A stretch of DNA of 64,000 bases. Origin: an uncultured Cyclobacterium sp. (GTDB lineage: Bacteria; Bacteroidota; Bacteroidia; Cytophagales; Cyclobacteriaceae). The notes beneath the pieces were generated by a model. It was not told the DNA's origin and searched no databases. It saw nothing but the letters and a program-made list of their open reading frames with translations. Below, piece after piece: positions 1 through 64,000 of this stretch (positions within the stretch are counted from its first letter, which is position 1; each line of letters opens with the position of its first letter). Location of the stretch: positions 19,195 to 83,194 of the forward strand of contig NZ_CAXBPD010000021.1 of the NCBI RefSeq assembly GCF_963977555.1, read 5' to 3'. Position numbers and translations under genes: made by a program.

Positions 1-503
1 ATTCTTCTTATTAAAAAGCCCAATATCGGAAAAAATTCCTCCAAATGGTTTTTGATGAAATAATTCTGTGTTTTAACGCTTTCTGTATAATGTAATACTG
101 TTTTTAGCACATAATAAATTGCAAATGTGAAGCTTACAGCAGCAAAGCCAATATAAATTGAAATAAACTGTTTCAAAACTTCATAACAACATTAAGGAAG
201 AGTGGCGAAACCTTCATAAAGACGTATATTCTCATGACCACAATATTATCCATAAAATTAACCACCTAAATAGGATCAAAAGACTGGTTTTTATTTGGCT
301 TTGCTTAATTGGAAGCCATTCATTTTTGCTTGATAAAATAAGGATTGAAAACAGTTGAAGTCCTAGGAAAACCTGACTAAATCCAAACGTGTAAACTTCC
401 GAAGAATCACTATTTTAGTCGATTGCAAAAAGAATTGATAAATTATAAGTAAATTAATCATCCTATTCGCATTGAACTTTTATTCGAGACAATCCATGAA
501 ATT

Positions 504-1052
504 ATGACAATAGCAATCGTGGCGATTGGCGTTTTGCTTGCATTTATAATGCTAACCTACAATAAGCTCGTCCGCCTAAATAATAATGCCAAAGAAGGAT
601 GGAGTGGTATAGATGTGCAGCTAAAACGAAGAGCTGATTTGGTGCCCAACCTTGTGACTACCGTAAAAATTTATGCCAAACATGAGCAGCAATTACTAGA
701 GGAAATAACAGCCCTTAGAAGCAAAACCAGAGCGAATCAATCCATGACAGATACTTCTAAAACTGCCGCAGATTTAGGCAATTCCTTAAAAAAGCTCATG
801 GTAGTAGCAGAAGCTTATCCTGAACTCAAAGCAGATAAAAATTTCCTAGAATTGCAGCAACAACTCTCAGAGATCGAGAATTACCTTCAAAAATCCAGAA
901 GGTATTATAATGGTACAGTGAGAGAACTCAATATAAAGGTTGAATCCATTCCCTCCAATATCGTTGCCAAAGCCTTTGGTTTCAATAAGCTTGAATTTTT
1001 TACAATTTCTGATGAAGCTGATCGGACACTTCCTGAACTAAACTTTAAATAA
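504..1052 (+). CDS. lemA: LemA family protein
   Basis: N-terminal TM anchor, YNKLV..WSGIDVQLKRRADLVPNLV and AEAYPELKA..RRYYN motifs typical of LemA. Confidence 0.95.
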   Translation: MTIAIVAIGVLLAFIMLTYNKLVRLNNNAKEGWSGIDVQLKRRADLVPNLVTTVKIYAKHEQQLLEEITALRSKTRANQSMTDTSKTAADLGNSLKKLMVVAEAYPELKADKNFLELQQQLSEIENYLQKSRRYYNGTVRELNIKVESIPSNIVAKAFGFNKLEFFTISDEADRTLPELNFK

Positions 1053-2978
1053 ATGCGAGGGTTTTATTTAATTCTTGTGCTACTCCTACTTTCAAGCAGT
1101 CTTTGCGCGATTGCTCAAGAGGAAGAGCTTATCCTCAATTACCACAGTGAGATAACTGTACAGCTGGATGGCTCCTTAAATGTGACGGAGAACATCAAAG
1201 TCAGAAGTTTGGGCCATGATATTAACAGGGGGATTTTCAGAAGCTTTCCTGTGAGGTATCGAGACAAGTATAACAATCAAATAACGGTAGGATTCAAAGT
1301 CCTTGGCGTAAAGAAAAACGGTATCAATGAGCCCTATAAAGTGATCCGTCAAGGGGACTTCGAAGTCATTAGAATCGGTGATGAGCATACTATTTTGGAA
1401 CCTGGGATTTATAGTTATTCAATTTCTTACGAAACCAATCGGCAAATTGGCTTTTTCAAAGACTTCGATGAGCTCTATTGGAATGCTATTGGTTCTGAAT
1501 GGAGTTTCAAAATACTTGAAGCAAGTGCTCGAATCACGCTTCCTCCGGGTGGAATTATGGGACAGTATGCGGCTTATTCAGGAAAATCAGGTAACTCCGA
1601 TTGCGACTGTATTATAGAAAAGGAATCAGAAAGTGCACTTTTTGTAAAAGTTAATGATAACCTATTACCTGGTGAAGGCCTTACGATCGCTACTTCTTGG
1701 CAAAAAGGGATAATAACTCCACCAACCCAAACGGATAAAACCAAAACCTTTTTCAGAGACAATGCTGGGATTTTTTATCTTGCAATTGGATTTATACTTG
1801 CCTTAGTTTATTATTTTTATGCCTGGAACAGGGTTGGGCGTGATCCGCATAAAGGAGGCATTTACCCTCAGTTTGACCCTCCTAATGGTTTGGATGCTGC
1901 CTCCATGCGTTACTTGTATAAAATGAGTTTTGACACGCAAACTTATGTTGCCGCTATTGTAGAAATGGCCACCAAAGGTTGGTTAAAGATTATAGAAGAA
2001 AAAAAGAAAAAATTTAATTTAGAAAAAACGGCAGCGAATATTGAAACACCCAATACAGGGTACCTTATAGTATTACAGAAACTTTTCCCCTTAGGGCTTC
2101 AAGAAATTAGCCTTGAACAAAAAGAACACAAGAAAATAGGAGGAGCTATGCGTGGCTTGCAACAGGATTTGTACGCCAGACTTCATGGCGCTTATTTTAA
2201 AAACAATTATTTATGGGCAATTCCGGGATTTTTAATTTCTGTTTTAAGTTTACTGCTTGCGATCAAATACACCTTTCCCAATTTATTAGAGATCGAAAAA
2301 ACAATGCTTATCTTAGGGTTGGTCATTTGTTTCTTTCTCACTATTTTATTGGGTAAAATTTTTGACACCTTACTTGAATATCAAGATAAAGGCCATATAA
2401 AAACGAGTACTCTCCTGGTCGAAGGTATTCTCCTGTTGATCATTGTTGGATTGCCAGCTTATGTCGTTTACTATTTTAACCTCAGCCCAGCCTTTGGATT
2501 CCTCTTCTTTTTTATTTTACTAGGAATTGTGAATGCTATATTTATTCAATTGATGAATGCACCTACAGTGTCAGGAAGAAAAATTATGGACGAGATAGAA
2601 GGTTTTAGAATGTACCTCAATGCCGCCGAAAAACCTTTGTTGGAAACCTATAATCCTCCAGGCATCACTCCAGAGATTTTTGAAAAACTCCTCCCATTTG
2701 CGATCGCTTTGGAGGTAGGTGAAGCTTGGGGGAAGGCCTTTGAGAGAAAGCTCGAATCTCTAGGAGAAGACCAAAACAATCGCTCATACTATCGTCCAAT
2801 CTGGTATACAGGTTCTGCATTTACAGCCGGATCTATGGTCGGGTTTTCTGACAATTTGAACAGTTCTTTTGGATCTGCACTTGCTACTTCATCCAGCCCT
2901 CCGGGAGGTTCTTCGGGAAGTGGTGGCGGTGGCAGTGCAGGAGGCGGCGGCGGAGGTGGTGGAGGCGGTGGCTGGTAA
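1053..2978 (+). CDS. DUF2207 family predicted membrane protein with Gly-rich C-terminal tail
   Basis: Signal peptide, ELYWNAIG motif, several TM segments, EKLLPFAIAL, terminal GGGGGGGGGGGW; abuts lemA, the usual partner. Confidence 0.9.
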   Translation: MRGFYLILVLLLLSSSLCAIAQEEELILNYHSEITVQLDGSLNVTENIKVRSLGHDINRGIFRSFPVRYRDKYNNQITVGFKVLGVKKNGINEPYKVIRQGDFEVIRIGDEHTILEPGIYSYSISYETNRQIGFFKDFDELYWNAIGSEWSFKILEASARITLPPGGIMGQYAAYSGKSGNSDCDCIIEKESESALFVKVNDNLLPGEGLTIATSWQKGIITPPTQTDKTKTFFRDNAGIFYLAIGFILALVYYFYAWNRVGRDPHKGGIYPQFDPPNGLDAASMRYLYKMSFDTQTYVAAIVEMATKGWLKIIEEKKKKFNLEKTAANIETPNTGYLIVLQKLFPLGLQEISLEQKEHKKIGGAMRGLQQDLYARLHGAYFKNNYLWAIPGFLISVLSLLLAIKYTFPNLLEIEKTMLILGLVICFFLTILLGKIFDTLLEYQDKGHIKTSTLLVEGILLLIIVGLPAYVVYYFNLSPAFGFLFFFILLGIVNAIFIQLMNAPTVSGRKIMDEIEGFRMYLNAAEKPLLETYNPPGITPEIFEKLLPFAIALEVGEAWGKAFERKLESLGEDQNNRSYYRPIWYTGSAFTAGSMVGFSDNLNSSFGSALATSSSPPGGSSGSGGGGSAGGGGGGGGGGGW

Positions 2979-2981
2979 CAC

Positions 2982-3012
2982 AAAAGCCTCTGAGACAATC
3001 CCAGAGGCTTTT
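2982..3012. terminator. Bidirectional intrinsic terminator
   Basis: aaaagcctctg-agacaatcc-cagaggctttt inverted repeat between convergent genes. Confidence 0.8.
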
Positions 3013-3035
3013 TATGCTATAAAAAAAATTTGCGG

Positions 3036-4025
3036 TTATTCCTGTACTAAAACCGCTTTCATCGCATTAATGTAAGCAGGCTCCGGCACTGTTTTTTGCT
3101 GAACCAACATTACAAAATGGTCTGCCAAAATTTCTTCGGGGTGTAAGGTGTAATCAGTATTGTCTCCTATTTTTTCCTTCAGATCAGTAGCCGCTCCAAA
3201 ATTTTTCAATACCGGCATGTTGTCTACCAGCGTAGCCTTTTTGTCATTGGCTCCTCCCTCTACAAACATCAGTCTCTGCTTAATATAAGTAAAGAAAGAA
3301 CCACCGTCCCAAGCTTCCTCGGCAATGAGAATGAATACTACTTCTTGTGTAGCGCCCTCAATTTCAAGGTTAATGGTATGCTCAAGAAAAGGGGCATCAG
3401 GATTGGTAATTACCAAATCACGTATCCCTTCTGGATAAACAATTCGATTGCTTTTATTGAAATTAATGGTTTCAAAAAGAGCTGTTCTTTTTTCCTCACT
3501 GTGACGGGTCAGGATGTGAAACAATTCATGGATAAGAAAGGCTTCACTCGCCAAGCCCTTGACTACGATATAATTTTCTCGGGTATAGCTGGTCGCACCC
3601 CCTTCTTCATCTAAGGTGGATTTAATTAAAAGAATCTCTTCTGGGAATTCCAACTTTAATCCCAAGGCGTCAATTTTATCTTTTATCCCTAGAATCCGAG
3701 CTTCTAAAACCGTTTTTTCCTCGTCCGTCCAGGCTTGGGCCTGATTGGATGCAAAAGTTAGGTAATCTTGCTCTTGGGTACTGTTTTTATTCTTGGTCCT
3801 GGAAGCAAGATCAAACTTGGTCAATGCCTTGGTATAGGAATCAGAGGTACCAAGCTTCTCTGCGGCTTCTTCTTTCGGGGTGAAAACAATTGAGGTATTT
3901 TCGTCTATGGAAACCACAATTTCAGGATCTCTAGGTTCCTTGCCTGGCTCTTTTTTAGGTTCTGGATCATCTACCGTGCAGGCCATTGCCAGAAGAAGGA
4001 ATGGGAATATGATTAGCTTTTTCAT
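3036..4025 (-). CDS. Hypothetical lipoprotein with HEXXH zinc-peptidase-like motif
   Basis: Lipobox LAMAC; LIHELFH motif and a downstream HPEEILAD Glu motif; 23 bp downstream of the NRPS on the same strand. Confidence 0.7.
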   Translation of the reverse strand: MKKLIIFPFLLLAMACTVDDPEPKKEPGKEPRDPEIVVSIDENTSIVFTPKEEAAEKLGTSDSYTKALTKFDLASRTKNKNSTQEQDYLTFASNQAQAWTDEEKTVLEARILGIKDKIDALGLKLEFPEEILLIKSTLDEEGGATSYTRENYIVVKGLASEAFLIHELFHILTRHSEEKRTALFETINFNKSNRIVYPEGIRDLVITNPDAPFLEHTINLEIEGATQEVVFILIAEEAWDGGSFFTYIKQRLMFVEGGANDKKATLVDNMPVLKNFGAATDLKEKIGDNTDYTLHPEEILADHFVMLVQQKTVPEPAYINAMKAVLVQE

Positions 4026-4048
4026 TGATTGTTTATTAATAAATAGGG

Positions 4049-7000
4049 TTAAATTTTACTTTCTCGATCCAATAGCTGTTGTAGCAAACTGGCAAATAAG
4101 GTATCATTGGGGGGAGATATCATCGAACTATGTTCGCCTTCTGTCTCCCACACATTTAATTTCTCAACATATGGTTTCCAACCAAAATTCTCTTTATCCG
4201 GAAGGTATCCTGAAGCAATCCTTGCCTTGATCAAATCTACTTCACCGTTGTAATAACTGATTTCGTATTCCTTGCATGCCTCCTTATAAACGTATTCCAC
4301 TCGCTTATAGGTTTTAAGCAAGGAAGATTCTGCCTTCTCTTCTTCGGGGCGGTACCAATTTTGTACCTTTTGAAATTTCTTCCTCCATGAAGCTTTTTTA
4401 ATGCGCTTAAATATGGCTGGATGCTTGAGCAATAATTCTACATCAAACTTCCTCTTTCCATACACATGCCTCAAATTATTGATTAAGCGCTTCTTGAAAC
4501 TTTTATCGCGATCACTTTGGAAAGCGTAGGTGTCGAACAACACCAATTTTTCTACCACTTTCCCCATTTTCACCAGTTGGATAGCCATCTCGTAGGCTAT
4601 AATTCCCCCTAGCGAATATCCTGCCAAAAAATAAGGCCCTTGGGGGTTTTGTTGAAGTACTTCTTCAAGGTATTGGGAAGCAATGGCCTCAACAGTATGT
4701 AAAGGTTGCTCCACACCATCAAGCCCTTTAGCTTGAATCCCAAAAACAGGCTGTTCTCTATCCATCTCTCTGGCCACTGCATAAAAGGGCATAATATTCA
4801 AACCACCTCCATGTACAATGTACAAGGGTGGCTTGGTACCTGATTTTTTAATGGCGACCAAACATTTCCATTCGCTATTTCCCAAAACACCACTTTTAAT
4901 GGCCTGAGAGAGCTTCTGAATGGTAGGATATTTAAACAACACGGACAAAGGCAATCGAATCCCGTAAACTTTTTCCAATTGAACCATCACCTTCACCGCT
5001 ATGAGAGAGTGACCGCCTATTTCGAAAAAATTATCATTCTTATCTATCAAAGGTAGGCCAAGGGCTTTTTTCCAGATATCTGCTACCAACCTTTCATGAG
5101 GATCCAAAACAAACCCTTCCCCTTCGGACAATGGTGTCAGCCTCTCGGGATCGGGAAGACCCTTACGATTCACTTTGCCATTCTCCAATAAAGCAAAAGT
5201 TTTCAACCAAAGAAAATCCCTTGGAATCATGTAATTTGCTAAGGTAAGTCCCAGTTGGTCTTTCCAGATTCTGACCTGATCGGGCTCAAGGTATTGCCAT
5301 TCCTGATCGTTAAACGAACCTTTTTGAAATTGAGTAATGTATGCTTTTAGATATGCCTCTCCATTACTATCTTTCCTTACCAGAACGATGGCATCGCTTA
5401 CTCCTTCTAATTGCCTGATCTCGCTCTCCACCTCAGCCAATTCTATCCGGTATCCACGGATTTTAACCTGATGGTCTATGCGACCACTTACTACCAGTTC
5501 ATCCGAACGGTTGATCCAACCTAAATCCCCGGATTTAAACATCAGGTATTTGCCACCGCCCTCATTCCTGTTTTTCAAAAACCTTTCTTGGGTAAGTGCT
5601 GGTCTGTTCAAATAACCCCTGCCAACTCCATGTCCTGAAATAAAAATTTCTCCTTTTCTCCCTTTTTGAACTGGGTCACCATCTTTATTCAAAATGAGAA
5701 TTTGAGTGTTTAATACCGGCTTCCCAACCGTGATTTCAGAATCTGTTGAATGAATGCGTTTGATGTTGGAATAAACCGTGGTTTCAGTAGGCCCATAAAC
5801 ATTCCATAATTCTTCTCCAAGTGTTAGTAAGCGAAAGGCCAACTTTTTCTCCAAGGGTTCACCTCCGCTAATCATCCTCAACCCCTCAAACCTCTGGGTC
5901 CAGCCTCCCTCCAACAACATTTTCCAATGAGAAGGAGTAGCAAACATGATGGTTATTTCTCTTTTTTCCAGTTCCCCAATGATTGCTCGAGGTTCTTTGC
6001 ATTGCTCCTTGTCCAGGATCACAATCTGTGCACCATAAGCCAAGGAGACCAAGGTTTCCAGAAGGGCGATATCAAAAGAAACCGAACTCACGGCCAAAAC
6101 TTTATCCTCTTCCGAAACACCTGGTTTTTCCCTAACAACCGATACAAAGTTGAACAGGTTGAGGTGTTCCAATATCACCCCTTTGGGTTTACCAGTAGTA
6201 CCTGAGGTATAAATTATATAGGCAGGATCCTCAGCAAGGGGATTTATGGACAAATTATGCTCGGAATAATTTTCGCAATTGTCTATAAAATCCTCCCACA
6301 CAACTTTTTCTGCCTTGGTTTTTAGGTTTTCTTTTGTTTCAGAAGCAGCTATAAAAAACTTACAAGAATCATCGAGTATGTACTCAATCCGCTGCCTTGG
6401 ATAATCGGTATCCAGCGGTAAATAAGCCCCTCCAGCCTTAAGAATTCCCAAAATACTTATGAGAAATTCCGGAGACCTATCCAATACTATCCCTACTATT
6501 TGACCTTTTTTGAGACCTTTTCTCAATAAATGACCAGCCAATTGATTGGCCTTACCATTAAGGTCCTTGTAGGACACTTGCCTGTCTCTATAAAGCAGCG
6601 CAGCCTTGCTTTCATGCTTGTTTACCGCAGCTTCTATAAGCCTTTGGATGGGAGTGTATTTGCCACGAATTACGCTATCCTCTTCAATCATTCCAATACC
6701 CTTAAAAGTTGGGTTAGGAATTAACGAAGAAAGTTTTTGGTTTGGATCTGCCAGTGCTGCTTCCAGGAGCTGCTGGTATTGGGAGGCCAGTGATTTGATT
6801 CTGCTTACATCAAAAAGGTCTTTGGCATATTCTATCCTAATTCGATTTCCATCAGCGGTTTCTTTCGCTATAAAAGTAAGGTCAAATTTAGAGGTATTTT
6901 GAGAAATGGGCATCACCTCCATAGACAACCCCTCTGCTTTGTAAAAGACCTCTTTGTCAAATTCCATGACAAACATTACTTGAAACAATGGGTTTTCACC

Positions 7001-10000
7001 AAATCGCCTATTTTGAGCGCTTGCTGCAACAATTTTTTCAAAAGGAACATCCTGGTGATCGAAAGCTTCCAAGGTGTTTTTCTTTACCTCCAAAAGTATT
7101 TCTTTAAACGAATCCTCCGGTTTCAAAATACTACGAATTGGCAAAGGATTTACAAAATACCCAATAAGAGGCTCTGCCTCCACTTGTTTTCTTAGCCCCA
7201 TTGCTGTACCGACACACAGATCCTCCTGCCCGCTGCTTCTTCCTATTAGGGATTTAAATGCAGCCAGTAAAATTATAAAAGGGGAGATGCCAAGCTGCTG
7301 CCCAAGGTTCAGCATTCTGTTATTTTGTCTTGGATCGATAATGAAATCAAAGGTTTCGCCTTTATGCGATCTCTGTTTAAAACTTTCTCCTTCCCCTAAT
7401 AAATTCAAAGGCTTAATTCCATCCAGTTTGCTTTTCCAGTAAACCAATTTTTCTTCCAGAACATCGGCAGTGAGTAGGTCTCTTTGCCACAATGCATAAT
7501 CTGTGTATTGAATTTTTAAATGGGGTAAAAACAAACTTTCCCCTGATTTTTCAGCGTTTACCAGGGCAAAAAGTTCTTTGATGAAAACAGGTATTGACCA
7601 CCCGTCAAAAGCAATATGGTGAACAATGACTAGCAAAAGGCATTCATCGGAACCTATAGGATACAGTTTGGCCCGAATCATAAAATCCTTTTCTAAATCA
7701 AAGGGTCTTTCTAATAATTCAGCTATGTCTTCATCAGGAAAGTTTGAATGAGAATAATTTATATCTTCTGAGGCTTCGCTCAGCTCCCAACCCAAAACAG
7801 GCATTATTTGCTGAGAAGCTTCTTCACCCTTTTCCTTTATAACTGTTCTTAGTACTTCGTGGCGCTCCAAAATACTTTGAATCGCTTCTTGCAAAATTAA
7901 CCTTCTGCTTTCTCCCTTTATTTTCAAAAGCACAGGAACATGGTATTGGCTGGATCCTTCCAACTTATCAATAAGCCAAAGGCTTTCCTGACCATATGAG
8001 AGCGGTATGAATGCTGGCCTGGGTCTGAAGGGCAGGATACGGGAAATTTCTGTTTCTTTTTGCTCTTTATGCTGGATAATACTGGCAATACCAGAAACAG
8101 TGGGATTTGAAAACAATTCGCTGATACTAATTTCTACTCCAATGGACTCCTTAATTTTTCCAACCATTTTGATAGCTAAAAGGGAATTTCCTCCGGATAA
8201 GAAGAAGTCATCTTTGATGCCTGGCTTGTCAGAGTGTATTACTTTCCTCCATAGGTCCAGCAATTGGCTTTCCAACAAAGTAGTTGGAGCCTCAAACCCA
8301 TCACCTTCAAGCGCTAGCACAACTGCGCTTTCCAGCTTTTTCCGGTCAATTTTTCCATTTGGAGTTAGTGGCAATTTATCCAACCGTTCTAACCGGGAAG
8401 GCACCATAAACGGCGGGACAATATTTTTCATATTGTCTACTAATCTCTTTTTATCCAGGCTTTTATCTCCAGTCACAAATGCAGCCAAAACCTTCTCTCC
8501 TGAGGAACTGTTTTGAAGGACTACTACCGCATTTTCCACCCCTTCCAGCGATTCCAATATGGCAGAAACCTCATCCAACTCTATTCTGTATCCATTCAAC
8601 TTGACCTGATTGTCCAACCTCCCTAAAAAGTCAATGCTACCGTCCTCACACCATAAGCCCAGATCACCCGTTTGGTAAAGGAGATTTCCATCTCCCTCAG
8701 CCAGTGGATTTAAAATGAATTTTTCGGCTGTTAATTCAGGTCGGTTCAAGTATCCAGCTGCCAGTCCTTTCCCCCCTAGGTAGATTTCTCCAGGAATACC
8801 AACCGGGCAAGGCATCCGATCGGGATTCAAGATATAGGCAAAACTTCCCGCTATTGGTCGACCAATAGACAATGACCTTCCAGAAGTTAGTTTCACACAT
8901 GTGGAATAAGTGGTGTCTTCAGTAGGCCCGTAGAGGTTTCTCACTGTCATTCTTCTTAAATCCAACCGATCTGTAAGCTGGGTCGGTATGGGCTCCCCGG
9001 CCATGTTCAGAAGGCTGACATTTGACAAGTCAACTTTTGCCTCTACTAATTTCTGCACCAGACTAGGTACGGTATTGATCAAAACACGCTCATCGCGGTG
9101 TAAGTATTCAGGAATTTGAAGTCCATTTTGAAGAATCCGCGTAGTTTTGCCATATGCCAATGGGAAAAACAGTTCAAATATTGAAAGGTCAAAACATATG
9201 GAGGTAGCCGCATACATTAAACCAAAGCTATTGGGACTAAATTCCTTACCACACCAATCCAGAAATGCAGCCAAGTTGCCATGTGTAAGGTTTACCCCTT
9301 TGGGTTTACCTGTGCTTCCGGAAGTATATATTAGGTAAGCGCTTTCCTTCGCGGAGATTAAAAGAGGCTCTTGGTCATTTTCTGAATTATCGACAAATGC
9401 TTCAGATAACAAAATTACTTTTCTCCTTTCAGGCAGTTCTGGAATATTGCCGGAATCAGTATCTGTTACTATATAATAGGCATTGCAATCTGCCAATATA
9501 AAGGCAATTCTTTCTTTTGGATAACTTAGATCAACAGGCACATAAGCCGCACCTGCTTTCCATATACCCAGCATTGCAGCGACCATGTCCATTCCCCTTT
9601 GTACCAAAAGAACCACATGATCCCCTCTTTTCACGCCTTCCCTTCTCAAAGTGCCGGCAAACTGATTTGCCCGATGCTCCAAATCACTAAAGCCAAGGTG
9701 ATTTTCTCCCAACAACAGTGCTGGTGCATTTCCTAAGAGGCTTACCTGCTCTTTAAACCGCTCAAAAAAACTTTGGTAAATTTCTTCTTTTTTGTATACT
9801 TTCCTTCCTGAGAGCTCATCAATCTCCTTATTCGAAAGCAAAGCTATTTCTTTCAAAGGTTTACCGACATTCTTTGGCAGCTCCTGCATCAGTCGCTTAA
9901 AATGAGTAAACATCCTTTGCATCCTATCAGGAACAAATAAATCTAGGTCATACTCAATGGTGCCGTTAATGCCATTATTATCTCCTGAAAGTGTGAAAGT

Positions 10001-12964
10001 AATGTCGTATTTTGCAGCTATGGGATCCGATTCAATAATTTTAGTATCGAGCCCTGGTAAAAGTAGCTTCTCAGTGCTGGCTGATCCATCGTGCATCACA
10101 AACAAGACATTGAAAAATGGTTCTCCAGATTTGTTTCTGGAAGCAAACGATTCTACCAATTTTGTGAAAGGAATCTGGCTAAATTCTAAAGCCAGAAGCA
10201 CTTCTTCTCTAATCTGCTTAATGAATGCACCAAAATTTTCTTCTGTATTGATTTTAGATCTTAAAGGTAAGGTATTGACAAAATATCCGATCAATTCTTC
10301 AGTACCTGCCCAATTTCGATCTACTACAGGGACGCCCACACAAATATCTTTTTGGTTGCTGTACCGGTAAAGCAAAACTTTAAAAACCGCTAAAAAAGCC
10401 ATGAAAAGGGAAGCTTCACTTTCTTTGGCAATAGAAGCAATTGGTCCAATTTCTTCACGATCTAGAAAAAATCGTTGCGTACCTACTTTTCGGGGGGAAG
10501 TTGATGGTTTTTTAAAATCTTTTGGTAGTTGCAGGATATTCCAACCGGCTAATGCCTCTTCCCAAAAGGACATGCCAGCCTTATAATCTAATGTATCTAT
10601 TAGTTTTTGTTGCTGTTGAAGATACCAGGTGTAGTTTTGGGTAGTAGAAGTATGGTCCCGACCTGTTCCATTAACGATTGTTTGGTAGTTTTCAGATAAT
10701 TCCTTAACAAACAACTTCATTGAATAATCATCAAAAGCAATATGATGAAAAACGAATCCTAGTATTTGGATACCATCGCTGTATTTAATCAATATTCCTC
10801 GCACCATAAAATCTCTCTTAAGATCAAATGGAGATTGAAAAAATGGGGCAAGAATTGCGTTACTGTGTGTGGCTGAATAGGATTCTTCTGAAAAATCCTT
10901 AATTAACAGGTTCCACCCTTCTTCGGATTTAAGCGTTACCTGGTCAATGTCCAAAAAGCAGGTTTTCAATATTTCGTGTCGTTTCATTACAGCACGAATA
11001 GCCCATTCAAGCTTTTCTGCATCCAGTTTACCAGTCAAAAGGTAGGTCACGGGTAGGTGGTAGGCCAGTGACCCTTCGAGTTTATCTATGAACCAAAGCG
11101 ATTGCTGTGCAAATGAAACACTGGAAGCAGCCGTTCTAATTTGAGGAATTGATCGAATGGTTGTTTCTACATCTAGCTTGTTACGGCTGAGGGTTAGCTT
11201 GTGTAATTGAGCAATCGTGGGAAAATTAAAAATATCTGATACGCTAACCTGCAGGTTTCGTTCTTTTTTAAGATGTGCAGCTAATCTCATCGCAGCTAGA
11301 GAATTGCCTCCAGCCTCAAAAAAATTGAGAAATTGTCCGGTATTTTCAAGACCAAGAACGCGATCGAAGGCTTCCTGAAGAAAACGCAACTCAGGATCTG
11401 CGATAAACTCGTTTTGGGTAGAATCGTCCTTTCGTGAACTGGGAATTAATGCCGCTTGGTTCACTTTTCCATTTTCGGTAAGTGGAAAACTTTCCCTCAT
11501 TTCAATTTTGCCAGGCAACATATAGGAAGGAAGGCGCTGTGCCATCACTTCTTTTATATGTAATGGATCCAACTCAGTTCCTGACACCACAAATAGGACA
11601 ATTTGTTCAGGAGAATTATTTGTTGGTTTGGAAAGGATGGCGAAGGCTTCCTTTACCAGTGCTGTTTCAAGTGCCGCCTTTTCAATTTCAATCAAATCCA
11701 CCCGATTTCCTTGGAATTTTACCTGTCGATCTTTTCTTCCCTCAAACACCAAAGAGCCGTCTGGAAGTATGCGCACCATATCGCCAGTGGCATACATTAC
11801 GCCGCCTTTATCACCATCAAAGGGATTAGGGAGAAATAAGGCAGCAGTTAATGCTGGATCTTTCCAATAGCCCAAGGCGACTTGCGGTCCACCAATATAA
11901 AGCTCCCCCAACGCTCCCATAGGCACTTTGCAGCCGTCCTGGTCCAGTACATAACATACAACACCTGGAACAGGTCTCCCTATAGTAACCTGGTCTCGAT
12001 CTGGTTTAATTTGGGCCACAGTAGACCAAATGGTAGCCTCAGTTGGTCCATACTCGTTGTAGAGGTCAACATTATGCATCTCGAGAAAATGACTCGAGGC
12101 AAGCTCATCCGGCAATCGCTCACCTCCTAAAATCACCCGTTGTAGTTGCTGCCCTTTTAATAGATCATGCTCTAAAAGAAATCGGTAGTACGAAGGAACA
12201 CAAAGCAATGTATCTGTTCCTTGAAATAAACTGGGAAGGAGTTCGGGTTCCTGAATTGATCGGATGGGACTAATCACAAGACTTCCCCCAGTGCATAATG
12301 GCCAAAAGATTGCCGCAAGTGAGGCATCAAAGGTAAGTGGTGGAATCAACAGCAAATGGGGGATGCAAGCATAATACTTTATTCTGCTTTGAATAGCATG
12401 GAAAAGTTGTTGATGACCGACCATAACGCCCTTAGGCTCACCTGTACTTCCAGAAGTATACATGATGTAGGCAAGGGGCCCCTCCTTAATTTTAGCTCTG
12501 GAGGGCAAATCCACACCAGCCTCTCTTAAAACCCTACTAAATGGAAGGTTTATAATTTGCTGTTGCTTCTCTTTTATCTCTGAATCATTATCTGTAAGTA
12601 GTATATTTACACCCAACTGATTGAGAATCTCATGCTTTCTATTTTCCGGCCACTCGGGATTTATCGGAGCAAAAGCCTTTCCAGATTTGACAATTCCCAG
12701 GATCGCCGCTATGTAATGGTAGCTTCTCTCCATACTTAAAGGAATGACTTCCTGATTTTTGAGGTCAGCGTTAATTATATAGGAACATACCCTGGAAGAC
12801 AATTTATCCAAGTCAGAATACGTATAGGAATTTTTTCCCTCTCGAATTACAGTCGCGGTTGGAAAGTATCCAACCATTTGTAGAAATAAATCTATCAATG
12901 TATAATCTTCCTCAGGCTGACGGTTATTAATTTGTCCATGAAAATTCAATACTTTCATCTGCAT
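4049..12964 (-). CDS. Three-module non-ribosomal peptide synthetase (A-T-C-A-T-C-A-T-TE)
   Basis: Three A domains (YTSGSTG/YTSGTTG, YGPTE); three carrier motifs GGNS, GGNS, GGHS; two C domains HHIAFDD and HHIAFDG; C-terminal thioesterase GYSLG plus EGEH. Confidence 0.97.
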   Translation of the reverse strand: MQMKVLNFHGQINNRQPEEDYTLIDLFLQMVGYFPTATVIREGKNSYTYSDLDKLSSRVCSYIINADLKNQEVIPLSMERSYHYIAAILGIVKSGKAFAPINPEWPENRKHEILNQLGVNILLTDNDSEIKEKQQQIINLPFSRVLREAGVDLPSRAKIKEGPLAYIMYTSGSTGEPKGVMVGHQQLFHAIQSRIKYYACIPHLLLIPPLTFDASLAAIFWPLCTGGSLVISPIRSIQEPELLPSLFQGTDTLLCVPSYYRFLLEHDLLKGQQLQRVILGGERLPDELASSHFLEMHNVDLYNEYGPTEATIWSTVAQIKPDRDQVTIGRPVPGVVCYVLDQDGCKVPMGALGELYIGGPQVALGYWKDPALTAALFLPNPFDGDKGGVMYATGDMVRILPDGSLVFEGRKDRQVKFQGNRVDLIEIEKAALETALVKEAFAILSKPTNNSPEQIVLFVVSGTELDPLHIKEVMAQRLPSYMLPGKIEMRESFPLTENGKVNQAALIPSSRKDDSTQNEFIADPELRFLQEAFDRVLGLENTGQFLNFFEAGGNSLAAMRLAAHLKKERNLQVSVSDIFNFPTIAQLHKLTLSRNKLDVETTIRSIPQIRTAASSVSFAQQSLWFIDKLEGSLAYHLPVTYLLTGKLDAEKLEWAIRAVMKRHEILKTCFLDIDQVTLKSEEGWNLLIKDFSEESYSATHSNAILAPFFQSPFDLKRDFMVRGILIKYSDGIQILGFVFHHIAFDDYSMKLFVKELSENYQTIVNGTGRDHTSTTQNYTWYLQQQQKLIDTLDYKAGMSFWEEALAGWNILQLPKDFKKPSTSPRKVGTQRFFLDREEIGPIASIAKESEASLFMAFLAVFKVLLYRYSNQKDICVGVPVVDRNWAGTEELIGYFVNTLPLRSKINTEENFGAFIKQIREEVLLALEFSQIPFTKLVESFASRNKSGEPFFNVLFVMHDGSASTEKLLLPGLDTKIIESDPIAAKYDITFTLSGDNNGINGTIEYDLDLFVPDRMQRMFTHFKRLMQELPKNVGKPLKEIALLSNKEIDELSGRKVYKKEEIYQSFFERFKEQVSLLGNAPALLLGENHLGFSDLEHRANQFAGTLRREGVKRGDHVVLLVQRGMDMVAAMLGIWKAGAAYVPVDLSYPKERIAFILADCNAYYIVTDTDSGNIPELPERRKVILLSEAFVDNSENDQEPLLISAKESAYLIYTSGSTGKPKGVNLTHGNLAAFLDWCGKEFSPNSFGLMYAATSICFDLSIFELFFPLAYGKTTRILQNGLQIPEYLHRDERVLINTVPSLVQKLVEAKVDLSNVSLLNMAGEPIPTQLTDRLDLRRMTVRNLYGPTEDTTYSTCVKLTSGRSLSIGRPIAGSFAYILNPDRMPCPVGIPGEIYLGGKGLAAGYLNRPELTAEKFILNPLAEGDGNLLYQTGDLGLWCEDGSIDFLGRLDNQVKLNGYRIELDEVSAILESLEGVENAVVVLQNSSSGEKVLAAFVTGDKSLDKKRLVDNMKNIVPPFMVPSRLERLDKLPLTPNGKIDRKKLESAVVLALEGDGFEAPTTLLESQLLDLWRKVIHSDKPGIKDDFFLSGGNSLLAIKMVGKIKESIGVEISISELFSNPTVSGIASIIQHKEQKETEISRILPFRPRPAFIPLSYGQESLWLIDKLEGSSQYHVPVLLKIKGESRRLILQEAIQSILERHEVLRTVIKEKGEEASQQIMPVLGWELSEASEDINYSHSNFPDEDIAELLERPFDLEKDFMIRAKLYPIGSDECLLLVIVHHIAFDGWSIPVFIKELFALVNAEKSGESLFLPHLKIQYTDYALWQRDLLTADVLEEKLVYWKSKLDGIKPLNLLGEGESFKQRSHKGETFDFIIDPRQNNRMLNLGQQLGISPFIILLAAFKSLIGRSSGQEDLCVGTAMGLRKQVEAEPLIGYFVNPLPIRSILKPEDSFKEILLEVKKNTLEAFDHQDVPFEKIVAASAQNRRFGENPLFQVMFVMEFDKEVFYKAEGLSMEVMPISQNTSKFDLTFIAKETADGNRIRIEYAKDLFDVSRIKSLASQYQQLLEAALADPNQKLSSLIPNPTFKGIGMIEEDSVIRGKYTPIQRLIEAAVNKHESKAALLYRDRQVSYKDLNGKANQLAGHLLRKGLKKGQIVGIVLDRSPEFLISILGILKAGGAYLPLDTDYPRQRIEYILDDSCKFFIAASETKENLKTKAEKVVWEDFIDNCENYSEHNLSINPLAEDPAYIIYTSGTTGKPKGVILEHLNLFNFVSVVREKPGVSEEDKVLAVSSVSFDIALLETLVSLAYGAQIVILDKEQCKEPRAIIGELEKREITIMFATPSHWKMLLEGGWTQRFEGLRMISGGEPLEKKLAFRLLTLGEELWNVYGPTETTVYSNIKRIHSTDSEITVGKPVLNTQILILNKDGDPVQKGRKGEIFISGHGVGRGYLNRPALTQERFLKNRNEGGGKYLMFKSGDLGWINRSDELVVSGRIDHQVKIRGYRIELAEVESEIRQLEGVSDAIVLVRKDSNGEAYLKAYITQFQKGSFNDQEWQYLEPDQVRIWKDQLGLTLANYMIPRDFLWLKTFALLENGKVNRKGLPDPERLTPLSEGEGFVLDPHERLVADIWKKALGLPLIDKNDNFFEIGGHSLIAVKVMVQLEKVYGIRLPLSVLFKYPTIQKLSQAIKSGVLGNSEWKCLVAIKKSGTKPPLYIVHGGGLNIMPFYAVAREMDREQPVFGIQAKGLDGVEQPLHTVEAIASQYLEEVLQQNPQGPYFLAGYSLGGIIAYEMAIQLVKMGKVVEKLVLFDTYAFQSDRDKSFKKRLINNLRHVYGKRKFDVELLLKHPAIFKRIKKASWRKKFQKVQNWYRPEEEKAESSLLKTYKRVEYVYKEACKEYEISYYNGEVDLIKARIASGYLPDKENFGWKPYVEKLNVWETEGEHSSMISPPNDTLFASLLQQLLDRESKI

Positions 12965-13208
12965 CTTTTCTAATTATTGCGGATTTTGTTTTAGAAAGTA
13001 AAACTATCCATCGCTATAGAAAACGTATGGATCGAAAATCCGACAAAGGTCTCACAGGCATCTTCTTAATATCGCCTACTTAATACTCTCTCATCATTAC
13101 AAATTAGAAAGAAGTACAGCAGCTATTTAAGATGGGTAGCCCCTATTCTCCAAGTCACTCTATTTTTATTTCAGGCGCTGCCACCAATAACATTAATGGT
13201 AATCCTAG

Positions 13209-13261
13209 CGTTTCAATGTTGAAACGCGTTTACCAAATTGCCTCTGGATTTCAAATTTGAA
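13209..13261. promoter_or_regulatory. Two palindromic TTCAA-N2-TTGAA boxes upstream of the NRPS (candidate operator)
   Basis: Boxes at 13212-13223 (extends to an 8-bp IR, 13209-13226) and 13250-13261. Confidence 0.4.
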
Positions 13262-13557
13262 TTGGTAGTAAACTATTTAATATGTTATTTAATAATTTGT
13301 GGGTTTTAAACAAACTAAGGAAAGATTCTAAAGTTTAAACTAATAAGTAAATAAGCAGGTAATTATTTTAAAATCCAATTTAATGAGTCTAAAATACAAA
13401 TATATGTAATTTACTATGAATTTCAGAATTACAGGAAAATAAATAAATCAGTCCCCCTCTTCCAACGTGACTGTATTTACAATTTGCTTTCATTGACAAA
13501 AGTGTTTTTTAATTAAAAAAAAGTACCTTATTTTTAATTAAGTGGTATTTTTACTGA

Positions 13558-14397
13558 GTGATGAACTATTTCCCTTCCAAAAAAAGACTGGCACATATAG
13601 TATACGAATCAGATGATCGTGCTTCTAAAGCCTTTGACCTGGTTTTATTGGTATTAATCTTACTAAGTGTAGTAATCGTAATCCTGGACTCCGTTCAAGA
13701 TATTCGTGAAAATTATGGTGAGCTCTTGTATTGGCTGGAATGGGGTTTTACGCTTGTCTTCACGGTAGAATATTTTCTTCGAATATGGTTAGGGAATAAT
13801 AAAACGGGCTATGTGTTTAGCTTTTATGGGATTGTAGATTTGCTTGCCATTCTCCCTACCTACCTGAGTCTATTCTTACTGCAAACGCAATACTTGACAG
13901 TTATAAGAGCATTGCGCTTTTTAAGGATATTAAGAATTCTTAAACTGCCAGAATACATTAAAGAAGCTTCCAGATTAACAGATGCCCTAAAACACAGCAA
14001 GGCGAAAATTCAGATTTTCGTGGGATCTGTTTTGACAATTGTATTGGTAATGGGATCCGTGATGTATATTATAGAAGGCCCTGAGAGCGGTTTTACCTCC
14101 ATCCCTCGGTCTATGTATTGGGCCATCGTCACGCTCACTACCGTAGGCTATGGTGACATTGCCCCTTCTACAGATTTTGGACAATTTATGGCCTCCCTTA
14201 TTATGCTAATAGGTTATGCCATTATCGCAGTGCCCACTGGAATTGTCACTTCAGAATTGGTTTCTGCCAGAAATGCCGAAGAGATCAAAGCCTACCCCAA
14301 TATAAAATCATGCAAGGCCTGCAATTTAAAGCATCATAGTTTGGATGCGGTCTTCTGCAGACGATGCGGAACCCGACTTACCCCTAGGGTTGAATAG
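13558..14397 (+). CDS. Voltage-gated potassium channel family ion transporter with C-terminal Zn-ribbon
   Basis: TLTTVGYGD selectivity filter, S4 RALRFLRILRILK, C-terminal CKAC..CRRC; ATG at 13561 also possible. Confidence 0.93.
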   Translation: MMNYFPSKKRLAHIVYESDDRASKAFDLVLLVLILLSVVIVILDSVQDIRENYGELLYWLEWGFTLVFTVEYFLRIWLGNNKTGYVFSFYGIVDLLAILPTYLSLFLLQTQYLTVIRALRFLRILRILKLPEYIKEASRLTDALKHSKAKIQIFVGSVLTIVLVMGSVMYIIEGPESGFTSIPRSMYWAIVTLTTVGYGDIAPSTDFGQFMASLIMLIGYAIIAVPTGIVTSELVSARNAEEIKAYPNIKSCKACNLKHHSLDAVFCRRCGTRLTPRVE

Positions 14398-14608
14398 AAA
14401 CATTCCTTACCGGTCGAAATTCTAAAGCGTGGGGAAAGGCAGGTTATGGATATCCTAACTTACCATCGACCCTCTAAGGTCCATCTTAGTCCATTGTGCT
14501 TCACTTATTTTATCCCCTTTCAATAGCGCCATAACCTTACCTTTCTACTAGGTATATTGAATCAACCTTGAGAAGTAAAGCTTCGCTATCCCCAACCGAT
14601 TCCAAGAC

Positions 14609-14643
14609 AAAAAAAAAGCCATGAAACAAAATCTCATAGCTTT
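14609..14643 (-). terminator. Intrinsic terminator of tRNA-like unit 1 (identical copies at 16191-16225 and 16696-16729)
   Basis: Minus strand AAAGCTATGAGA-TTTTG-TTTCATGGCTTT followed by a T-run. Confidence 0.8.
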
Positions 14644-14674
14644 AGTCAATTAACAATAAACCCAAAATAACCTG

Positions 14675-14798
14675 CTGTAGGAGAAGGAGTCGAACCTCCA
14701 CGGAGCAGTTAGGAAAAATACGAGCTCGCTATTTTCTTTGTCCTGTGATCCCCACCCCCGAGACAGGAGGGCATGTCTGCCAGTTTCATCATCCTACA
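14675..14798 (-). tRNA. Atypical tRNA-Asp(GUC)-like RNA with 55-nt variable arm, copy 1
   Basis: Acceptor TGTAGGA/TCCTACA + G73; D-arm ATG-AAACTGGCAGA-CAT; anticodon arm CCCTC-CTGTCTC-GGGGG; T-arm GGAGG-TTCGACT-CCTTC; CCA not encoded. Confidence 0.7.
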
Positions 14799-14861
14799 GT
14801 ATAAATCGGTAATAAAGTTTCTTTTCATTACCCAAAGACCTTTTGTCTTTGTTTGATGTTT

Positions 14862-14869
14862 CAAAGGTA
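14862..14869 (-). promoter_or_regulatory. Bacteroidota -7 promoter element TACCTTTG for tRNA-like unit 1
   Basis: Matches TAnnTTTG; same sequence at the same offset in copies 2 (16447-16454) and 3 (16951-16958). Confidence 0.7.
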
Positions 14870-15210
14870 ACAAAAAGATTAATAAATTAAAATTATGACA
14901 ACATATAAGATACATTTTTACATTTTTTTTATTATTTTACATTAAAATCAACCTTTTCAATATTTTAACCCTTTGAAATTCACCTTTCATTGAAAAATAT
15001 TAAAATCCAGCTGGAGACCTACCCCAAGGAGCAGCTATTAACAAAAAAAAAATGGTTAAATCTTCATGAATTCATTTTTAGTATTTAATAAAAAAAATTG
15101 GTTTTTTTATTATTTTACTATTTTTAAAGGTATTAGTTTGATTATTATATATTTTTATTCAACCTTTGTTATTGATTACATATTAAGAAAACACCACAAC
15201 TACCACTATT

Positions 15211-16020
15211 ATGAAAGAGACAGGATTTTTAATTGACATGGACGGTGTCATCTACCGGGGAGGGGAATTGATACCTGGAGCGAAGGAATTTATTCAAAAA
15301 TTACTGGAAGAAGACTACCCCTTTAGGTTCCTCACCAATAACAGCCAGAGAAACTGCAGAGACGTAGTAGCAAAACTAAGTAGAATGGGAATAGGCGTTA
15401 AGGAAAAGCATATTTTTACCTGCGCCATAGCTACAGCCAGGTACCTTGCTGCACAAAAACCTAATGGCACAGCTTATGTGATAGGAGAAGGGGGTTTGTT
15501 GACAGCATTACACCAAAACGGATACTCTATAGTAGATGACGCACCAGACTATGTAGTCATCGGAGAAGGCCGTACGATTATGCTAGAATCTGTAGACAAA
15601 GCTATAAACATGGTAATGAATGGCGCCAAACTCATTGCCACCAACCTCGATGCCTACTGCCCAAGTTCCAATAATTCAATCCGCTCAGGTTGTGGTGCTT
15701 TTGTATCCATGATAGAAATGGCCACTGGCAGAAAAGCCTTTAGCGCAGGCAAACCAAACCCAGTGATGATGAGAATTGCCAAAGCAGAATTGGGAACTCA
15801 TTCTGCTAATACCATCATGATTGGGGACACCATGGAAACAGACATATTAGGCGGAGTTCAAATGGGATTTAAAACGGTACTTACCCTAACGGGCTCCACC
15901 AAGATCGACGACCTGGACGCTTACGCCTATTCACCAGATCATATTATTTCTAGTATTCAGGAATTAAATGATCCAATGGTCTTAGAACAGATTGTAAATG
16001 GAGACCTGGTCCTTCAATAG
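15211..16020 (+). CDS. HAD-superfamily subfamily IIA hydrolase (NagD-like phosphatase)
   Basis: DMDGV nucleophile motif, LTNN, GKP and GDTMETD motifs. Confidence 0.92.
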   Translation: MKETGFLIDMDGVIYRGGELIPGAKEFIQKLLEEDYPFRFLTNNSQRNCRDVVAKLSRMGIGVKEKHIFTCAIATARYLAAQKPNGTAYVIGEGGLLTALHQNGYSIVDDAPDYVVIGEGRTIMLESVDKAINMVMNGAKLIATNLDAYCPSSNNSIRSGCGAFVSMIEMATGRKAFSAGKPNPVMMRIAKAELGTHSANTIMIGDTMETDILGGVQMGFKTVLTLTGSTKIDDLDAYAYSPDHIISSIQELNDPMVLEQIVNGDLVLQ

Positions 16021-16048
16021 GCAAGCAATTGCAATTCCATTTAACACT

Positions 16049-16084
16049 AAAGGTAACGTATCGCGGCATACGTTACCTTTTTTT
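16049..16084 (+). terminator. Intrinsic terminator after the HAD gene
   Basis: aaaggtaacgtat-cgcggc-atacgttaccttt plus T-run. Confidence 0.85.
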
Positions 16085-16256
16085 CTGACCGCTTTTAATT
16101 GGGATCATCACCAGGACATGGATACATTCTATCAAGACAGCACCCATTAATTGGAAATAAAACCAAAGACTACCCTAAAAATTTGGGTACAAAAAAAAAG
16201 CCATGAAACAAAATCTCATAGCTTTAGTCAATTAACAATAAACCCAAAATAACCTG

Positions 16257-16380
16257 CTGTAGGAGAAGGAGTCGAACCTCCACGGAGCAGTTAGGAAAAA
16301 TACGAGCTCGCTATTTTCTTTGTCCTGTGATCCCCACCCCCGAGACAGGAGGGCATGTCTGCCAGTTTCATCATCCTACA
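16257..16380 (-). tRNA. Atypical tRNA-Asp(GUC)-like RNA, copy 2
   Basis: Identical by eye to 14675-14798 (offset 1582). Confidence 0.7.
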
Positions 16381-16760
16381 GTATAAATCGTCAGCATCAA
16401 GTAAGCTTTTAACTGACCAAAGACCGTTTGTCTTTGTTTGATATTTCAAAGGTAGTAAAAAGCGCTTAAAATTAAAATTACAGCAACAAATTAGGTTGTT
16501 TTTTACATTATATTTATTTTATTGTATATTTAAATTCACTATTAATAATTATTATTACTGAATTTGGCTATAAATTGGAAGATTTGTAACCATAAATTTT
16601 CGAGCATCAAATAATGCTTCAAAGTAGCTTTTTCAATATGATAAAAGCAAAAACTGCTGACTTAAAGGCATTCCCTACCCTAATAATTTGGGCACAAAAA
16701 AAAGCCATGAAACAAAATCTCATAGCTTTAGTCAATTAACAATAAACCCAAAATAACCTG

Positions 16761-16884
16761 CTGTAGGAGAAGGAGTCGAACCTCCACGGAGCAGTTAGGA
16801 AAAATACGAGCTCGCTATTTTCTTTGTCCTGTGATCCCCACCCCCGAGACAGGAGGGCATGTCTGCCAGTTTCATCATCCTACA
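16761..16884 (-). tRNA. Atypical tRNA-Asp(GUC)-like RNA, copy 3
   Basis: Identical by eye to copies 1 and 2 (504 bp from copy 2). Confidence 0.7.
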
Positions 16885-17113
16885 GTATATATCATCAGCA
16901 TCAAGTAAGCTTTTAACTGACCAAAGACCGTTTGCCTTTGTTTGATATTTCAAAGGTAGTAAAAAGCGCTTATAATTAAAATTATAGCAACAAATTATAA
17001 TATTTTTTACATTATAATTATTTTTAAAAGCATTTATTTACCATATTTAAAATTTTTACACCTCCACCATCCACAATATTAGAAAATCCACAACAGAAAG
17101 AACTAGAAAAAAG

Positions 17114-17845
17114 TCACTCAATTCCAGGAGCTGTTTTAGAGGAATCTTTAACCAAACGCTGCACTTCCTCAAGCTCTTCAGAAGACAAGTCTCTCCATTT
17201 ACCCTTGGGAACATCTAAGCGAATTTTCATTATCCGAACACGCTGCAGAGACACTACTTTATACCCTAGGTAATCACACATCCTCCTAATTTGTCGGTTA
17301 AGTCCTTGGGTAAGGATTATCTTAAAAGTGTCCTTTCTCATTTGTTTGACATAACACTTTTGGGTGATTATGTCCAAAATGGGCACTCCTTTGCTCATTC
17401 TATCTATAAAGTCTCCTTCAATGTCGCGATTCACTTTTACTATGTACTCCTTTTCATGAGAATTTCCAGCGCGTAATATCTTATTGACGATATCCCCATC
17501 GCTTGTCAAAAAAATAAGGCCTTCACTAGGTTTGTCCAACCTTCCAATATGAAAAATGCGCTGTGGGTGATTGATATAATCTATAATATTGTCTTTTACC
17601 TTTGTGTCTGTAGTGCAAATGATCCCAACAGGTTTGTTAAAAGCAATGTAAACATGCTTTTCATTAGGAGCTGTGACTACCACACCATCAACTTTCACTT
17701 CATCCCCAGGCCCAATCTTAGTCCCCATCTCAGGAACCTTATCATTAATGGTCACCCTATTCGCGGCTATCATTCTGTCGGCTTCCCTTCTGGAGCAATA
17801 CCCTATTTCACTTAGAAACTTATTAATCCTGACTTCACTTTTCAC
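17114..17845 (-). CDS. rluF: 23S rRNA pseudouridine(2604) synthase RluF
   Basis: S4 domain RINKFLSEIGYCSRREAD, GRLD catalytic motif, GLNRQIRRMC; GTG start. Confidence 0.88.
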   Translation of the reverse strand: MKSEVRINKFLSEIGYCSRREADRMIAANRVTINDKVPEMGTKIGPGDEVKVDGVVVTAPNEKHVYIAFNKPVGIICTTDTKVKDNIIDYINHPQRIFHIGRLDKPSEGLIFLTSDGDIVNKILRAGNSHEKEYIVKVNRDIEGDFIDRMSKGVPILDIITQKCYVKQMRKDTFKIILTQGLNRQIRRMCDYLGYKVVSLQRVRIMKIRLDVPKGKWRDLSSEELEEVQRLVKDSSKTAPGIE

Positions 17846-17862
17846 ACTTTATATAATTTAAT

Positions 17863-18861
17863 TTAGCGCCACATTTCCTCAATCAGCTCGGTATAGAAAT
17901 CCTTTAGCGTCATTCCCACGGCTTTTACTTGCTGCGAAATTAGGCTGGTTTCTGTCTGACCAGGCACCGTATTGATTTCTATAAAATAAAAATCGTCCGT
18001 ATGGGTTTCTAAAAAGTAATCCATTCGCACAGCCCCCTTACAATTCAAAGTTTGGTATACTTTCTCGGCTATTTTCCTTACTTTTTCCACATCCCGCTCA
18101 TCCATTCTTCCAGGAGTAATTTCTTCTGAAACCCCAGGTTGGTATTTGGCTTCAAAATCAAAAAATTCTTTGGAACTGATTATCTCCGTCGAAGGAAGAA
18201 CGGTAATTTTGCCTTTGCTCTTATATATTCCAATGGAAAATTCTCTACCACTTACAAACTCCTCCACCATCACCTGATCATCTTCTTTAAAGGCCAGCTC
18301 CAATGCCAGGGTTAACTCTTCGGCACTCTTCGCTTTGCTCATCCCTATACTGCTTCCTCCGTTATTGGGCTTGACAAAAATCGGCAGACTCAACTCCTCC
18401 AAAAGCTCCTCAGCCAACCCATTCCTATTTTCAAACAGTTGCACAGATTTAGCCACATGCAAATCTGCAATACCTTCTATAATTTTCTTGGTATATGCCT
18501 TGTTCATGGTGATGGAAGAAGTGAGGGCATCACAAGTGGTATACGGAATACCTAGCATGTCAAAATACCCAACCAACTTACCATCTTCCCCGGGAGATCC
18601 GTGGATAATGTTAAACACCCCATCAAATTTGATCTTTTCCCCATCTAAGCTAATAGAGAAATCATTAAAGTCTACAGGTATTTTATCTCCATTTGCAGCC
18701 AAATGATAACAACTGTCTTGATAAACATGGACCGGAAACACCTGATAACGGTCCTCATCCAGGTGTTGCGCCACTACAGCAGCACTCTTTAAAGAGACTA
18801 CTGACTCCCCAGTATAGCCTCCCATGACCAACGCAATCTTCTTTTTAATCATTAATCCCAA
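17863..18861 (-). CDS. ddl: D-alanine--D-alanine ligase
   Basis: GGYTGESVVSLKS, IHGSPGEDG, VKPNNGGSSIG, EINTVPG ATP-grasp motifs. Confidence 0.95.
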   Translation of the reverse strand: MGLMIKKKIALVMGGYTGESVVSLKSAAVVAQHLDEDRYQVFPVHVYQDSCYHLAANGDKIPVDFNDFSISLDGEKIKFDGVFNIIHGSPGEDGKLVGYFDMLGIPYTTCDALTSSITMNKAYTKKIIEGIADLHVAKSVQLFENRNGLAEELLEELSLPIFVKPNNGGSSIGMSKAKSAEELTLALELAFKEDDQVMVEEFVSGREFSIGIYKSKGKITVLPSTEIISSKEFFDFEAKYQPGVSEEITPGRMDERDVEKVRKIAEKVYQTLNCKGAVRMDYFLETHTDDFYFIEINTVPGQTETSLISQQVKAVGMTLKDFYTELIEEMWR

Positions 18862-18956
18862 TTTTGATGCGAGTTACAAGAATATTTTGTAAATAAAATC
18901 ATAAATAACTAATTTGATAAACAATTCCACATGGAATTGCTATCTACAAAAAGATT

Positions 18957-19925
18957 ATGAAAGTCCTTTTCTACCTGTGTGCTATTTTACCCCTTGTATT
19001 CTCATGCAATTGGTCTTCAGAGCAGCCGCTTCAAAGTAAGCAAATCCTGGAAGGCTACCACATTACCGCTATTGATTTTGATAAAGCAGGCAATGCATGG
19101 CTGGGAACGCTAGATCAGGGATTAATTAAATATGACGGAGAAAATAAAATTGTTTTCTCTGAAATAAAGGAAATGATTCGATCAATTAAAGTAGACAGCA
19201 AAAATCAGGTTTACATAGGTTCCAATGGTTTGGTCAGGTATGACGGGGAAAAATTCACCCACTTTTATTCGAACAATGGCCTAATGCCCGAAGGCCATGT
19301 AAACGCAATCGCTATCGATTCTCAGGACATGGTTTATTTTTCCGCTGGTAGCTTTCAGAATGGTGGTTTGGGAAAACTAAATAAGGATATCCTGACTTTT
19401 TATGACCCAGAAAACTCACCTTTGCCAGCACACTGGGTGAGTGGAGTAGTCGTCAACCAGCAGGATGAGGTCTGGGTCGCGTCCCAAACCAGTGTAAACG
19501 ACACCTATTTAACCAAATTAAATACACAGGGTCAGTGGGAAGTTTTCTCTCCTGAACAAATAGGTTTTACACCCTATTCTATCACTAATCTTCAGGTAAT
19601 CAGCAATGGAGAACTATTTGGCGGTATAGATTATTCCTTGTCTAGTAGTTCCGGCACTTCCAGACCCCAATTATTTACCTATAATGAAATCAAGGGTAAA
19701 GAAATTACAGCGAACAGGCCTTTTAACACCAATTTTATCCTGGCAGATGGCTCAGACCGCATTTGGTGTTCTGGAATGGGTGGTTATGGCGTTTATGAAA
19801 ATGGGCAATGGTCATGGGATCAGGATTCTTTTCAAGAAATAGGTATTTTCACCCTCGCTGAAGCCCCTAATGGTGACATATGGCTGGGAACAGGGGATGG
19901 CGTCCGTGTGCTGTCTTTTCCTTAA
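18957..19925 (+). CDS. Beta-propeller lipoprotein (two-component regulator propeller-like repeats)
   Basis: Lipobox VFSC; repeated D.xGN(A/I)WLGT..G and YDGE strands. Confidence 0.7.
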   Translation: MKVLFYLCAILPLVFSCNWSSEQPLQSKQILEGYHITAIDFDKAGNAWLGTLDQGLIKYDGENKIVFSEIKEMIRSIKVDSKNQVYIGSNGLVRYDGEKFTHFYSNNGLMPEGHVNAIAIDSQDMVYFSAGSFQNGGLGKLNKDILTFYDPENSPLPAHWVSGVVVNQQDEVWVASQTSVNDTYLTKLNTQGQWEVFSPEQIGFTPYSITNLQVISNGELFGGIDYSLSSSSGTSRPQLFTYNEIKGKEITANRPFNTNFILADGSDRIWCSGMGGYGVYENGQWSWDQDSFQEIGIFTLAEAPNGDIWLGTGDGVRVLSFP

Positions 19926-19950
19926 GTTTTAGTGCGATTTACCCTATGTT

Positions 19951-20040
19951 TTGACTCCGCTCCACCACCGAGGGGACGAGCGTAAAGAAAAGTGCCACAA
20001 AGGCACTTTTTAGCGAGAAGCCTGATTGCGCAGCGGTCAG
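19951..20040. repeat. REP-like palindromic intergenic element
   Basis: Hairpin aaaagtgcc-acaaa-ggcactttt (19988-20010) in a GC-richer block with a gactccgctc core shared with other repeats in the window. Confidence 0.45.
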
Positions 20041-20112
20041 AAATAATTATCGGCAACTCTATTTGAAATTAAAAGAAAAAGTAATGGCCGATCCCTGTGA
20101 TTATACGGCAAT

Positions 20113-20160
20113 GTCCTGGCCGGTTCCTGACCGGAAGGAATAGGCATTAGGTCATACGTA
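20113..20160 (+). repeat. Dispersed ~50-bp repeat, copy A (degenerate)
   Basis: gtcctggccggttcctgaccggaaggaataggcattag resembles 22343-22398 and the reverse complement of 35387-35439. Confidence 0.65.
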
Positions 20161-20331
20161 TCTCCGACGCAAATAAACCAGGTTTATAATCCTGATTTAC
20201 TAAATATTAGGAATTAAGGATGCATACTTCATTTTTCTATTCCCTTAAGGTCATTAAAAATTAATTGACTTTAGAAATGGATTTTAACCTGCCGGTTCTG
20301 TAAATATGCAGGTTGAAATGGTAAATTCCGT

Positions 20332-21999
20332 TTATTCATTGCGAATCTCTACATTTCTAAACAGGTAAGGATTATCACTGACCCGCAGTTCCTTACCACT
20401 TTCGATCGTCACATTTTTAAGCACCACTTCTTCGGATCGCACATGGGGAAATTTTTCCACATAAGAATCGTCCGTCATCTCCTGATTGAAATTGGCGAAA
20501 ATGGCCGGCCCCTGATAGTCCTCAGGATGGTTAGAATCGTCTATGTGCAGGTTTTCAATAACGATTCGCTCTGGCATATATGCCGTGTAGCCGAAATCAT
20601 GTTGCCCGGAATTGGATCCCCCGATCAGGCTGGCACTGCTCTGTCTGCCACCTGCAGGAATAAATACACAATCTCTTACAATTAACTCTCCTTCCCAGGT
20701 GCTGCCATAATCAGAACGCAAATTGATTAGTGTTCTGCCATTAAGGGTGGAGTTTTCCACAAGGAAAGTACCAGTACCGATGGCATTAATTCCCATATGT
20801 CCCAGGGTAGAATGCCGGACCGTAGCATTGGCCACGCCCATATGGGCATCGAAGCGGGAAAAGGTAACATGATCAAGAATCAGGTTTTTGCAAAAATTGG
20901 AGCCCATGATACCCCAGTAGGTGGGGTCGTTGATATCGTTGGTCTGGCTACAGTGCTCAAAAGATACATTTATAGAGCGGCTCAGGGAGATGTCATAGCT
21001 TCCCATAGAAACCGGAACTCCTGCCGATCCAATCGTTCGATAGGTTTTGTGTCCGGTCAGGATACTGTTCCGAACCGTTACATTGGAACAGTCGCGGAAA
21101 TTAAGGAAGCCTCCATAGGGCGCCCCATGCTCGCCTTCACCGTAAATATGGTGTTCAAGTCCCTCCACCAGGACATTGGAACGCCGGATGGCGATGCCAC
21201 GGCTGTGATAGTTGTACCTGGATTCTGCCTGGTTCGCAATGGTGTTAAATATTCCTCCCGTGATTGTCAAAAGAGTCTCATCCATGGGCAGAGCGGTGAT
21301 CTCCGTTATTTGGTCAAAGTCCCAGACGATAGGCGCATTTGGATCCACATTCCCGTCTTTGTCGACGATAAAGATGTCCGTCTGAGGCGAACCATCATTT
21401 TCATTGGGACCATAACGGATATACCGTCTCACGTTGTCATCCGTGACGGTGACCAGACAGGGCCCGGGAAAGGGAACGTCTAATTTTTGCTGGTCTCTTT
21501 TGAGGGAAGTCACACCTTCCAGGTCAAAAGAGCGAAGGTTGGAACTTACCATAAAGACATGCTTGGTACGGTCCTCCACTTCGGTATCGTCTATGATAAA
21601 CTGAGCCATTCCGAAATCGGTGTCCGTCTGAATCATAGCAATCCGCCCCTTCCCACTGATGTAGTACCTGGCACTATTGTCGGCTTTCACCGAAAATCCC
21701 AACTGATTGGCCACAGCATGGGTCGCCGCAATTGCGTCGATATCGTCCGCCTTGCCATCTCCTTTGGCCCCAAAATCACTATAATGAAGTTGCCCCTGAT
21801 TTTTAAAGGTGTTAAGATCTTCAGAAGAAACGTTTACAAGTAATTCACCCTGTTCATTTATGCGAACCTGCGTTTGGCCCTGCTCGTAGCTAATGTGTAC
21901 GATTTCCTGGGCAAAAGCGGAAAGCCTACCAAGGAAGAGAATAAAAAAGAAAAGGATGAGTTGATTTTTCATGGTAATTGGGTATTTTATTGCAGTCAA
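20332..21999 (-). CDS. Secreted right-handed parallel beta-helix protein (pectate lyase superfamily-like)
   Basis: YSDFGAKGDGKADD N-terminal Pectate_lyase_3-type motif, beta-helix-like repeats, signal peptide (likely start MKNQLI). Confidence 0.7.
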   Translation of the reverse strand: MTAIKYPITMKNQLILFFFILFLGRLSAFAQEIVHISYEQGQTQVRINEQGELLVNVSSEDLNTFKNQGQLHYSDFGAKGDGKADDIDAIAATHAVANQLGFSVKADNSARYYISGKGRIAMIQTDTDFGMAQFIIDDTEVEDRTKHVFMVSSNLRSFDLEGVTSLKRDQQKLDVPFPGPCLVTVTDDNVRRYIRYGPNENDGSPQTDIFIVDKDGNVDPNAPIVWDFDQITEITALPMDETLLTITGGIFNTIANQAESRYNYHSRGIAIRRSNVLVEGLEHHIYGEGEHGAPYGGFLNFRDCSNVTVRNSILTGHKTYRTIGSAGVPVSMGSYDISLSRSINVSFEHCSQTNDINDPTYWGIMGSNFCKNLILDHVTFSRFDAHMGVANATVRHSTLGHMGINAIGTGTFLVENSTLNGRTLINLRSDYGSTWEGELIVRDCVFIPAGGRQSSASLIGGSNSGQHDFGYTAYMPERIVIENLHIDDSNHPEDYQGPAIFANFNQEMTDDSYVEKFPHVRSEEVVLKNVTIESGKELRVSDNPYLFRNVEIRNE

Positions 22000-22342
22000 T
22001 CTATCATAAAACGGATGAATAAGTCCTTAGGAAAGCTTATCCGAAACATCTTTGTAAACTAGGGATTTTCATACATAAAGCCAATAAAATTTCGATTAAC
22101 GGGCTTAAATCGAAACAGGGTGCATATTTTGGCACCTGAAATGAAAAGATATAAAAAATAATTGAGGCTCACCAACAATAAATAGAAATCCTGAATTGTG
22201 AAATTGCGAGGCAATAGTAATTCAAACAATAGGTAAACTTTCAGTGTGCCACTATTTTACAATTTTCGTTGAGCGTTCCCTATTTGGGTTTTTAAAAGGA
22301 ATAATTCATAAAAAGTTCTGTCTGGTTCTTGTGATTGTCATT

Positions 22343-22398
22343 GTCCTAGCCGGTTCCTGAGCGGAGCCGGAGTAGGCGTTACGTACTCGTTACCCTAT
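22343..22398 (+). repeat. Dispersed ~55-bp repeat, copy B
   Basis: gtcctagccggttcctgagcggagccggagtaggcgttacgtactcgttaccctat; near-identical to the reverse complement of 35387-35439. Confidence 0.75.
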
Positions 22399-22498
22399 AA
22401 AAAATTACCGCTTAAGTTTAAGTAATACAATTTTGATGGTAACTTTGACCTTAATAAATCCCTAATATAAGATTGTAATACCTGCCCATTTACCTTCC

Positions 22499-24418
22499 AT
22501 GAAACATATTTTATTGACTGCATTATTACCCTTCCTTTTAATCACTAATGCTTGGGCCATTTCGGGTGATACTTTGCAAATTACCAGCCATGATGCCATC
22601 ACGGTAGTAACCGATCCTTCCAAAGGGGCCAACACCTATACAGAATGGGCGGTATTCCCTAGCAAGGAGGAGGCTGTCAGAAAAATAGTCATGAAAATCA
22701 AGTTTGCCTGCCCGGATAATATGCGTTGTGCCGACTGGGATTACCTAGACCATGTCACTCTCAAAAGAACGGAAGGAGTGAATGGAGAAGTGAAGGACTT
22801 CGAAATTGGAAGAATGCTTACTCCCTATGGAGGTGCATTTGGTAAAGATTGGGAATTTGATTGGCAAGTAGATGTTACTGATTTCTCATTGCTTTTAAGG
22901 GACAGTGTTGAATTGGAATACAAGCATACCGGCTATGAGCCTAACAATGACCGTGGCTGGAAAGTCACTGTAGCCTTTGACATTATCAAAGGTCAACCCG
23001 CCATGGAGCCAGTTTCCATAACCAAAATTTACAATGGTTCATTTGCCTATGGTGACAAAGAAAACCCTATTGAAGAGGCATTGGTACCTGTGCGCTTTGC
23101 TCCTGAACAAGAGGCCGCTTTAGGCAGATTAAGGATTATACAAACCGGACATGGAATGGACCGGCCGGATGGTTGTGGAGAATTTTGCAATAAATTCAGA
23201 GATTTCCTGCTGGATGAAAAATTGGTTGCCAGTCGACAAATATGGAAACAGTGCGGAGAAAATCCACTCTATCCTCAAGCTGGAACCTGGATTTTCGACC
23301 GGGCAAACTGGTGTCCGGGAGACCTGATCCAGCCGGATTTGTATGATTTTGCTTTGACCAAATCAGTGCACACAGTTCAGTTGAAAATGGAGAATTACAG
23401 CTCGCCTAAACCCAGTGCCAATGAACTGATCGCCGCTTATCTCATTCAGTACAAACCCTACCAAAAGAAGCATGATGTTGCCATTGAGGACATCATTATC
23501 CCCTCTGACAAAGCCATTCATAGCAGAATTAACCCAGCAACTTTTGCTCCCACCATCGTCATTAAAAACAATGGGGCAGTCCCTTTAACCAGCCTGGCTA
23601 TTAATCATGGAACCACAGGGCAAAAACCAAATAAATTTAGCTGGAATGGTTCGCTTCAACCGGGAGAAATAGACACCATCAGTATACCGGGGCTAATTCC
23701 TCAGGAGGGCATGCTCGCTTATCATTTTGAATTGGACCGACCCAATGGTAATAAGGACGCTTTCAAGAAGGACAATCAAATGTCCTCCAATTATTCACGC
23801 ACCGCTATCCATGGATCTGAATTGATTTTCCATTTAGAAACAAACCGGGCATCGGAGGACAATGGCTATCAAGTCATCGATGCATATGATAATGTGGTTT
23901 ACGAAAGAACCGTTGGAACGCTGGTCGCAGACACCACCTATAAAGACACCCTTAAATTAAGTAATGGCGCCTACCAGTTGCATTTGTTGGATGAGGGTGG
24001 CGATGGTCTGGAATTTTGGTATAAAACAAAAGCAGGGCGAGGAAAATCCATTTTGCTTAATCATGAAGGAAAAATTGTCAAAAGTTTTGATTCAGACTTC
24101 GGAAGCAGCATCACTTATAACTTTACCGTAGGGGACAATCCTGACCCAATTAAAGAAAATGAAATATCCCTAGGTGTCTTCCCTACAAGAACAAAAGATT
24201 TCACCTACTTTGATTTCCTGTCAAACAATCCGGAAGAAGTGGTCATCAAATTGGTGAAAGATCCTGGAGGGGAGGTCGTGGAAGAGCATCATTACAGTAA
24301 TTTCAAAGAAGGCAGGCTTACCTTTGACCTGAGCAGGTACCCTAAAAGCAGGTATTTTTTTAGGGTATTTGTAAAGGATAAGGTAGTGTACAACAAAAGG
24401 GTTAGAGTGAAGGAATGA
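22499..24418 (+). CDS. Peptide-N-glycosidase F-related secreted protein with Ig/CARDB-like and probable T9SS-like C-terminal domains
   Basis: CADWDY, LTPYG, QTGHG..CGEFC, RANWCPG motifs of PNGase F-type domains; signal peptide; C-terminal GVFPTRT..YFFRV..KRVRVKE. Confidence 0.8.
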   Translation: MKHILLTALLPFLLITNAWAISGDTLQITSHDAITVVTDPSKGANTYTEWAVFPSKEEAVRKIVMKIKFACPDNMRCADWDYLDHVTLKRTEGVNGEVKDFEIGRMLTPYGGAFGKDWEFDWQVDVTDFSLLLRDSVELEYKHTGYEPNNDRGWKVTVAFDIIKGQPAMEPVSITKIYNGSFAYGDKENPIEEALVPVRFAPEQEAALGRLRIIQTGHGMDRPDGCGEFCNKFRDFLLDEKLVASRQIWKQCGENPLYPQAGTWIFDRANWCPGDLIQPDLYDFALTKSVHTVQLKMENYSSPKPSANELIAAYLIQYKPYQKKHDVAIEDIIIPSDKAIHSRINPATFAPTIVIKNNGAVPLTSLAINHGTTGQKPNKFSWNGSLQPGEIDTISIPGLIPQEGMLAYHFELDRPNGNKDAFKKDNQMSSNYSRTAIHGSELIFHLETNRASEDNGYQVIDAYDNVVYERTVGTLVADTTYKDTLKLSNGAYQLHLLDEGGDGLEFWYKTKAGRGKSILLNHEGKIVKSFDSDFGSSITYNFTVGDNPDPIKENEISLGVFPTRTKDFTYFDFLSNNPEEVVIKLVKDPGGEVVEEHHYSNFKEGRLTFDLSRYPKSRYFFRVFVKDKVVYNKRVRVKE

Positions 24419-24557
24419 TTTGCGGATTGATCCGGATGGAGCAGTGCTTTATTGCTTGATATCTTATTGGCTTCGGCTCCGCTCAGCCGCCGGGAGCATA
24501 CTAGCCGCCGGGGTAATGATCAGCCACCAGAGAGATGACTAGCCTCCGAGCCATTAA

Positions 24558-24588
24558 AAAAGGCCATCTTTACACAAAGATGGCCTTT
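24558..24588. terminator. Bidirectional intrinsic terminator
   Basis: aaaggccatcttt / aaagatggccttt inverted repeat between convergent genes. Confidence 0.8.
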
Positions 24589-24612
24589 CTATTTACTTAT
24601 GAAAAATCTTTT

Positions 24613-25680
24613 TTATACCCTTTCCAACTTAACCGGATAGGTTTTTTGAGAAGCCCATTGGGGGACGTATATGTTCTCGTCTCTGTCTACACAGACATCA
24701 TGCGGATGCATGAATCCCTGGAAGCTCATGTCTTTTCGTTGTTCCTGAAGTTCTCCATTTACGTATTCAGGTGCAGTACCACCTGGAGTGGAGACTACTT
24801 GGTCATTTTTGTCCAATACGGTGATGTATCCAGAATTTGGATAAGCCTGGGTTGTACTTCTGTAGACAGCTGCATATACATTGTCTCCTCTTAATACTGG
24901 GCGACATACAAAAGAGCCAGGTGTAGGTATGGTCTTGATGTATTTTCCATCTAAGGTAAAGCGCTTGTACTGCATATTGCCCCTATCTGTAATTAATAAA
25001 GTAGGGTTATTCTTGTCTCTGGTATCTACCAAAATACCATGGCAGCAGTTAAAGGTTTCATTGGTTTCGCCCTTACCACCAAACTGACGAATCAATTCTC
25101 CTTTGGCGTTGTATTGGGTTACGTAGTTCATTCCATATCCATCTACTATATAGATATCTCCATTGGCTGGATTAATAGCGGTTTCTGTTGGAACAAATTG
25201 TTTGGGATAAGCATAATTACCGGTTTCTCTTGGGTAATCTAGCACCATAATTTCCCTGCCTTTTAGGTCTGTTTTAATTACCTGACTTCGAGTATTGTCT
25301 GCGATATATAAAAACTCTTCTCCACCTTCATCATGGATAGTAAGTCCATGCGCTCCAGGGTAGGTAGTACCCCAAGTTTCTAATAATTTTCCTGATTTGT
25401 CATATATGATGACATTGTTCTTGGTTTCATTGGTCAAAAGGATCAGTCTTCCTTTTGCATCTTCTACCATTTCATGGCAATCATTTACAGGATTTTTAAC
25501 TGGATCTAAACTGCCCCATCCTTCTATGACCTTGTAACGGTGCGAGCCATGTCCTAGTAAGTTATCATTTTCCATTGCATAAGTTTTATTTACAATAATA
25601 TTAGGTATCACAGCACCAGCAAGTACTGTTAGGCCCGACTTCTTAAGGAATTCTCTTCTTGGGTTTAGGTTTTCTTTCAT
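24613..25680 (-). CDS. Tat-exported NHL-repeat 6-bladed beta-propeller (PAL/peptidylglycine lyase-like)
   Basis: RREFLKK Tat motif; HGLTI, IYIVDGYG, CHGI, HPHDVCVD NHL blades. Confidence 0.8.
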   Translation of the reverse strand: MKENLNPRREFLKKSGLTVLAGAVIPNIIVNKTYAMENDNLLGHGSHRYKVIEGWGSLDPVKNPVNDCHEMVEDAKGRLILLTNETKNNVIIYDKSGKLLETWGTTYPGAHGLTIHDEGGEEFLYIADNTRSQVIKTDLKGREIMVLDYPRETGNYAYPKQFVPTETAINPANGDIYIVDGYGMNYVTQYNAKGELIRQFGGKGETNETFNCCHGILVDTRDKNNPTLLITDRGNMQYKRFTLDGKYIKTIPTPGSFVCRPVLRGDNVYAAVYRSTTQAYPNSGYITVLDKNDQVVSTPGGTAPEYVNGELQEQRKDMSFQGFMHPHDVCVDRDENIYVPQWASQKTYPVKLERV

Positions 25681-25689
25681 GGGTGTAAT

Positions 25690-27117
25690 TTAAGCGAATA
25701 AATCCATTTCTGCCTCCCCATGTCCATCAGGAGTAGTATAAAAAGGACGTTTTTCTATTTCAAAATTTGTTTCAGGGTCCATGCCGAGGGCATGATATAT
25801 GGTTTGATGTATACCTGCTATTTTAATAGGGTTTTCTATACTTTTACAAGGCCTTTCATCAGCAGTTTTGCCGTAAACATGGCCTTTTTTGATGCCTCCA
25901 CCAAACATCAGCATAGAACAGCCATCTGTAAAATGCCTGTGCATACCATAGTTCTTCAAATCCTGGATAATGTCTGGTACTTCTACCTGGTCCTTTACTG
26001 TCGCACCGGGCCTTCCTTCAGTAAGCATGTCTCGGCTAAACTCACTGGCCAAAACCACAATCGTTCTGTCAAGCCTACCACTTTCATCAAGGTCTTTAAT
26101 AAGTTGAGCGATAGGAGCATCAATTTGCTTTTTCATGTCCGTGAGCCTTGTGTGCCCATTTTCATGCGTATCCCAACCCTTGAAAGGTTCATATTCGGAA
26201 GTTACACTTATAAACCGAGCCCCCTGATCTACTAGTCTTTTTGCCATAAGACAACCTAAGCCAAATTTGCCTGTATTGTATACATCGTATTTTTCTTTGG
26301 GTTCCAGGCTTAGGTCAAAAGCTTTCGCTTCTGGAGAATTCAATAACATATACGCCTGCTCCATGGACCGTTTCAAAGATTCTTTCTGGTAATCACTACC
26401 AAATTCTCCCATGGCACTTTCCTTTATCAGATTTTCATAGAGCTGATTTCTGGCTTCAAATCGCTTGTTAGACATTCCTACCGGAGGCCGAACACTGTCC
26501 AATCCAGAAGTAGGATCGGGTATTAAAAACGGACCGTACTCACTTCCTAAAAACCCTGCACTGTGGAAAGCTTTCAATTCCTCCCCTTCACCAACGGTGA
26601 AACGCTGTCCAATATTAATAAATGCGGGAATTACAGGATTTACCGAACCTAACTCTTTGGCCATCCATGAACCCATATGCGGCACTGCCACAGACTGAGG
26701 AGGTTCATAGCAGGTATGCCAATTGTACTGGTGACGGGTATGCAGAATATGACCCAAGTCAGCTGCCACATAGGAGCGGATCAAGCTTCCTCTGTCCATG
26801 ACCTGACCAATTTTCTCCAATCCTTCAGAAAAATTTATACCATCTAATACAGTAGGCACAGCCTTAAAAGTACTTAAGACCTCTTTGGACTCCATGCCCT
26901 TTCTAAATGGTGTGTACTTCTTGGGATCAAAGGTTTCGGTATGGGCCATACCTCCTGCCATGTACAGTAAAATAACGGTATCGGCCTTACTTGTAATTTG
27001 ATCCTTGGGTGAGCAAGAATTTAACAATGCTGATAATGGAGCTCCTGCAGCCATGGCCGCAATAGATGCAGCACTTGTCTTCTTTAGAAAATCTCTTCTT
27101 CTCCAATTATAATTCAT
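25690..27117 (-). CDS. DUF1501 family protein (Tat signal)
   Basis: RRDFLKK; GGMAHTETFDPK; GWDTHENG; SEFSR; GGGIKKG.VYGKT. Confidence 0.9.
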   Translation of the reverse strand: MNYNWRRRDFLKKTSAASIAAMAAGAPLSALLNSCSPKDQITSKADTVILLYMAGGMAHTETFDPKKYTPFRKGMESKEVLSTFKAVPTVLDGINFSEGLEKIGQVMDRGSLIRSYVAADLGHILHTRHQYNWHTCYEPPQSVAVPHMGSWMAKELGSVNPVIPAFINIGQRFTVGEGEELKAFHSAGFLGSEYGPFLIPDPTSGLDSVRPPVGMSNKRFEARNQLYENLIKESAMGEFGSDYQKESLKRSMEQAYMLLNSPEAKAFDLSLEPKEKYDVYNTGKFGLGCLMAKRLVDQGARFISVTSEYEPFKGWDTHENGHTRLTDMKKQIDAPIAQLIKDLDESGRLDRTIVVLASEFSRDMLTEGRPGATVKDQVEVPDIIQDLKNYGMHRHFTDGCSMLMFGGGIKKGHVYGKTADERPCKSIENPIKIAGIHQTIYHALGMDPETNFEIEKRPFYTTPDGHGEAEMDLFA

Positions 27118-27132
27118 AGCTTTTGCATTTGA

Positions 27133-29640
27133 TCAGTAAATTAATTGAAATTCAGGAAGTAACAAAACGGCCCAAAACAAATCTTGGATAGCATCTGCTT
27201 CGGGGGCTTCTCCAAGTACCCCCATGGCGATATTGAACTCGCTCTGTTGAGGCTCTCTGCCCAACAATTGTCGGTATACTTCATGGACTATAATATCCCC
27301 CGCTTCATATTTCTCTTTCCACTTGAGGGCTCCTGTTTTTAGGGTATTGTTTAGCTGTTCCCCATTTGTTAATTCTAAGGCCTGCAATAAGCTGGCCTGA
27401 CTGTCTCTACTCGTCATTACTACTTCACGATTGGTACGACCCAATGCTTTTAGCAGTCCATTATTGGCCACCAATGCTGCACGGACAAATCCAATATCTG
27501 ATTCCTCAGAAACAGTCAATTGATTGGGGTCGTATTTCATTTCCTCTTCAGTGAAAATTGGGTGAATCTTTTGACTTACACCATCAGAAAACTGTTCGGC
27601 CGTCATTCTACGGATCACAGCCCCTTCAAAAACAAAATTATCATCCGCCAAAAACAGAGGGTTTTCTACACCAACTGCCGGCTGTTGATAGGCCTTGGAA
27701 ATAGCGATTTTATAAATTAATTCTTTGAGGTCATAACCATCCTCTTCGAAATCTGTTGCCAACCAATCCAATAAATCCTGGCTCCATGGAATATTGTCCA
27801 TTTCATCTGCAGGTTCCACCAGTCCTCTGCCCATTAATTGCTTCCACATTCTATTGACTACGGTGCGGTAAAGTCTACCATTAGCAGGTTGCACCAGGTA
27901 ATTGGCAAGCTGCTCTAACTTCTCCGCCCTGTTGGCAGTACTGTCGATTTCACCCAATTCTTCCCATAAGATCTTTGTTCCTGCCGTTTCACCAGTAGGA
28001 ATATCACAACGACTAACCACCAATGTGGAATCTGAAAATATATTGGCAAACGCATAGGCCTCTTTAAGTTTCCAGTCACTTACAAAACTATCGTGGCAAG
28101 AAGCACATTTCAAGTTTAGACCTAATATCACCTGCCCTACATTTTGGGCGGCCTGCATTTCCGTAACCTGACTTGCATTTACATCACCCCTCCAGCGAAT
28201 CCCCTCTATGAAGCCTTTGGATTTTTCATCAGGATTCAATAACTGCTTGACAAACTGATCATACGGCTTATTGTCTCGCAAGGAAGTGTAAAGCCAATCG
28301 GTAATGGCATACCTCCCTTTGGTAATGTAACCAGTACCGGTATAATCATTCCTCAAAGCATCATTCCAGAAAGTCATCCAGTGTGTGGCATAATCATCGT
28401 CCCTGTCCAGGAGTTCCCTTGCCCAAATGGCCCTTTTATCAGGTCTGCTGTCTTTGATAAAGGCATTGTATTCTTCAGTGGATGGTTGAAGCCCTATTAA
28501 ATCAAGGTATATCCTCCTCAAATAAACCTTGTCTTCGACAGGTTCCTTCCATTCTACACCTTGCTCCTCAAAATAGGCATCCACCCAAATATCTATAGGC
28601 TGGCTCAAACCACCTTTTGAGGCTGGTAAATCAGGCCTTCTAGGTGCCAGTTCAGCCACCCTGTAAACGCTTACATTCTCAGCAGCATCTGGCCAAGGAG
28701 CGCCTTTATCTACCCAAAAGGAGATCAAGGCAATCTCCTCATTGGATAGCACTTTTCCTTTTGAAGGCATGGATTCTTTGTGGTCCTTCGGTAGTTTTAT
28801 TCTACGAACCAAATCACTCTGCCCTGAATTTCCCGGAACAATTACAGGACCTGACTCTCCACCCGCAAAGGCAAACTCTTTTGTATCAAGACGCAATTCC
28901 CCTTTTATCTTGGCATCACTATGGCATTTATAACAATTATGAGCAAAAACTGCCCTTACCTTACCTACCAATTCAACCTGCTTTTGCTCACTCAGATCTC
29001 CTGCAGTCTCAAAAGCCACTAGATCTATGTCAAGGTCCTCGGGAGAAAATTCTGGTTCATACCAAGGCAAGGTCTCTGTCAAATATTCCTCACCATGCGT
29101 AAGTGAAGCCCCGAAATGTCCTGCTACTGAAACCGAAACCGCTGTAAAAAATAGCAGCGTTCTAAAAACTTTTATCGACTGGCTAGTTTTAACATTTTGG
29201 GTTTTCCTCATTAAAAAGATCAATAATAAACCCAATACGGCTGTTCCAATCCCTGTCCATTGGTGAATATCCAGCATGTTACCGCCATACTCTTCAATAT
29301 TGGCTAAAAGCAAACCCAAGACAACTGCTACAACTGCTCCTACTCCACCTGCCAAAACCAATACGGATATGCCAGGTCTTAGCTTGTGGTTAAAATCCCT
29401 TAGCGTAAACAACTCCAGCAAAGCGGCAAATAACAAAAGGCTTACTGGAAAATGAACTGCAAGCGGGTGTAAACGGCCAATAAACTTCCATAACCAAAAA
29501 GAAGTTTCTACCTCCTCTACCTGAAACAAAAGGACAGTTCCTATTGCGCTCACTTCCGTCGATATGACTAAAACCAGGAAAAAGAATAATCCCCAGAACG
29601 ATAACAGGTTAACTTTATTCATCATTTTTATTAATTTCAA
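27133..29640 (-). CDS. DUF1549/DUF1553 (PSD1/PSCyt) protein with N-terminal membrane domain and planctomycete-type cytochrome c
   Basis: GRLHPLAVHFP N-terminal TM domain, CYKCH heme motif, CASCHD, VNRMWKQLMGRGLV. Confidence 0.9.
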   Translation of the reverse strand: MKLIKMMNKVNLLSFWGLFFFLVLVISTEVSAIGTVLLFQVEEVETSFWLWKFIGRLHPLAVHFPVSLLLFAALLELFTLRDFNHKLRPGISVLVLAGGVGAVVAVVLGLLLANIEEYGGNMLDIHQWTGIGTAVLGLLLIFLMRKTQNVKTSQSIKVFRTLLFFTAVSVSVAGHFGASLTHGEEYLTETLPWYEPEFSPEDLDIDLVAFETAGDLSEQKQVELVGKVRAVFAHNCYKCHSDAKIKGELRLDTKEFAFAGGESGPVIVPGNSGQSDLVRRIKLPKDHKESMPSKGKVLSNEEIALISFWVDKGAPWPDAAENVSVYRVAELAPRRPDLPASKGGLSQPIDIWVDAYFEEQGVEWKEPVEDKVYLRRIYLDLIGLQPSTEEYNAFIKDSRPDKRAIWARELLDRDDDYATHWMTFWNDALRNDYTGTGYITKGRYAITDWLYTSLRDNKPYDQFVKQLLNPDEKSKGFIEGIRWRGDVNASQVTEMQAAQNVGQVILGLNLKCASCHDSFVSDWKLKEAYAFANIFSDSTLVVSRCDIPTGETAGTKILWEELGEIDSTANRAEKLEQLANYLVQPANGRLYRTVVNRMWKQLMGRGLVEPADEMDNIPWSQDLLDWLATDFEEDGYDLKELIYKIAISKAYQQPAVGVENPLFLADDNFVFEGAVIRRMTAEQFSDGVSQKIHPIFTEEEMKYDPNQLTVSEESDIGFVRAALVANNGLLKALGRTNREVVMTSRDSQASLLQALELTNGEQLNNTLKTGALKWKEKYEAGDIIVHEVYRQLLGREPQQSEFNIAMGVLGEAPEADAIQDLFWAVLLLPEFQLIY

Positions 29641-29986
29641 TTTTCTATGTCACTCACTATTACAATTGTTTATTAATTAATCAAAAGGAAAAACAGCTCC
29701 AAACTGAAAAAAAATAATTGATCTAAAAGCAATCATTTTTGTTATTGAAACAACTGTGAAACCAAAATTACACTTAACTAAACACAAGAATAGCTTAATA
29801 CAATACTATTAAAATTTTGCTTCAAAACCACCCTGCACTATCCTGCTTAGTAAAGAAAAGTTACCCATTGATTTATTTAGCCACAAGCTTTTTTCCACCA
29901 ATCCCGAAGATCCTTACAAGTTTGGTCTTTGAAAGTAATACTTTAATTCCTTACATTTAATGCGTTTGTTAGATTAACTACCCAAA

Positions 29987-32731
29987 ATGAAAAGCCGCTA
30001 TCTCATTTTCTTATTACCTCTTTTACTTGTCATTACCTTTTGGTTATGGCCTAGTACAGAACAGATAAGTTATAACCGCCAAATCCGGCCCATAATCAAT
30101 AATAAATGCATCTCTTGCCACGGAGGTGTCAAGCAATCCGGTGGCTTTTCTTTGCTTTTTGAAGAAGAGGCAAAAATGAATACCGAATCAGGGATCCCTG
30201 CGATTATCCCTGGCGATGCTGATGGTTCAGAGATGCTAAAAAGGATCCTCCACAATGATCCTGAAATGAGAATGCCTTTAGGCAAATCACCACTTTCTCC
30301 TGAGGAAATTGAGTTGATCAAGGAATGGATCAATCAGGGAGCAAATTGGGAAAAACATTGGGCCTATATAGCTCCCGAAAAAGACATTGAAATACCGGAA
30401 ATAAGTCTGGACATGCCTGTTCAAAATGAAATTGATCATTTCATTTACAAGCAATTGGAAGTCATGGAACTGACACCTAATAAAGAAGCACCAAAAGAAG
30501 TTTTACTTAGGAGGCTTTCTCTCGACATTACCGGCCTTCCACCTACCTTGGAGGAATATGATGATTTCTCAAGTGATTCATCTCCCATGGCTTATGAGAA
30601 AACCGTAGACAAATTACTTGCTTCCCCTCGTTTTGGTGAAAAATGGGCTGCCTTCTGGATGGATCTTGCACGCTACTCAGATTCCAAAGGTTATGAAAAA
30701 GACCTGCACAGGGAAATCTGGAAATACAGGGATTGGCTTATAAATGCTTTTAATGAGGACATGCCTTTCGATGATTTTACGATTGCACAATTGGCTGGTG
30801 ACCTCTTACCTTCCCCTACTGAATCAGATCTACTGGCCACTGCTTTCCATCGAAACACCATGGCCAATGATGAAGGAGGGACCAATGATGAGGAATTCAG
30901 GGTAGCTGCCGTCATGGAAAGAGTTGGTACTACCTTCGAAGTCTGGCAAGGTACGACGATGGCCTGTGTACAATGCCATAGCCATCCTTATGACCCCATC
31001 CGGCATGAGGAGTTTTACCAGACGCAGGCTTTCTTCAACAACACGCAAGACAAGGACCTTTACAATGAACAACCGAAATTATTCACCTACCAACCCGCAG
31101 ACAAAAAGAAGGTAAAGAATTTGCTTGCTTGGGTCAATGAAAACCTTAGCCCCTCAGAAAAACTCCCTGAAATTACAGATGATTTCTTATATGAACAAAA
31201 AGAGGATTTACTCTATTCTTTAGGGTATAGAAAGGTGGAAGCGGAAGAATTTCAGGACAAAAGCAGGTTTATAGAATTAGTGGCCCATGACCAGGAATCT
31301 ATCTGGCAGGTGCAGGACAGTTCATGGATCATGTTTGAAAATGTGGACTTAGATCAAGTCAATGCCATTTCCTTAGGTTATGCTTCCGTCTATGGTGCCA
31401 AAGTGGAAATAAGACTGGACTCCATGTTGGGCAGAATCATTGGTGAAGGGACTTTTGGAATTACAGACAAAAGCTTTCCTGGAAACCGCCCTAAAGATTG
31501 GACCACTTTGAAAATACCCATTGATAAAGTTTCGGGGAAAAGAAACATTTACTATTACTTTAAAAAAGACAAATCATTTGCACAGGACTTGTTACGTGTA
31601 GACTGGATTTTTTACCATGAAAAATCCCCTTTAAAGGACCAGTATCCATCAAGCCTACAGGCCAAATTAGTAGAATTATCCAATGCCAAGCCCATTCAAA
31701 CACCCATTTTAAAGGATTTACCAAAGAAAGCTTCTCGAAAGACCTACGTATTCGAACGAGGTGATTGGAGATCGCATGGAGATGAAGTAAAAGCAGGTAT
31801 TCCTGAAATCATGGGTACAATCAGTAACCAAGAACCCAACAGGCTGGATTTCGCTAAATGGCTAGTTAGTGGTGAAAATACCTTGACTTCCCGTGTCATT
31901 GTAAACCGCATTTGGGAACAATTATTTGGTTTCGGAATCGTCGAAAGTATGGAGGACTTTGGCAGTCAGGGCATCCCTGCCAGTCACCCCGAGTTACTAG
32001 ACTGGTTGGCCGTATCCTTTCAGGATGACATGAACTGGTCTATGAAAACTTTGATTAAAAAGATCCTCATGTCGCAGAGCTACAGACAAAATTCCAGCAC
32101 TGATGCACAAAAAATAAAAAAAGATCCTTACAACAAATACCTGTCGAGGGGCTCAAGAACAAGATTACCTGCAGAAACCATAAGAGATCAAGCCCTAGCA
32201 ATAAGCGGATTGTTGAATAAAAAACAATTGGGCCCAAGCGTCATGCCTTACCAACCTGAAAATATCATTAGTTTTAACGGTAAATTTTGGTTTCCCAGCG
32301 AAGGAGAAGAACAATACAGGCGAGCCGTTTACACCTACTGGAAAAGGACACATCCTTACCCTTCCTTTGTGACTTTTGACAGTCCCTCCAGGGAAATTTG
32401 TACTTCGAGACGAATAAGAACCAACACACCACTACAATCCCTCGTATTGTTAAATGATCCCGTATACATAGAAGCCGCAGATGCTTGGGCCCAGCGAATA
32501 TTGAAAGAAAGTGGAGAAGACATTGAGAAAGGGATTGAAAAAAACCTTCAGTTGGTCACTGCCCTAAAGCCTGCCCCTGAAAAAGTAGCGGTATTGTTCC
32601 AATTATACGAGGAGTCACTTGCCTACTATAAAGGAGAAGGAAAGGATTTGGATGAAAATGCCAAATTAGCGGCCATGCGAATTGTTAGCAATGCCATGTT
32701 GAACTTAGATGAATTTGTAACCAGAAGATAG
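29987..32731 (+). CDS. DUF1549/DUF1553 protein with planctomycete-type cytochrome c and a probable CBM6-like insert
   Basis: CISCHGG, CVQCHSHPYDP, VNRIWEQLFGFGIV, RRAVYTYWKR, NTPLQSL; central beta-sandwich segment (WIMFENVDL..VEIRLDS). Confidence 0.9.
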   Translation: MKSRYLIFLLPLLLVITFWLWPSTEQISYNRQIRPIINNKCISCHGGVKQSGGFSLLFEEEAKMNTESGIPAIIPGDADGSEMLKRILHNDPEMRMPLGKSPLSPEEIELIKEWINQGANWEKHWAYIAPEKDIEIPEISLDMPVQNEIDHFIYKQLEVMELTPNKEAPKEVLLRRLSLDITGLPPTLEEYDDFSSDSSPMAYEKTVDKLLASPRFGEKWAAFWMDLARYSDSKGYEKDLHREIWKYRDWLINAFNEDMPFDDFTIAQLAGDLLPSPTESDLLATAFHRNTMANDEGGTNDEEFRVAAVMERVGTTFEVWQGTTMACVQCHSHPYDPIRHEEFYQTQAFFNNTQDKDLYNEQPKLFTYQPADKKKVKNLLAWVNENLSPSEKLPEITDDFLYEQKEDLLYSLGYRKVEAEEFQDKSRFIELVAHDQESIWQVQDSSWIMFENVDLDQVNAISLGYASVYGAKVEIRLDSMLGRIIGEGTFGITDKSFPGNRPKDWTTLKIPIDKVSGKRNIYYYFKKDKSFAQDLLRVDWIFYHEKSPLKDQYPSSLQAKLVELSNAKPIQTPILKDLPKKASRKTYVFERGDWRSHGDEVKAGIPEIMGTISNQEPNRLDFAKWLVSGENTLTSRVIVNRIWEQLFGFGIVESMEDFGSQGIPASHPELLDWLAVSFQDDMNWSMKTLIKKILMSQSYRQNSSTDAQKIKKDPYNKYLSRGSRTRLPAETIRDQALAISGLLNKKQLGPSVMPYQPENIISFNGKFWFPSEGEEQYRRAVYTYWKRTHPYPSFVTFDSPSREICTSRRIRTNTPLQSLVLLNDPVYIEAADAWAQRILKESGEDIEKGIEKNLQLVTALKPAPEKVAVLFQLYEESLAYYKGEGKDLDENAKLAAMRIVSNAMLNLDEFVTRR

Positions 32732-32732
32732 G

Positions 32733-34193
32733 ATGAATATTTGGGAAGAAGCACTGATCCGAGAAGCACAGTACAATAGTAGGCGCCATTTTTTAAAAAA
32801 ATGCACCTCTGGACTTGGGGCATTGGCCATGGGTTCGCTTATCGGCTGTGGAACGAAATCAAGCCCTGAAGCGGCAACCTCATTGCTCCATAAAAAAGCT
32901 TCACATTTTGCCCCAAAGGCGAAAAGTGTTATTTTCTTGCACATGGCTGGTGGCCCTTCTCACTTGGAGTTGTTTGATTTCAAACCAACACTTCAGGAAT
33001 TAAACGGCAAAGACACCCCACAGTCATTGATGGAGGGAAAAGAATTTGCCTTTTTGAAAGGAACACCCAAACTATTGGGCCCTCAGGCAAGTTTTGAAAA
33101 GCATGGACAATCAGGCGCATATGTTTCCGATTACATGCCTGAATTTGCAAAAATGGTAGATGAGGTAAGCTTTCTAAAAGCCATGCATACTAATGAATTC
33201 AATCATGCTCCTGCTCAACTGTTCATGCATACTGGAAGCCCCAGGTTGGGCAAGCCAAGCATAGGCGCCTGGTCAACTTATGGGTTGGGTTCTGAGAATG
33301 AAGACCTACCGGGATATGTGGTACTCACCTCAGGTGGAGGCGCCATAAGCGCAGGTAAAAGTGCTTGGGGAAGTGGCTTTTTACCTACCATCTACCAAGG
33401 CGTACAGTGCCGATCAGAAGGTGATCCGGTTTTGTTTTTGTCCAATCCAAACGCCATTGACAGCCATCTAAGGAAAAAATCCATTGATGCCATCAACGAG
33501 ATCAATAAGATGGAGTATGAAGAAGCAAACGACCCTGAAATACTTACCCGTATCTCCCAATATGAGTTGGCCTTCAGGATGCAAACATCCGTACCGGAGA
33601 CCATGAATATCAACGACGAACCTGAATACATCCACCAGATGTATGGTACCAATCCGGGAAAAGCCTCTTTTGCTAACAATTGTCTTTTGGCAAGGCGACT
33701 GGTAGAAAAAGGAGTACGTTTCGTTCAATTATTTGACAATCGCTGGGACACTCACGGTGTGGGTGCAGGCAATGGGGTAGGTGCAGGAATGCGCAGGTCC
33801 TGTAAAAACATCGATCAGCCAATTGCTGCCTTGCTCAGAGACCTCAAGCAAAGAGGGCTTTTGGATGACACCCTTGTAGTATGGGGAGGAGAATTTGGAA
33901 GGACTCCAATGATGGAATCCAGAACTGGCGAAGGCTTTGATGGAAGAGACCACCACCTTGAAGCATTCACCATGTGGATGGCTGGTGCTGGAGTTAAGAA
34001 AGGCCACATCCATGGTACCACAGATGAAATTGGATACTACGGTATAGAAGGCCGTACGCATGTGCATGATTTACAAGCCACAATCCTAGAAAGGTTGGGC
34101 TTTGATCATGAAAGGTTGACCTATGAATTTCAGGGAAGAAATTTCAGGCTTACAGATGTTCATGGAAAGGTCATCAATGAAGTACTTACTTAA
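32733..34193 (+). CDS. DUF1501 family protein
   Basis: SRRHFLKK; MAGGPSHLELFDFKP; GEFGRTP; GRDHH. Confidence 0.92.
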   Translation: MNIWEEALIREAQYNSRRHFLKKCTSGLGALAMGSLIGCGTKSSPEAATSLLHKKASHFAPKAKSVIFLHMAGGPSHLELFDFKPTLQELNGKDTPQSLMEGKEFAFLKGTPKLLGPQASFEKHGQSGAYVSDYMPEFAKMVDEVSFLKAMHTNEFNHAPAQLFMHTGSPRLGKPSIGAWSTYGLGSENEDLPGYVVLTSGGGAISAGKSAWGSGFLPTIYQGVQCRSEGDPVLFLSNPNAIDSHLRKKSIDAINEINKMEYEEANDPEILTRISQYELAFRMQTSVPETMNINDEPEYIHQMYGTNPGKASFANNCLLARRLVEKGVRFVQLFDNRWDTHGVGAGNGVGAGMRRSCKNIDQPIAALLRDLKQRGLLDDTLVVWGGEFGRTPMMESRTGEGFDGRDHHLEAFTMWMAGAGVKKGHIHGTTDEIGYYGIEGRTHVHDLQATILERLGFDHERLTYEFQGRNFRLTDVHGKVINEVLT

Positions 34194-34833
34194 TAATTGA
34201 TGCCATTTCCTATTTGAGACCAGTCAAAACTAAAAACCAGTTTTCAATTTATTTTGACGGATGAATTCTTCCAATTTGTGTACACCATAAAGAAAGGTCT
34301 CTATTTGAATTGATAATGGCCCTTCATCCCCAAATTGTCATTCTTTGGACCAATCTGAAAAAAAACCATAAAAATAAACGAGTCGAAAAGGCTTTAATAA
34401 AACCTATACACCAAGGCACCCCTCAAAAAAGCGACCTTTTAATAGAAATCAATTCATAAAAATCATGTCCTAACAAAACCAAAAAACTAAATTTACGAAA
34501 GAAAATGAAGCCCTTAAAAGTTTGTTGATTTTAAATGGCTTTAAAAAAGTTGTAGCTTCCCCAATTTGATTTTTGTCCAAAATCAGCTAGCTTTTATTAT
34601 TGTCCTTATCGAAGAAGTGGCCAAGATAAATACTGGTTTAGCAGAAATCTTCTGAATAAGTTTATTGACCCAAATCATCCATTTTTTCGCCATTAACCTA
34701 CACCTTTCAAGCTAAATGGCTTACAACAAAGTTTTATGGAGATAAGAAAACCCAAAGTTTTATTGATAAAACTTTGGGTACTGAGTACAGGAAAAAATCT
34801 TAATGGAACAGAAAAATAAAAGATTTTAATATT

Positions 34834-35340
34834 ATGTTAAAGAAAACAGCTGAATATGCAATTTACTCACATCAAAAAGTCAATCATAAATACGGCGAGC
34901 AAGATTACGATTATCACCTAAAAATGGTTTACGAAGTGGCTGAAAAATTCAGCTATCTCATAGCTGAGTCCGAGCGAGAAAATGTTTATTGTGGTTGTTG
35001 GGTGCATGATATTATTGAAGATGCAAGAGAGACTTACAATGACGTTTTACAAAACACCAATGAAACGATTGCAGATTTGGCTTTTGCACTAACCAATGAA
35101 AAAGGGAAAAGCAGGAAGGAAAGGGCAAATGACAAGTATTATCAAGAAATGCACGAAATTCCGAATGCTATCTTTATAAAGTTTTGCGATAGAATTGCCA
35201 ATATTACCCATTCCAAAAGCCAAGGGTCAAATATGTACGAAAAGTACAAAAAAGAAAATGATAACTTTATTCAAAAAACCTATCGCCCAGAATTATTGGA
35301 TATGATCAAGTATATTGATGAATTACTTGAAAAAGATTAG
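34834..35340 (+). CDS. Stand-alone HD-domain hydrolase (RelA/SpoT-HD, small alarmone hydrolase-like)
   Basis: H..(Q)KYG..DYDYHL, WVHDIIED, IKFCDRIANI motifs. Confidence 0.8.
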   Translation: MLKKTAEYAIYSHQKVNHKYGEQDYDYHLKMVYEVAEKFSYLIAESERENVYCGCWVHDIIEDARETYNDVLQNTNETIADLAFALTNEKGKSRKERANDKYYQEMHEIPNAIFIKFCDRIANITHSKSQGSNMYEKYKKENDNFIQKTYRPELLDMIKYIDELLEKD

Positions 35341-35386
35341 TTTTTGATTAATTCACCGCCCTCGACGGTTATGCGAGGCCGTAGCC

Positions 35387-35439
35387 ATAGGGTAATGAGC
35401 ACGTAATGCCTACTCCTTCGTCTCCGCTCAGGAACCGGC
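35387..35439 (-). repeat. Dispersed ~55-bp repeat, copy C
   Basis: Reverse complement gccggttcctgagcggagacgaaggagtaggcattacgtgctcattaccctat aligns with 22349-22398. Confidence 0.75.
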
Positions 35440-35487
35440 GAATAGGTTACCAAATCAACTCGGAAACGCGGCGAAATATCCCGCGTT

Positions 35488-35852
35488 TTACTCGGACCCA
35501 CCATCTCCATCCCCCGACGGTTGAGCGGAATCGAAATCCGAGGTAATGAATCCAATATGACTTGTCTCATTCATACACTTCGCTAATTCATGAAGTTTTT
35601 CTGACCTGTTAATTATTAAAGACTTTTTCTTTTTCCTGTTCCAACCTTGAACTTGTTTTTCTCTATAAAACGCTTCGTCTATCCTGTCAAACTCTTCAAT
35701 ATGGACCAGTTTTACGGGCAACTTTTTTTTAGTGTATTTTGCACCCTCTCCGCTTTGATGCTGCCGTATCCGCAATTTCAGATCCTGGTACTTCCAGTAT
35801 AGTAGCTACCATCAGAACATTCAAGTATATACATGTACCCTTGCTTATACAT
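35488..35852 (-). pseudogene. GIY-YIG nuclease family gene with a 1-nt frameshift near 35785
   Basis: Frame 1 from ATG 35852 reads MYKQGYMYILECSDGSYYTGST then stops; shifting by one base gives DLKLRIRQHQSGEGAKYT..AFYREKQVQGWNRKKK. Could be a sequencing error. Confidence 0.8.
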
Positions 35853-35904
35853 GAAATTTAAAGAATTTGTGACCTAAAGGTTACAAACGAAGGAATATTT
35901 GAGT

Positions 35905-37566
35905 TTAATACCCTGCCGCCTGACCATCTTTCCTGGATTCAGAGGCGCCATAATAAACGCCATTTTTAAACATTATGGCTTGATAACCCCCAAAGATCCC
36001 CTTACTCATCCTCATGGTATGTCCTTTGTCTATTAAATCCCGTATCGATTCATAATCAAATCCAGATTCCAAATAGGTACCGCCACCTTTAAGGTTTTCG
36101 TCCCGATGGTAAATTCGGGGGGCATCACCTGCTTCCTGTAGGTTCATGTTAAAATCGATAATATTCATAATGACCTGAACATGACCTTGGGTTTGCATGT
36201 CTCCTCCCATCAGCCCAAAACTCATAAAGGGTTTGTTGTCCTTGGTTACAAAAGCTGGAATAATGGTATGGAAAGGTCGCTTACCCGGAGCATAATTGTT
36301 AATATGGCCTTCTTCTAAAATAAATCCAGCCCCTCTGTTTTGAAGCACAAAGCCTAAACCCTCCGGCACTACTCTTGAACCAAATAAAGCCGAATTACTT
36401 TGAATCAAAGAGATCATATTTCCATCACCGTCTGCGACAGTCAGGTAAATGGTATGGTCGCCCGATGTCAATCCTTCCTCAAATTCCCCCGCCATCTCGG
36501 GATCAATCAATTTTCTTCGTTCCGTTGCATATTCCTCTGATAGTAAACTTGCCAAAGGAATGTTACCAAAATTCGGATCTCCGTAAAACTTTGTCATATC
36601 GGCATAGGCAAGCTTTTTAGCTTCTAAAAATGTATGAATATGTGCAGCGCTTCCATAGCCCATGCTAGTCAAATCGAAACCTTTAAGAATATTTAGCATT
36701 TGAAGTGCCGCTATACCCTGACCATTGGGTGGCAGTTCCCAAACCTCATATCCCCTATAGTTGATCGACACTGGGTCAACCCATTGTGGCTCATTGTTTG
36801 CCAAATCCTCTATGGTGAGATAGCCTCCCTCAGCTTTAACATGACCCGCTATGGTAGCTGCTACTTTCCCTCTATAGAAACCGTCCCTTCCCTGATTAGC
36901 AATAATTTCCAAGGTATTTGCCAAATAAGGGTTTTTAAATATTTCTCCTATCCGCGGTAATCTGCCGGCACTTGTAAAATAAGTTGCCTCAAAAGTTGGG
37001 TTACTGTCCTCCAAATTAACAGTGGAAAAATTGTCTGATACTTCGGAAGAAACAGGGACCCCTTCTCTTGCATAATTGATGGCGGGCTGAAGTAATTTTT
37101 TAAATTCCAGGTTGCCAAATTTTTTGTGCAGCGCAAACCACCCGCCAACAGCACCTGGCGTTGTCACAGAAAGAGGGCCTGACTTGTAAGTTTTTCCTGC
37201 ATTAATCTCGGCCTTGAATTTTTCCAGAGACAAGTCAGCAGGTGATTTCCCACTGGCATTGAGCCCATGTAACTGTTGAGTCTTTTCCTCCCAGACAATG
37301 GCAAACAAATCTCCGCCAATACCATTATTTCCAGGATCTGCAAAACCCAAGAAAGCATTGGCTGCAATGGCAGCATCCACAGCACTACCTCCGCTCTTAA
37401 GTATTTCTATGGCAATTTGGGTTGCGATAGGATGATTGGTGGCGGCCATTCCATGTTGGGCCAATACTTCAGATCGCGTAGCAAAAGACTTGCCTGAAAG
37501 CCTGTCCTGCCCTTTTAGCGGATTGAAAGATATCAAGAGTACAAGTAGAGGAAATATTGCTTTCAT
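35905..37566 (-). CDS. ggt: Gamma-glutamyltransferase
   Basis: GGSAVDAAIA, GIGGDLF, HTIYLTVAD (Thr nucleophile), KRPFHTIIP, GGDMQTQG. Confidence 0.95.
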   Translation of the reverse strand: MKAIFPLLVLLISFNPLKGQDRLSGKSFATRSEVLAQHGMAATNHPIATQIAIEILKSGGSAVDAAIAANAFLGFADPGNNGIGGDLFAIVWEEKTQQLHGLNASGKSPADLSLEKFKAEINAGKTYKSGPLSVTTPGAVGGWFALHKKFGNLEFKKLLQPAINYAREGVPVSSEVSDNFSTVNLEDSNPTFEATYFTSAGRLPRIGEIFKNPYLANTLEIIANQGRDGFYRGKVAATIAGHVKAEGGYLTIEDLANNEPQWVDPVSINYRGYEVWELPPNGQGIAALQMLNILKGFDLTSMGYGSAAHIHTFLEAKKLAYADMTKFYGDPNFGNIPLASLLSEEYATERRKLIDPEMAGEFEEGLTSGDHTIYLTVADGDGNMISLIQSNSALFGSRVVPEGLGFVLQNRGAGFILEEGHINNYAPGKRPFHTIIPAFVTKDNKPFMSFGLMGGDMQTQGHVQVIMNIIDFNMNLQEAGDAPRIYHRDENLKGGGTYLESGFDYESIRDLIDKGHTMRMSKGIFGGYQAIMFKNGVYYGASESRKDGQAAGY

Positions 37567-37827
37567 AATGATATGGTTTTATTTGGTCAGCGGTAATTAA
37601 ATGCACAATCAAGGATAGTATTCATTAGTGAACTAAAAACGGTACCCCGAAAAGGCTACTATTTCATCCTAAAATAAGTCTTAAAATTTATTATAACCTT
37701 TTTAAGCTATGTAAAATAACGAATTCATCATAGTAAAGCCCTATTTTTATAATTCTAAATTAATTAAATCCATTGCAAATTTCCCGTTTTACGGAACCTA
37801 TTGCGACCAAACTACGGTTCATCATGA

Positions 37828-39018
37828 ATGACTTTTATCAGGACAATAAACAGTTTGAAGGACAAGACCAGTAACCACTGGTTGGTATTGGGGATTTTGC
37901 TGGTGTCATTTAATCTAAGGCCATCCATTACAGCAGTAGGACCCCTAATCCCATTCATCAGGGATGAAATGTCGCTCTCCAACGGCATGGCGGGATTTCT
38001 TACTACCCTTCCCTTGCTTAGTTTCGCCGTTTTCTCCCTTTTCTCAGCGGCTATCGGAGACTATTTTGGCAAGGCCAAAGCCATATTTCTAGGTTTACTT
38101 GTCTTGGGTATTGGCTCTATGTTGAGGGTATCTGGAGGTCCCTATGTTCTTTTTATTGGCACTGCACTTACTGGCATCGGAATAGTCATCTGCAACGTCT
38201 TGCTTATTCCTTTGGTAAAGGCCCGAATGCCTTCCAAAACAGGGGCAGTTACGGGAATGTATAGTACAGGAATGTCATTAATGGCTGCCATTGCAACGGC
38301 ATTTAGTGTACCCCTGGCCATTGACCTTGGCTGGGGATGGAGAGGTTCACTACTTTTTTGGACTTCTTTGCTTTTTGCAGCACTTATCGCATGGTGGCCA
38401 CAGCTAAAACTTAGCCCTAAACCGAAGGTAAAACCTGAAAAAACCGGAAAGTCAGTTTGGCGTTCCAGACTGGCCTGGCAAGTGACCATGTTTATGGGCA
38501 TCCAATCTTTTTTATTTTTCACCTTGGTCACCTGGCTTCCTGACATGATGATCGAAAGGGGATTGTCTCCCGTTGAAGCTGGATTAACAGCATCCTTGAT
38601 GCAGGTGGTAGGATTGACAGGCACCTTCGTTGCACCATTTATTGCTGTCAAATACCAAAAACAATCCATTTTTAATATGTCTATCGGCATCCTCTATATT
38701 ATAGGGTTTACCAGTTTATTTATCCCTGTCTTGTGGTTAAATATATTTAGCATTGGACTTGTAGGCCTTGGAATGGGAGCAAGTATAAGCCTTGCTTATA
38801 CCCTTATCACCCTTCGGACCAAGGGGGACAATTATACCTCAGCCTTGTCTGGGATGGCGCAATCTGCTGGCTATTTTCTGGCTGCTTTTGGCCCCATGTT
38901 ATTTGGCATCGCCTTCGATATTTGGCAGGATTGGGACCTATTGATTTACCTCATGATTTTGGCTTCCTGTATGTTTACCTATTTCGGGTATTTTGCGGGT
39001 AAAAACAAAACAGTTTAG
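37828..39018 (+). CDS. CynX/NimT family MFS transporter
   Basis: NLRPSITAVGPL, LTTLPLL.FA, SGMAQSAGY; 12 TM segments. Confidence 0.9.
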   Translation: MTFIRTINSLKDKTSNHWLVLGILLVSFNLRPSITAVGPLIPFIRDEMSLSNGMAGFLTTLPLLSFAVFSLFSAAIGDYFGKAKAIFLGLLVLGIGSMLRVSGGPYVLFIGTALTGIGIVICNVLLIPLVKARMPSKTGAVTGMYSTGMSLMAAIATAFSVPLAIDLGWGWRGSLLFWTSLLFAALIAWWPQLKLSPKPKVKPEKTGKSVWRSRLAWQVTMFMGIQSFLFFTLVTWLPDMMIERGLSPVEAGLTASLMQVVGLTGTFVAPFIAVKYQKQSIFNMSIGILYIIGFTSLFIPVLWLNIFSIGLVGLGMGASISLAYTLITLRTKGDNYTSALSGMAQSAGYFLAAFGPMLFGIAFDIWQDWDLLIYLMILASCMFTYFGYFAGKNKTV

Positions 39019-39245
39019 TCCACATACTTTGTGAATTGGATTAATCCAACAGGACTTAAAATAATGGAAGTCACCTAATTTAACTCCTTACCCCTATCCT
39101 TTACCCTTCAAAGAGAACAAGAGTAACCAGGAGGTTCTAAAAAGATCTTATTAGTTTGTGAATTGCTTATTGTATATTTTTGATGAAATGATATAAATTG
39201 GTTTTGTTTTCCTATTTTTGCAGATTGTAACCAAAGACAAATAGC

Positions 39246-39848
39246 ATGCAGGAATTTTTTGAATCTATTGGCATCAGTGCCCCAGTATTTGATTACCTGG
39301 TGATGCCACTTTTAATCTTTTTAGCCAGGGTAGTAGATGTTTCTATAAATACCCTGAGGATTATGTTTGTCTTAAATGGCAAAAAAACCATCGCTCCTAT
39401 ACTCGGGTTTTTTGAAGCACTTATCTGGTTATTGGCCATAGGACAGATTTTCCAAAACATCAGCAATCCCATGTCTTATATCGCATATGCTGGTGGGTTT
39501 GCCATGGGCAATTATGTAGGCATGGTAATAGAGGAGCAACTTGCCTTGGGTAGAGTACTTGTAAGGGTAATTACCCCTGAGCCTTTGCCTGAGCTAGTAG
39601 AATACATGAAAGAAAAGGGCTATCGCTTTACTTCTGTAGGTGCAGAAGGGCGTTACGGGAAGGTGATTTTAATGTTTACGGTCATTAAGAGGGAAATGCT
39701 TAAAAGCTTTATTAGCAAATTAAAAGAAAGTCACGAAAAGGCTTTCTACACCATTGAGAGTGTGAAGCGTATTTCAGAGGACGACTTGAACCTTATGGAA
39801 GAAAAGCCAAGATTTGCTTCCCGATTAAAAAGTATGATAAGAAAGTAA
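39246..39848 (+). CDS. DUF2179/DUF5698 (UPF0316) membrane protein
   Basis: IFLARVVDVS..TLR, LGFFEALIWL, YAGGFAMGNYVG. Confidence 0.88.
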   Translation: MQEFFESIGISAPVFDYLVMPLLIFLARVVDVSINTLRIMFVLNGKKTIAPILGFFEALIWLLAIGQIFQNISNPMSYIAYAGGFAMGNYVGMVIEEQLALGRVLVRVITPEPLPELVEYMKEKGYRFTSVGAEGRYGKVILMFTVIKREMLKSFISKLKESHEKAFYTIESVKRISEDDLNLMEEKPRFASRLKSMIRK

Positions 39849-39854
39849 CTGATT

Positions 39855-40541
39855 TTACTTCTCAAATTTTACTTCTCCAAGGTTCCGCATGTTCCTTAAA
39901 ATCCAGCTTTGCCGATTTCGAATATAATTCGTTGGTTTATCTGGCCGCCATCTTATCGGATTTGGAAGAACTGCTGCAATCAGAGCAGCCTCTTGTCTGT
40001 TCAATTCAGAAGCTGGTTTTTTGAAATAATATTGAGCAGCCGCCTCCGCACCATAGATTCCATCCCCCATTTCTATCACATTCAGGTAGACTTCGAGTAT
40101 CCTTTCTTTGCCCCACAAAAACTCAATTAAAACGGTAAAATAGGCCTCTAATCCTTTTCTAACAAAATTTCTTCCAGGCCACAAGAAGACGTTCTTGGCC
40201 GTTTGATTGGAAATAGTACTCCCTCCTTTTAATTGCTTTCCTGACTTATTACCCTTAAAGGCATTTTCTATGGCCTCCCAATCAAAACCTCCATGACTTA
40301 AAAACTTTTGGTCTTCTGAGGCAATTACCGCCAAGTATAAGTGAGGGGATATTTTTTCAATAGGCTCCCAATCCTTTTTTAAAACCAGGCTTTTCTCATT
40401 CGAAAAAACCTGTTCTACAGTTCTAATCCCCATTAAAGGCGTGAAATAAACTGGAAAAATACTGAGCAACACTACCATTACTATAGATGCTACGAACATA
40501 GCAAGCAGCGCTTTACCTAACCATGAAATAATCTTCTTCAA
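39855..40541 (-). CDS. mtgA: Monofunctional peptidoglycan transglycosylase
   Basis: IASEDQKF..H.GFD, GGSTISNQTAKN, RKGLEA, YLNVIEMG GT51 motifs. Confidence 0.95.
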   Translation of the reverse strand: MKKIISWLGKALLAMFVASIVMVVLLSIFPVYFTPLMGIRTVEQVFSNEKSLVLKKDWEPIEKISPHLYLAVIASEDQKFLSHGGFDWEAIENAFKGNKSGKQLKGGSTISNQTAKNVFLWPGRNFVRKGLEAYFTVLIEFLWGKERILEVYLNVIEMGDGIYGAEAAAQYYFKKPASELNRQEAALIAAVLPNPIRWRPDKPTNYIRNRQSWILRNMRNLGEVKFEK

Positions 40542-40809
40542 AGGATGTGTTTTTAAAAACCCAACGCGAATTAACTTAAAAAAATTCCTAATAGATAGTA
40601 GCGCTTAATCAATAGCGCTCGGAAAAAAGCTAGCCAATTGAGTGCTGAAATTACTATAAAGGTATGTCATTTCACTTTTATTGAACGAAGCTAACTTGCT
40701 TCCTCCTTTAAAAGGATTCAACTGCATTATTGTAATTTCAGCACTTCTATTACGTATCAAAAACAAGCCATTAAAAAGTCTTTGCTGACTTATCCAATAC
40801 GGCTCAATC

Positions 40810-42069
40810 TTATTCAGGATATTGAGACAAGTCCAACACTTCATCATCCAAGTAATGAGGATACATTGTTTTATGTATCTTTTTTACTTCAGCAATAATG
40901 GCTTCTCTGAACCCCTCAATATTGGTTCCATTCTCAGCCGCCATAAATACAGGGTTTATGGCTGATTTTTTAACATAACTTTCTTCCAGCTTGTCAAAAT
41001 CAATAAAATTAGCCTGCTCTACCTCGAATTCTGACATCTCCATCAATTTGTCCTCTGAAGGCATCTTAGGCGCAATGTCAATTTTGTTGAAAACCATGAT
41101 CACAGGCTTATCACCTGCACCCATTTCACTTAATGTTTGGTTGACCACTGTAACCTGATCTTCAAACCCTGGATGCGCAATGTCAACCACATGAACCAAG
41201 AGATCCGCCTCCTCTATTTCGGAAAGGGTAGATTTGAAAGATTCAATGAGGTGGGTAGGGAGTTTTCTAATAAATCCTACCGTATCAGAAATCAAAAACG
41301 GAACATTTTCCAGCACTACTTTTCTAACCGTAGAATCTACCGTAGCAAATAGTTTGTTCTCTGCAAGGATATTCTCTTTTGTCAATAGGTTCATGAGGGT
41401 ACTTTTACCAACATTGGTATAACCAACCAATGCTACCCTTACGATGCCTTCCCTACTCTTCCTTTGAGTTTGACCTTGCTGCTCAATTTTCTTGAGTTTT
41501 TCCTTAAGGATGTCAATTTTTCTTCTGATATCTCGCTTATCTGTTTCTATCTCTTTTTCACCAGCTCCACCACGAGTAGCAGTACCCCCTCTCTGGCGTT
41601 CAAGGTGAGTCCACATTCTTGTTAGCCTTGGAAGAAGGTATTGAAAACGTGCCAATTCCACCTGGGTTTTTGCCTGGGCTGACTGGGCCCTATTTAGGAA
41701 TATATCCAAGATCAACATGGATCTATCGTAAACCTTAATCTTCAACTCATTCTCCAGGACCTTTACTTGAGAAGGGCTTAGGTCTTCATCAAAGATTACC
41801 ATGTCTACTTCAAAGTGATCTATATAGGATTTTATATCCTCAAGTTTACCTGAGCCTACAAAAGTCCTGGTGTCTGGTTTATCCATACCTTGGGTAAACC
41901 GATGAACAGCTTTCGCTCCCAATGTTTCTGTCAGAAACGCCAGCTCATCCAAATGTTCGTGCACCAAGGCCTCAGTCTCATTTTGGTGGATAAGTGCCAC
42001 CAAAACAGCAGTCTCTTCTTTTGGAGAATTATCTACTAATTTTGCTAATTTTCTACTGTGTTTACTCAT
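40810..42069 (-). CDS. hflX: GTPase HflX
   Basis: GYTNVGKS, LFATVD, DTVGFI, NKID; RGGAGEKEIETD. Confidence 0.97.
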   Translation of the reverse strand: MSKHSRKLAKLVDNSPKEETAVLVALIHQNETEALVHEHLDELAFLTETLGAKAVHRFTQGMDKPDTRTFVGSGKLEDIKSYIDHFEVDMVIFDEDLSPSQVKVLENELKIKVYDRSMLILDIFLNRAQSAQAKTQVELARFQYLLPRLTRMWTHLERQRGGTATRGGAGEKEIETDKRDIRRKIDILKEKLKKIEQQGQTQRKSREGIVRVALVGYTNVGKSTLMNLLTKENILAENKLFATVDSTVRKVVLENVPFLISDTVGFIRKLPTHLIESFKSTLSEIEEADLLVHVVDIAHPGFEDQVTVVNQTLSEMGAGDKPVIMVFNKIDIAPKMPSEDKLMEMSEFEVEQANFIDFDKLEESYVKKSAINPVFMAAENGTNIEGFREAIIAEVKKIHKTMYPHYLDDEVLDLSQYPE

Positions 42070-42296
42070 TCAGAAAGTTTAATTCAATCTCTTTAATACA
42101 AGAATTTACAACGTATTGCTATACCAATAGATTCACTATCAGTCAAATTAAATGCCACATTTTGTGGACTTTCTTTATTAAAATAGCTTATTGTCAACAT
42201 CTTTAAACTGTAACTTCAAAAATTCGTCTTAAATTTATATATCTTCATAAGATATTTAGCAAATTACACCATTTTTAAAGAAATAAATCCAAAGGT

Positions 42297-42848
42297 ATGG
42301 AAATCAGGGAAACGCCTATTAAAGATGTATATGAAATCTACCCAAAAGTATTTAAAGATGCAAGGGGTTATTTTTTGGAAAGTTACCGCGAAGATAGTTT
42401 TAAAAACAAAGGAATGAACACGTCTTGGGTACAAGACAATCAGTCTTATTCAGAAGCTGGTATAGTAAGGGGGCTGCATTTTCAAAGGGGGAAACATGCC
42501 CAGGCAAAGCTTGTCAGGGTAATAAGTGGCAAGGTTTTGGATGTTTGCGTTGACCTAAGAAAAGGGTCGGCCACCTATGGTAAATTCCATTCAGTTGTAT
42601 TGGATGAAAAACTTCAAAACATGCTCTATGTACCGACTGGATTTGCGCATGGCTTCGCCGTTTGGGAGGAAGCAGTTTTTACTTACAAATGTTCAAACCT
42701 ATACAATAAAGAAAGTGAAGGTGGAATTATTTGGAATGATAATGAGTTAAACATTGATTGGGGAGTGGAAGAACCACTTCTGTCTGAAAAAGACCAGCTT
42801 TGGCCTGACCTTAAAACATTCACCGAAATAAGTAAAGGAGGACTTTAA
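42297..42848 (+). CDS. rfbC: dTDP-4-dehydrorhamnose 3,5-epimerase
   Basis: VQDNQS.S..G.VRGLHFQ, QAKLV, GFAHGF. Confidence 0.96.
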   Translation: MEIRETPIKDVYEIYPKVFKDARGYFLESYREDSFKNKGMNTSWVQDNQSYSEAGIVRGLHFQRGKHAQAKLVRVISGKVLDVCVDLRKGSATYGKFHSVVLDEKLQNMLYVPTGFAHGFAVWEEAVFTYKCSNLYNKESEGGIIWNDNELNIDWGVEEPLLSEKDQLWPDLKTFTEISKGGL

Positions 42849-43603
42849 TGTCTATCATTAAACTATTCAGAAAACTAAAGCGCTCACCTAATGTACAGCA
42901 CCTTGACCTGAGTTGGGTAGGTACTGACATGCACAGTCATTTGATTCCTGGCATTGACGATGGTGCCCAAAAAATGGAGGAATCCATTGCCTTAATTACC
43001 AGACTTTCGGGTTATGGATTAAAGAAGCTTATCATTACCCCGCACATTATGAGTGAGTTTTTTAAAAACACTCCAGAAATCATAAACGCCGGTTTAGAGA
43101 AGCTTAAAATAGCGGTAGAAGAAGCCGGAATTGATATAGAATTGGAAGCCGCAGCAGAATATTACCTGGATGAAATATTCTATGAAAAAGTAGAAAACAA
43201 TGAACCTATCCTTTCATTTGGCACCAATAAAATGGTGCTTGTGGAAACAGGTTTTATGAGCAAGCCACACATTCTTTTGGAAACATTCTTCAAAATGGAA
43301 ATGTTAGGTTATCAGCCTGTATTTGCGCACCCAGAAAGGTACATCTACTTGCATCAAGAACTTGAAACTCTTGAGGCCCTGGTTGATAGAAACATTCCTT
43401 TTCAGCTTAACTTGCTTTCTCTTACTGGTTACTATTCTAAAGGAGTAAAAAAGTTTGCTGAAAAATTAATTGACAAGGATTTAATAAAATTGGTTGGGAC
43501 AGATTGTCACAATGAAAAATACCTTGATGCGATGGAAAGATTGCCACATAGTAAATACTTTGACAAATTGCAGGAATTGGATTTGTGGAATAAAAATTTA
43601 TAA
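42848..43603 (+). CDS. CpsB/CapC-family PHP tyrosine-protein phosphatase
   Basis: DMHSHLIPGIDDG, TPH, AHPERY, GTDCH. Confidence 0.92.
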   Translation: MSIIKLFRKLKRSPNVQHLDLSWVGTDMHSHLIPGIDDGAQKMEESIALITRLSGYGLKKLIITPHIMSEFFKNTPEIINAGLEKLKIAVEEAGIDIELEAAAEYYLDEIFYEKVENNEPILSFGTNKMVLVETGFMSKPHILLETFFKMEMLGYQPVFAHPERYIYLHQELETLEALVDRNIPFQLNLLSLTGYYSKGVKKFAEKLIDKDLIKLVGTDCHNEKYLDAMERLPHSKYFDKLQELDLWNKNL

Positions 43604-43622
43604 CAAAAACCTGTAAGCGTTA

Positions 43623-44591
43623 TTGCGTGTGAAAAAAATATTGATTACCGGCATTACCGGACTTTTGGGAAGCTATTTAGCAAAAAGCTATGCTGGTAAG
43701 GCAATTATATCAGGCCTCAAAAGACCAAAAAGCAGCACAGCACTTCTCGGTAATTTGTCTTCTCAAATCAAATGGTTTGAAGGCGAGATCACAGATGTGG
43801 AGTTGCTTATAGAAGCTTGTAAAGAGCAAGACATGGTAATTCATGCTGCAGGCATGGTTTCATTTGATGAATCTAAAAAAGAAGCCTTGCTTCAAACCAA
43901 TACGCAAGGGACTGCCTGTCTGGTCAATGCCATGCTCACTACTAATTGCAAAAAACTCGTTTTTATTAGTTCTGTAGCAGCTCTTGGCCGTGACGCTATT
44001 CCCCGTATCAACGAAAATCAAAAATGGGTCAATTCGCCCCTCAATACTCCCTACGCCATATCCAAACATCTTGCTGAACTTGAAGTTTGGAGAGGTGCCC
44101 AGGAAGGTCTTGAGGTAATGGTTTTTAATCCATCCATCCTTCTGGCCAAGGTAAGTGACGAAAGAAGCAGCAGCCAGATTTACAGGTATGTTTTAGAAGG
44201 TAACAGGTATTACCCTATAGGCGACGTTAATTATATTGACATCAGAGATGCTGTATCACTCATAACCACGACTATAGCCTCAGCATCCTGGGGAAACCGA
44301 TATATTATAAGTAAGGAAGCCATTTCTTATGAAAAATTCTTTACTGAAATGGCCTTGGAATTTAAATTAAAACCTCCCAAAAAACCGTTGAACAACCTGG
44401 TGGCCAAGATGGTAATCAATTGGTCAATGCTATACAATTATTTTGCTAAAAATAAAATACCCGTTACCCGGCAAACGATTCAATCAGCACAGACCAAAAT
44501 AGAATATGACAACACTAAAATTAACGAATTAACAAAGTATACCTATACGTCTTTAAGGGACACATTTAAATGGGCTAAATCCATAAATTAG
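43623..44591 (+). CDS. NAD-dependent epimerase/dehydratase family protein
   Basis: ITGITGLLG, HAAG, SSVAA, YAISK; GTG at 43629 is an alternative start. Confidence 0.9.
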   Translation: MRVKKILITGITGLLGSYLAKSYAGKAIISGLKRPKSSTALLGNLSSQIKWFEGEITDVELLIEACKEQDMVIHAAGMVSFDESKKEALLQTNTQGTACLVNAMLTTNCKKLVFISSVAALGRDAIPRINENQKWVNSPLNTPYAISKHLAELEVWRGAQEGLEVMVFNPSILLAKVSDERSSSQIYRYVLEGNRYYPIGDVNYIDIRDAVSLITTTIASASWGNRYIISKEAISYEKFFTEMALEFKLKPPKKPLNNLVAKMVINWSMLYNYFAKNKIPVTRQTIQSAQTKIEYDNTKINELTKYTYTSLRDTFKWAKSIN

Positions 44592-44691
44592 TAAAAATCA
44601 GGACCCCGTTAAATAACCATAAATACTTAAGTGGATAACACTTCAAAAAGAAAATATTTGGTATCTTAAGTTTAAATTATAGATCAAACCT

Positions 44692-46104
44692 ATGACAGGA
44701 GATTTTGATAATCAATCAGATCAAGAGAAAGAATTGGTTAAGAGGTTTGAAAACTCACTTAGCGCAAACCTTGACTTGTTTTTCGGAGAGGAAGAATTAG
44801 AGGATATCATTCGATATTACCACGAACATTTTAAATATAGAAAAGCATTAAAGACGAGCCAATTGGCGATATTAAAATTCCCTTTTTCTATAGAAATCAA
44901 ATTATTGATGGCTCAATCTTTGATTTTTTTAGATGACGTGGAAGAAGGTTTGGAAATTCTTGAAAACCTAAATAATATCTCTCCAAACAATGAAGACATC
45001 ATACTGACACTGGCAAATGCCATGTCTATTCTTGATCAAAATGCTGATGCTATTCAGTTACTTCACGGTTTCATGCCACTGGCAGAAGACAAGGCAGAGG
45101 TTTTTTATCTTTTAGGTAATTTTTACAGAATTGAAAACAAGAATAAAGAGGCTATAGACTGCCTTAAAGAAGCCGTAAAACTCAAAATCAACCACGAAGA
45201 TGCATTGTTTCAGTTGGCAATGCTGACAGATGAAGAAGGTTCCTTTGATGAAATTTTGGCTTTCTATCAAGAGTTCATTGACCATGATCCTTATAATGCC
45301 AACGCTTGGTACAATTTAGGCGTTGTTCATAACCGCCTGGGGAATTTTGAAGATGCCATTGAGGCCTACGAGTACACCCTTCTGATAGACGATACCTTTG
45401 CTTCGGCTTACTTTAACCTGGGCAATGCCCTCATGAATACCAACCAGTATGAAAAAGCGCTGGAAGCCTATCAAAACACCATAAATTGTGAAGGGAGCAA
45501 CGCTGAAAATTGTTGCTACCTGGCAGCTTCTTATGAAAAGCTAGATCAGATTGATATGGCTTTTAAGTATTTTAAAAAGTCAGCGAAGTTAGACACCGAA
45601 TACGATGATGCATGGTTTGGACTAGGGATGTGCATGGCCAAAAAGAAAAAATATTTTGAGGCCATTCATTATTTCAAAAAAGCCATTAAGCTTACGGCAG
45701 AGAATGCTACCTATTGGGTAGGTCTTGCTGATGCTGAATACGAATTGGGAAATCTTCAATCAAGTTCCGAAGCTTATGAGGAGGCTATTAATCTGGAACC
45801 GGGTATTTTAGAAACCTATGTCAACTTGTCTTTGATTTACTTTGACCAGAATCGATTTGAAGAAGCCGAGGATGTAATTAAAGAAGGATTAGAAGAGTTG
45901 CCTGAAGAAGCATCTTTGTATTATCGACTGGTAGTATACTTGATTAAGACAGGTAAATACAAAGAAGCCTTTTCAATTTTGGAAAATGCATTAACTTTGG
46001 ACTTTGAAAAACACGTCCTCCTTTATGAGTTGATGCCAGAACTGGAACAACAGAAGGCAATTTACAAAATAATTAACCAGTATAGAGAGGGTTCTAAAGA
46101 ATAG
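44692..46104 (+). CDS. Tetratricopeptide repeat protein
   Basis: Multiple TPRs (AWYNLG, AYFNLGNA, AWFGLG). Confidence 0.92.
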   Translation: MTGDFDNQSDQEKELVKRFENSLSANLDLFFGEEELEDIIRYYHEHFKYRKALKTSQLAILKFPFSIEIKLLMAQSLIFLDDVEEGLEILENLNNISPNNEDIILTLANAMSILDQNADAIQLLHGFMPLAEDKAEVFYLLGNFYRIENKNKEAIDCLKEAVKLKINHEDALFQLAMLTDEEGSFDEILAFYQEFIDHDPYNANAWYNLGVVHNRLGNFEDAIEAYEYTLLIDDTFASAYFNLGNALMNTNQYEKALEAYQNTINCEGSNAENCCYLAASYEKLDQIDMAFKYFKKSAKLDTEYDDAWFGLGMCMAKKKKYFEAIHYFKKAIKLTAENATYWVGLADAEYELGNLQSSSEAYEEAINLEPGILETYVNLSLIYFDQNRFEEAEDVIKEGLEELPEEASLYYRLVVYLIKTGKYKEAFSILENALTLDFEKHVLLYELMPELEQQKAIYKIINQYREGSKE

Positions 46105-46140
46105 AAGCTCTTATTTATCTATTTATCAAAATTATATTGA

Positions 46141-46902
46141 ATGAATTACATCCTAAATAGCATCCCATTCAGAACGCAAAAGCCTAGAAATACCGGATAT
46201 ACCATGGCGATGGATAAGGGTTTAAGTCTAAGAGAGGTGGAAGATTTCCTAGAATCGAACGGAGATTACGTAGATATCGTAAAATTAGGATGGGCCACTT
46301 CCTATGTCACAAGCAAGCTCCAAGAAAAAATTGACATCTACCGCTCTGCAGGAATACCCGTTTACTTTGGTGGAACATTATTTGAAGCCTTTATCGTAAG
46401 GAATCAATTTGATGATTACAGAAGACTTTTGGATAAATACAAGCTTTCATTTGTAGAGGTTTCTGATGGTTCCATCACATTGGATCATGACGAGAAATGC
46501 GAATACATTAGTACGCTGGCAAAAGAAGTCACGGTTCTTTCAGAAGTTGGTTCTAAAGATGCTGCTAAAATCATTCCTCCTTACAAGTGGATTGATCAGA
46601 TGCAAAAAGAATTAAGTGCTGGCGCGTGGAAAGTAATCGGGGAAGCCAGGGAAGGTGGTACCGTTGGTCTTTTCAGGGATTCAGGAGAAGTAAGGCAAGG
46701 TCTTGTAGAGGAAATTTTGACCCAGATTCCAGAAGAAAAAATAATTTGGGAGGCCCCACAAAAAGAACAGCAGGTCTGGTTTATTAAACTAATAGGGACA
46801 AATGTTAACCTAGGAAATATCGCACCTAACGAAATTATTCCTTTGGAAACATTAAGGCTTGGACTAAGAGGAGATACTTTCGATTTCTTTTTAGATAAAT
46901 AA
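46141..46902 (+). CDS. comA: Phosphosulfolactate synthase (ComA) family protein
   Basis: KPR..G.TM..DKG, VKLGWATS, EVGSK, EAREGG, WEAP.K.QQ, LETLRLGLRGDT. Confidence 0.92.
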   Translation: MNYILNSIPFRTQKPRNTGYTMAMDKGLSLREVEDFLESNGDYVDIVKLGWATSYVTSKLQEKIDIYRSAGIPVYFGGTLFEAFIVRNQFDDYRRLLDKYKLSFVEVSDGSITLDHDEKCEYISTLAKEVTVLSEVGSKDAAKIIPPYKWIDQMQKELSAGAWKVIGEAREGGTVGLFRDSGEVRQGLVEEILTQIPEEKIIWEAPQKEQQVWFIKLIGTNVNLGNIAPNEIIPLETLRLGLRGDTFDFFLDK

Positions 46903-46934
46903 ATTTCAAATCTCTTTAGTTAAAAGTCCAACCA

Positions 46935-47870
46935 ATGAATAAGTTTAGTGAGAAGGCATTGCTTTTTTTAAAAGGCATGGGTATGGGAAGTGCTGACATT
47001 GTCCCCGGGGTTTCAGGGGGATCTATTGCTCTGGTAACAAAAATCTATGAAGAGCTCCTGGCGAGCATCAATTCATTTGACCTTGCAGCGCTAAAACTCC
47101 TCACTAAACTTGACATTGTCGCTTTCTGGAAACATGTAAATGCAAGCTTTTTACTGACCTTATTTCTAGGAATTCTTACAAGTATTTTTGCTTTCTCGAA
47201 AGCCATAACGTTTTTCATAGAAAAGTATCCTATTCCGCTGTGGTCGTTCTTCTGCGGGCTGATACTTATTAGTGCGATCATCATTTTAAGGGACATCAAA
47301 CGCTGGAATTTAATTGCCATTCTGATGTTCCCAATAGGGGTAATCATAGCTTATTTTATTACAGAGCTACCCATGATTTCTTCCCCAAATAACATTTGGT
47401 TTACTTTCATTTCCGGATCCATTGCCATTTGTGCCATGATCCTGCCTGGAATATCAGGTAGCTTCTTATTACTTATTCTGGGCAAATACGAATACATCCT
47501 CAATGCTGTCAATGAAAAAGACTTCGCTGTTTTGGCTGTATTTGCTTTGGGTTGCATTACAGGTTTACTGCTATTCAGCAGAGTGATTTCCTGGTTCTTG
47601 AAAAACTACCATGCCATTACATTGTCTTTTTTATCAGGTTTCATGATAGGCTCTATCAATAAAATCTGGCCATGGAAGAAGATACTCAGCTATAGAATGT
47701 CAAGCTCAGGTACTCAAAAACCCTTTTTGACAGAGAATATTTTACCACATGTTTATTTTTCCGAGACAGGCCAAGAACCTGCTTTTTTGATTGCCATTAT
47801 GGCATTCTTAATTGGAGTAATCCTCGTAGTTGGCCTTGAAAGAATTGCATATAATTTTAGAAAAGAATGA
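46935..47870 (+). CDS. DUF368 family membrane protein (putative undecaprenyl-phosphate translocase family)
   Basis: GMGSADIVPGVSGG, AMILPGISGS..LLILG.Y. Confidence 0.9.
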   Translation: MNKFSEKALLFLKGMGMGSADIVPGVSGGSIALVTKIYEELLASINSFDLAALKLLTKLDIVAFWKHVNASFLLTLFLGILTSIFAFSKAITFFIEKYPIPLWSFFCGLILISAIIILRDIKRWNLIAILMFPIGVIIAYFITELPMISSPNNIWFTFISGSIAICAMILPGISGSFLLLILGKYEYILNAVNEKDFAVLAVFALGCITGLLLFSRVISWFLKNYHAITLSFLSGFMIGSINKIWPWKKILSYRMSSSGTQKPFLTENILPHVYFSETGQEPAFLIAIMAFLIGVILVVGLERIAYNFRKE

Positions 47871-48613
47871 GAAAATTTGGCTTAATAGGTTACCCATTAA
47901 CACATTCCTTTTCAAAAAAATATTTTTCAGATAAATTCACCCGGGAGGGAAAAAATGATTGTCTATACGACCTTTACGAAATCGCCAATATTACGGATTT
48001 GCCCAGTATTATTGACGCTCAAAAGGAGTTAATAGGCATCAATGTAACGATCCCTTATAAGGAACAAGTCATCCCCTATTTGGACAACCTTGACCCAGCA
48101 TGTGCTGCTATAGGAGCGGTGAACTGCATCAAACTAACCCCTCAAGGTTTGGTGGGCTACAACACCGATTATTATGGCTTTAAAACCTCTTTAAGCAATT
48201 GGTTGGGAGCAGAAAAACCTAAAGCACTAATTTTAGGTACAGGTGGCGCTTCCAAAGCCGTTTGCCAAGCATTGGATGACCTGAATATCCCTTTCCTAAA
48301 AGTTTCTCGAAATCCTGATCCTTCATCCAAAAACACAATTAGTTACGAAGCTGTAAAAGCGTCTCCTGATTACCTATCAGAATACCCTCTTATCATAAAC
48401 ACCACTCCTTTGGGTACTTTCCCCAATGTTTCAGCCATGCCTGACCTGCCTGTATCGAAGCTTAATAAAAACAATTGGTATTATGACCTGGTCTATAATC
48501 CTACAGAAACGGCCATGATGACTGCTGCTGAAAAGATGGGTGCCAAAACAAAAAATGGAATAGAAATGCTCCATTTACAGGCAGAGGCTGCCTGGGAAAT
48601 CTGGAACAGATAA
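47867..48613 (+). CDS. aroE: Shikimate dehydrogenase
   Basis: HSFS, NVTIPYK, GAVNC, NTD, GTGGA, DLVYNP, QAE. Confidence 0.93.
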   Translation: MRKFGLIGYPLTHSFSKKYFSDKFTREGKNDCLYDLYEIANITDLPSIIDAQKELIGINVTIPYKEQVIPYLDNLDPACAAIGAVNCIKLTPQGLVGYNTDYYGFKTSLSNWLGAEKPKALILGTGGASKAVCQALDDLNIPFLKVSRNPDPSSKNTISYEAVKASPDYLSEYPLIINTTPLGTFPNVSAMPDLPVSKLNKNNWYYDLVYNPTETAMMTAAEKMGAKTKNGIEMLHLQAEAAWEIWNR

Positions 48614-48662
48614 AGTAACTAAAGAAGCGCCTTTTCTTAAGGTAACCACCTCCTGTTGAGAC

Positions 48663-48704
48663 AAAAAAGAAACCTACAGACATAGGCTTGTAGGTTTCTT
48701 TTTT
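48663..48704. terminator. Bidirectional intrinsic terminator
   Basis: aaaaaagaaacctaca / tgtaggtttctttttt 16-bp inverted repeat between convergent genes. Confidence 0.85.
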
Positions 48705-48724
48705 ACCGCTTTTTGAATACTCGA

Positions 48725-51217
48725 TTAAGAAGGATCCAAAATATTTTTGATTCTCTCCAAACTGTCCTCCAGATGAATCTTACTCATGGTATCTGAAGTC
48801 CCAGGCAGAGCCCGTAATATTTCTCCTTGAATTACATTTAATGAAGCCCTTGACACAGCACGAATATCAGACTGAGAAGCATTAATTGAGGAAGCTGATC
48901 TTCCGCTAGCATCCTTAGTCATCAGCTCTTCAAGTTTTTCTATATGTGCTCGCTGTAGGCTCCTTCTACTAACGTCTATGGCCTCACCTGTGTTGAGCTC
49001 TAGCCAAATTCCATTTCTCAAGTCCGTCATCAATTGTAGTAAGCTGTATGCTTGGGAACCATTAAAGGCTTCATTTTCAATCACCCTTCCTAATCTTCCC
49101 CATTCCAAAATTGCGTTTAATGTCCCTACTTGTATTTTTCTGACCCTGTCAAGCACCCCAATATCTTGAATTTTGTTGGTAATATTGTTGTCTATGAGCC
49201 AGTCCTGTGTTGTAAAGAGCTCCTTTTGGATAAAATCCATGGCCTCCTTCTGTTTTGCCTTGTCTACGTGCGTATAAACATTTTCGTTCTGACCGATGGC
49301 TTTATAAACCTCATATACACCTCCAATATTGGTCTTTACATGCCCCATGTACCGATTGTATTGAGTTAAAACCTGTACATAAAGCTCACTAAGATCTTCA
49401 TAATCCTTATAGGGCTTGTCCAATTCACCAGTCCATTCGATTAAGTTTGGTAGGATACGTTTTAGGTTTCGGATGCCATAAGCAGAGGCCTTAATTGCAT
49501 CATCACCTAAATCCTCGCTTTGCCCACTAGGGTCATAAGCATTGCCCTGTCTTCCGTAACGGTAAATGGGATCTCCATTCTTGGCCACTATCCAGGAATC
49601 TAAAATCTCTTGCTCCTCTTCCGGCGTTTCGGCTTCAAGAATTGGCCTATATCCCCAAGAAATAGCAAACTTATCATAAGGCCCCACCTCGGGAAACAAG
49701 TGTACCCCCTCGTCTTCTGGCTGAGCAACATAATTGAAACGTGCATAATCCATCAATGATGGGGCGGTACCATACTTTGCTGTAAAAGTAGCCGAACGCA
49801 AGGAATCCACAGGATAGGCGAAGGAAGAAGCAAAGTTATGTGGTAAGCCAAGGGTGTGTCCAACTTCATGTGAAGAAACAAATCGGATCAACCTTCCCAT
49901 CACTTCATCCTCAAATTGCATCATTCTGGACTCCGGATTGATTGCTGCTGTTTGCACAAAAAACCAGTTGCGCAAGAGGTTCATCACGTTGTGATACCAA
50001 CCTATATCAGATTCTATAATCTCACCAGAACGAGGGTCTGAGACATGTGGCCCATAGGCATTTTGAATATCTGAGGCGAAATACCTGATCACAGAATACC
50101 TGGCATCCTCCGGATTCCAATCAGGATCTTCCTCTGGACTTGGGGCTTCTTTTGCGGTGATGGCATTTTTAAATCCCGCTTCTTCAAAAGCCGCATTCCA
50201 ATCCTCCACGCCCGCTATTAGGTAAGGTACCCATTGAGAAGGAGTAGCCGGATCTATATAATAGATGATTTGTTTCTTGGGTTCTACCAATTCACCTGCT
50301 TTGAATTTTTCTAGGTCTTCTTCCTTTACCTCTAGTCTCCAGCGGTCCAGGAAGGTTCTTTTGCTTGCTTTATGCGCATCCAATCCATAGTCTGTTACGC
50401 GAGTATTGAACCATCCAACCCTACGATCTGCTAACCTTTGTTTCATAGGCTCTTCAGGAAGCATTACCATGCTGCTGTTCATTTCTAAGGTAATGAGCCC
50501 CGTAGCACCATTTGAGGGCGCTTCAGACGCCGCATAGGTCAGCACATACCTGGCTTCAATATTAGTAGGATAAGGGGTAATTCTTTCAATATAAGACCTG
50601 TCCGTATCCAAACGAGTTACCTTATACCCTTTTCTTCGGCTTTGTTGTAAGCCCAAGGCCTGTACATCCTTGGAGAAAAGATCAGAAACTTCTATCAACC
50701 AACCTTTTCCATCCTTGCCTTTTGCTTCGATGTCGAATCGGTACAAAATAGGTTCCAAATTGGAGTTTTTTACTGCCTGATAAATGGGGAGAGAGTCTGC
50801 GGCTGTGTTGGCATAGGAAACTACTTTTAGCAAAATGTTCTTGTCCTTCTTTTCCCATCGAAGCATTTGGGTATTGGTCCGCTCTCCTCCATACCCTATG
50901 CCGTTGGCAGTCTTAGCGATAGTGGTAACCATGAGCATTTCCTTATCAAGCATTGCTTCAGGAATTTCGTAATAGTACTTTTCATCGACCTTGTGAACAG
51001 TAAACAGGCCTGATTTGGTCTCGGTACTGTCTTTAATTATGTCTTCATAGGATTTCAATCCATCCTTGTTCTTCACAGGCTTTTTTTCCGGCTCTTTGAC
51101 TTCTTGCTCGTCCTTTTTTTTCTTTCTTCGCTGAGCTTCTGCCAAATCCGAAGAAATTAGATTCAGGCTAAAACTTACTAACAGCAAAATCAAAATCCTT
51201 GCTTTTGACTTTAACAT
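48725..51217 (-). CDS. Secreted zinc-dependent metalloprotease (DUF5117/DUF4953 EcxA-like)
   Basis: HEVGHTLGL.HN metzincin motif, SLMDYARFNY Met-turn, DPRSGEI; signal peptide. Confidence 0.9.
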   Translation of the reverse strand: MLKSKARILILLLVSFSLNLISSDLAEAQRRKKKKDEQEVKEPEKKPVKNKDGLKSYEDIIKDSTETKSGLFTVHKVDEKYYYEIPEAMLDKEMLMVTTIAKTANGIGYGGERTNTQMLRWEKKDKNILLKVVSYANTAADSLPIYQAVKNSNLEPILYRFDIEAKGKDGKGWLIEVSDLFSKDVQALGLQQSRRKGYKVTRLDTDRSYIERITPYPTNIEARYVLTYAASEAPSNGATGLITLEMNSSMVMLPEEPMKQRLADRRVGWFNTRVTDYGLDAHKASKRTFLDRWRLEVKEEDLEKFKAGELVEPKKQIIYYIDPATPSQWVPYLIAGVEDWNAAFEEAGFKNAITAKEAPSPEEDPDWNPEDARYSVIRYFASDIQNAYGPHVSDPRSGEIIESDIGWYHNVMNLLRNWFFVQTAAINPESRMMQFEDEVMGRLIRFVSSHEVGHTLGLPHNFASSFAYPVDSLRSATFTAKYGTAPSLMDYARFNYVAQPEDEGVHLFPEVGPYDKFAISWGYRPILEAETPEEEQEILDSWIVAKNGDPIYRYGRQGNAYDPSGQSEDLGDDAIKASAYGIRNLKRILPNLIEWTGELDKPYKDYEDLSELYVQVLTQYNRYMGHVKTNIGGVYEVYKAIGQNENVYTHVDKAKQKEAMDFIQKELFTTQDWLIDNNITNKIQDIGVLDRVRKIQVGTLNAILEWGRLGRVIENEAFNGSQAYSLLQLMTDLRNGIWLELNTGEAIDVSRRSLQRAHIEKLEELMTKDASGRSASSINASQSDIRAVSRASLNVIQGEILRALPGTSDTMSKIHLEDSLERIKNILDPS

Positions 51218-51333
51218 ATGGGTTTATTTAATTAAGTTAAGAATAATAGAAGGTCAAAATTAAAATTTTAATTCGTAAACTTGGTAAAAGCCAGCAGCTA
51301 AATCATATAGGCCTAAACCATTGTCCGTTCCCA

Positions 51334-52464
51334 TTGTTAATAAAAACCATGGATAAAAATCAAATTACAATCATTGGAGGAGGGCTTTCCGGACTTGTTT
51401 CTGCCTACCTATTGGCAAAGGCGGGTAAAAGTGTTCTTGTGATTGAGAAAAAGAGTTATCCTTTTCACAGGGTCTGTGGCGAATACATTTCCAATGAAGT
51501 CAGGGATTTCTTAATCCAAAATGAATTATTCCCTTTCTCACTTGAACCTGCAGAAATCAATACTTTCAGGCTTACTGCCGTCAACGGAGCCATCGCTGAA
51601 GTCCCACTGGGTTTGGGTGGATTTGGAATTAGTCGGTACAACTTAGACCACTTCCTATACCAAAAATGTCAAAATATCGGGGTGAAATTTCTATTGAAAA
51701 CCCAGGCAGCTACGATAGATTACGAGCCAGGCCGGATGGTATTTGAAGTAACTACCAATGAGGGTCACTTACTGACTTCCCCAATCGTTTTGGCCGCTTA
51801 TGGGAAAAGGTCCAAAATAGACAAATACCTTAACCGAAGTTATTTGAAGCATAGAAGCCCTTATGTAGGCATTAAATACCATATTAAAATAGCGCATGAA
51901 GAAAATATGGTGGCCTTGCACAATTATAATGGAGGCTACCTGGGCATCAATAAAATCGAGAATGGCCAATTTAACCTTTGCTACTTGGGCAGTAGAGCGC
52001 AACTAAAAGCTGCGGGAAATATCCAAAGCATGGAAGAGCAATACTTGTTTAAAAATCCCCACATAAAAGAGCTCTACAACCAGGCAGAATTTCTCTGGGA
52101 AAAGCCTGAAGTAATCAATGAGATCAGTTTCGCCACCAAGTCTCCGGTAGAAAACCAGGTGCTGATGATTGGAGACGCAGCCGGAATGATTACTCCTTTA
52201 TGTGGCAATGGCATGGCCATCGCTATACATACGGGTAAGCTCGCCACTGATGCCATACTCAAGCATAGAAAATTAGAAATGATTCAAAAAGAATATACCA
52301 AAGCGTGGAACCAGTATTTTTACAGTCGATTGCGAACTGGAAGAGCCGTACAAAGGCTTTTCGGTGCCCCTATTGTGTCAAACGTTGCTGTGAATTTGAT
52401 CAAAAAATCTCCCTACTTGGCAAAAAAACTCATCCTTCAAACCCATGGACAACCCATAAAATAA
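51334..52464 (+). CDS. NAD(P)/FAD-dependent oxidoreductase (geranylgeranyl reductase-like)
   Basis: IIGGGLSG, HRVCGEYIS, IGDAAG.I.PLCGNGM; likely start MDKNQ at 51349. Confidence 0.88.
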   Translation: MLIKTMDKNQITIIGGGLSGLVSAYLLAKAGKSVLVIEKKSYPFHRVCGEYISNEVRDFLIQNELFPFSLEPAEINTFRLTAVNGAIAEVPLGLGGFGISRYNLDHFLYQKCQNIGVKFLLKTQAATIDYEPGRMVFEVTTNEGHLLTSPIVLAAYGKRSKIDKYLNRSYLKHRSPYVGIKYHIKIAHEENMVALHNYNGGYLGINKIENGQFNLCYLGSRAQLKAAGNIQSMEEQYLFKNPHIKELYNQAEFLWEKPEVINEISFATKSPVENQVLMIGDAAGMITPLCGNGMAIAIHTGKLATDAILKHRKLEMIQKEYTKAWNQYFYSRLRTGRAVQRLFGAPIVSNVAVNLIKKSPYLAKKLILQTHGQPIK

Positions 52465-52497
52465 AAATGCTCCCAAGCCTAAGCCAAGGAGCATTTT
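52464..52497 (+). terminator. Probable terminator hairpin
   Basis: aaaatgctcc / ggagcatttt inverted repeat immediately after the stop codon. Confidence 0.55.
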
Positions 52498-52748
52498 CAA
52501 TAAAATTTGAATATTAAAGGTTATTTAGAAGGTTCACTATGGTGGTGCTATGACTAAGTCTCCAAATAACCAGATTTTTTGGTGATTACGCCACTCCCTG
52601 AGAAAGGTCAGGACAGGCACTACCCCTGACTATAATTAGGGCGGGGAAATCCTATTGCATAATTTCATCTAACTCCTACAATTACAAGTTTAAATTAACC
52701 GCTTAATATGATTTAAAGGCTTAAGCAACTAGTTACCCTTATCTCTTC

Positions 52749-52840
52749 CTGTTCATTTTTGGCCCTGAGTGAATTGTAAATCAGGGCAGGCTATGCCCCA
52801 AAAACGAACCAAAAAAGTCAAGGCTGTATGTAAATCTTAA
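52749..52840 (+). repeat. Dispersed ~90-bp MITE/REP-like element, copy 1
   Basis: ctgttcattttt..ccctga..tcagggcaggctatg..aaaaacgaaccaaaaaa.tcaaggctgt..aaatctt matches the reverse complement of 63281-63369. Confidence 0.75.
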
Positions 52841-52965
52841 CGCAAAATGAATACTCACTAGCTAAACAAAAAAAACTCCGCCGAAAAGGCGTCAGACAGT
52901 TTTTTTGTTCTTAACGCCATTGAGCATCTATTTTACTAATTTCCATAAGGCCAAATTAAAAAAGG

Positions 52966-53028
52966 AAATGGCAAAAATCTAAGTTAGCTGTCCTACGTTA
53001 CTTTTTCCGAGGTCTTAGAATTCCATCT
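52966..53028 (-). ncRNA. Probable Flavo-1-like structured RNA
   Basis: Minus strand ..ttctaag-a-cctcggaaaaagtaacgtagg-acagctaa-cttagatt..; the inner cctcg..AAGTAACGTAGG resembles the Flavo-1 motif as I recall it (not searched). Confidence 0.5.
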
Positions 53029-53111
53029 AACGCTATATAGCTAAACGTTAAATTCTGTGTTAATACTGACTGTTAAATTTAATGTATTCCAAAAACCCTG
53101 CAGGGGTGAAA

Positions 53112-53149
53112 TATTTATAGACAGGGGCTCACACCCCTGTCTATAAATA
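53112..53149. other. Perfect 16-bp hairpin (terminator or REP-like)
   Basis: tatttatagacagggg-ctcaca-cccctgtctataaata, about 120 nt downstream of the TonB receptor stop. Confidence 0.6.
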
Positions 53150-53269
53150 ACAAGTACATCACGATTTTGGCAACATTGTTGCTTTTTTTCTGCAACAATG
53201 CTGACAAAATCTCTCAAGTCGATCACCTTGTATTACATTTTCCCATGTCTTAGAATCCGGGTTGAAAGA

Positions 53270-55672
53270 TCAAAAACGAATCGCTACACCTGCCATAAAG
53301 CTTGTTCCTGCCATGGGATAATAATAGTTTTCTGCCACACGTTCCATACCTTGTCCTTCACTGGAAGGAACGAAATAACCAAAAGTGTAACCATTAGGCT
53401 CGTAGAGGTTATTAAAGATATTATTGACCTTACCAGTAAACACCATTTCTTTCACAAACCCAGGTTTCCAGGAATAAATAAATCTCAAATCAGAGGTCCA
53501 GTAAGCATCTAAGCTCCTTGCTTCTTGCTGCGCATTGTCCAAAAATTGTTGGCCAACATACTTGTTAAGCAAACTGACTTCCAGATTTTTTATTGGCCTG
53601 AAGTCTATGATGGCACTTGCTACCATGTCTGGAGAGAAAGCAATGTCTGTATTGGTATAAGTAATGCTTTCCTGACCTGTAAAAGCCCAGTTCTCATCGT
53701 ACACATCGCTGAACTCAGTATAGGTATCAATCTTGTTTTGACTAAAAGCGATGTTACCTCCCAGCGTAAATTTAGGTGAGAGCACTACAGCACCGTCAAG
53801 TTCTATTCCCGCTCTGTAGCTACTGGCTACATTCTCACGAATATACGCCCCTACATCATTCAACTGACCTGTTAGCACCAATTGATCCTTGTATCCCATA
53901 TAATACAAATTGGCATTGTACTGAAAGTTGGATTGCTTTACCCTTATTCCAGCCTCCACATTATTTAGTTTTTCAGGTCTAGGGATTTCTGATATAGGAG
54001 AATCTGTGAAATCACTTCTTACAGGCTCCCTATTGGCCACTGCATAGGAGGCGTAAAGGGTTTTGCCAGTTCCGGTTTCGTAGGATAAGCCAAGTTTAGG
54101 ATTGAAGAAAGTATAGGATTGATTGCCACTAACATTTCTTTGATCGCTATTTTTGCCATCGAAAGAATAGTCAATGCCTCTTACCTGCAGGTCTGCAAAC
54201 AAATACAACCTTTCCTTCACCTCGTAGGTGGCTTTTAGGTACACATTCCTATCATCTTTTACAGCAACATTGTTGTAATACCTGTCTCTGATATTGTTAT
54301 TCCCGGTGACTCCCATCCAGATAATTTCACCAAAATGGTCTCCATCGTACCTGTTGGCTCCTCCCCCCAGAATTGCATCTAATCTTCCGTCAGTTGACAC
54401 GTAATTTAGGGAAAATACAGCACCATAAAAGTCATTGTCCAACCACCTTCTGCGAATAATATCGGTACTGTTGATTACCTGATCACCTATTTGAACAGGT
54501 TCAAATCCATAATCCTCTAAGTCATCGTCGCCTCTAAACTGTTCATAATACCCTTGTCCAGCAGTGTAATGTAAGGCAAAATTGGCTTTCAAATTGTCTG
54601 ATAATGTGCCAGCATAGATGAACTGATAATGGTTTTGTTGGTAATTATCCGTTTCGTTCTCATAGGTATAGCCATTGTAGGTCCGATCGGATTCAAGTAG
54701 GTTTTCGGGCACTCCATTCCAAGCTTGATAAGTTTGTTCCGAGCCGGCAAAAATATTTACCTTAAACACATGATTTTCTCCATAATAGCCCCCAGACACA
54801 AAGTACGATTTCAGGTCTGAAAAAGCCCTGTCTATATAGCCATCAGAAGTGACTTGAGATAGCCTTGCGTCTACAGCCCATTTATCATTGATCAATCCTG
54901 TTCCAGCTTTTATGGTATGCTTTCTTGTGTTGAAAGAGCCATAGGAATTGTCCGTTTCCGCGTAAGCATCTTCTTTTTTGGTGTCGGTCTGAATGTTGAG
55001 GCTGGCACCAAAGGTAGCAGCCCCGTTGGTAGAAGTACCCACACCACGTTGGATCTGGATATTGTCCACTGAGGAGGCAAAATCAGGCATATTCACCCAG
55101 AAAACACCATGCGATTCGGCGTCATTGAGCGGAATACCATTTACAGTGACATTGATCCTCGTCTGATCTGTCCCTCTGATTCTCATACCTGTGTAGCCCA
55201 CACCTGTTCCCGCATCAGAGTGGGTCACAATAGAAGGCGTATAATTGAGTAAAAGAGGGAGGTCTTGACCAAGGTTGTCTTTACCAATCACCTCTTTACC
55301 GATCACTTGAAAAGTAGTAGGAGTGGTTTCTGAAGCCCTTGTTCCTGAAACAATAAATTCTTCAGTGGTAAAGGTCGTACCATTAAGTCCAATTAGTAAA
55401 TCTTCTTGTTGAGGAAGTGCTACTGATATCGTTTTAGACGAATAACCTACAAAAGAAATGCGAACAGTGGTCTTTTTTTGATTTAGATTATTCAAAAGAA
55501 ATGCTCCATTTTGGTCACTTACAGTGCCTTTATCGGTTCCTTCTATGTATATGGTAGCACCTGGAAGAGGCATATCATTTTCAGCATCCTTTACAATCCC
55601 ACGGATACTATTTTGGGCAATAGACAATTGGCACAGCAATATAAATACTGCCGATAAACAAATACGAATCAT
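53270..55672 (-). CDS. TonB-dependent receptor, probably thiamine uptake
   Basis: CarboxypepD_reg-like N-terminus, plug (RIRG.D..RINVT.NGIPLND), C-terminal F; TPP riboswitch upstream. Confidence 0.92.
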   Translation of the reverse strand: MIRICLSAVFILLCQLSIAQNSIRGIVKDAENDMPLPGATIYIEGTDKGTVSDQNGAFLLNNLNQKKTTVRISFVGYSSKTISVALPQQEDLLIGLNGTTFTTEEFIVSGTRASETTPTTFQVIGKEVIGKDNLGQDLPLLLNYTPSIVTHSDAGTGVGYTGMRIRGTDQTRINVTVNGIPLNDAESHGVFWVNMPDFASSVDNIQIQRGVGTSTNGAATFGASLNIQTDTKKEDAYAETDNSYGSFNTRKHTIKAGTGLINDKWAVDARLSQVTSDGYIDRAFSDLKSYFVSGGYYGENHVFKVNIFAGSEQTYQAWNGVPENLLESDRTYNGYTYENETDNYQQNHYQFIYAGTLSDNLKANFALHYTAGQGYYEQFRGDDDLEDYGFEPVQIGDQVINSTDIIRRRWLDNDFYGAVFSLNYVSTDGRLDAILGGGANRYDGDHFGEIIWMGVTGNNNIRDRYYNNVAVKDDRNVYLKATYEVKERLYLFADLQVRGIDYSFDGKNSDQRNVSGNQSYTFFNPKLGLSYETGTGKTLYASYAVANREPVRSDFTDSPISEIPRPEKLNNVEAGIRVKQSNFQYNANLYYMGYKDQLVLTGQLNDVGAYIRENVASSYRAGIELDGAVVLSPKFTLGGNIAFSQNKIDTYTEFSDVYDENWAFTGQESITYTNTDIAFSPDMVASAIIDFRPIKNLEVSLLNKYVGQQFLDNAQQEARSLDAYWTSDLRFIYSWKPGFVKEMVFTGKVNNIFNNLYEPNGYTFGYFVPSSEGQGMERVAENYYYPMAGTSFMAGVAIRF

Positions 55673-55767
55673 TTAAATAAATTTTTCTGGTTAAACATAG
55701 CAGAAATGAGGGGACAATTCTACTTTAGTTGTTTACCCAATAGCATTACGTACGATTAGCTATTTCA

Positions 55768-55845
55768 CATTTCCCTTCGCCGGCATTATCCGGATCAGGT
55801 GATATGGGTATGATCTCAGCCCGTTATATTAAGGCACCCCTAATG
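55768..55845 (-). ncRNA. TPP riboswitch
   Basis: Minus strand GGGGTGCC..GGCTGAGATCATACCC..ACCTGATCCGGATAATGCCGGCGAAGGGAA matches the THI-box consensus. Confidence 0.95.
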
Positions 55846-55854
55846 ATCTTGCCA

Positions 55855-55886
55855 CAAATGTAGCTGGTATTATTTAAAATGACAAA
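55855..55886 (-). promoter_or_regulatory. Canonical Bacteroidota sigma-A promoter (-33/-7)
   Basis: TTTG-N20-TACATTTG immediately upstream of the riboswitch. Confidence 0.8.
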
Positions 55887-55901
55887 CTTTGGCCTTTACT
55901 C

Positions 55902-56969
55902 TTAAGCGTTGCCCAACACCTTCAAATGGCGGAAATGGGAAATAAAAGCCCTTCTTAATTGTCTATGTTCAAGGTATTGAATATTATAATCCTTGCAGGT
56001 TTGCTTGATAATTTTGCTTAGGGCAGGATAATGAATATGCGAAACTTTGGGGAATAAGTGGTGCTCAATCTGAAAATTCAAGCCTCCTAAAAACCAAGTA
56101 AGGGTTTTGTAACCAGTAGCAAAATTGGCAGTCGTTCTGATCTGATGAATCATCCATTCATCTTCCAAACAATTGGATACAGCCTCAGGAACAGGGAAGG
56201 CAGTTTCTTCTAAGCTGTGTGCCAATTGGAATACAAGTGTTAGTACAAGTCCTGCAAAAAGGCCATACACAAGAAAGCCTATTAACCATGGAACCCAACC
56301 AACCATGTAAATTGGAATGGCAACAAAAAGCACCAAGTGAAGTGCCTTAAAACCCCAGAAACTGATATGATCAGAAAGTTTCATTTTTTGAATAGGCACT
56401 ATTCCTACTTTTCCAGTTACGTATTTTTTATAATCCGTGAAAAACACCCAGTAGAGATACAATAGGGAGTAAGTGAAAATAAAATAATAATGTTGAAACT
56501 GGTGGATTTTGAATTTCTTTTGACTTGGAGACAGGCGTAAAAATGGCCTTGCGTTCAAGTCATCATCTACGCCATCTACGTTTGTAAAAGAGTGGTGCAC
56601 AACATTGTGCTTTGTTTTCCACATGAAAACATTCGCTCCCAGAAAATTAATAGACATTCCTGCGAGGGTGTTGACCCAAGGACGGTCGCTAAAACTCCCA
56701 TGAGCACCATCATGCATTACATTAAAGCCAATAAAGGCGGTTAATGCACCTAAAATTAAGCATTCAAACAACCCTAAAATCCAATGTGGAGTAAAAAACA
56801 CAAGGTGGATGTACAGCAATAGAAATGAGGCCAAAATTATTCCTGCTTTAATAAATAGTTGCGAATTTCCTGAACGAGCAATATTTTGAGCTTTAAAATA
56901 TTCGCTCACCCTTGATTTCACAACTTGATTGAAATTGATTTTAGGTCTAGAGAATTTAGGCGTCGCCAT
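55902..56969 (-). CDS. Fatty acid (acyl-CoA/linoleoyl-type) desaturase
   Basis: Three His boxes HDGAH, HNVVHH, QIEHH. Confidence 0.93.
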   Translation of the reverse strand: MATPKFSRPKINFNQVVKSRVSEYFKAQNIARSGNSQLFIKAGIILASFLLLYIHLVFFTPHWILGLFECLILGALTAFIGFNVMHDGAHGSFSDRPWVNTLAGMSINFLGANVFMWKTKHNVVHHSFTNVDGVDDDLNARPFLRLSPSQKKFKIHQFQHYYFIFTYSLLYLYWVFFTDYKKYVTGKVGIVPIQKMKLSDHISFWGFKALHLVLFVAIPIYMVGWVPWLIGFLVYGLFAGLVLTLVFQLAHSLEETAFPVPEAVSNCLEDEWMIHQIRTTANFATGYKTLTWFLGGLNFQIEHHLFPKVSHIHYPALSKIIKQTCKDYNIQYLEHRQLRRAFISHFRHLKVLGNA

Positions 56970-57063
56970 ATATTAATTATAAGTAAATGATTTAGGATAA
57001 TAGTACTTGGCCAAAGTAAAGTTAGGGAAAAATGATTGGGGGATGCCCATGAAAGGTACCAAT

Positions 57064-57678
57064 TTAATTTGACATTTTCAATTCAAACGAAAGTGTATTG
57101 ATCAAATGGATCATGTCTGTTTTGATATATTCGATGATAGGAGCCAGGGAATCATTTTTAACAGCTGTCTGAAAATACAACGCTCCTCTGAGAAAATGTT
57201 GTGTAGAATCAGTAACAAAAAATTGAAACTGGGTAGGCACATCTCCACTTAACTCTGAGACAAAGCCTGTGTATCCCTTGGGTGTCAGCAACACCGCTTC
57301 ATCGATACCATAAGCCTTTACCTGATGCTTAAAGGTAAGGCTCATCGCATCATCCAAATAGGTTTTAAACAATGCCTTGTCCCCTTTGATGGCCTTATAG
57401 GTCAAGTGGACCCTTGCATCAAAATCGGTATAATGGACGTTGACCCAGGTTTTTTCCTGCAGGTTAAAAGAGTCCCGTTCAATTTTTGCGTGAACGGAAT
57501 AATCGAAATTATAAGGCATTTCCTTATCTAAAGAAACAAAATCCCGCATTGGCAAATCAATGCGGTTGTAACCTTTGGGTTTGGGAAGGTAGTCCTCACT
57601 ACAAGCCCCAATCAAAAGCATCGTCAACCAACAAAAGGCCAAAGCAGGATTTTGAAATTGTTTTTTTAGAAAAACCAT
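57064..57678 (-). CDS. gldD: Gliding motility lipoprotein GldD
   Basis: Lipobox IGAC-SEDYLPKPKGYNRIDLP, QFFVTDST.HFLRGALYF; ATG at 57678 overlaps the upstream stop (TAATG), preferred over the track start 57693. Confidence 0.9.
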   Translation of the reverse strand: MVFLKKQFQNPALAFCWLTMLLIGACSEDYLPKPKGYNRIDLPMRDFVSLDKEMPYNFDYSVHAKIERDSFNLQEKTWVNVHYTDFDARVHLTYKAIKGDKALFKTYLDDAMSLTFKHQVKAYGIDEAVLLTPKGYTGFVSELSGDVPTQFQFFVTDSTQHFLRGALYFQTAVKNDSLAPIIEYIKTDMIHLINTLSFELKMSN

Positions 57679-58307
57679 TATTCTTTCACCCAAGTCACTT
57701 TATCTGAAATTGGTGTTCTCTTTCCCTCTGGCCATTTGTCTGATGCAGCCTTGGCAACAAAGAAAAAGCCCATCAATAGGTCTTCCTCGGCTAAGCCAAA
57801 GAAAGTTTTGGCTTCCGGCCAAAAAGTAGGTGCCCCTGTACTCCAATAAGCCGCCAATCCTCTGGCACTAGCTGTAAGGTACATGTTTTGAACCGCCATG
57901 GCTACAGCCGCTATTTCCTCCATTTCAGGAAGATTGGCACGCAAGTCCCTTTTCATACCTATGGCTATAACGTGAGAGGCTTTTAAAGGACTTTCTTTCA
58001 ATTTGTTATAAACAGCCTCCTTAAAAATACCTGTCTTTTCACTTCGCTCTTTGTACAAGTTCGACTGATAATCAGCCAATGTTTTCAAGCCTTCACCTGA
58101 AAACACTGTGAAACACCAGGGCTCCGTTAGCTTATGCGTAGGTGCCCAGTTGGCATTTTCCAAAAGCTCTTTAATAATACTCTCGTCTATAGGATCATTT
58201 TCCTTAAACTGAGCAACAAATTGAGACCTTCTATTCCTAATGATTTTATTGACTTCTTCTATATTGAATACTGGCTTATTGTTCATATTTGATTTATTTT
58301 TTACCAC
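57678..58307 (-). CDS. Nitroreductase family protein
   Basis: IIRNRRS, ANWAPTHKLTEPW.F, AVQNMYL.A.A.GL..YWSTG; start may be MNNKP at 58286. Confidence 0.9.
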   Translation of the reverse strand: MVKNKSNMNNKPVFNIEEVNKIIRNRRSQFVAQFKENDPIDESIIKELLENANWAPTHKLTEPWCFTVFSGEGLKTLADYQSNLYKERSEKTGIFKEAVYNKLKESPLKASHVIAIGMKRDLRANLPEMEEIAAVAMAVQNMYLTASARGLAAYWSTGAPTFWPEAKTFFGLAEEDLLMGFFFVAKAASDKWPEGKRTPISDKVTWVKE

Positions 58308-60565
58308 TAATATTTTAGACCAACCTTTATTCCTCCGTAAAAGTTTCTTGTGGCTGCAGGTTGGAAATACCTTCCTCCAAATGGATTCAGATCATTGCCC
58401 AAACTATAACTGGCATTTGTTAAATTCTGCACTCCAAAATACAATTCAAGATCAAGGGCTTTCCCAACATCACCTCTCCACCCTACTCTTGAATTCATCA
58501 AGTGATAGGCCTCCTGAAACACGGTATTCGCATCATTCAATGGGATGTCATCCACAAACTGGTGGGTAAAGTTAAGGTAGAAGCCAGGCTTGGTTTTGAT
58601 GTCCAATTGATTGACTAAAGTATTTGGAGCTACTCCCGTAAGGTCATTTCCACTGTAATCGTTGTCTCCTTTTACAAAATCCACAAACTCAAAATAATGC
58701 CCTGTAAATGAATGGGTAACTTTAACTTCTTGTACAAAAGACATTTGCTTTCTTATCAGCGCATAATCCACCAACAATTCTATTCCTTTCTGGTTAGTAG
58801 CTCCCGCATTTCTAAATAGGACTACGCCTTGCTCATTGACAAAAGTAGTGATGGTTTCATCTAGCTTGAAGTAGAAAACAGAACCATCTACATTCACCCT
58901 GCCCTTGTTGAAGCTTGAGCGGTAACCCAATTCGTAATTTACTCCTTTTTCTGCCTCCAGGTCCAGGTTGATTGATCCTTCATTGGTCCTCACTTCGTCA
59001 ATGGTAGGAGGCGAAAACCCTGAACTGATACTGCCATATACCGCAGCATTGCTGTTCAATTTTGCTGACAGTGCAACCCTAGGCACAACTACAGGATCAA
59101 AAGAACGCTTGGCATTGGAGGGCACCCCATTAATCCTATCAATATTTCTAGCGATGTTAAAACTGGAAAAGTTTTGGCTTAAGCCTACAGTCATTAATAA
59201 CCTCTCTGAGAGTTCCGCTTCCAACTGTTGGAAAAGAAAAGCCGTTTTTGTCAATAGCTCATCACCAAAACGGATGGTATCAATTTGCCCTCCATTGTTA
59301 CCAAAATTTTGAGCAGAAGTTTTAGAAAGTTGGTATTCACCACCAGCTATAAGTCTAACAGGTACATTCGACCAAATATCATCATAGGTAAAGCTTGTTC
59401 TTCCACCATAGCCATATTGCGTTTCTTTTTTATAATCCAGGTTAAAAGGATTCTCAAAATCTGTCGTGTTGATATAAAGGGAAGTTTTATTGTCTAGGTT
59501 ATGGTTAAACCTATAGTCATGGGACAAGGTACCGTACAATGACTGCTGGTCTATGGATGCATTCTGTGCGGCAGACCCAGGTCTTGCCTGACGTGGATTT
59601 TCCGCCACTTGGTCTGCAGTTAATGCTCCAGGCAACTCATAAAAGAGATCTGAGTATAGGATCTGAGTAGTAAGTTTCTGTTTCTTGGAAGGCTGAAAAT
59701 AACCGGTAACCTGCAACACTTCTCTGTCCATGGCGGTGTGGTCCCTGTACCCGTCAGATTTTTGTTTGGCGTAGGATACGCTAAGGCCTCCGTTGTCAAG
59801 TTTTTGGTCTACTCCCAATCGGTAGCGCACCAAACCAAATTCACCCACTGAAAAGTCTGCTCCAATTCTATTTTCATCTACTGACTCCTTACTGGTAAAA
59901 CTGATCACGCCACCATTGCCGGCACCATAAATACTCCCGGCAGGACCTTTGATAATTTCTGTATTTTGAATATTGGAGAGGTCGAGCATGTTCAAAGGTG
60001 TGGTGCCATCCGGTGCGGTAAAAGGCATACCATTCCAGTAGACCTTTACATTACGTACACCAAATGGCGAGCGCAATGAACTACCACGGATAGACACCCT
60101 GTAACTGGCAGGAGCCCGTTCTTCTATACGAATTCCGGGTTTGGTATTAAAAGCCTGTACTATAGAAGTCTCATTGAAACGGTACAGGTCCGACTCGGAT
60201 ACTCGCGCAATTCCGGCTGCCTGCTCCAATAATGGGCGCTCAGACTCAAAAGAGCTCACCAATACTTCGGCCAATGCATTTTCTCCCCTTACCAAATACA
60301 CAGTAATCTCGCCTGATGCAGGTACCAATACGCTTTGCTCCTCATAGGCAATATGTGAAAAAAACAAGTTAGAAGGCTCTTTTAAGTTTACCGTCAATTC
60401 TCCCTTATCGTTGGCAGTAATAGCTTTTTGGGTGTTGACTTTTACTGTAACAAAAGCCACAGGCTCTTGAGATGTCGCATCCAACACTTTAACCTTGGTT
60501 TGGGCCAAAAGTGTTAATGGAAGCAATAAAAGTAGTATTAGGTATAATTGTAATTTCATTTTCAA
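58307..60565 (-). CDS. TonB-dependent receptor
   Basis: Signal peptide, plug SIRGS..RSPFG.RN.KVYWNG, IKGPAGSIYG, C-terminal beta-strand GIKVGLKY. Confidence 0.92.
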   Translation of the reverse strand: MKMKLQLYLILLLLLPLTLLAQTKVKVLDATSQEPVAFVTVKVNTQKAITANDKGELTVNLKEPSNLFFSHIAYEEQSVLVPASGEITVYLVRGENALAEVLVSSFESERPLLEQAAGIARVSESDLYRFNETSIVQAFNTKPGIRIEERAPASYRVSIRGSSLRSPFGVRNVKVYWNGMPFTAPDGTTPLNMLDLSNIQNTEIIKGPAGSIYGAGNGGVISFTSKESVDENRIGADFSVGEFGLVRYRLGVDQKLDNGGLSVSYAKQKSDGYRDHTAMDREVLQVTGYFQPSKKQKLTTQILYSDLFYELPGALTADQVAENPRQARPGSAAQNASIDQQSLYGTLSHDYRFNHNLDNKTSLYINTTDFENPFNLDYKKETQYGYGGRTSFTYDDIWSNVPVRLIAGGEYQLSKTSAQNFGNNGGQIDTIRFGDELLTKTAFLFQQLEAELSERLLMTVGLSQNFSSFNIARNIDRINGVPSNAKRSFDPVVVPRVALSAKLNSNAAVYGSISSGFSPPTIDEVRTNEGSINLDLEAEKGVNYELGYRSSFNKGRVNVDGSVFYFKLDETITTFVNEQGVVLFRNAGATNQKGIELLVDYALIRKQMSFVQEVKVTHSFTGHYFEFVDFVKGDNDYSGNDLTGVAPNTLVNQLDIKTKPGFYLNFTHQFVDDIPLNDANTVFQEAYHLMNSRVGWRGDVGKALDLELYFGVQNLTNASYSLGNDLNPFGGRYFQPAATRNFYGGIKVGLKY

Positions 60566-60706
60566 TTAATTAATAGATGTGGCTAAGTTTAAGCTGTAAA
60601 ATTAAGGCAATTTTAAGGGAATTCACCACCGATGAAAAAAACCTTGGACAGTTAATCAAAAAATTGATAACTTGTTCGAGTATTTTCATTTTACCCAAAA
60701 AAGATT

Positions 60707-61249
60707 ATGGATAGAAGATCCGCTATGAAGCAACTAGCGATTCTAACCGGAGGGGCGGTACTGATGCCTGCCTGCGACTTCAGCGAGGAATCCATTTTGC
60801 AAGCCTATCAAAACCTAAACATTACCCAAAGCAACAGAGCTTTACTTACCCAGGTGACGAACACTATTTTCCCCGGCACCACCCTCAAAAAAGCCGAAGA
60901 ATTAATGATTCCTGACTTTGTGCTCGTAATGAGCAATGATTGCCTGGATACAGAACAACAAGCAGGCTTCGTCAAAGGACTAAAAGGCTGGGAGGATTTT
61001 TCAAAGAAAACCTTTGGCAAGGCATTTTCAAAAATGGACCAAAAAGAAGCAGAAGAGGCCATCGTAAAAGGAATGGCTATGGAAGGCGAAAATGAAAGTG
61101 AAGCCGGCAACACCCGCCAATTTCTAAATACCACCAAACGTTTCGCACTGCAGGGCTATCTCAATTCTGAGTATTTCATGACTGAAATAAAGCCCTACGA
61201 ACTGGTTCCTGCCCGTTTTTATGGCAGCAAATTAATTGAAAACGCATAA
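60707..61249 (+). CDS. Gluconate 2-dehydrogenase subunit 3 family protein (Tat lipoprotein)
   Basis: MDRRSAMK Tat-like motif, LQGYLNSEY; directly upstream of a GMC oxidoreductase. Confidence 0.85.
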   Translation: MDRRSAMKQLAILTGGAVLMPACDFSEESILQAYQNLNITQSNRALLTQVTNTIFPGTTLKKAEELMIPDFVLVMSNDCLDTEQQAGFVKGLKGWEDFSKKTFGKAFSKMDQKEAEEAIVKGMAMEGENESEAGNTRQFLNTTKRFALQGYLNSEYFMTEIKPYELVPARFYGSKLIENA

Positions 61250-61263
61250 AAAGAACGGACGCA

Positions 61264-62967
61264 ATGGCCAATTTGAATATAAAAAGCAAAAAAGAAAATA
61301 GCTACGATGCCATCGTCATCGGCTCTGGAATAAGCGGGGGATGGGCAGCCAAAGAATTTTGCGAGAAAGGATTAAATACACTGGTACTGGAAAGAGGCCG
61401 TGAAGTAAATCACGTTAAAGACTATCCTACCACCAATAAAATGCCTTGGGAACTTGAACACAGGGGCGGAATACTCCAAAGCGTAAAAGAAGAAAACCCA
61501 GTAGTGAGTAGGTGTTATGCTTATAAAGAGGACACAAAGCATTTTTTCGTTAAGGACACAGAGCATCCTTATGTACAGGAAAAGCCTTTTGATTGGATCA
61601 GAGGCTACCAAACAGGAGGCAAGTCCTTGCTATGGGCTAGACAGGTTCAACGCTGGAGTGATTTCGATTTTGAAGGCCCTGCAAGAGATGGGTTTGCTGT
61701 GGACTGGCCTATTCGCTACAAAGACCTGGCGCCTTGGTACAGTCATGTGGAGAAATTCATTGGTGTCTCGGGCAACAAAGATGGCAAAGCCAACTTGCCA
61801 GATGGAGAGTTTTTACCTCCATTTGAACTCACTGCCGGAGAAAAATATTTTAAGGAGTTTTTGAAAAACAATTATCCAGAAAGGGAAATTGTGGTCGCAC
61901 GTTGTGCACATATCACAGGAAACCAGGAATTCTACGCCAAACAAGGCAGAACCCTTTGTCAAAACAGGACCCTTTGTCAGCGAGGTTGTCCATTTGGTGG
62001 TTATTTCAGTAGCAATTCCTCCACCCTACCATGGGCTGCTCAAACCGGAAACCTTACCATGCACAATCATGCAGTGGTGCACTCTATCATTTATAACGAT
62101 GAAAAGGCAAAGGCTACAGGCGTAAGGGTTATCGATGCGCAGACCAAAGAAATGAAGGAGTTTTATGCCGACATCATCTTTGTCAATGCAAGTGCGCTGA
62201 ATACCAATCTGATTTTACTTAATTCTACCTCAAGTCGTTTTCCAAATGGCTTGGGAAATGACAGTGGTACGCTGGGTAAATATGTAGCTTTCCACAACTA
62301 CCGCGCAGGCATCTCTGCCGAGTACGACGGATTGAAGGAATACACGACTGAAGGCCGAAGACCTACTTCAGGTTATTTCCCGAGGTTTAGAAACCTCCAC
62401 AAGCAGGAAACGAATTTCCTCAGAGGCTATGCGGCAGGTTTCAGCTCTGGAAGAAGCACGCACAGTGATTATTCAGGAATAGGCGATGAGTTGGAACAGT
62501 CCATGACAAAAGCACCGGAATACGGTCCCTGGAGAATGGGATCGCACATGATGGGTGAAACCATTCCTAAGGAAGAAAGCCAGGTAAGCCTTGACCCAAC
62601 GCTAAAAGACGAATGGGGCATTCCACAGCTTAAAATCTCTATGGATTATGATGCCAATGATGAAGCCATGATTAAGGATTACCTGGAGCAAATGTCAGAG
62701 ATGTTTGACGCCGCAGGCTTCACCAATATCCGTACGAGAGATGACAAACGTGCACCAGGCCTGGACATACACGAAATGGGAGGAGCCAGAATGGGAAAAG
62801 ATCCTAACACCTCGGTACTCAATGAATGGAATCAGGTACATGCCTGCCCCAATGTATACGTTACGGATGGCGCCTGCATGACCTCCACCAGTACGCAGAA
62901 TCCTTCGCTAACCTATATGGCATTTACCGCAAGGGCAGTAGATCATGCCGTAAAGAACAGGGGGTAA
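61264..62967 (+). CDS. GMC family oxidoreductase (glycoside/sugar 3-dehydrogenase-like flavoprotein)
   Basis: IGSGISGGWAAKE, GGKSLLW, HEMGGARMG, DGACM, NPSLTYMA. Confidence 0.93.
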   Translation: MANLNIKSKKENSYDAIVIGSGISGGWAAKEFCEKGLNTLVLERGREVNHVKDYPTTNKMPWELEHRGGILQSVKEENPVVSRCYAYKEDTKHFFVKDTEHPYVQEKPFDWIRGYQTGGKSLLWARQVQRWSDFDFEGPARDGFAVDWPIRYKDLAPWYSHVEKFIGVSGNKDGKANLPDGEFLPPFELTAGEKYFKEFLKNNYPEREIVVARCAHITGNQEFYAKQGRTLCQNRTLCQRGCPFGGYFSSNSSTLPWAAQTGNLTMHNHAVVHSIIYNDEKAKATGVRVIDAQTKEMKEFYADIIFVNASALNTNLILLNSTSSRFPNGLGNDSGTLGKYVAFHNYRAGISAEYDGLKEYTTEGRRPTSGYFPRFRNLHKQETNFLRGYAAGFSSGRSTHSDYSGIGDELEQSMTKAPEYGPWRMGSHMMGETIPKEESQVSLDPTLKDEWGIPQLKISMDYDANDEAMIKDYLEQMSEMFDAAGFTNIRTRDDKRAPGLDIHEMGGARMGKDPNTSVLNEWNQVHACPNVYVTDGACMTSTSTQNPSLTYMAFTARAVDHAVKNRG

Positions 62968-63001
62968 ATGTAAAATCAAATTTGGCCGCAAAGGTCAATT
63001 C

Positions 63002-63037
63002 AATAGGCCGGGACATTGTTCCGGTCTATTTTTTTTT
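63002..63037 (+). terminator. Intrinsic terminator after the GMC gene
   Basis: aataggccggga-cattg-ttccggtctatt plus T-run. Confidence 0.75.
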
Positions 63038-63280
63038 GGGGTTGGCGTTGGGCTTCAGGAGGTCGATTGGTTATGTAGGCTTGAAATTTTGTCAGCATAA
63101 TGTTTCAGGTTATTTCCGGCCTTCAAAGGTTATGGTTTTTGGATCAGGATGGAAGGCGTTAAGAAAAAGAGTTAGCTCCCACAAGGAGATCCACTCTTTT
63201 TTAGTCTGGAATGCTGCTCCAAAAATCAAATGATGGTAACGCGAGAGGACGCTATTCTAAACCCTTAACCATCATTTGAA

Positions 63281-63369
63281 ATAAGATTTGACAGCCTTGA
63301 TTTTTTTGGTTCGTTTTTTCATCATAGCCTGCCCTGAAGCGTAGCAAGTCAGGGGAAAAAATGAACAGA
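63281..63369 (-). repeat. Dispersed ~90-bp MITE/REP-like element, copy 2
   Basis: Reverse complement aligns with 52749-52840. Confidence 0.75.
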
Positions 63370-63531
63370 GGGAATTAATTAAAAATAATACTCTGCCCTA
63401 AAGATCTAGCTTTTAAGGTTCATATTTTACATTGAAAACATACAAATTAAATATGAACGATTGAGATTTTGTCAGCATTGTTGCTAAAAATAGGCAACAA
63501 TACCGCCAAAATCGCAACGTTTGTTTTTTTT

Positions 63532-63577
63532 ACCACGGGCTGCACCCGTGGCTAAATTATATCGGCCTTTCAGGACT
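63532..63577. repeat. REP-like element (palindrome plus gcctttcagg.ct tail)
   Basis: ccacggg-ctgca-cccgtgg hairpin followed by gcctttcaggact; resembles RAYT-associated REP architecture (from memory). Confidence 0.4.
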
Positions 63578-64000
63578 GTCCTGAAATTATTCATTAGGAT
63601 TTCATGATCTTTCTAAGTAAGGCATTTCTCTAAATCAAAAGCTGGTTTTATGCACATAAAACTTAAAAAAAATCATTTTTACTGTATTTAAAAGACTTGT
63701 ATCATCTCCAACAGCTTTTTATCAAACAATATTTAGTTTATCTTGGGTAAATATTTACTTTGATAAACCCTTCCACCTGATGTTAATTGAAAAATGACCT
63801 ACAACAATATTTTTTGCCTTATCGGTAAGTTGAGCGGCTTTAATCTCAAAGAGAATACATCAATAAGGCATCTTTTCAATTTTATGGAATGAATCACATA
63901 AAAATCAGATAATTCCGAACATCGGAAACCTGAAACCCTTCAATTCAAATTATATTCAATCAAAAAATACATATTACCCTAATGACCCAAGCAGTACACA

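Follow-up and report, generated by a model that had tools for sequence, protein, structure and literature searches.

The window analysed here, a stretch of 64,000 nucleotides from an uncultured Cyclobacterium sp., carries on its minus strand three copies of a 124-nt tRNA-shaped gene that are 100% identical to each other, which agrees with an earlier note made from the letters of this DNA (Table 1). The source genome contains eight copies of the gene in total. Copy 1 scored 145 bits against the covariance model of the family to which the RNA belongs (CM R1). Each copy lies in a repeat unit of approximately 300 nt, over which the similarity is 98% between copies 2 and 3 but only 77% for copy 1, even though its 124-nt body is identical.

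The note had also assigned a -7 element and a U-tailed terminator to each copy, and both were recovered at all three, as a TAnnTTTG box and as a 13-bp hairpin with a T-run, respectively; the hairpins with their T-runs span 14643-14615, 16225-16197, and 16729-16701. A TAnnTTTG box also occurs 30-75 nt upstream of the RNA in homologues from other genera, and seven terminator-like sites were found against 1.7 expected. The leader of copy 2, the layout of which is the same in copies 1 and 3, is presumably removed by RNase P, and outside the family neither its length nor its sequence is conserved. A closing helix between leader and trailer was rejected because the conservation of both stops at the genus and tandem arrays lack them. 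Each of the three loci is an independently transcribed gene, the product of which is tRNA-shaped and non-decoding. An NRPS is encoded near the copies in this window and is not a conserved neighbour, while a pseudouridine-synthase gene adjoins the RNA at two sites of this genome, an arrangement kept in five genomes and not elsewhere.

Table 1. Positions in the window of the three RNA gene copies and their predicted signals
Feature	Coordinates	Strand	Remarks
tRNA-like RNA, copy 1	14675..14798	-	U1 at 14798, G73 at 14675, conserved C74 at 14674
tRNA-like RNA, copy 2	16257..16380	-	sequence identity and covariation
tRNA-like RNA, copy 3	16761..16884	-	sequence identity
Bacteroidota -7 promoter box TACCTTTG, copy 1	14862..14869	-	putative function
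-7 box TACCTTTG, copy 2	16447..16454	-	predicted, upstream of copy 2
-7 box TACCTTTG, copy 3	16951..16958	-	predicted, upstream of copy 3
Leader of copy 2, ~60 nt	16381..16440	-	contains hairpin CAAAGAC/GTCTTTG at 16418-16436
Intrinsic terminator, copy 1	14607..14643	-	13-bp hairpin stem and T-run
Intrinsic terminator, copy 2	16189..16225	-	13-bp hairpin stem and T-run
Intrinsic terminator, copy 3	16693..16729	-	13-bp hairpin stem and T-run

Fold and conserved positions

The cloverleaf is real, as judged by covariation. On an alignment of 21 homologues, 96% of the cells pair and 16 of the 31 pairs have changed on both sides; none of 500 shuffles matched this result, and slid controls paired at approximately 55%. 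Single-sequence folding of the 124-nt body was no better than that of shuffles (z = -0.8), and the fold is thus supported by covariation and not by energy. The 7-bp acceptor, the 3-bp D stem with the loop AAACUGGCAGA, the anticodon-like loop CUGUCUC, and the 5-bp T arm were all confirmed, with the acceptor and T stem both covarying. Regarding the variable arm, three of the four helices that had been proposed covary, namely, P1 (GGGG/CUCC), P2 (CAG/CUG), and P3, which is the distal stem and begins with G63-C86; the remaining one, AGGA/UCCU, is instead a conserved internal loop with NAYAAA opposite CUAA. The extra C(-1):G73 pair is not conserved, since members have C, U, or A at position -1.

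The acceptor end is invariant (U1-A72, G2-C71, U3-A70, G73, and C74), and the ends UGU...ACA are shared by about 95% of the sequences compared, of which 152 are cellular and 81 come from phages. The anticodon-like arm is also invariant, with the loop consensus Y-N-G-U-C-U-C (CUGUCUC, UUGUCUC, UCGUCUC, CGGUCUC, CCGUCUC, and CAGUCUC were seen). G73, U35, C36, and C38 are near-invariant, and G34 is present in nearly all copies, being replaced by A or U in a few, while position 10 varies. All four bases occur at position 33, and U occupies position 37.

The body is a hybrid of class II type, as previously noted. Its D arm matches that of tRNA-Leu in this genome, with a 3-bp stem and the 11-nt loop (A/G)AAYUGGYAGA, a class-II size that is exceeded in some members, and the two RNAs share the order of U44, a stem, and then GU before the T stem, as well as A15 with U48. 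The RNA differs from tRNA-Leu in having G73 instead of A73, U1-A72, the Asp-type loop GUC, and an arm of 3-7 times the length in which an internal loop and a hairpin are conserved.

A family of tRNA look-alikes

ARAGORN reported no tRNAs in the window, and Rfam gave no match there either at its gathering threshold or with the limit relaxed to E<=10, the models for tRNA (RF00005), tRNA-Sec, and YrlA being among those covered; a search of seven large members at E<=1 returned nothing relevant and no YrlA or Y_RNA match. The RNA does not match an already catalogued family in these searches. Its own covariance model found matches above 79 bits in many families, whereas ordinary tRNA-Leu, the best match outside the family, scored 55-66 bits. 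With members in Cytophagales, Chitinophagales, and Sphingobacteriales (by organism names), this is a large Bacteroidota RNA family that spans at least three orders and their phages. We did not find a description of it in the literature searched, and it is apparently undescribed in print. In most members the arm is larger, reaching ~110 nt, and includes a conserved GGGUUGACCAC hairpin, which is the ancestral state; the arm is reduced in Cyclobacterium (55 nt), and one genome (G037) has a 77-nt member. The gene in Cyclobacterium has multiplied, lost the distal domain of its arm, and moved away from the regulator discussed below.

Several features may be counted in favor of tRNA-like processing: C74 lies directly 3' of the discriminator, as in the tRNA genes of this genome; tandem copies of the RNA occur with no terminators between them; many phage tRNA arrays contain members; and a Chitinophaga member is covered by pure-culture RNA-seq contigs, which stop at the 3' end of the RNA. 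Metatranscriptome contigs also match relatives over the conserved parts of the window RNA.

Among known RNAs with tRNA-like features, allo-tRNAs (Mukai et al. 2017) reportedly combine serine identity with 8/4 or 9/3 acceptor/T helices and can decode. Like the present RNA, they come from bacteria, have a long variable arm, escape standard finders, and carry unusual anticodons, GUC among them, whereas the present RNA has 7/5 helices, a far longer arm, and a loop unfit for decoding. YrlA and the bacterial Y RNAs are likewise non-coding RNAs with a tRNA-like module; YrlA uses its ends for the Ro-binding stem and has a closed acceptor-like stem, whereas the ends of the present RNA form a normal acceptor stem, with no rsr neighbour. 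A relationship to tmRNA, a single-copy RNA that joins a tRNA-like domain to a tag ORF, was rejected because a true tmRNA is encoded elsewhere in the genome and only an 11-nt T-loop match was found.

Judging from its sequence, the RNA is a conserved tRNA mimic, as the note had proposed, and not a decoder because it has a variable position 33 and U at position 37. The source genome has two normal tRNA-Asp(GUC) genes, the products of which have G1-C72 and a 5-nt variable loop, in contrast to the U1-A72 pair and 55-nt arm of the tRNA-like RNA. Recognition by a finder or model, U33 with a purine at 37, and a variable loop of 4-5 nt with the acceptor end of the host tRNA-Asp, which mark an elongator tRNA-Asp, are all missing. 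It is improbable in our view that the RNA, with its giant variable arm, is a functional tRNA-Asp isoacceptor for GAY codons, whether for phages or in particular conditions. Most copies do carry GUC, and 13 of the 21 large phage arrays with members have no other tRNA-Asp in the stretch fetched; however, near-complete phage sets (24-25 tRNAs) also include a normal tRNA-Asp, as does every host checked, the RNA is rejected by ARAGORN and the Rfam tRNA model, position 33 is unconserved with a pyrimidine at 37, and U1-A72 in a GatCAB-positive cell would convert Asp to Asn and cause mistranslation.

Association with asparagine metabolism

In a comparison of 62 genomes, gatB was present in 32 of 32 with the RNA and in 2 of 30 without it (Fisher 1e-15, a value that ignores kinship). 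Among genomes with both GlnRS and AsnRS, the counts were 27/27 and 1/29, respectively. The RNA and gatB were jointly absent in a pattern recurring inside three families. Members may be lost at contig ends, as in G083. True AsnB (NF006949) showed the opposite distribution, being found in none of the 32 carriers and in 20 of the 30 other genomes, with no correction for phylogeny. This exclusion is confined to the AsnB equivalog NF006949: the broader asnB family TIGR01536 is not complementary to the RNA, because its paralogues are present everywhere, and neither is AsnRS, which all 62 genomes have. Carriers keep 1-5 asnB-family paralogues (272-335 bits against a cut-off of 499), which may be active. 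The source genome is an atypical carrier in that asnA is present and GlnRS is absent; it therefore needs GatCAB anyway and can make asparagine without the RNA. RNA copy number is nevertheless highest in this genome, which speaks against the asparagine-carrier model proposed below.

Outside Cyclobacterium, the copies of which are unlinked from it, an AsnC-like regulator gene (best NCBIfam match AsnC, 1.8e-45) is the sole widely conserved neighbour of the RNA, at 83 of 127 loci. It is always divergent from the RNA, at 124-251 bp from the RNA 5' end, and in two genomes that lack the RNA (G155 and G147), a homologous regulator is divergent from asnB. The links to Ro60/Y RNAs, RNA repair, and WYL proteins suggested earlier did not hold: Ro60/rsr, RtcB, and WYL genes are absent among the conserved neighbours at the 127 loci. 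A link to the suf operon was also rejected as lineage-specific because sufB follows the regulator at only 22 of the 127 loci.

A candidate carrier for asparagine synthesis

Since the RNA occurs, among the 62 genomes compared, only with GatCAB and without true AsnB, it is a probable carrier for asparagine synthesis. We propose that AspRS charges it with Asp, which GatCAB then amidates to Asn off the ribosome, and we place the probability of this reading at roughly 0.45 on the basis of sequence comparisons. In this pathway, tRNA-processing enzymes would cut the RNA from its precursor and CCA would be added. AspRS would then aspartylate it by reading G34-U35-C36, C38, and G73; the identity set of this enzyme is G73, G34, U35, C36, and C38, and the observation that its main part (GUC, C38, and G73) is intact in the RNA extends to members across three orders. 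GatCAB would take the Asp-RNA, which it is proposed to accept because of the U1-A72 pair, and amidate Asp to Asn on it. The RNA would be excluded from the ribosome by its oversized arm, by U37, and by the lack of constraint on position 33, and, as a result, Asn would never be inserted at Asp codons. Asn would finally be released or passed on for AsnRS, which is present in every carrier genome, and the AsnC-like regulator would tune the RNA level to the asparagine supply.

Regarding GatCAB, both the U1-A72 pair, which is a stated determinant of this enzyme (PMC4206432), and co-occurrence with gatB were found. The same study described some Bacteroidetes with AsnRS, GlnRS, and GatCAB and without Asn synthetase, and reported that in Deinococcus, Thermus, and Bdellovibrio the role of GatCAB is confined to making asparagine (PMC4206432). 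The proposed pathway resembles the indirect pathway on tRNA-Asn in U1-A72 and G73, in the co-occurrence of GatCAB where AsnRS and GlnRS are present without AsnA/AsnB, and in that asparagine would be made on the RNA. It differs in the Asp-type anticodon GUC instead of GUU, in a loop (N33/U37) that cannot decode, in a class-II body with a 55-110 nt arm, in the pairing of the gene with an AsnC-like regulator, and in that the product would be barred from direct translation. The class-II D loop might act as a GatB anti-determinant because the rule favours a small D loop without extra nucleotides, and we know of no release step for Asn.

The canonical tRNA-Asn of the source genome also has U1-A72, and, thus, the published route through a non-discriminating AspRS and tRNA-Asn could explain GatCAB without the RNA. 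This favours an alternative in which asparagine is made on canonical mischarged tRNA-Asn and the RNA regulates or senses the pathway without carrying its product, as a scaffold or titrator of AspRS, GatCAB, or AsnRS (a transamidosome) or as a reporter of Asp/Asn charging. The AsnC linkage and gatB co-occurrence fit it equally, and the large conserved arm hairpin resembles a protein handle. We nevertheless consider this alternative unlikely: the invariant acceptor end (G73 and C74) and AspRS-type loop exceed the needs of a scaffold, and the arm is dispensable, as in the 77-nt member and the reduced Cyclobacterium form. Phage carriage is not predicted by the asparagine-carrier model. At least 120 IMG/VR contigs have full-length members, none with the AsnC-like gene, which, together with the high copy number in Cyclobacterium, would suit a role in the conflict between phage and host as a decoy or spare part, such as one that soaks up or replaces the target of an anticodon nuclease cutting G/Q34-U35 tRNAs (Asp, Asn, His, and Tyr). 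We regard this possibility as rather remote since it leaves the AsnC pairing, gatB co-occurrence, asnB exclusion, and invariant acceptor end unexplained, and the conserved neighbours at the 127 loci include no defence genes.

Least probable, by analogy with staphylococcal tRNAs, is a dedicated donor of Asp or Asn to a lipid, cell-wall precursor, or natural product. The non-proteinogenic tRNA-Gly species of Staphylococcus donate to the pentaglycine of the cell wall, are normal in size, bind EF-Tu weakly, and have a loop competent for decoding; they are similarly dedicated tRNA species that serve off the ribosome as metabolic aminoacyl carriers, although for another pathway. Non-decoding but chargeable features and the nearby NRPS are in keeping with such a donor; however, the NRPS is not a conserved neighbour, and transferases of the Fem, MprF, CDPS, LanB, or PEARL type are not recurrently encoded beside the RNA at the 127 loci.

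The AsnC pairing, the GatCAB/AsnB pattern, the ancestral arm, and phage carriage, none of which the note had mentioned, narrow its general idea of an RNA that donates aminoacyl groups outside translation to a specific hypothesis about the asparagine pathway. In its full form, which we advance slightly more tentatively than the charging and amidation steps, the free asparagine of many Bacteroidota would be made on a dedicated, translation-excluded tRNA look-alike that engages the ordinary AspRS through its Asp-type loop and GatCAB through a tRNA-Asn-type U1-A72 pair; an AsnC-like repressor or activator would tune it, phage copies would boost the pathway, and the RNA would replace AsnB beside asnC. 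Even without a mechanism, an abundant, widespread, and structured RNA with an extra domain of 55-110 nt has been missed by annotation and Rfam, and in phage tRNA arrays it has presumably been overlooked or mislabelled. If the proposed mechanism is true, a tRNA-derived RNA would be kept purely as a metabolic cofactor for amino-acid synthesis, which would explain the presence of GatCAB in a large proportion of environmental Bacteroidota despite AsnRS and GlnRS, and ancient tRNA-dependent amidation would have been uncoupled from decoding such that fidelity is no longer threatened.

Gene copies and fold

The earlier note had described three identical copies of a tRNA-like RNA gene, each with its own promoter element and terminator, and this observation as a whole was right. 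The cores are 100% identical and sit within a repeat unit of approximately 300 nt, which is 98% alike over its whole length between copies 2 and 3 and only 77% alike outside the core in copy 1. Upstream of each core, TACCTTTG fits the Bacteroidota -7 box TAnnTTTG as read off the sequence, with a leader of 60-75 nt between box and core, and a 13-bp hairpin with a T-run lies approximately 35 nt 3' of each core; a terminator scan returned seven sites in the region (1.7 expected), with one at all three copies. The genome assembly holds eight copies in total: six identical, one 96% alike, and one 141-nt paralog (72%). ARAGORN found no tRNA in the window, and Rfam 15 gave no match at the three copies at the gathering score or at E<=10. 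The sole gathering-level Rfam match in the window was a full-length TPP riboswitch (69 bits).

Coordinates of the features (window positions unless a genome and contig are named)
Feature	Position	Strand	Remark
tRNA-like RNA copy 1	14675-14798	-	124-nt core
tRNA-like RNA copy 2	16257-16380	-	124-nt core
tRNA-like RNA copy 3	16761-16884	-	124-nt core
TGTAAAWWT element	about 14915-14922, 16501-16507, 17005-17011	-	upstream of window copies
Leader-trailer helix	16409-16422 with 16222-16235		14 bp
RluF-like pseudouridine synthase	17114-17845	-	same strand as copies 2 and 3
ORF	4049-12964	-	2971 aa
TPP riboswitch	55755-55851	-	
Divergent paralog	G000:C13:173463-173603		141 nt; window's own genome
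RluD-like gene	G000:C13:172212-173246		window's own genome
Nearly armless member	G037:C23:55337-55413 (L212:188-264)	-	77 nt

A semi-conserved TGTAAAWWT element precedes the TAnnTTTG box by approximately 55-60 nt and was found both at regulator-linked genes of other genera and at unlinked Cyclobacteriaceae copies; an UP element and a binding site of the AsnC-like regulator are both candidate readings. A leader-trailer helix is able to form in Cyclobacterium, and leader and trailer are unconserved beyond the genus and missing from tandem arrays elsewhere.

The minimum-energy fold of one copy was not better than that of shuffled sequences (z = -0.8), and, therefore, energy alone proves nothing about the fold. 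The cloverleaf proposed in the earlier note was supported by a comparison of 21 homologs from the same order, in which a hand-drawn structure of 31 pairs showed 96% pairing and both-side changes in 16 pairs, none of 500 shuffles reached any of five measures, and sliding one strand lowered pairing to approximately 55%. It comprises a 7-bp acceptor stem, a 3-bp D stem with an 11-nt loop, a 5-bp anticodon-like stem with a 7-nt loop, and a 5-bp T stem with the loop UUCGAMU. In the variable arm, helix P1 (GGRG/CYCC) is followed on the 5' side by a bulge of 4-5 nt, the 3-bp helix P2 (CAG/CUG in the window copies) covaries to UUG/CAA, CCG/CGG, and GCC/GGU, and the first pair of helix P3 covaries between G-C, C-G, and U-G. 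Two proposed pairings did not stand: the region read as an AGGA/UCCU helix is a conserved internal loop (NAYAAA opposite CUAA), and the C(-1):G73 pair lacks conservation, with C, U, or A at position -1.

The D arm (AUG / AAACUGGCAGA / CAU) matches that of the host tRNA-Leu (GCG / GAACUGGUAGA / CGC), which also shares the order of U44, variable stem, GU, and T stem. Position 37 alone separates the loop CUGUCUC from that of the host tRNA-Asp (CUGUCAC). U1-A72 and G73 give the RNA the acceptor end of the host tRNA-Asn, and C74 is present as in the compared host tRNA genes. Little or no variation was seen across members in acceptor pairs 1-3 (UGU...ACA), the anticodon-like stem, U35-C36-U37-C38, G73, and C74. 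Position 33 can be any of the four nucleotides, and position 34 is G, rarely A or U. Decoding loops do not combine an unconstrained position 33 with a pyrimidine at position 37, and the RNA body is predicted from its sequence to be unable to decode. The tRNA set of the host is normal, with two tRNA-Asp(GUC) genes among its members, and a tmRNA is also present. The earlier interpretation was right in outline.

Family spread, phages, and expression

Of 41 relatives searched by BLAST, 31 carry the RNA, and every species of the genus has 2-9 copies. A covariance model of the family separated true members (79-149 bits, spanning 105-213 nt) from ordinary tRNA-Leu (55-66 bits). By a pattern scan of named genomes, carriers occur in Cytophagales (Cyclobacterium, Algoriphagus, Dyadobacter, Spirosoma, and others), Chitinophagales (Chitinophaga, Hanamia, Ferruginibacter, and Saprospiraceae), Sphingobacteriales (Pedobacter and Sphingobacterium), and a few Flavobacteriales MAGs. 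Most members exceed the window copies in size (median 149 nt, maximum 213), and 103 of 223 distinct sequences carry an arm mini-hairpin, N-G-GG-[UUGA]-CC-A-C-N', the closing pair of which covaries. The Cyclobacterium copies have lost this hairpin, and one genome (G037) has a member with the family ends and D arm, the loop CUAUCUC, and a variable loop of only 4 nt; the arm is therefore accessory and dispensable. Besides the large arm, D-loop insertions (extra U's or a whole hairpin) were observed at loci L063 (G311), L051, L054, and L064-L067. The window RNA is a reduced, multiplied variant within a large structured-RNA family, the large members of which had no Rfam match; the family is absent from Rfam, and literature searches found no published description of it.

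At least 120 IMG/VR contigs, the source of the phage loci L225-L304, hold full members with ends, loop, and arm hairpin as in cellular ones. The AsnC-like gene was found in none of the 87 phage loci fetched, while 55 of them contained other tRNAs in arrays of up to 25, and near-complete sets of 24-25 tRNAs include a normal tRNA-Asp. These arrays fit a tRNA-processing context for the RNA and leave room for a conflict-related role of the phage-borne form.

In several genomes, 2-3 copies stand in tandem, 55-100 nt apart without terminators between them, an arrangement like that of tRNA operons. Contigs from seawater and salt-lake metatranscriptomes match conserved parts of the window RNA, with a summed depth of up to approximately 300 in one run; these matches derive from relatives, not from the window's own copies, and are weak evidence. 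In pure-culture RNA-seq assemblies of a Chitinophaga-like organism, contigs cover a family member, stop 6-8 nt short of its 3' end with adapter sequence directly after, and leave the following 60-130 nt with zero coverage.

Gene neighborhood and phylogenetic profile

The window neighbors (an ion channel, a HAD hydrolase, an RluF-like pseudouridine synthase, and a D-Ala-D-Ala ligase) did not recur beside the RNA elsewhere, and a 2971-aa ORF is not among the conserved neighbors. The RluF-like gene immediately precedes copies 3 and 2. The 141-nt paralog directly follows an RluD-like gene, and this linkage is conserved across five genomes from three genera; the association with pseudouridine synthases may be due to chance. 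The only widely shared neighbor is a gene for an Lrp/AsnC-family protein of approximately 155 aa, which adjoins the RNA in 14 of 15 hand-picked loci outside the genus and in 83 of 127 loci overall, divergent in every case, with 124-251 bp from its start codon to the RNA 5' end. Its top NCBIfam match is AsnC (1.8e-45, 154 bits, under the equivalog cut-off of 227), against only 66 bits for the Lrp model, and orthologs of high identity (>=54%) are present in all carriers. Because just 22 of the 127 loci have sufB after the regulator, the suf link is lineage-specific; the Cyclobacterium regulator (67% identical) precedes sufB with no RNA nearby. In two RNA-less genomes of different families (G155 and G147), a weaker regulator homolog is divergent from a true asnB at 83-125 bp, and asnB there holds the slot that the RNA fills in carriers. 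In E. coli, asnA holds this slot, divergent from asnC.

The profile covered 62 genomes, which were almost all of the class-level genomes in an even draw; G083, in which a contig end next to the regulator truncates the copy, and G037, on the strength of its 77-nt form, were counted as carriers. gatB was present in 32/32 carriers and 2/30 non-carriers (Fisher's test, 1e-15, kinship ignored), the AsnB equivalog NF006949 in 0/32 and 20/30 (19 of the 20 above the curated cut-off), asnA in 2/32 (G000, the window's genome, and G037) and 2/30 (G071 and G171), and AsnRS in all 32 and all 30. GlnRS is absent only in G000, G037, G139, G164, G191, and G311, which accounts for the gatB of the RNA-negative G139. 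When only genomes that have AsnRS as well as GlnRS are counted, gatB was found in 27/27 carriers versus 1/29 non-carriers. RNA and gatB are jointly absent within three families that also hold carriers, and, thus, the pattern is not one single split. The broad asnB family TIGR01536 was found everywhere; against the AsnB equivalog, with its cut-off of 499 bits, the 600-640 aa paralogs of carriers reach 272-335 bits and a non-carrier 554-aa protein 958 bits; by sequence the paralogs look most like EPS-type amidotransferases. G000 has asnA and neither GlnRS nor the AsnB equivalog; it consequently needs GatCAB for Gln-tRNA and is an atypical carrier.

Probable relationship to asparagine synthesis

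The RNA matches the AspRS identity set and unites it with U1-A72 on a non-decoding body. In the most economical mechanism, the steps of which beyond the nucleotides we infer, AspRS would aspartylate the RNA and GatCAB would amidate the bound Asp to Asn, such that asparagine would be formed on the RNA, which would act as a carrier excluded from the ribosome. We hold this mechanism at somewhat less than even odds because a published answer for GatCAB stands as its main rival. Some Bacteroidetes possess AsnRS, GlnRS, and GatCAB and no asparagine synthetase, and asparagine was proposed to be made in them on tRNA-Asn by a non-discriminating AspRS; U1-A72 was named as the GatCAB determinant (PMC4206432). 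This route could account for GatCAB, and the host tRNA-Asn, with its U1-A72, is itself GatCAB-competent.

The carrier mechanism also has weak points of its own. The asnB-family paralogs of carriers may be active, the D loop of the RNA is large, phage carriage is not accounted for, and we know of no release step for Asn. Moreover, copy number is highest in Cyclobacterium, although this genus possesses asnA and requires GatCAB for Gln-tRNA in any case.

We consider a link between the RNA and asparagine and GatCAB metabolism probable (approximately 0.75). If the RNA acts as an asparagine-forming carrier, the AsnC-like regulator would set its level. Taken together, the comparative evidence is strong and suggests that this RNA family is tied to tRNA-dependent asparagine synthesis.
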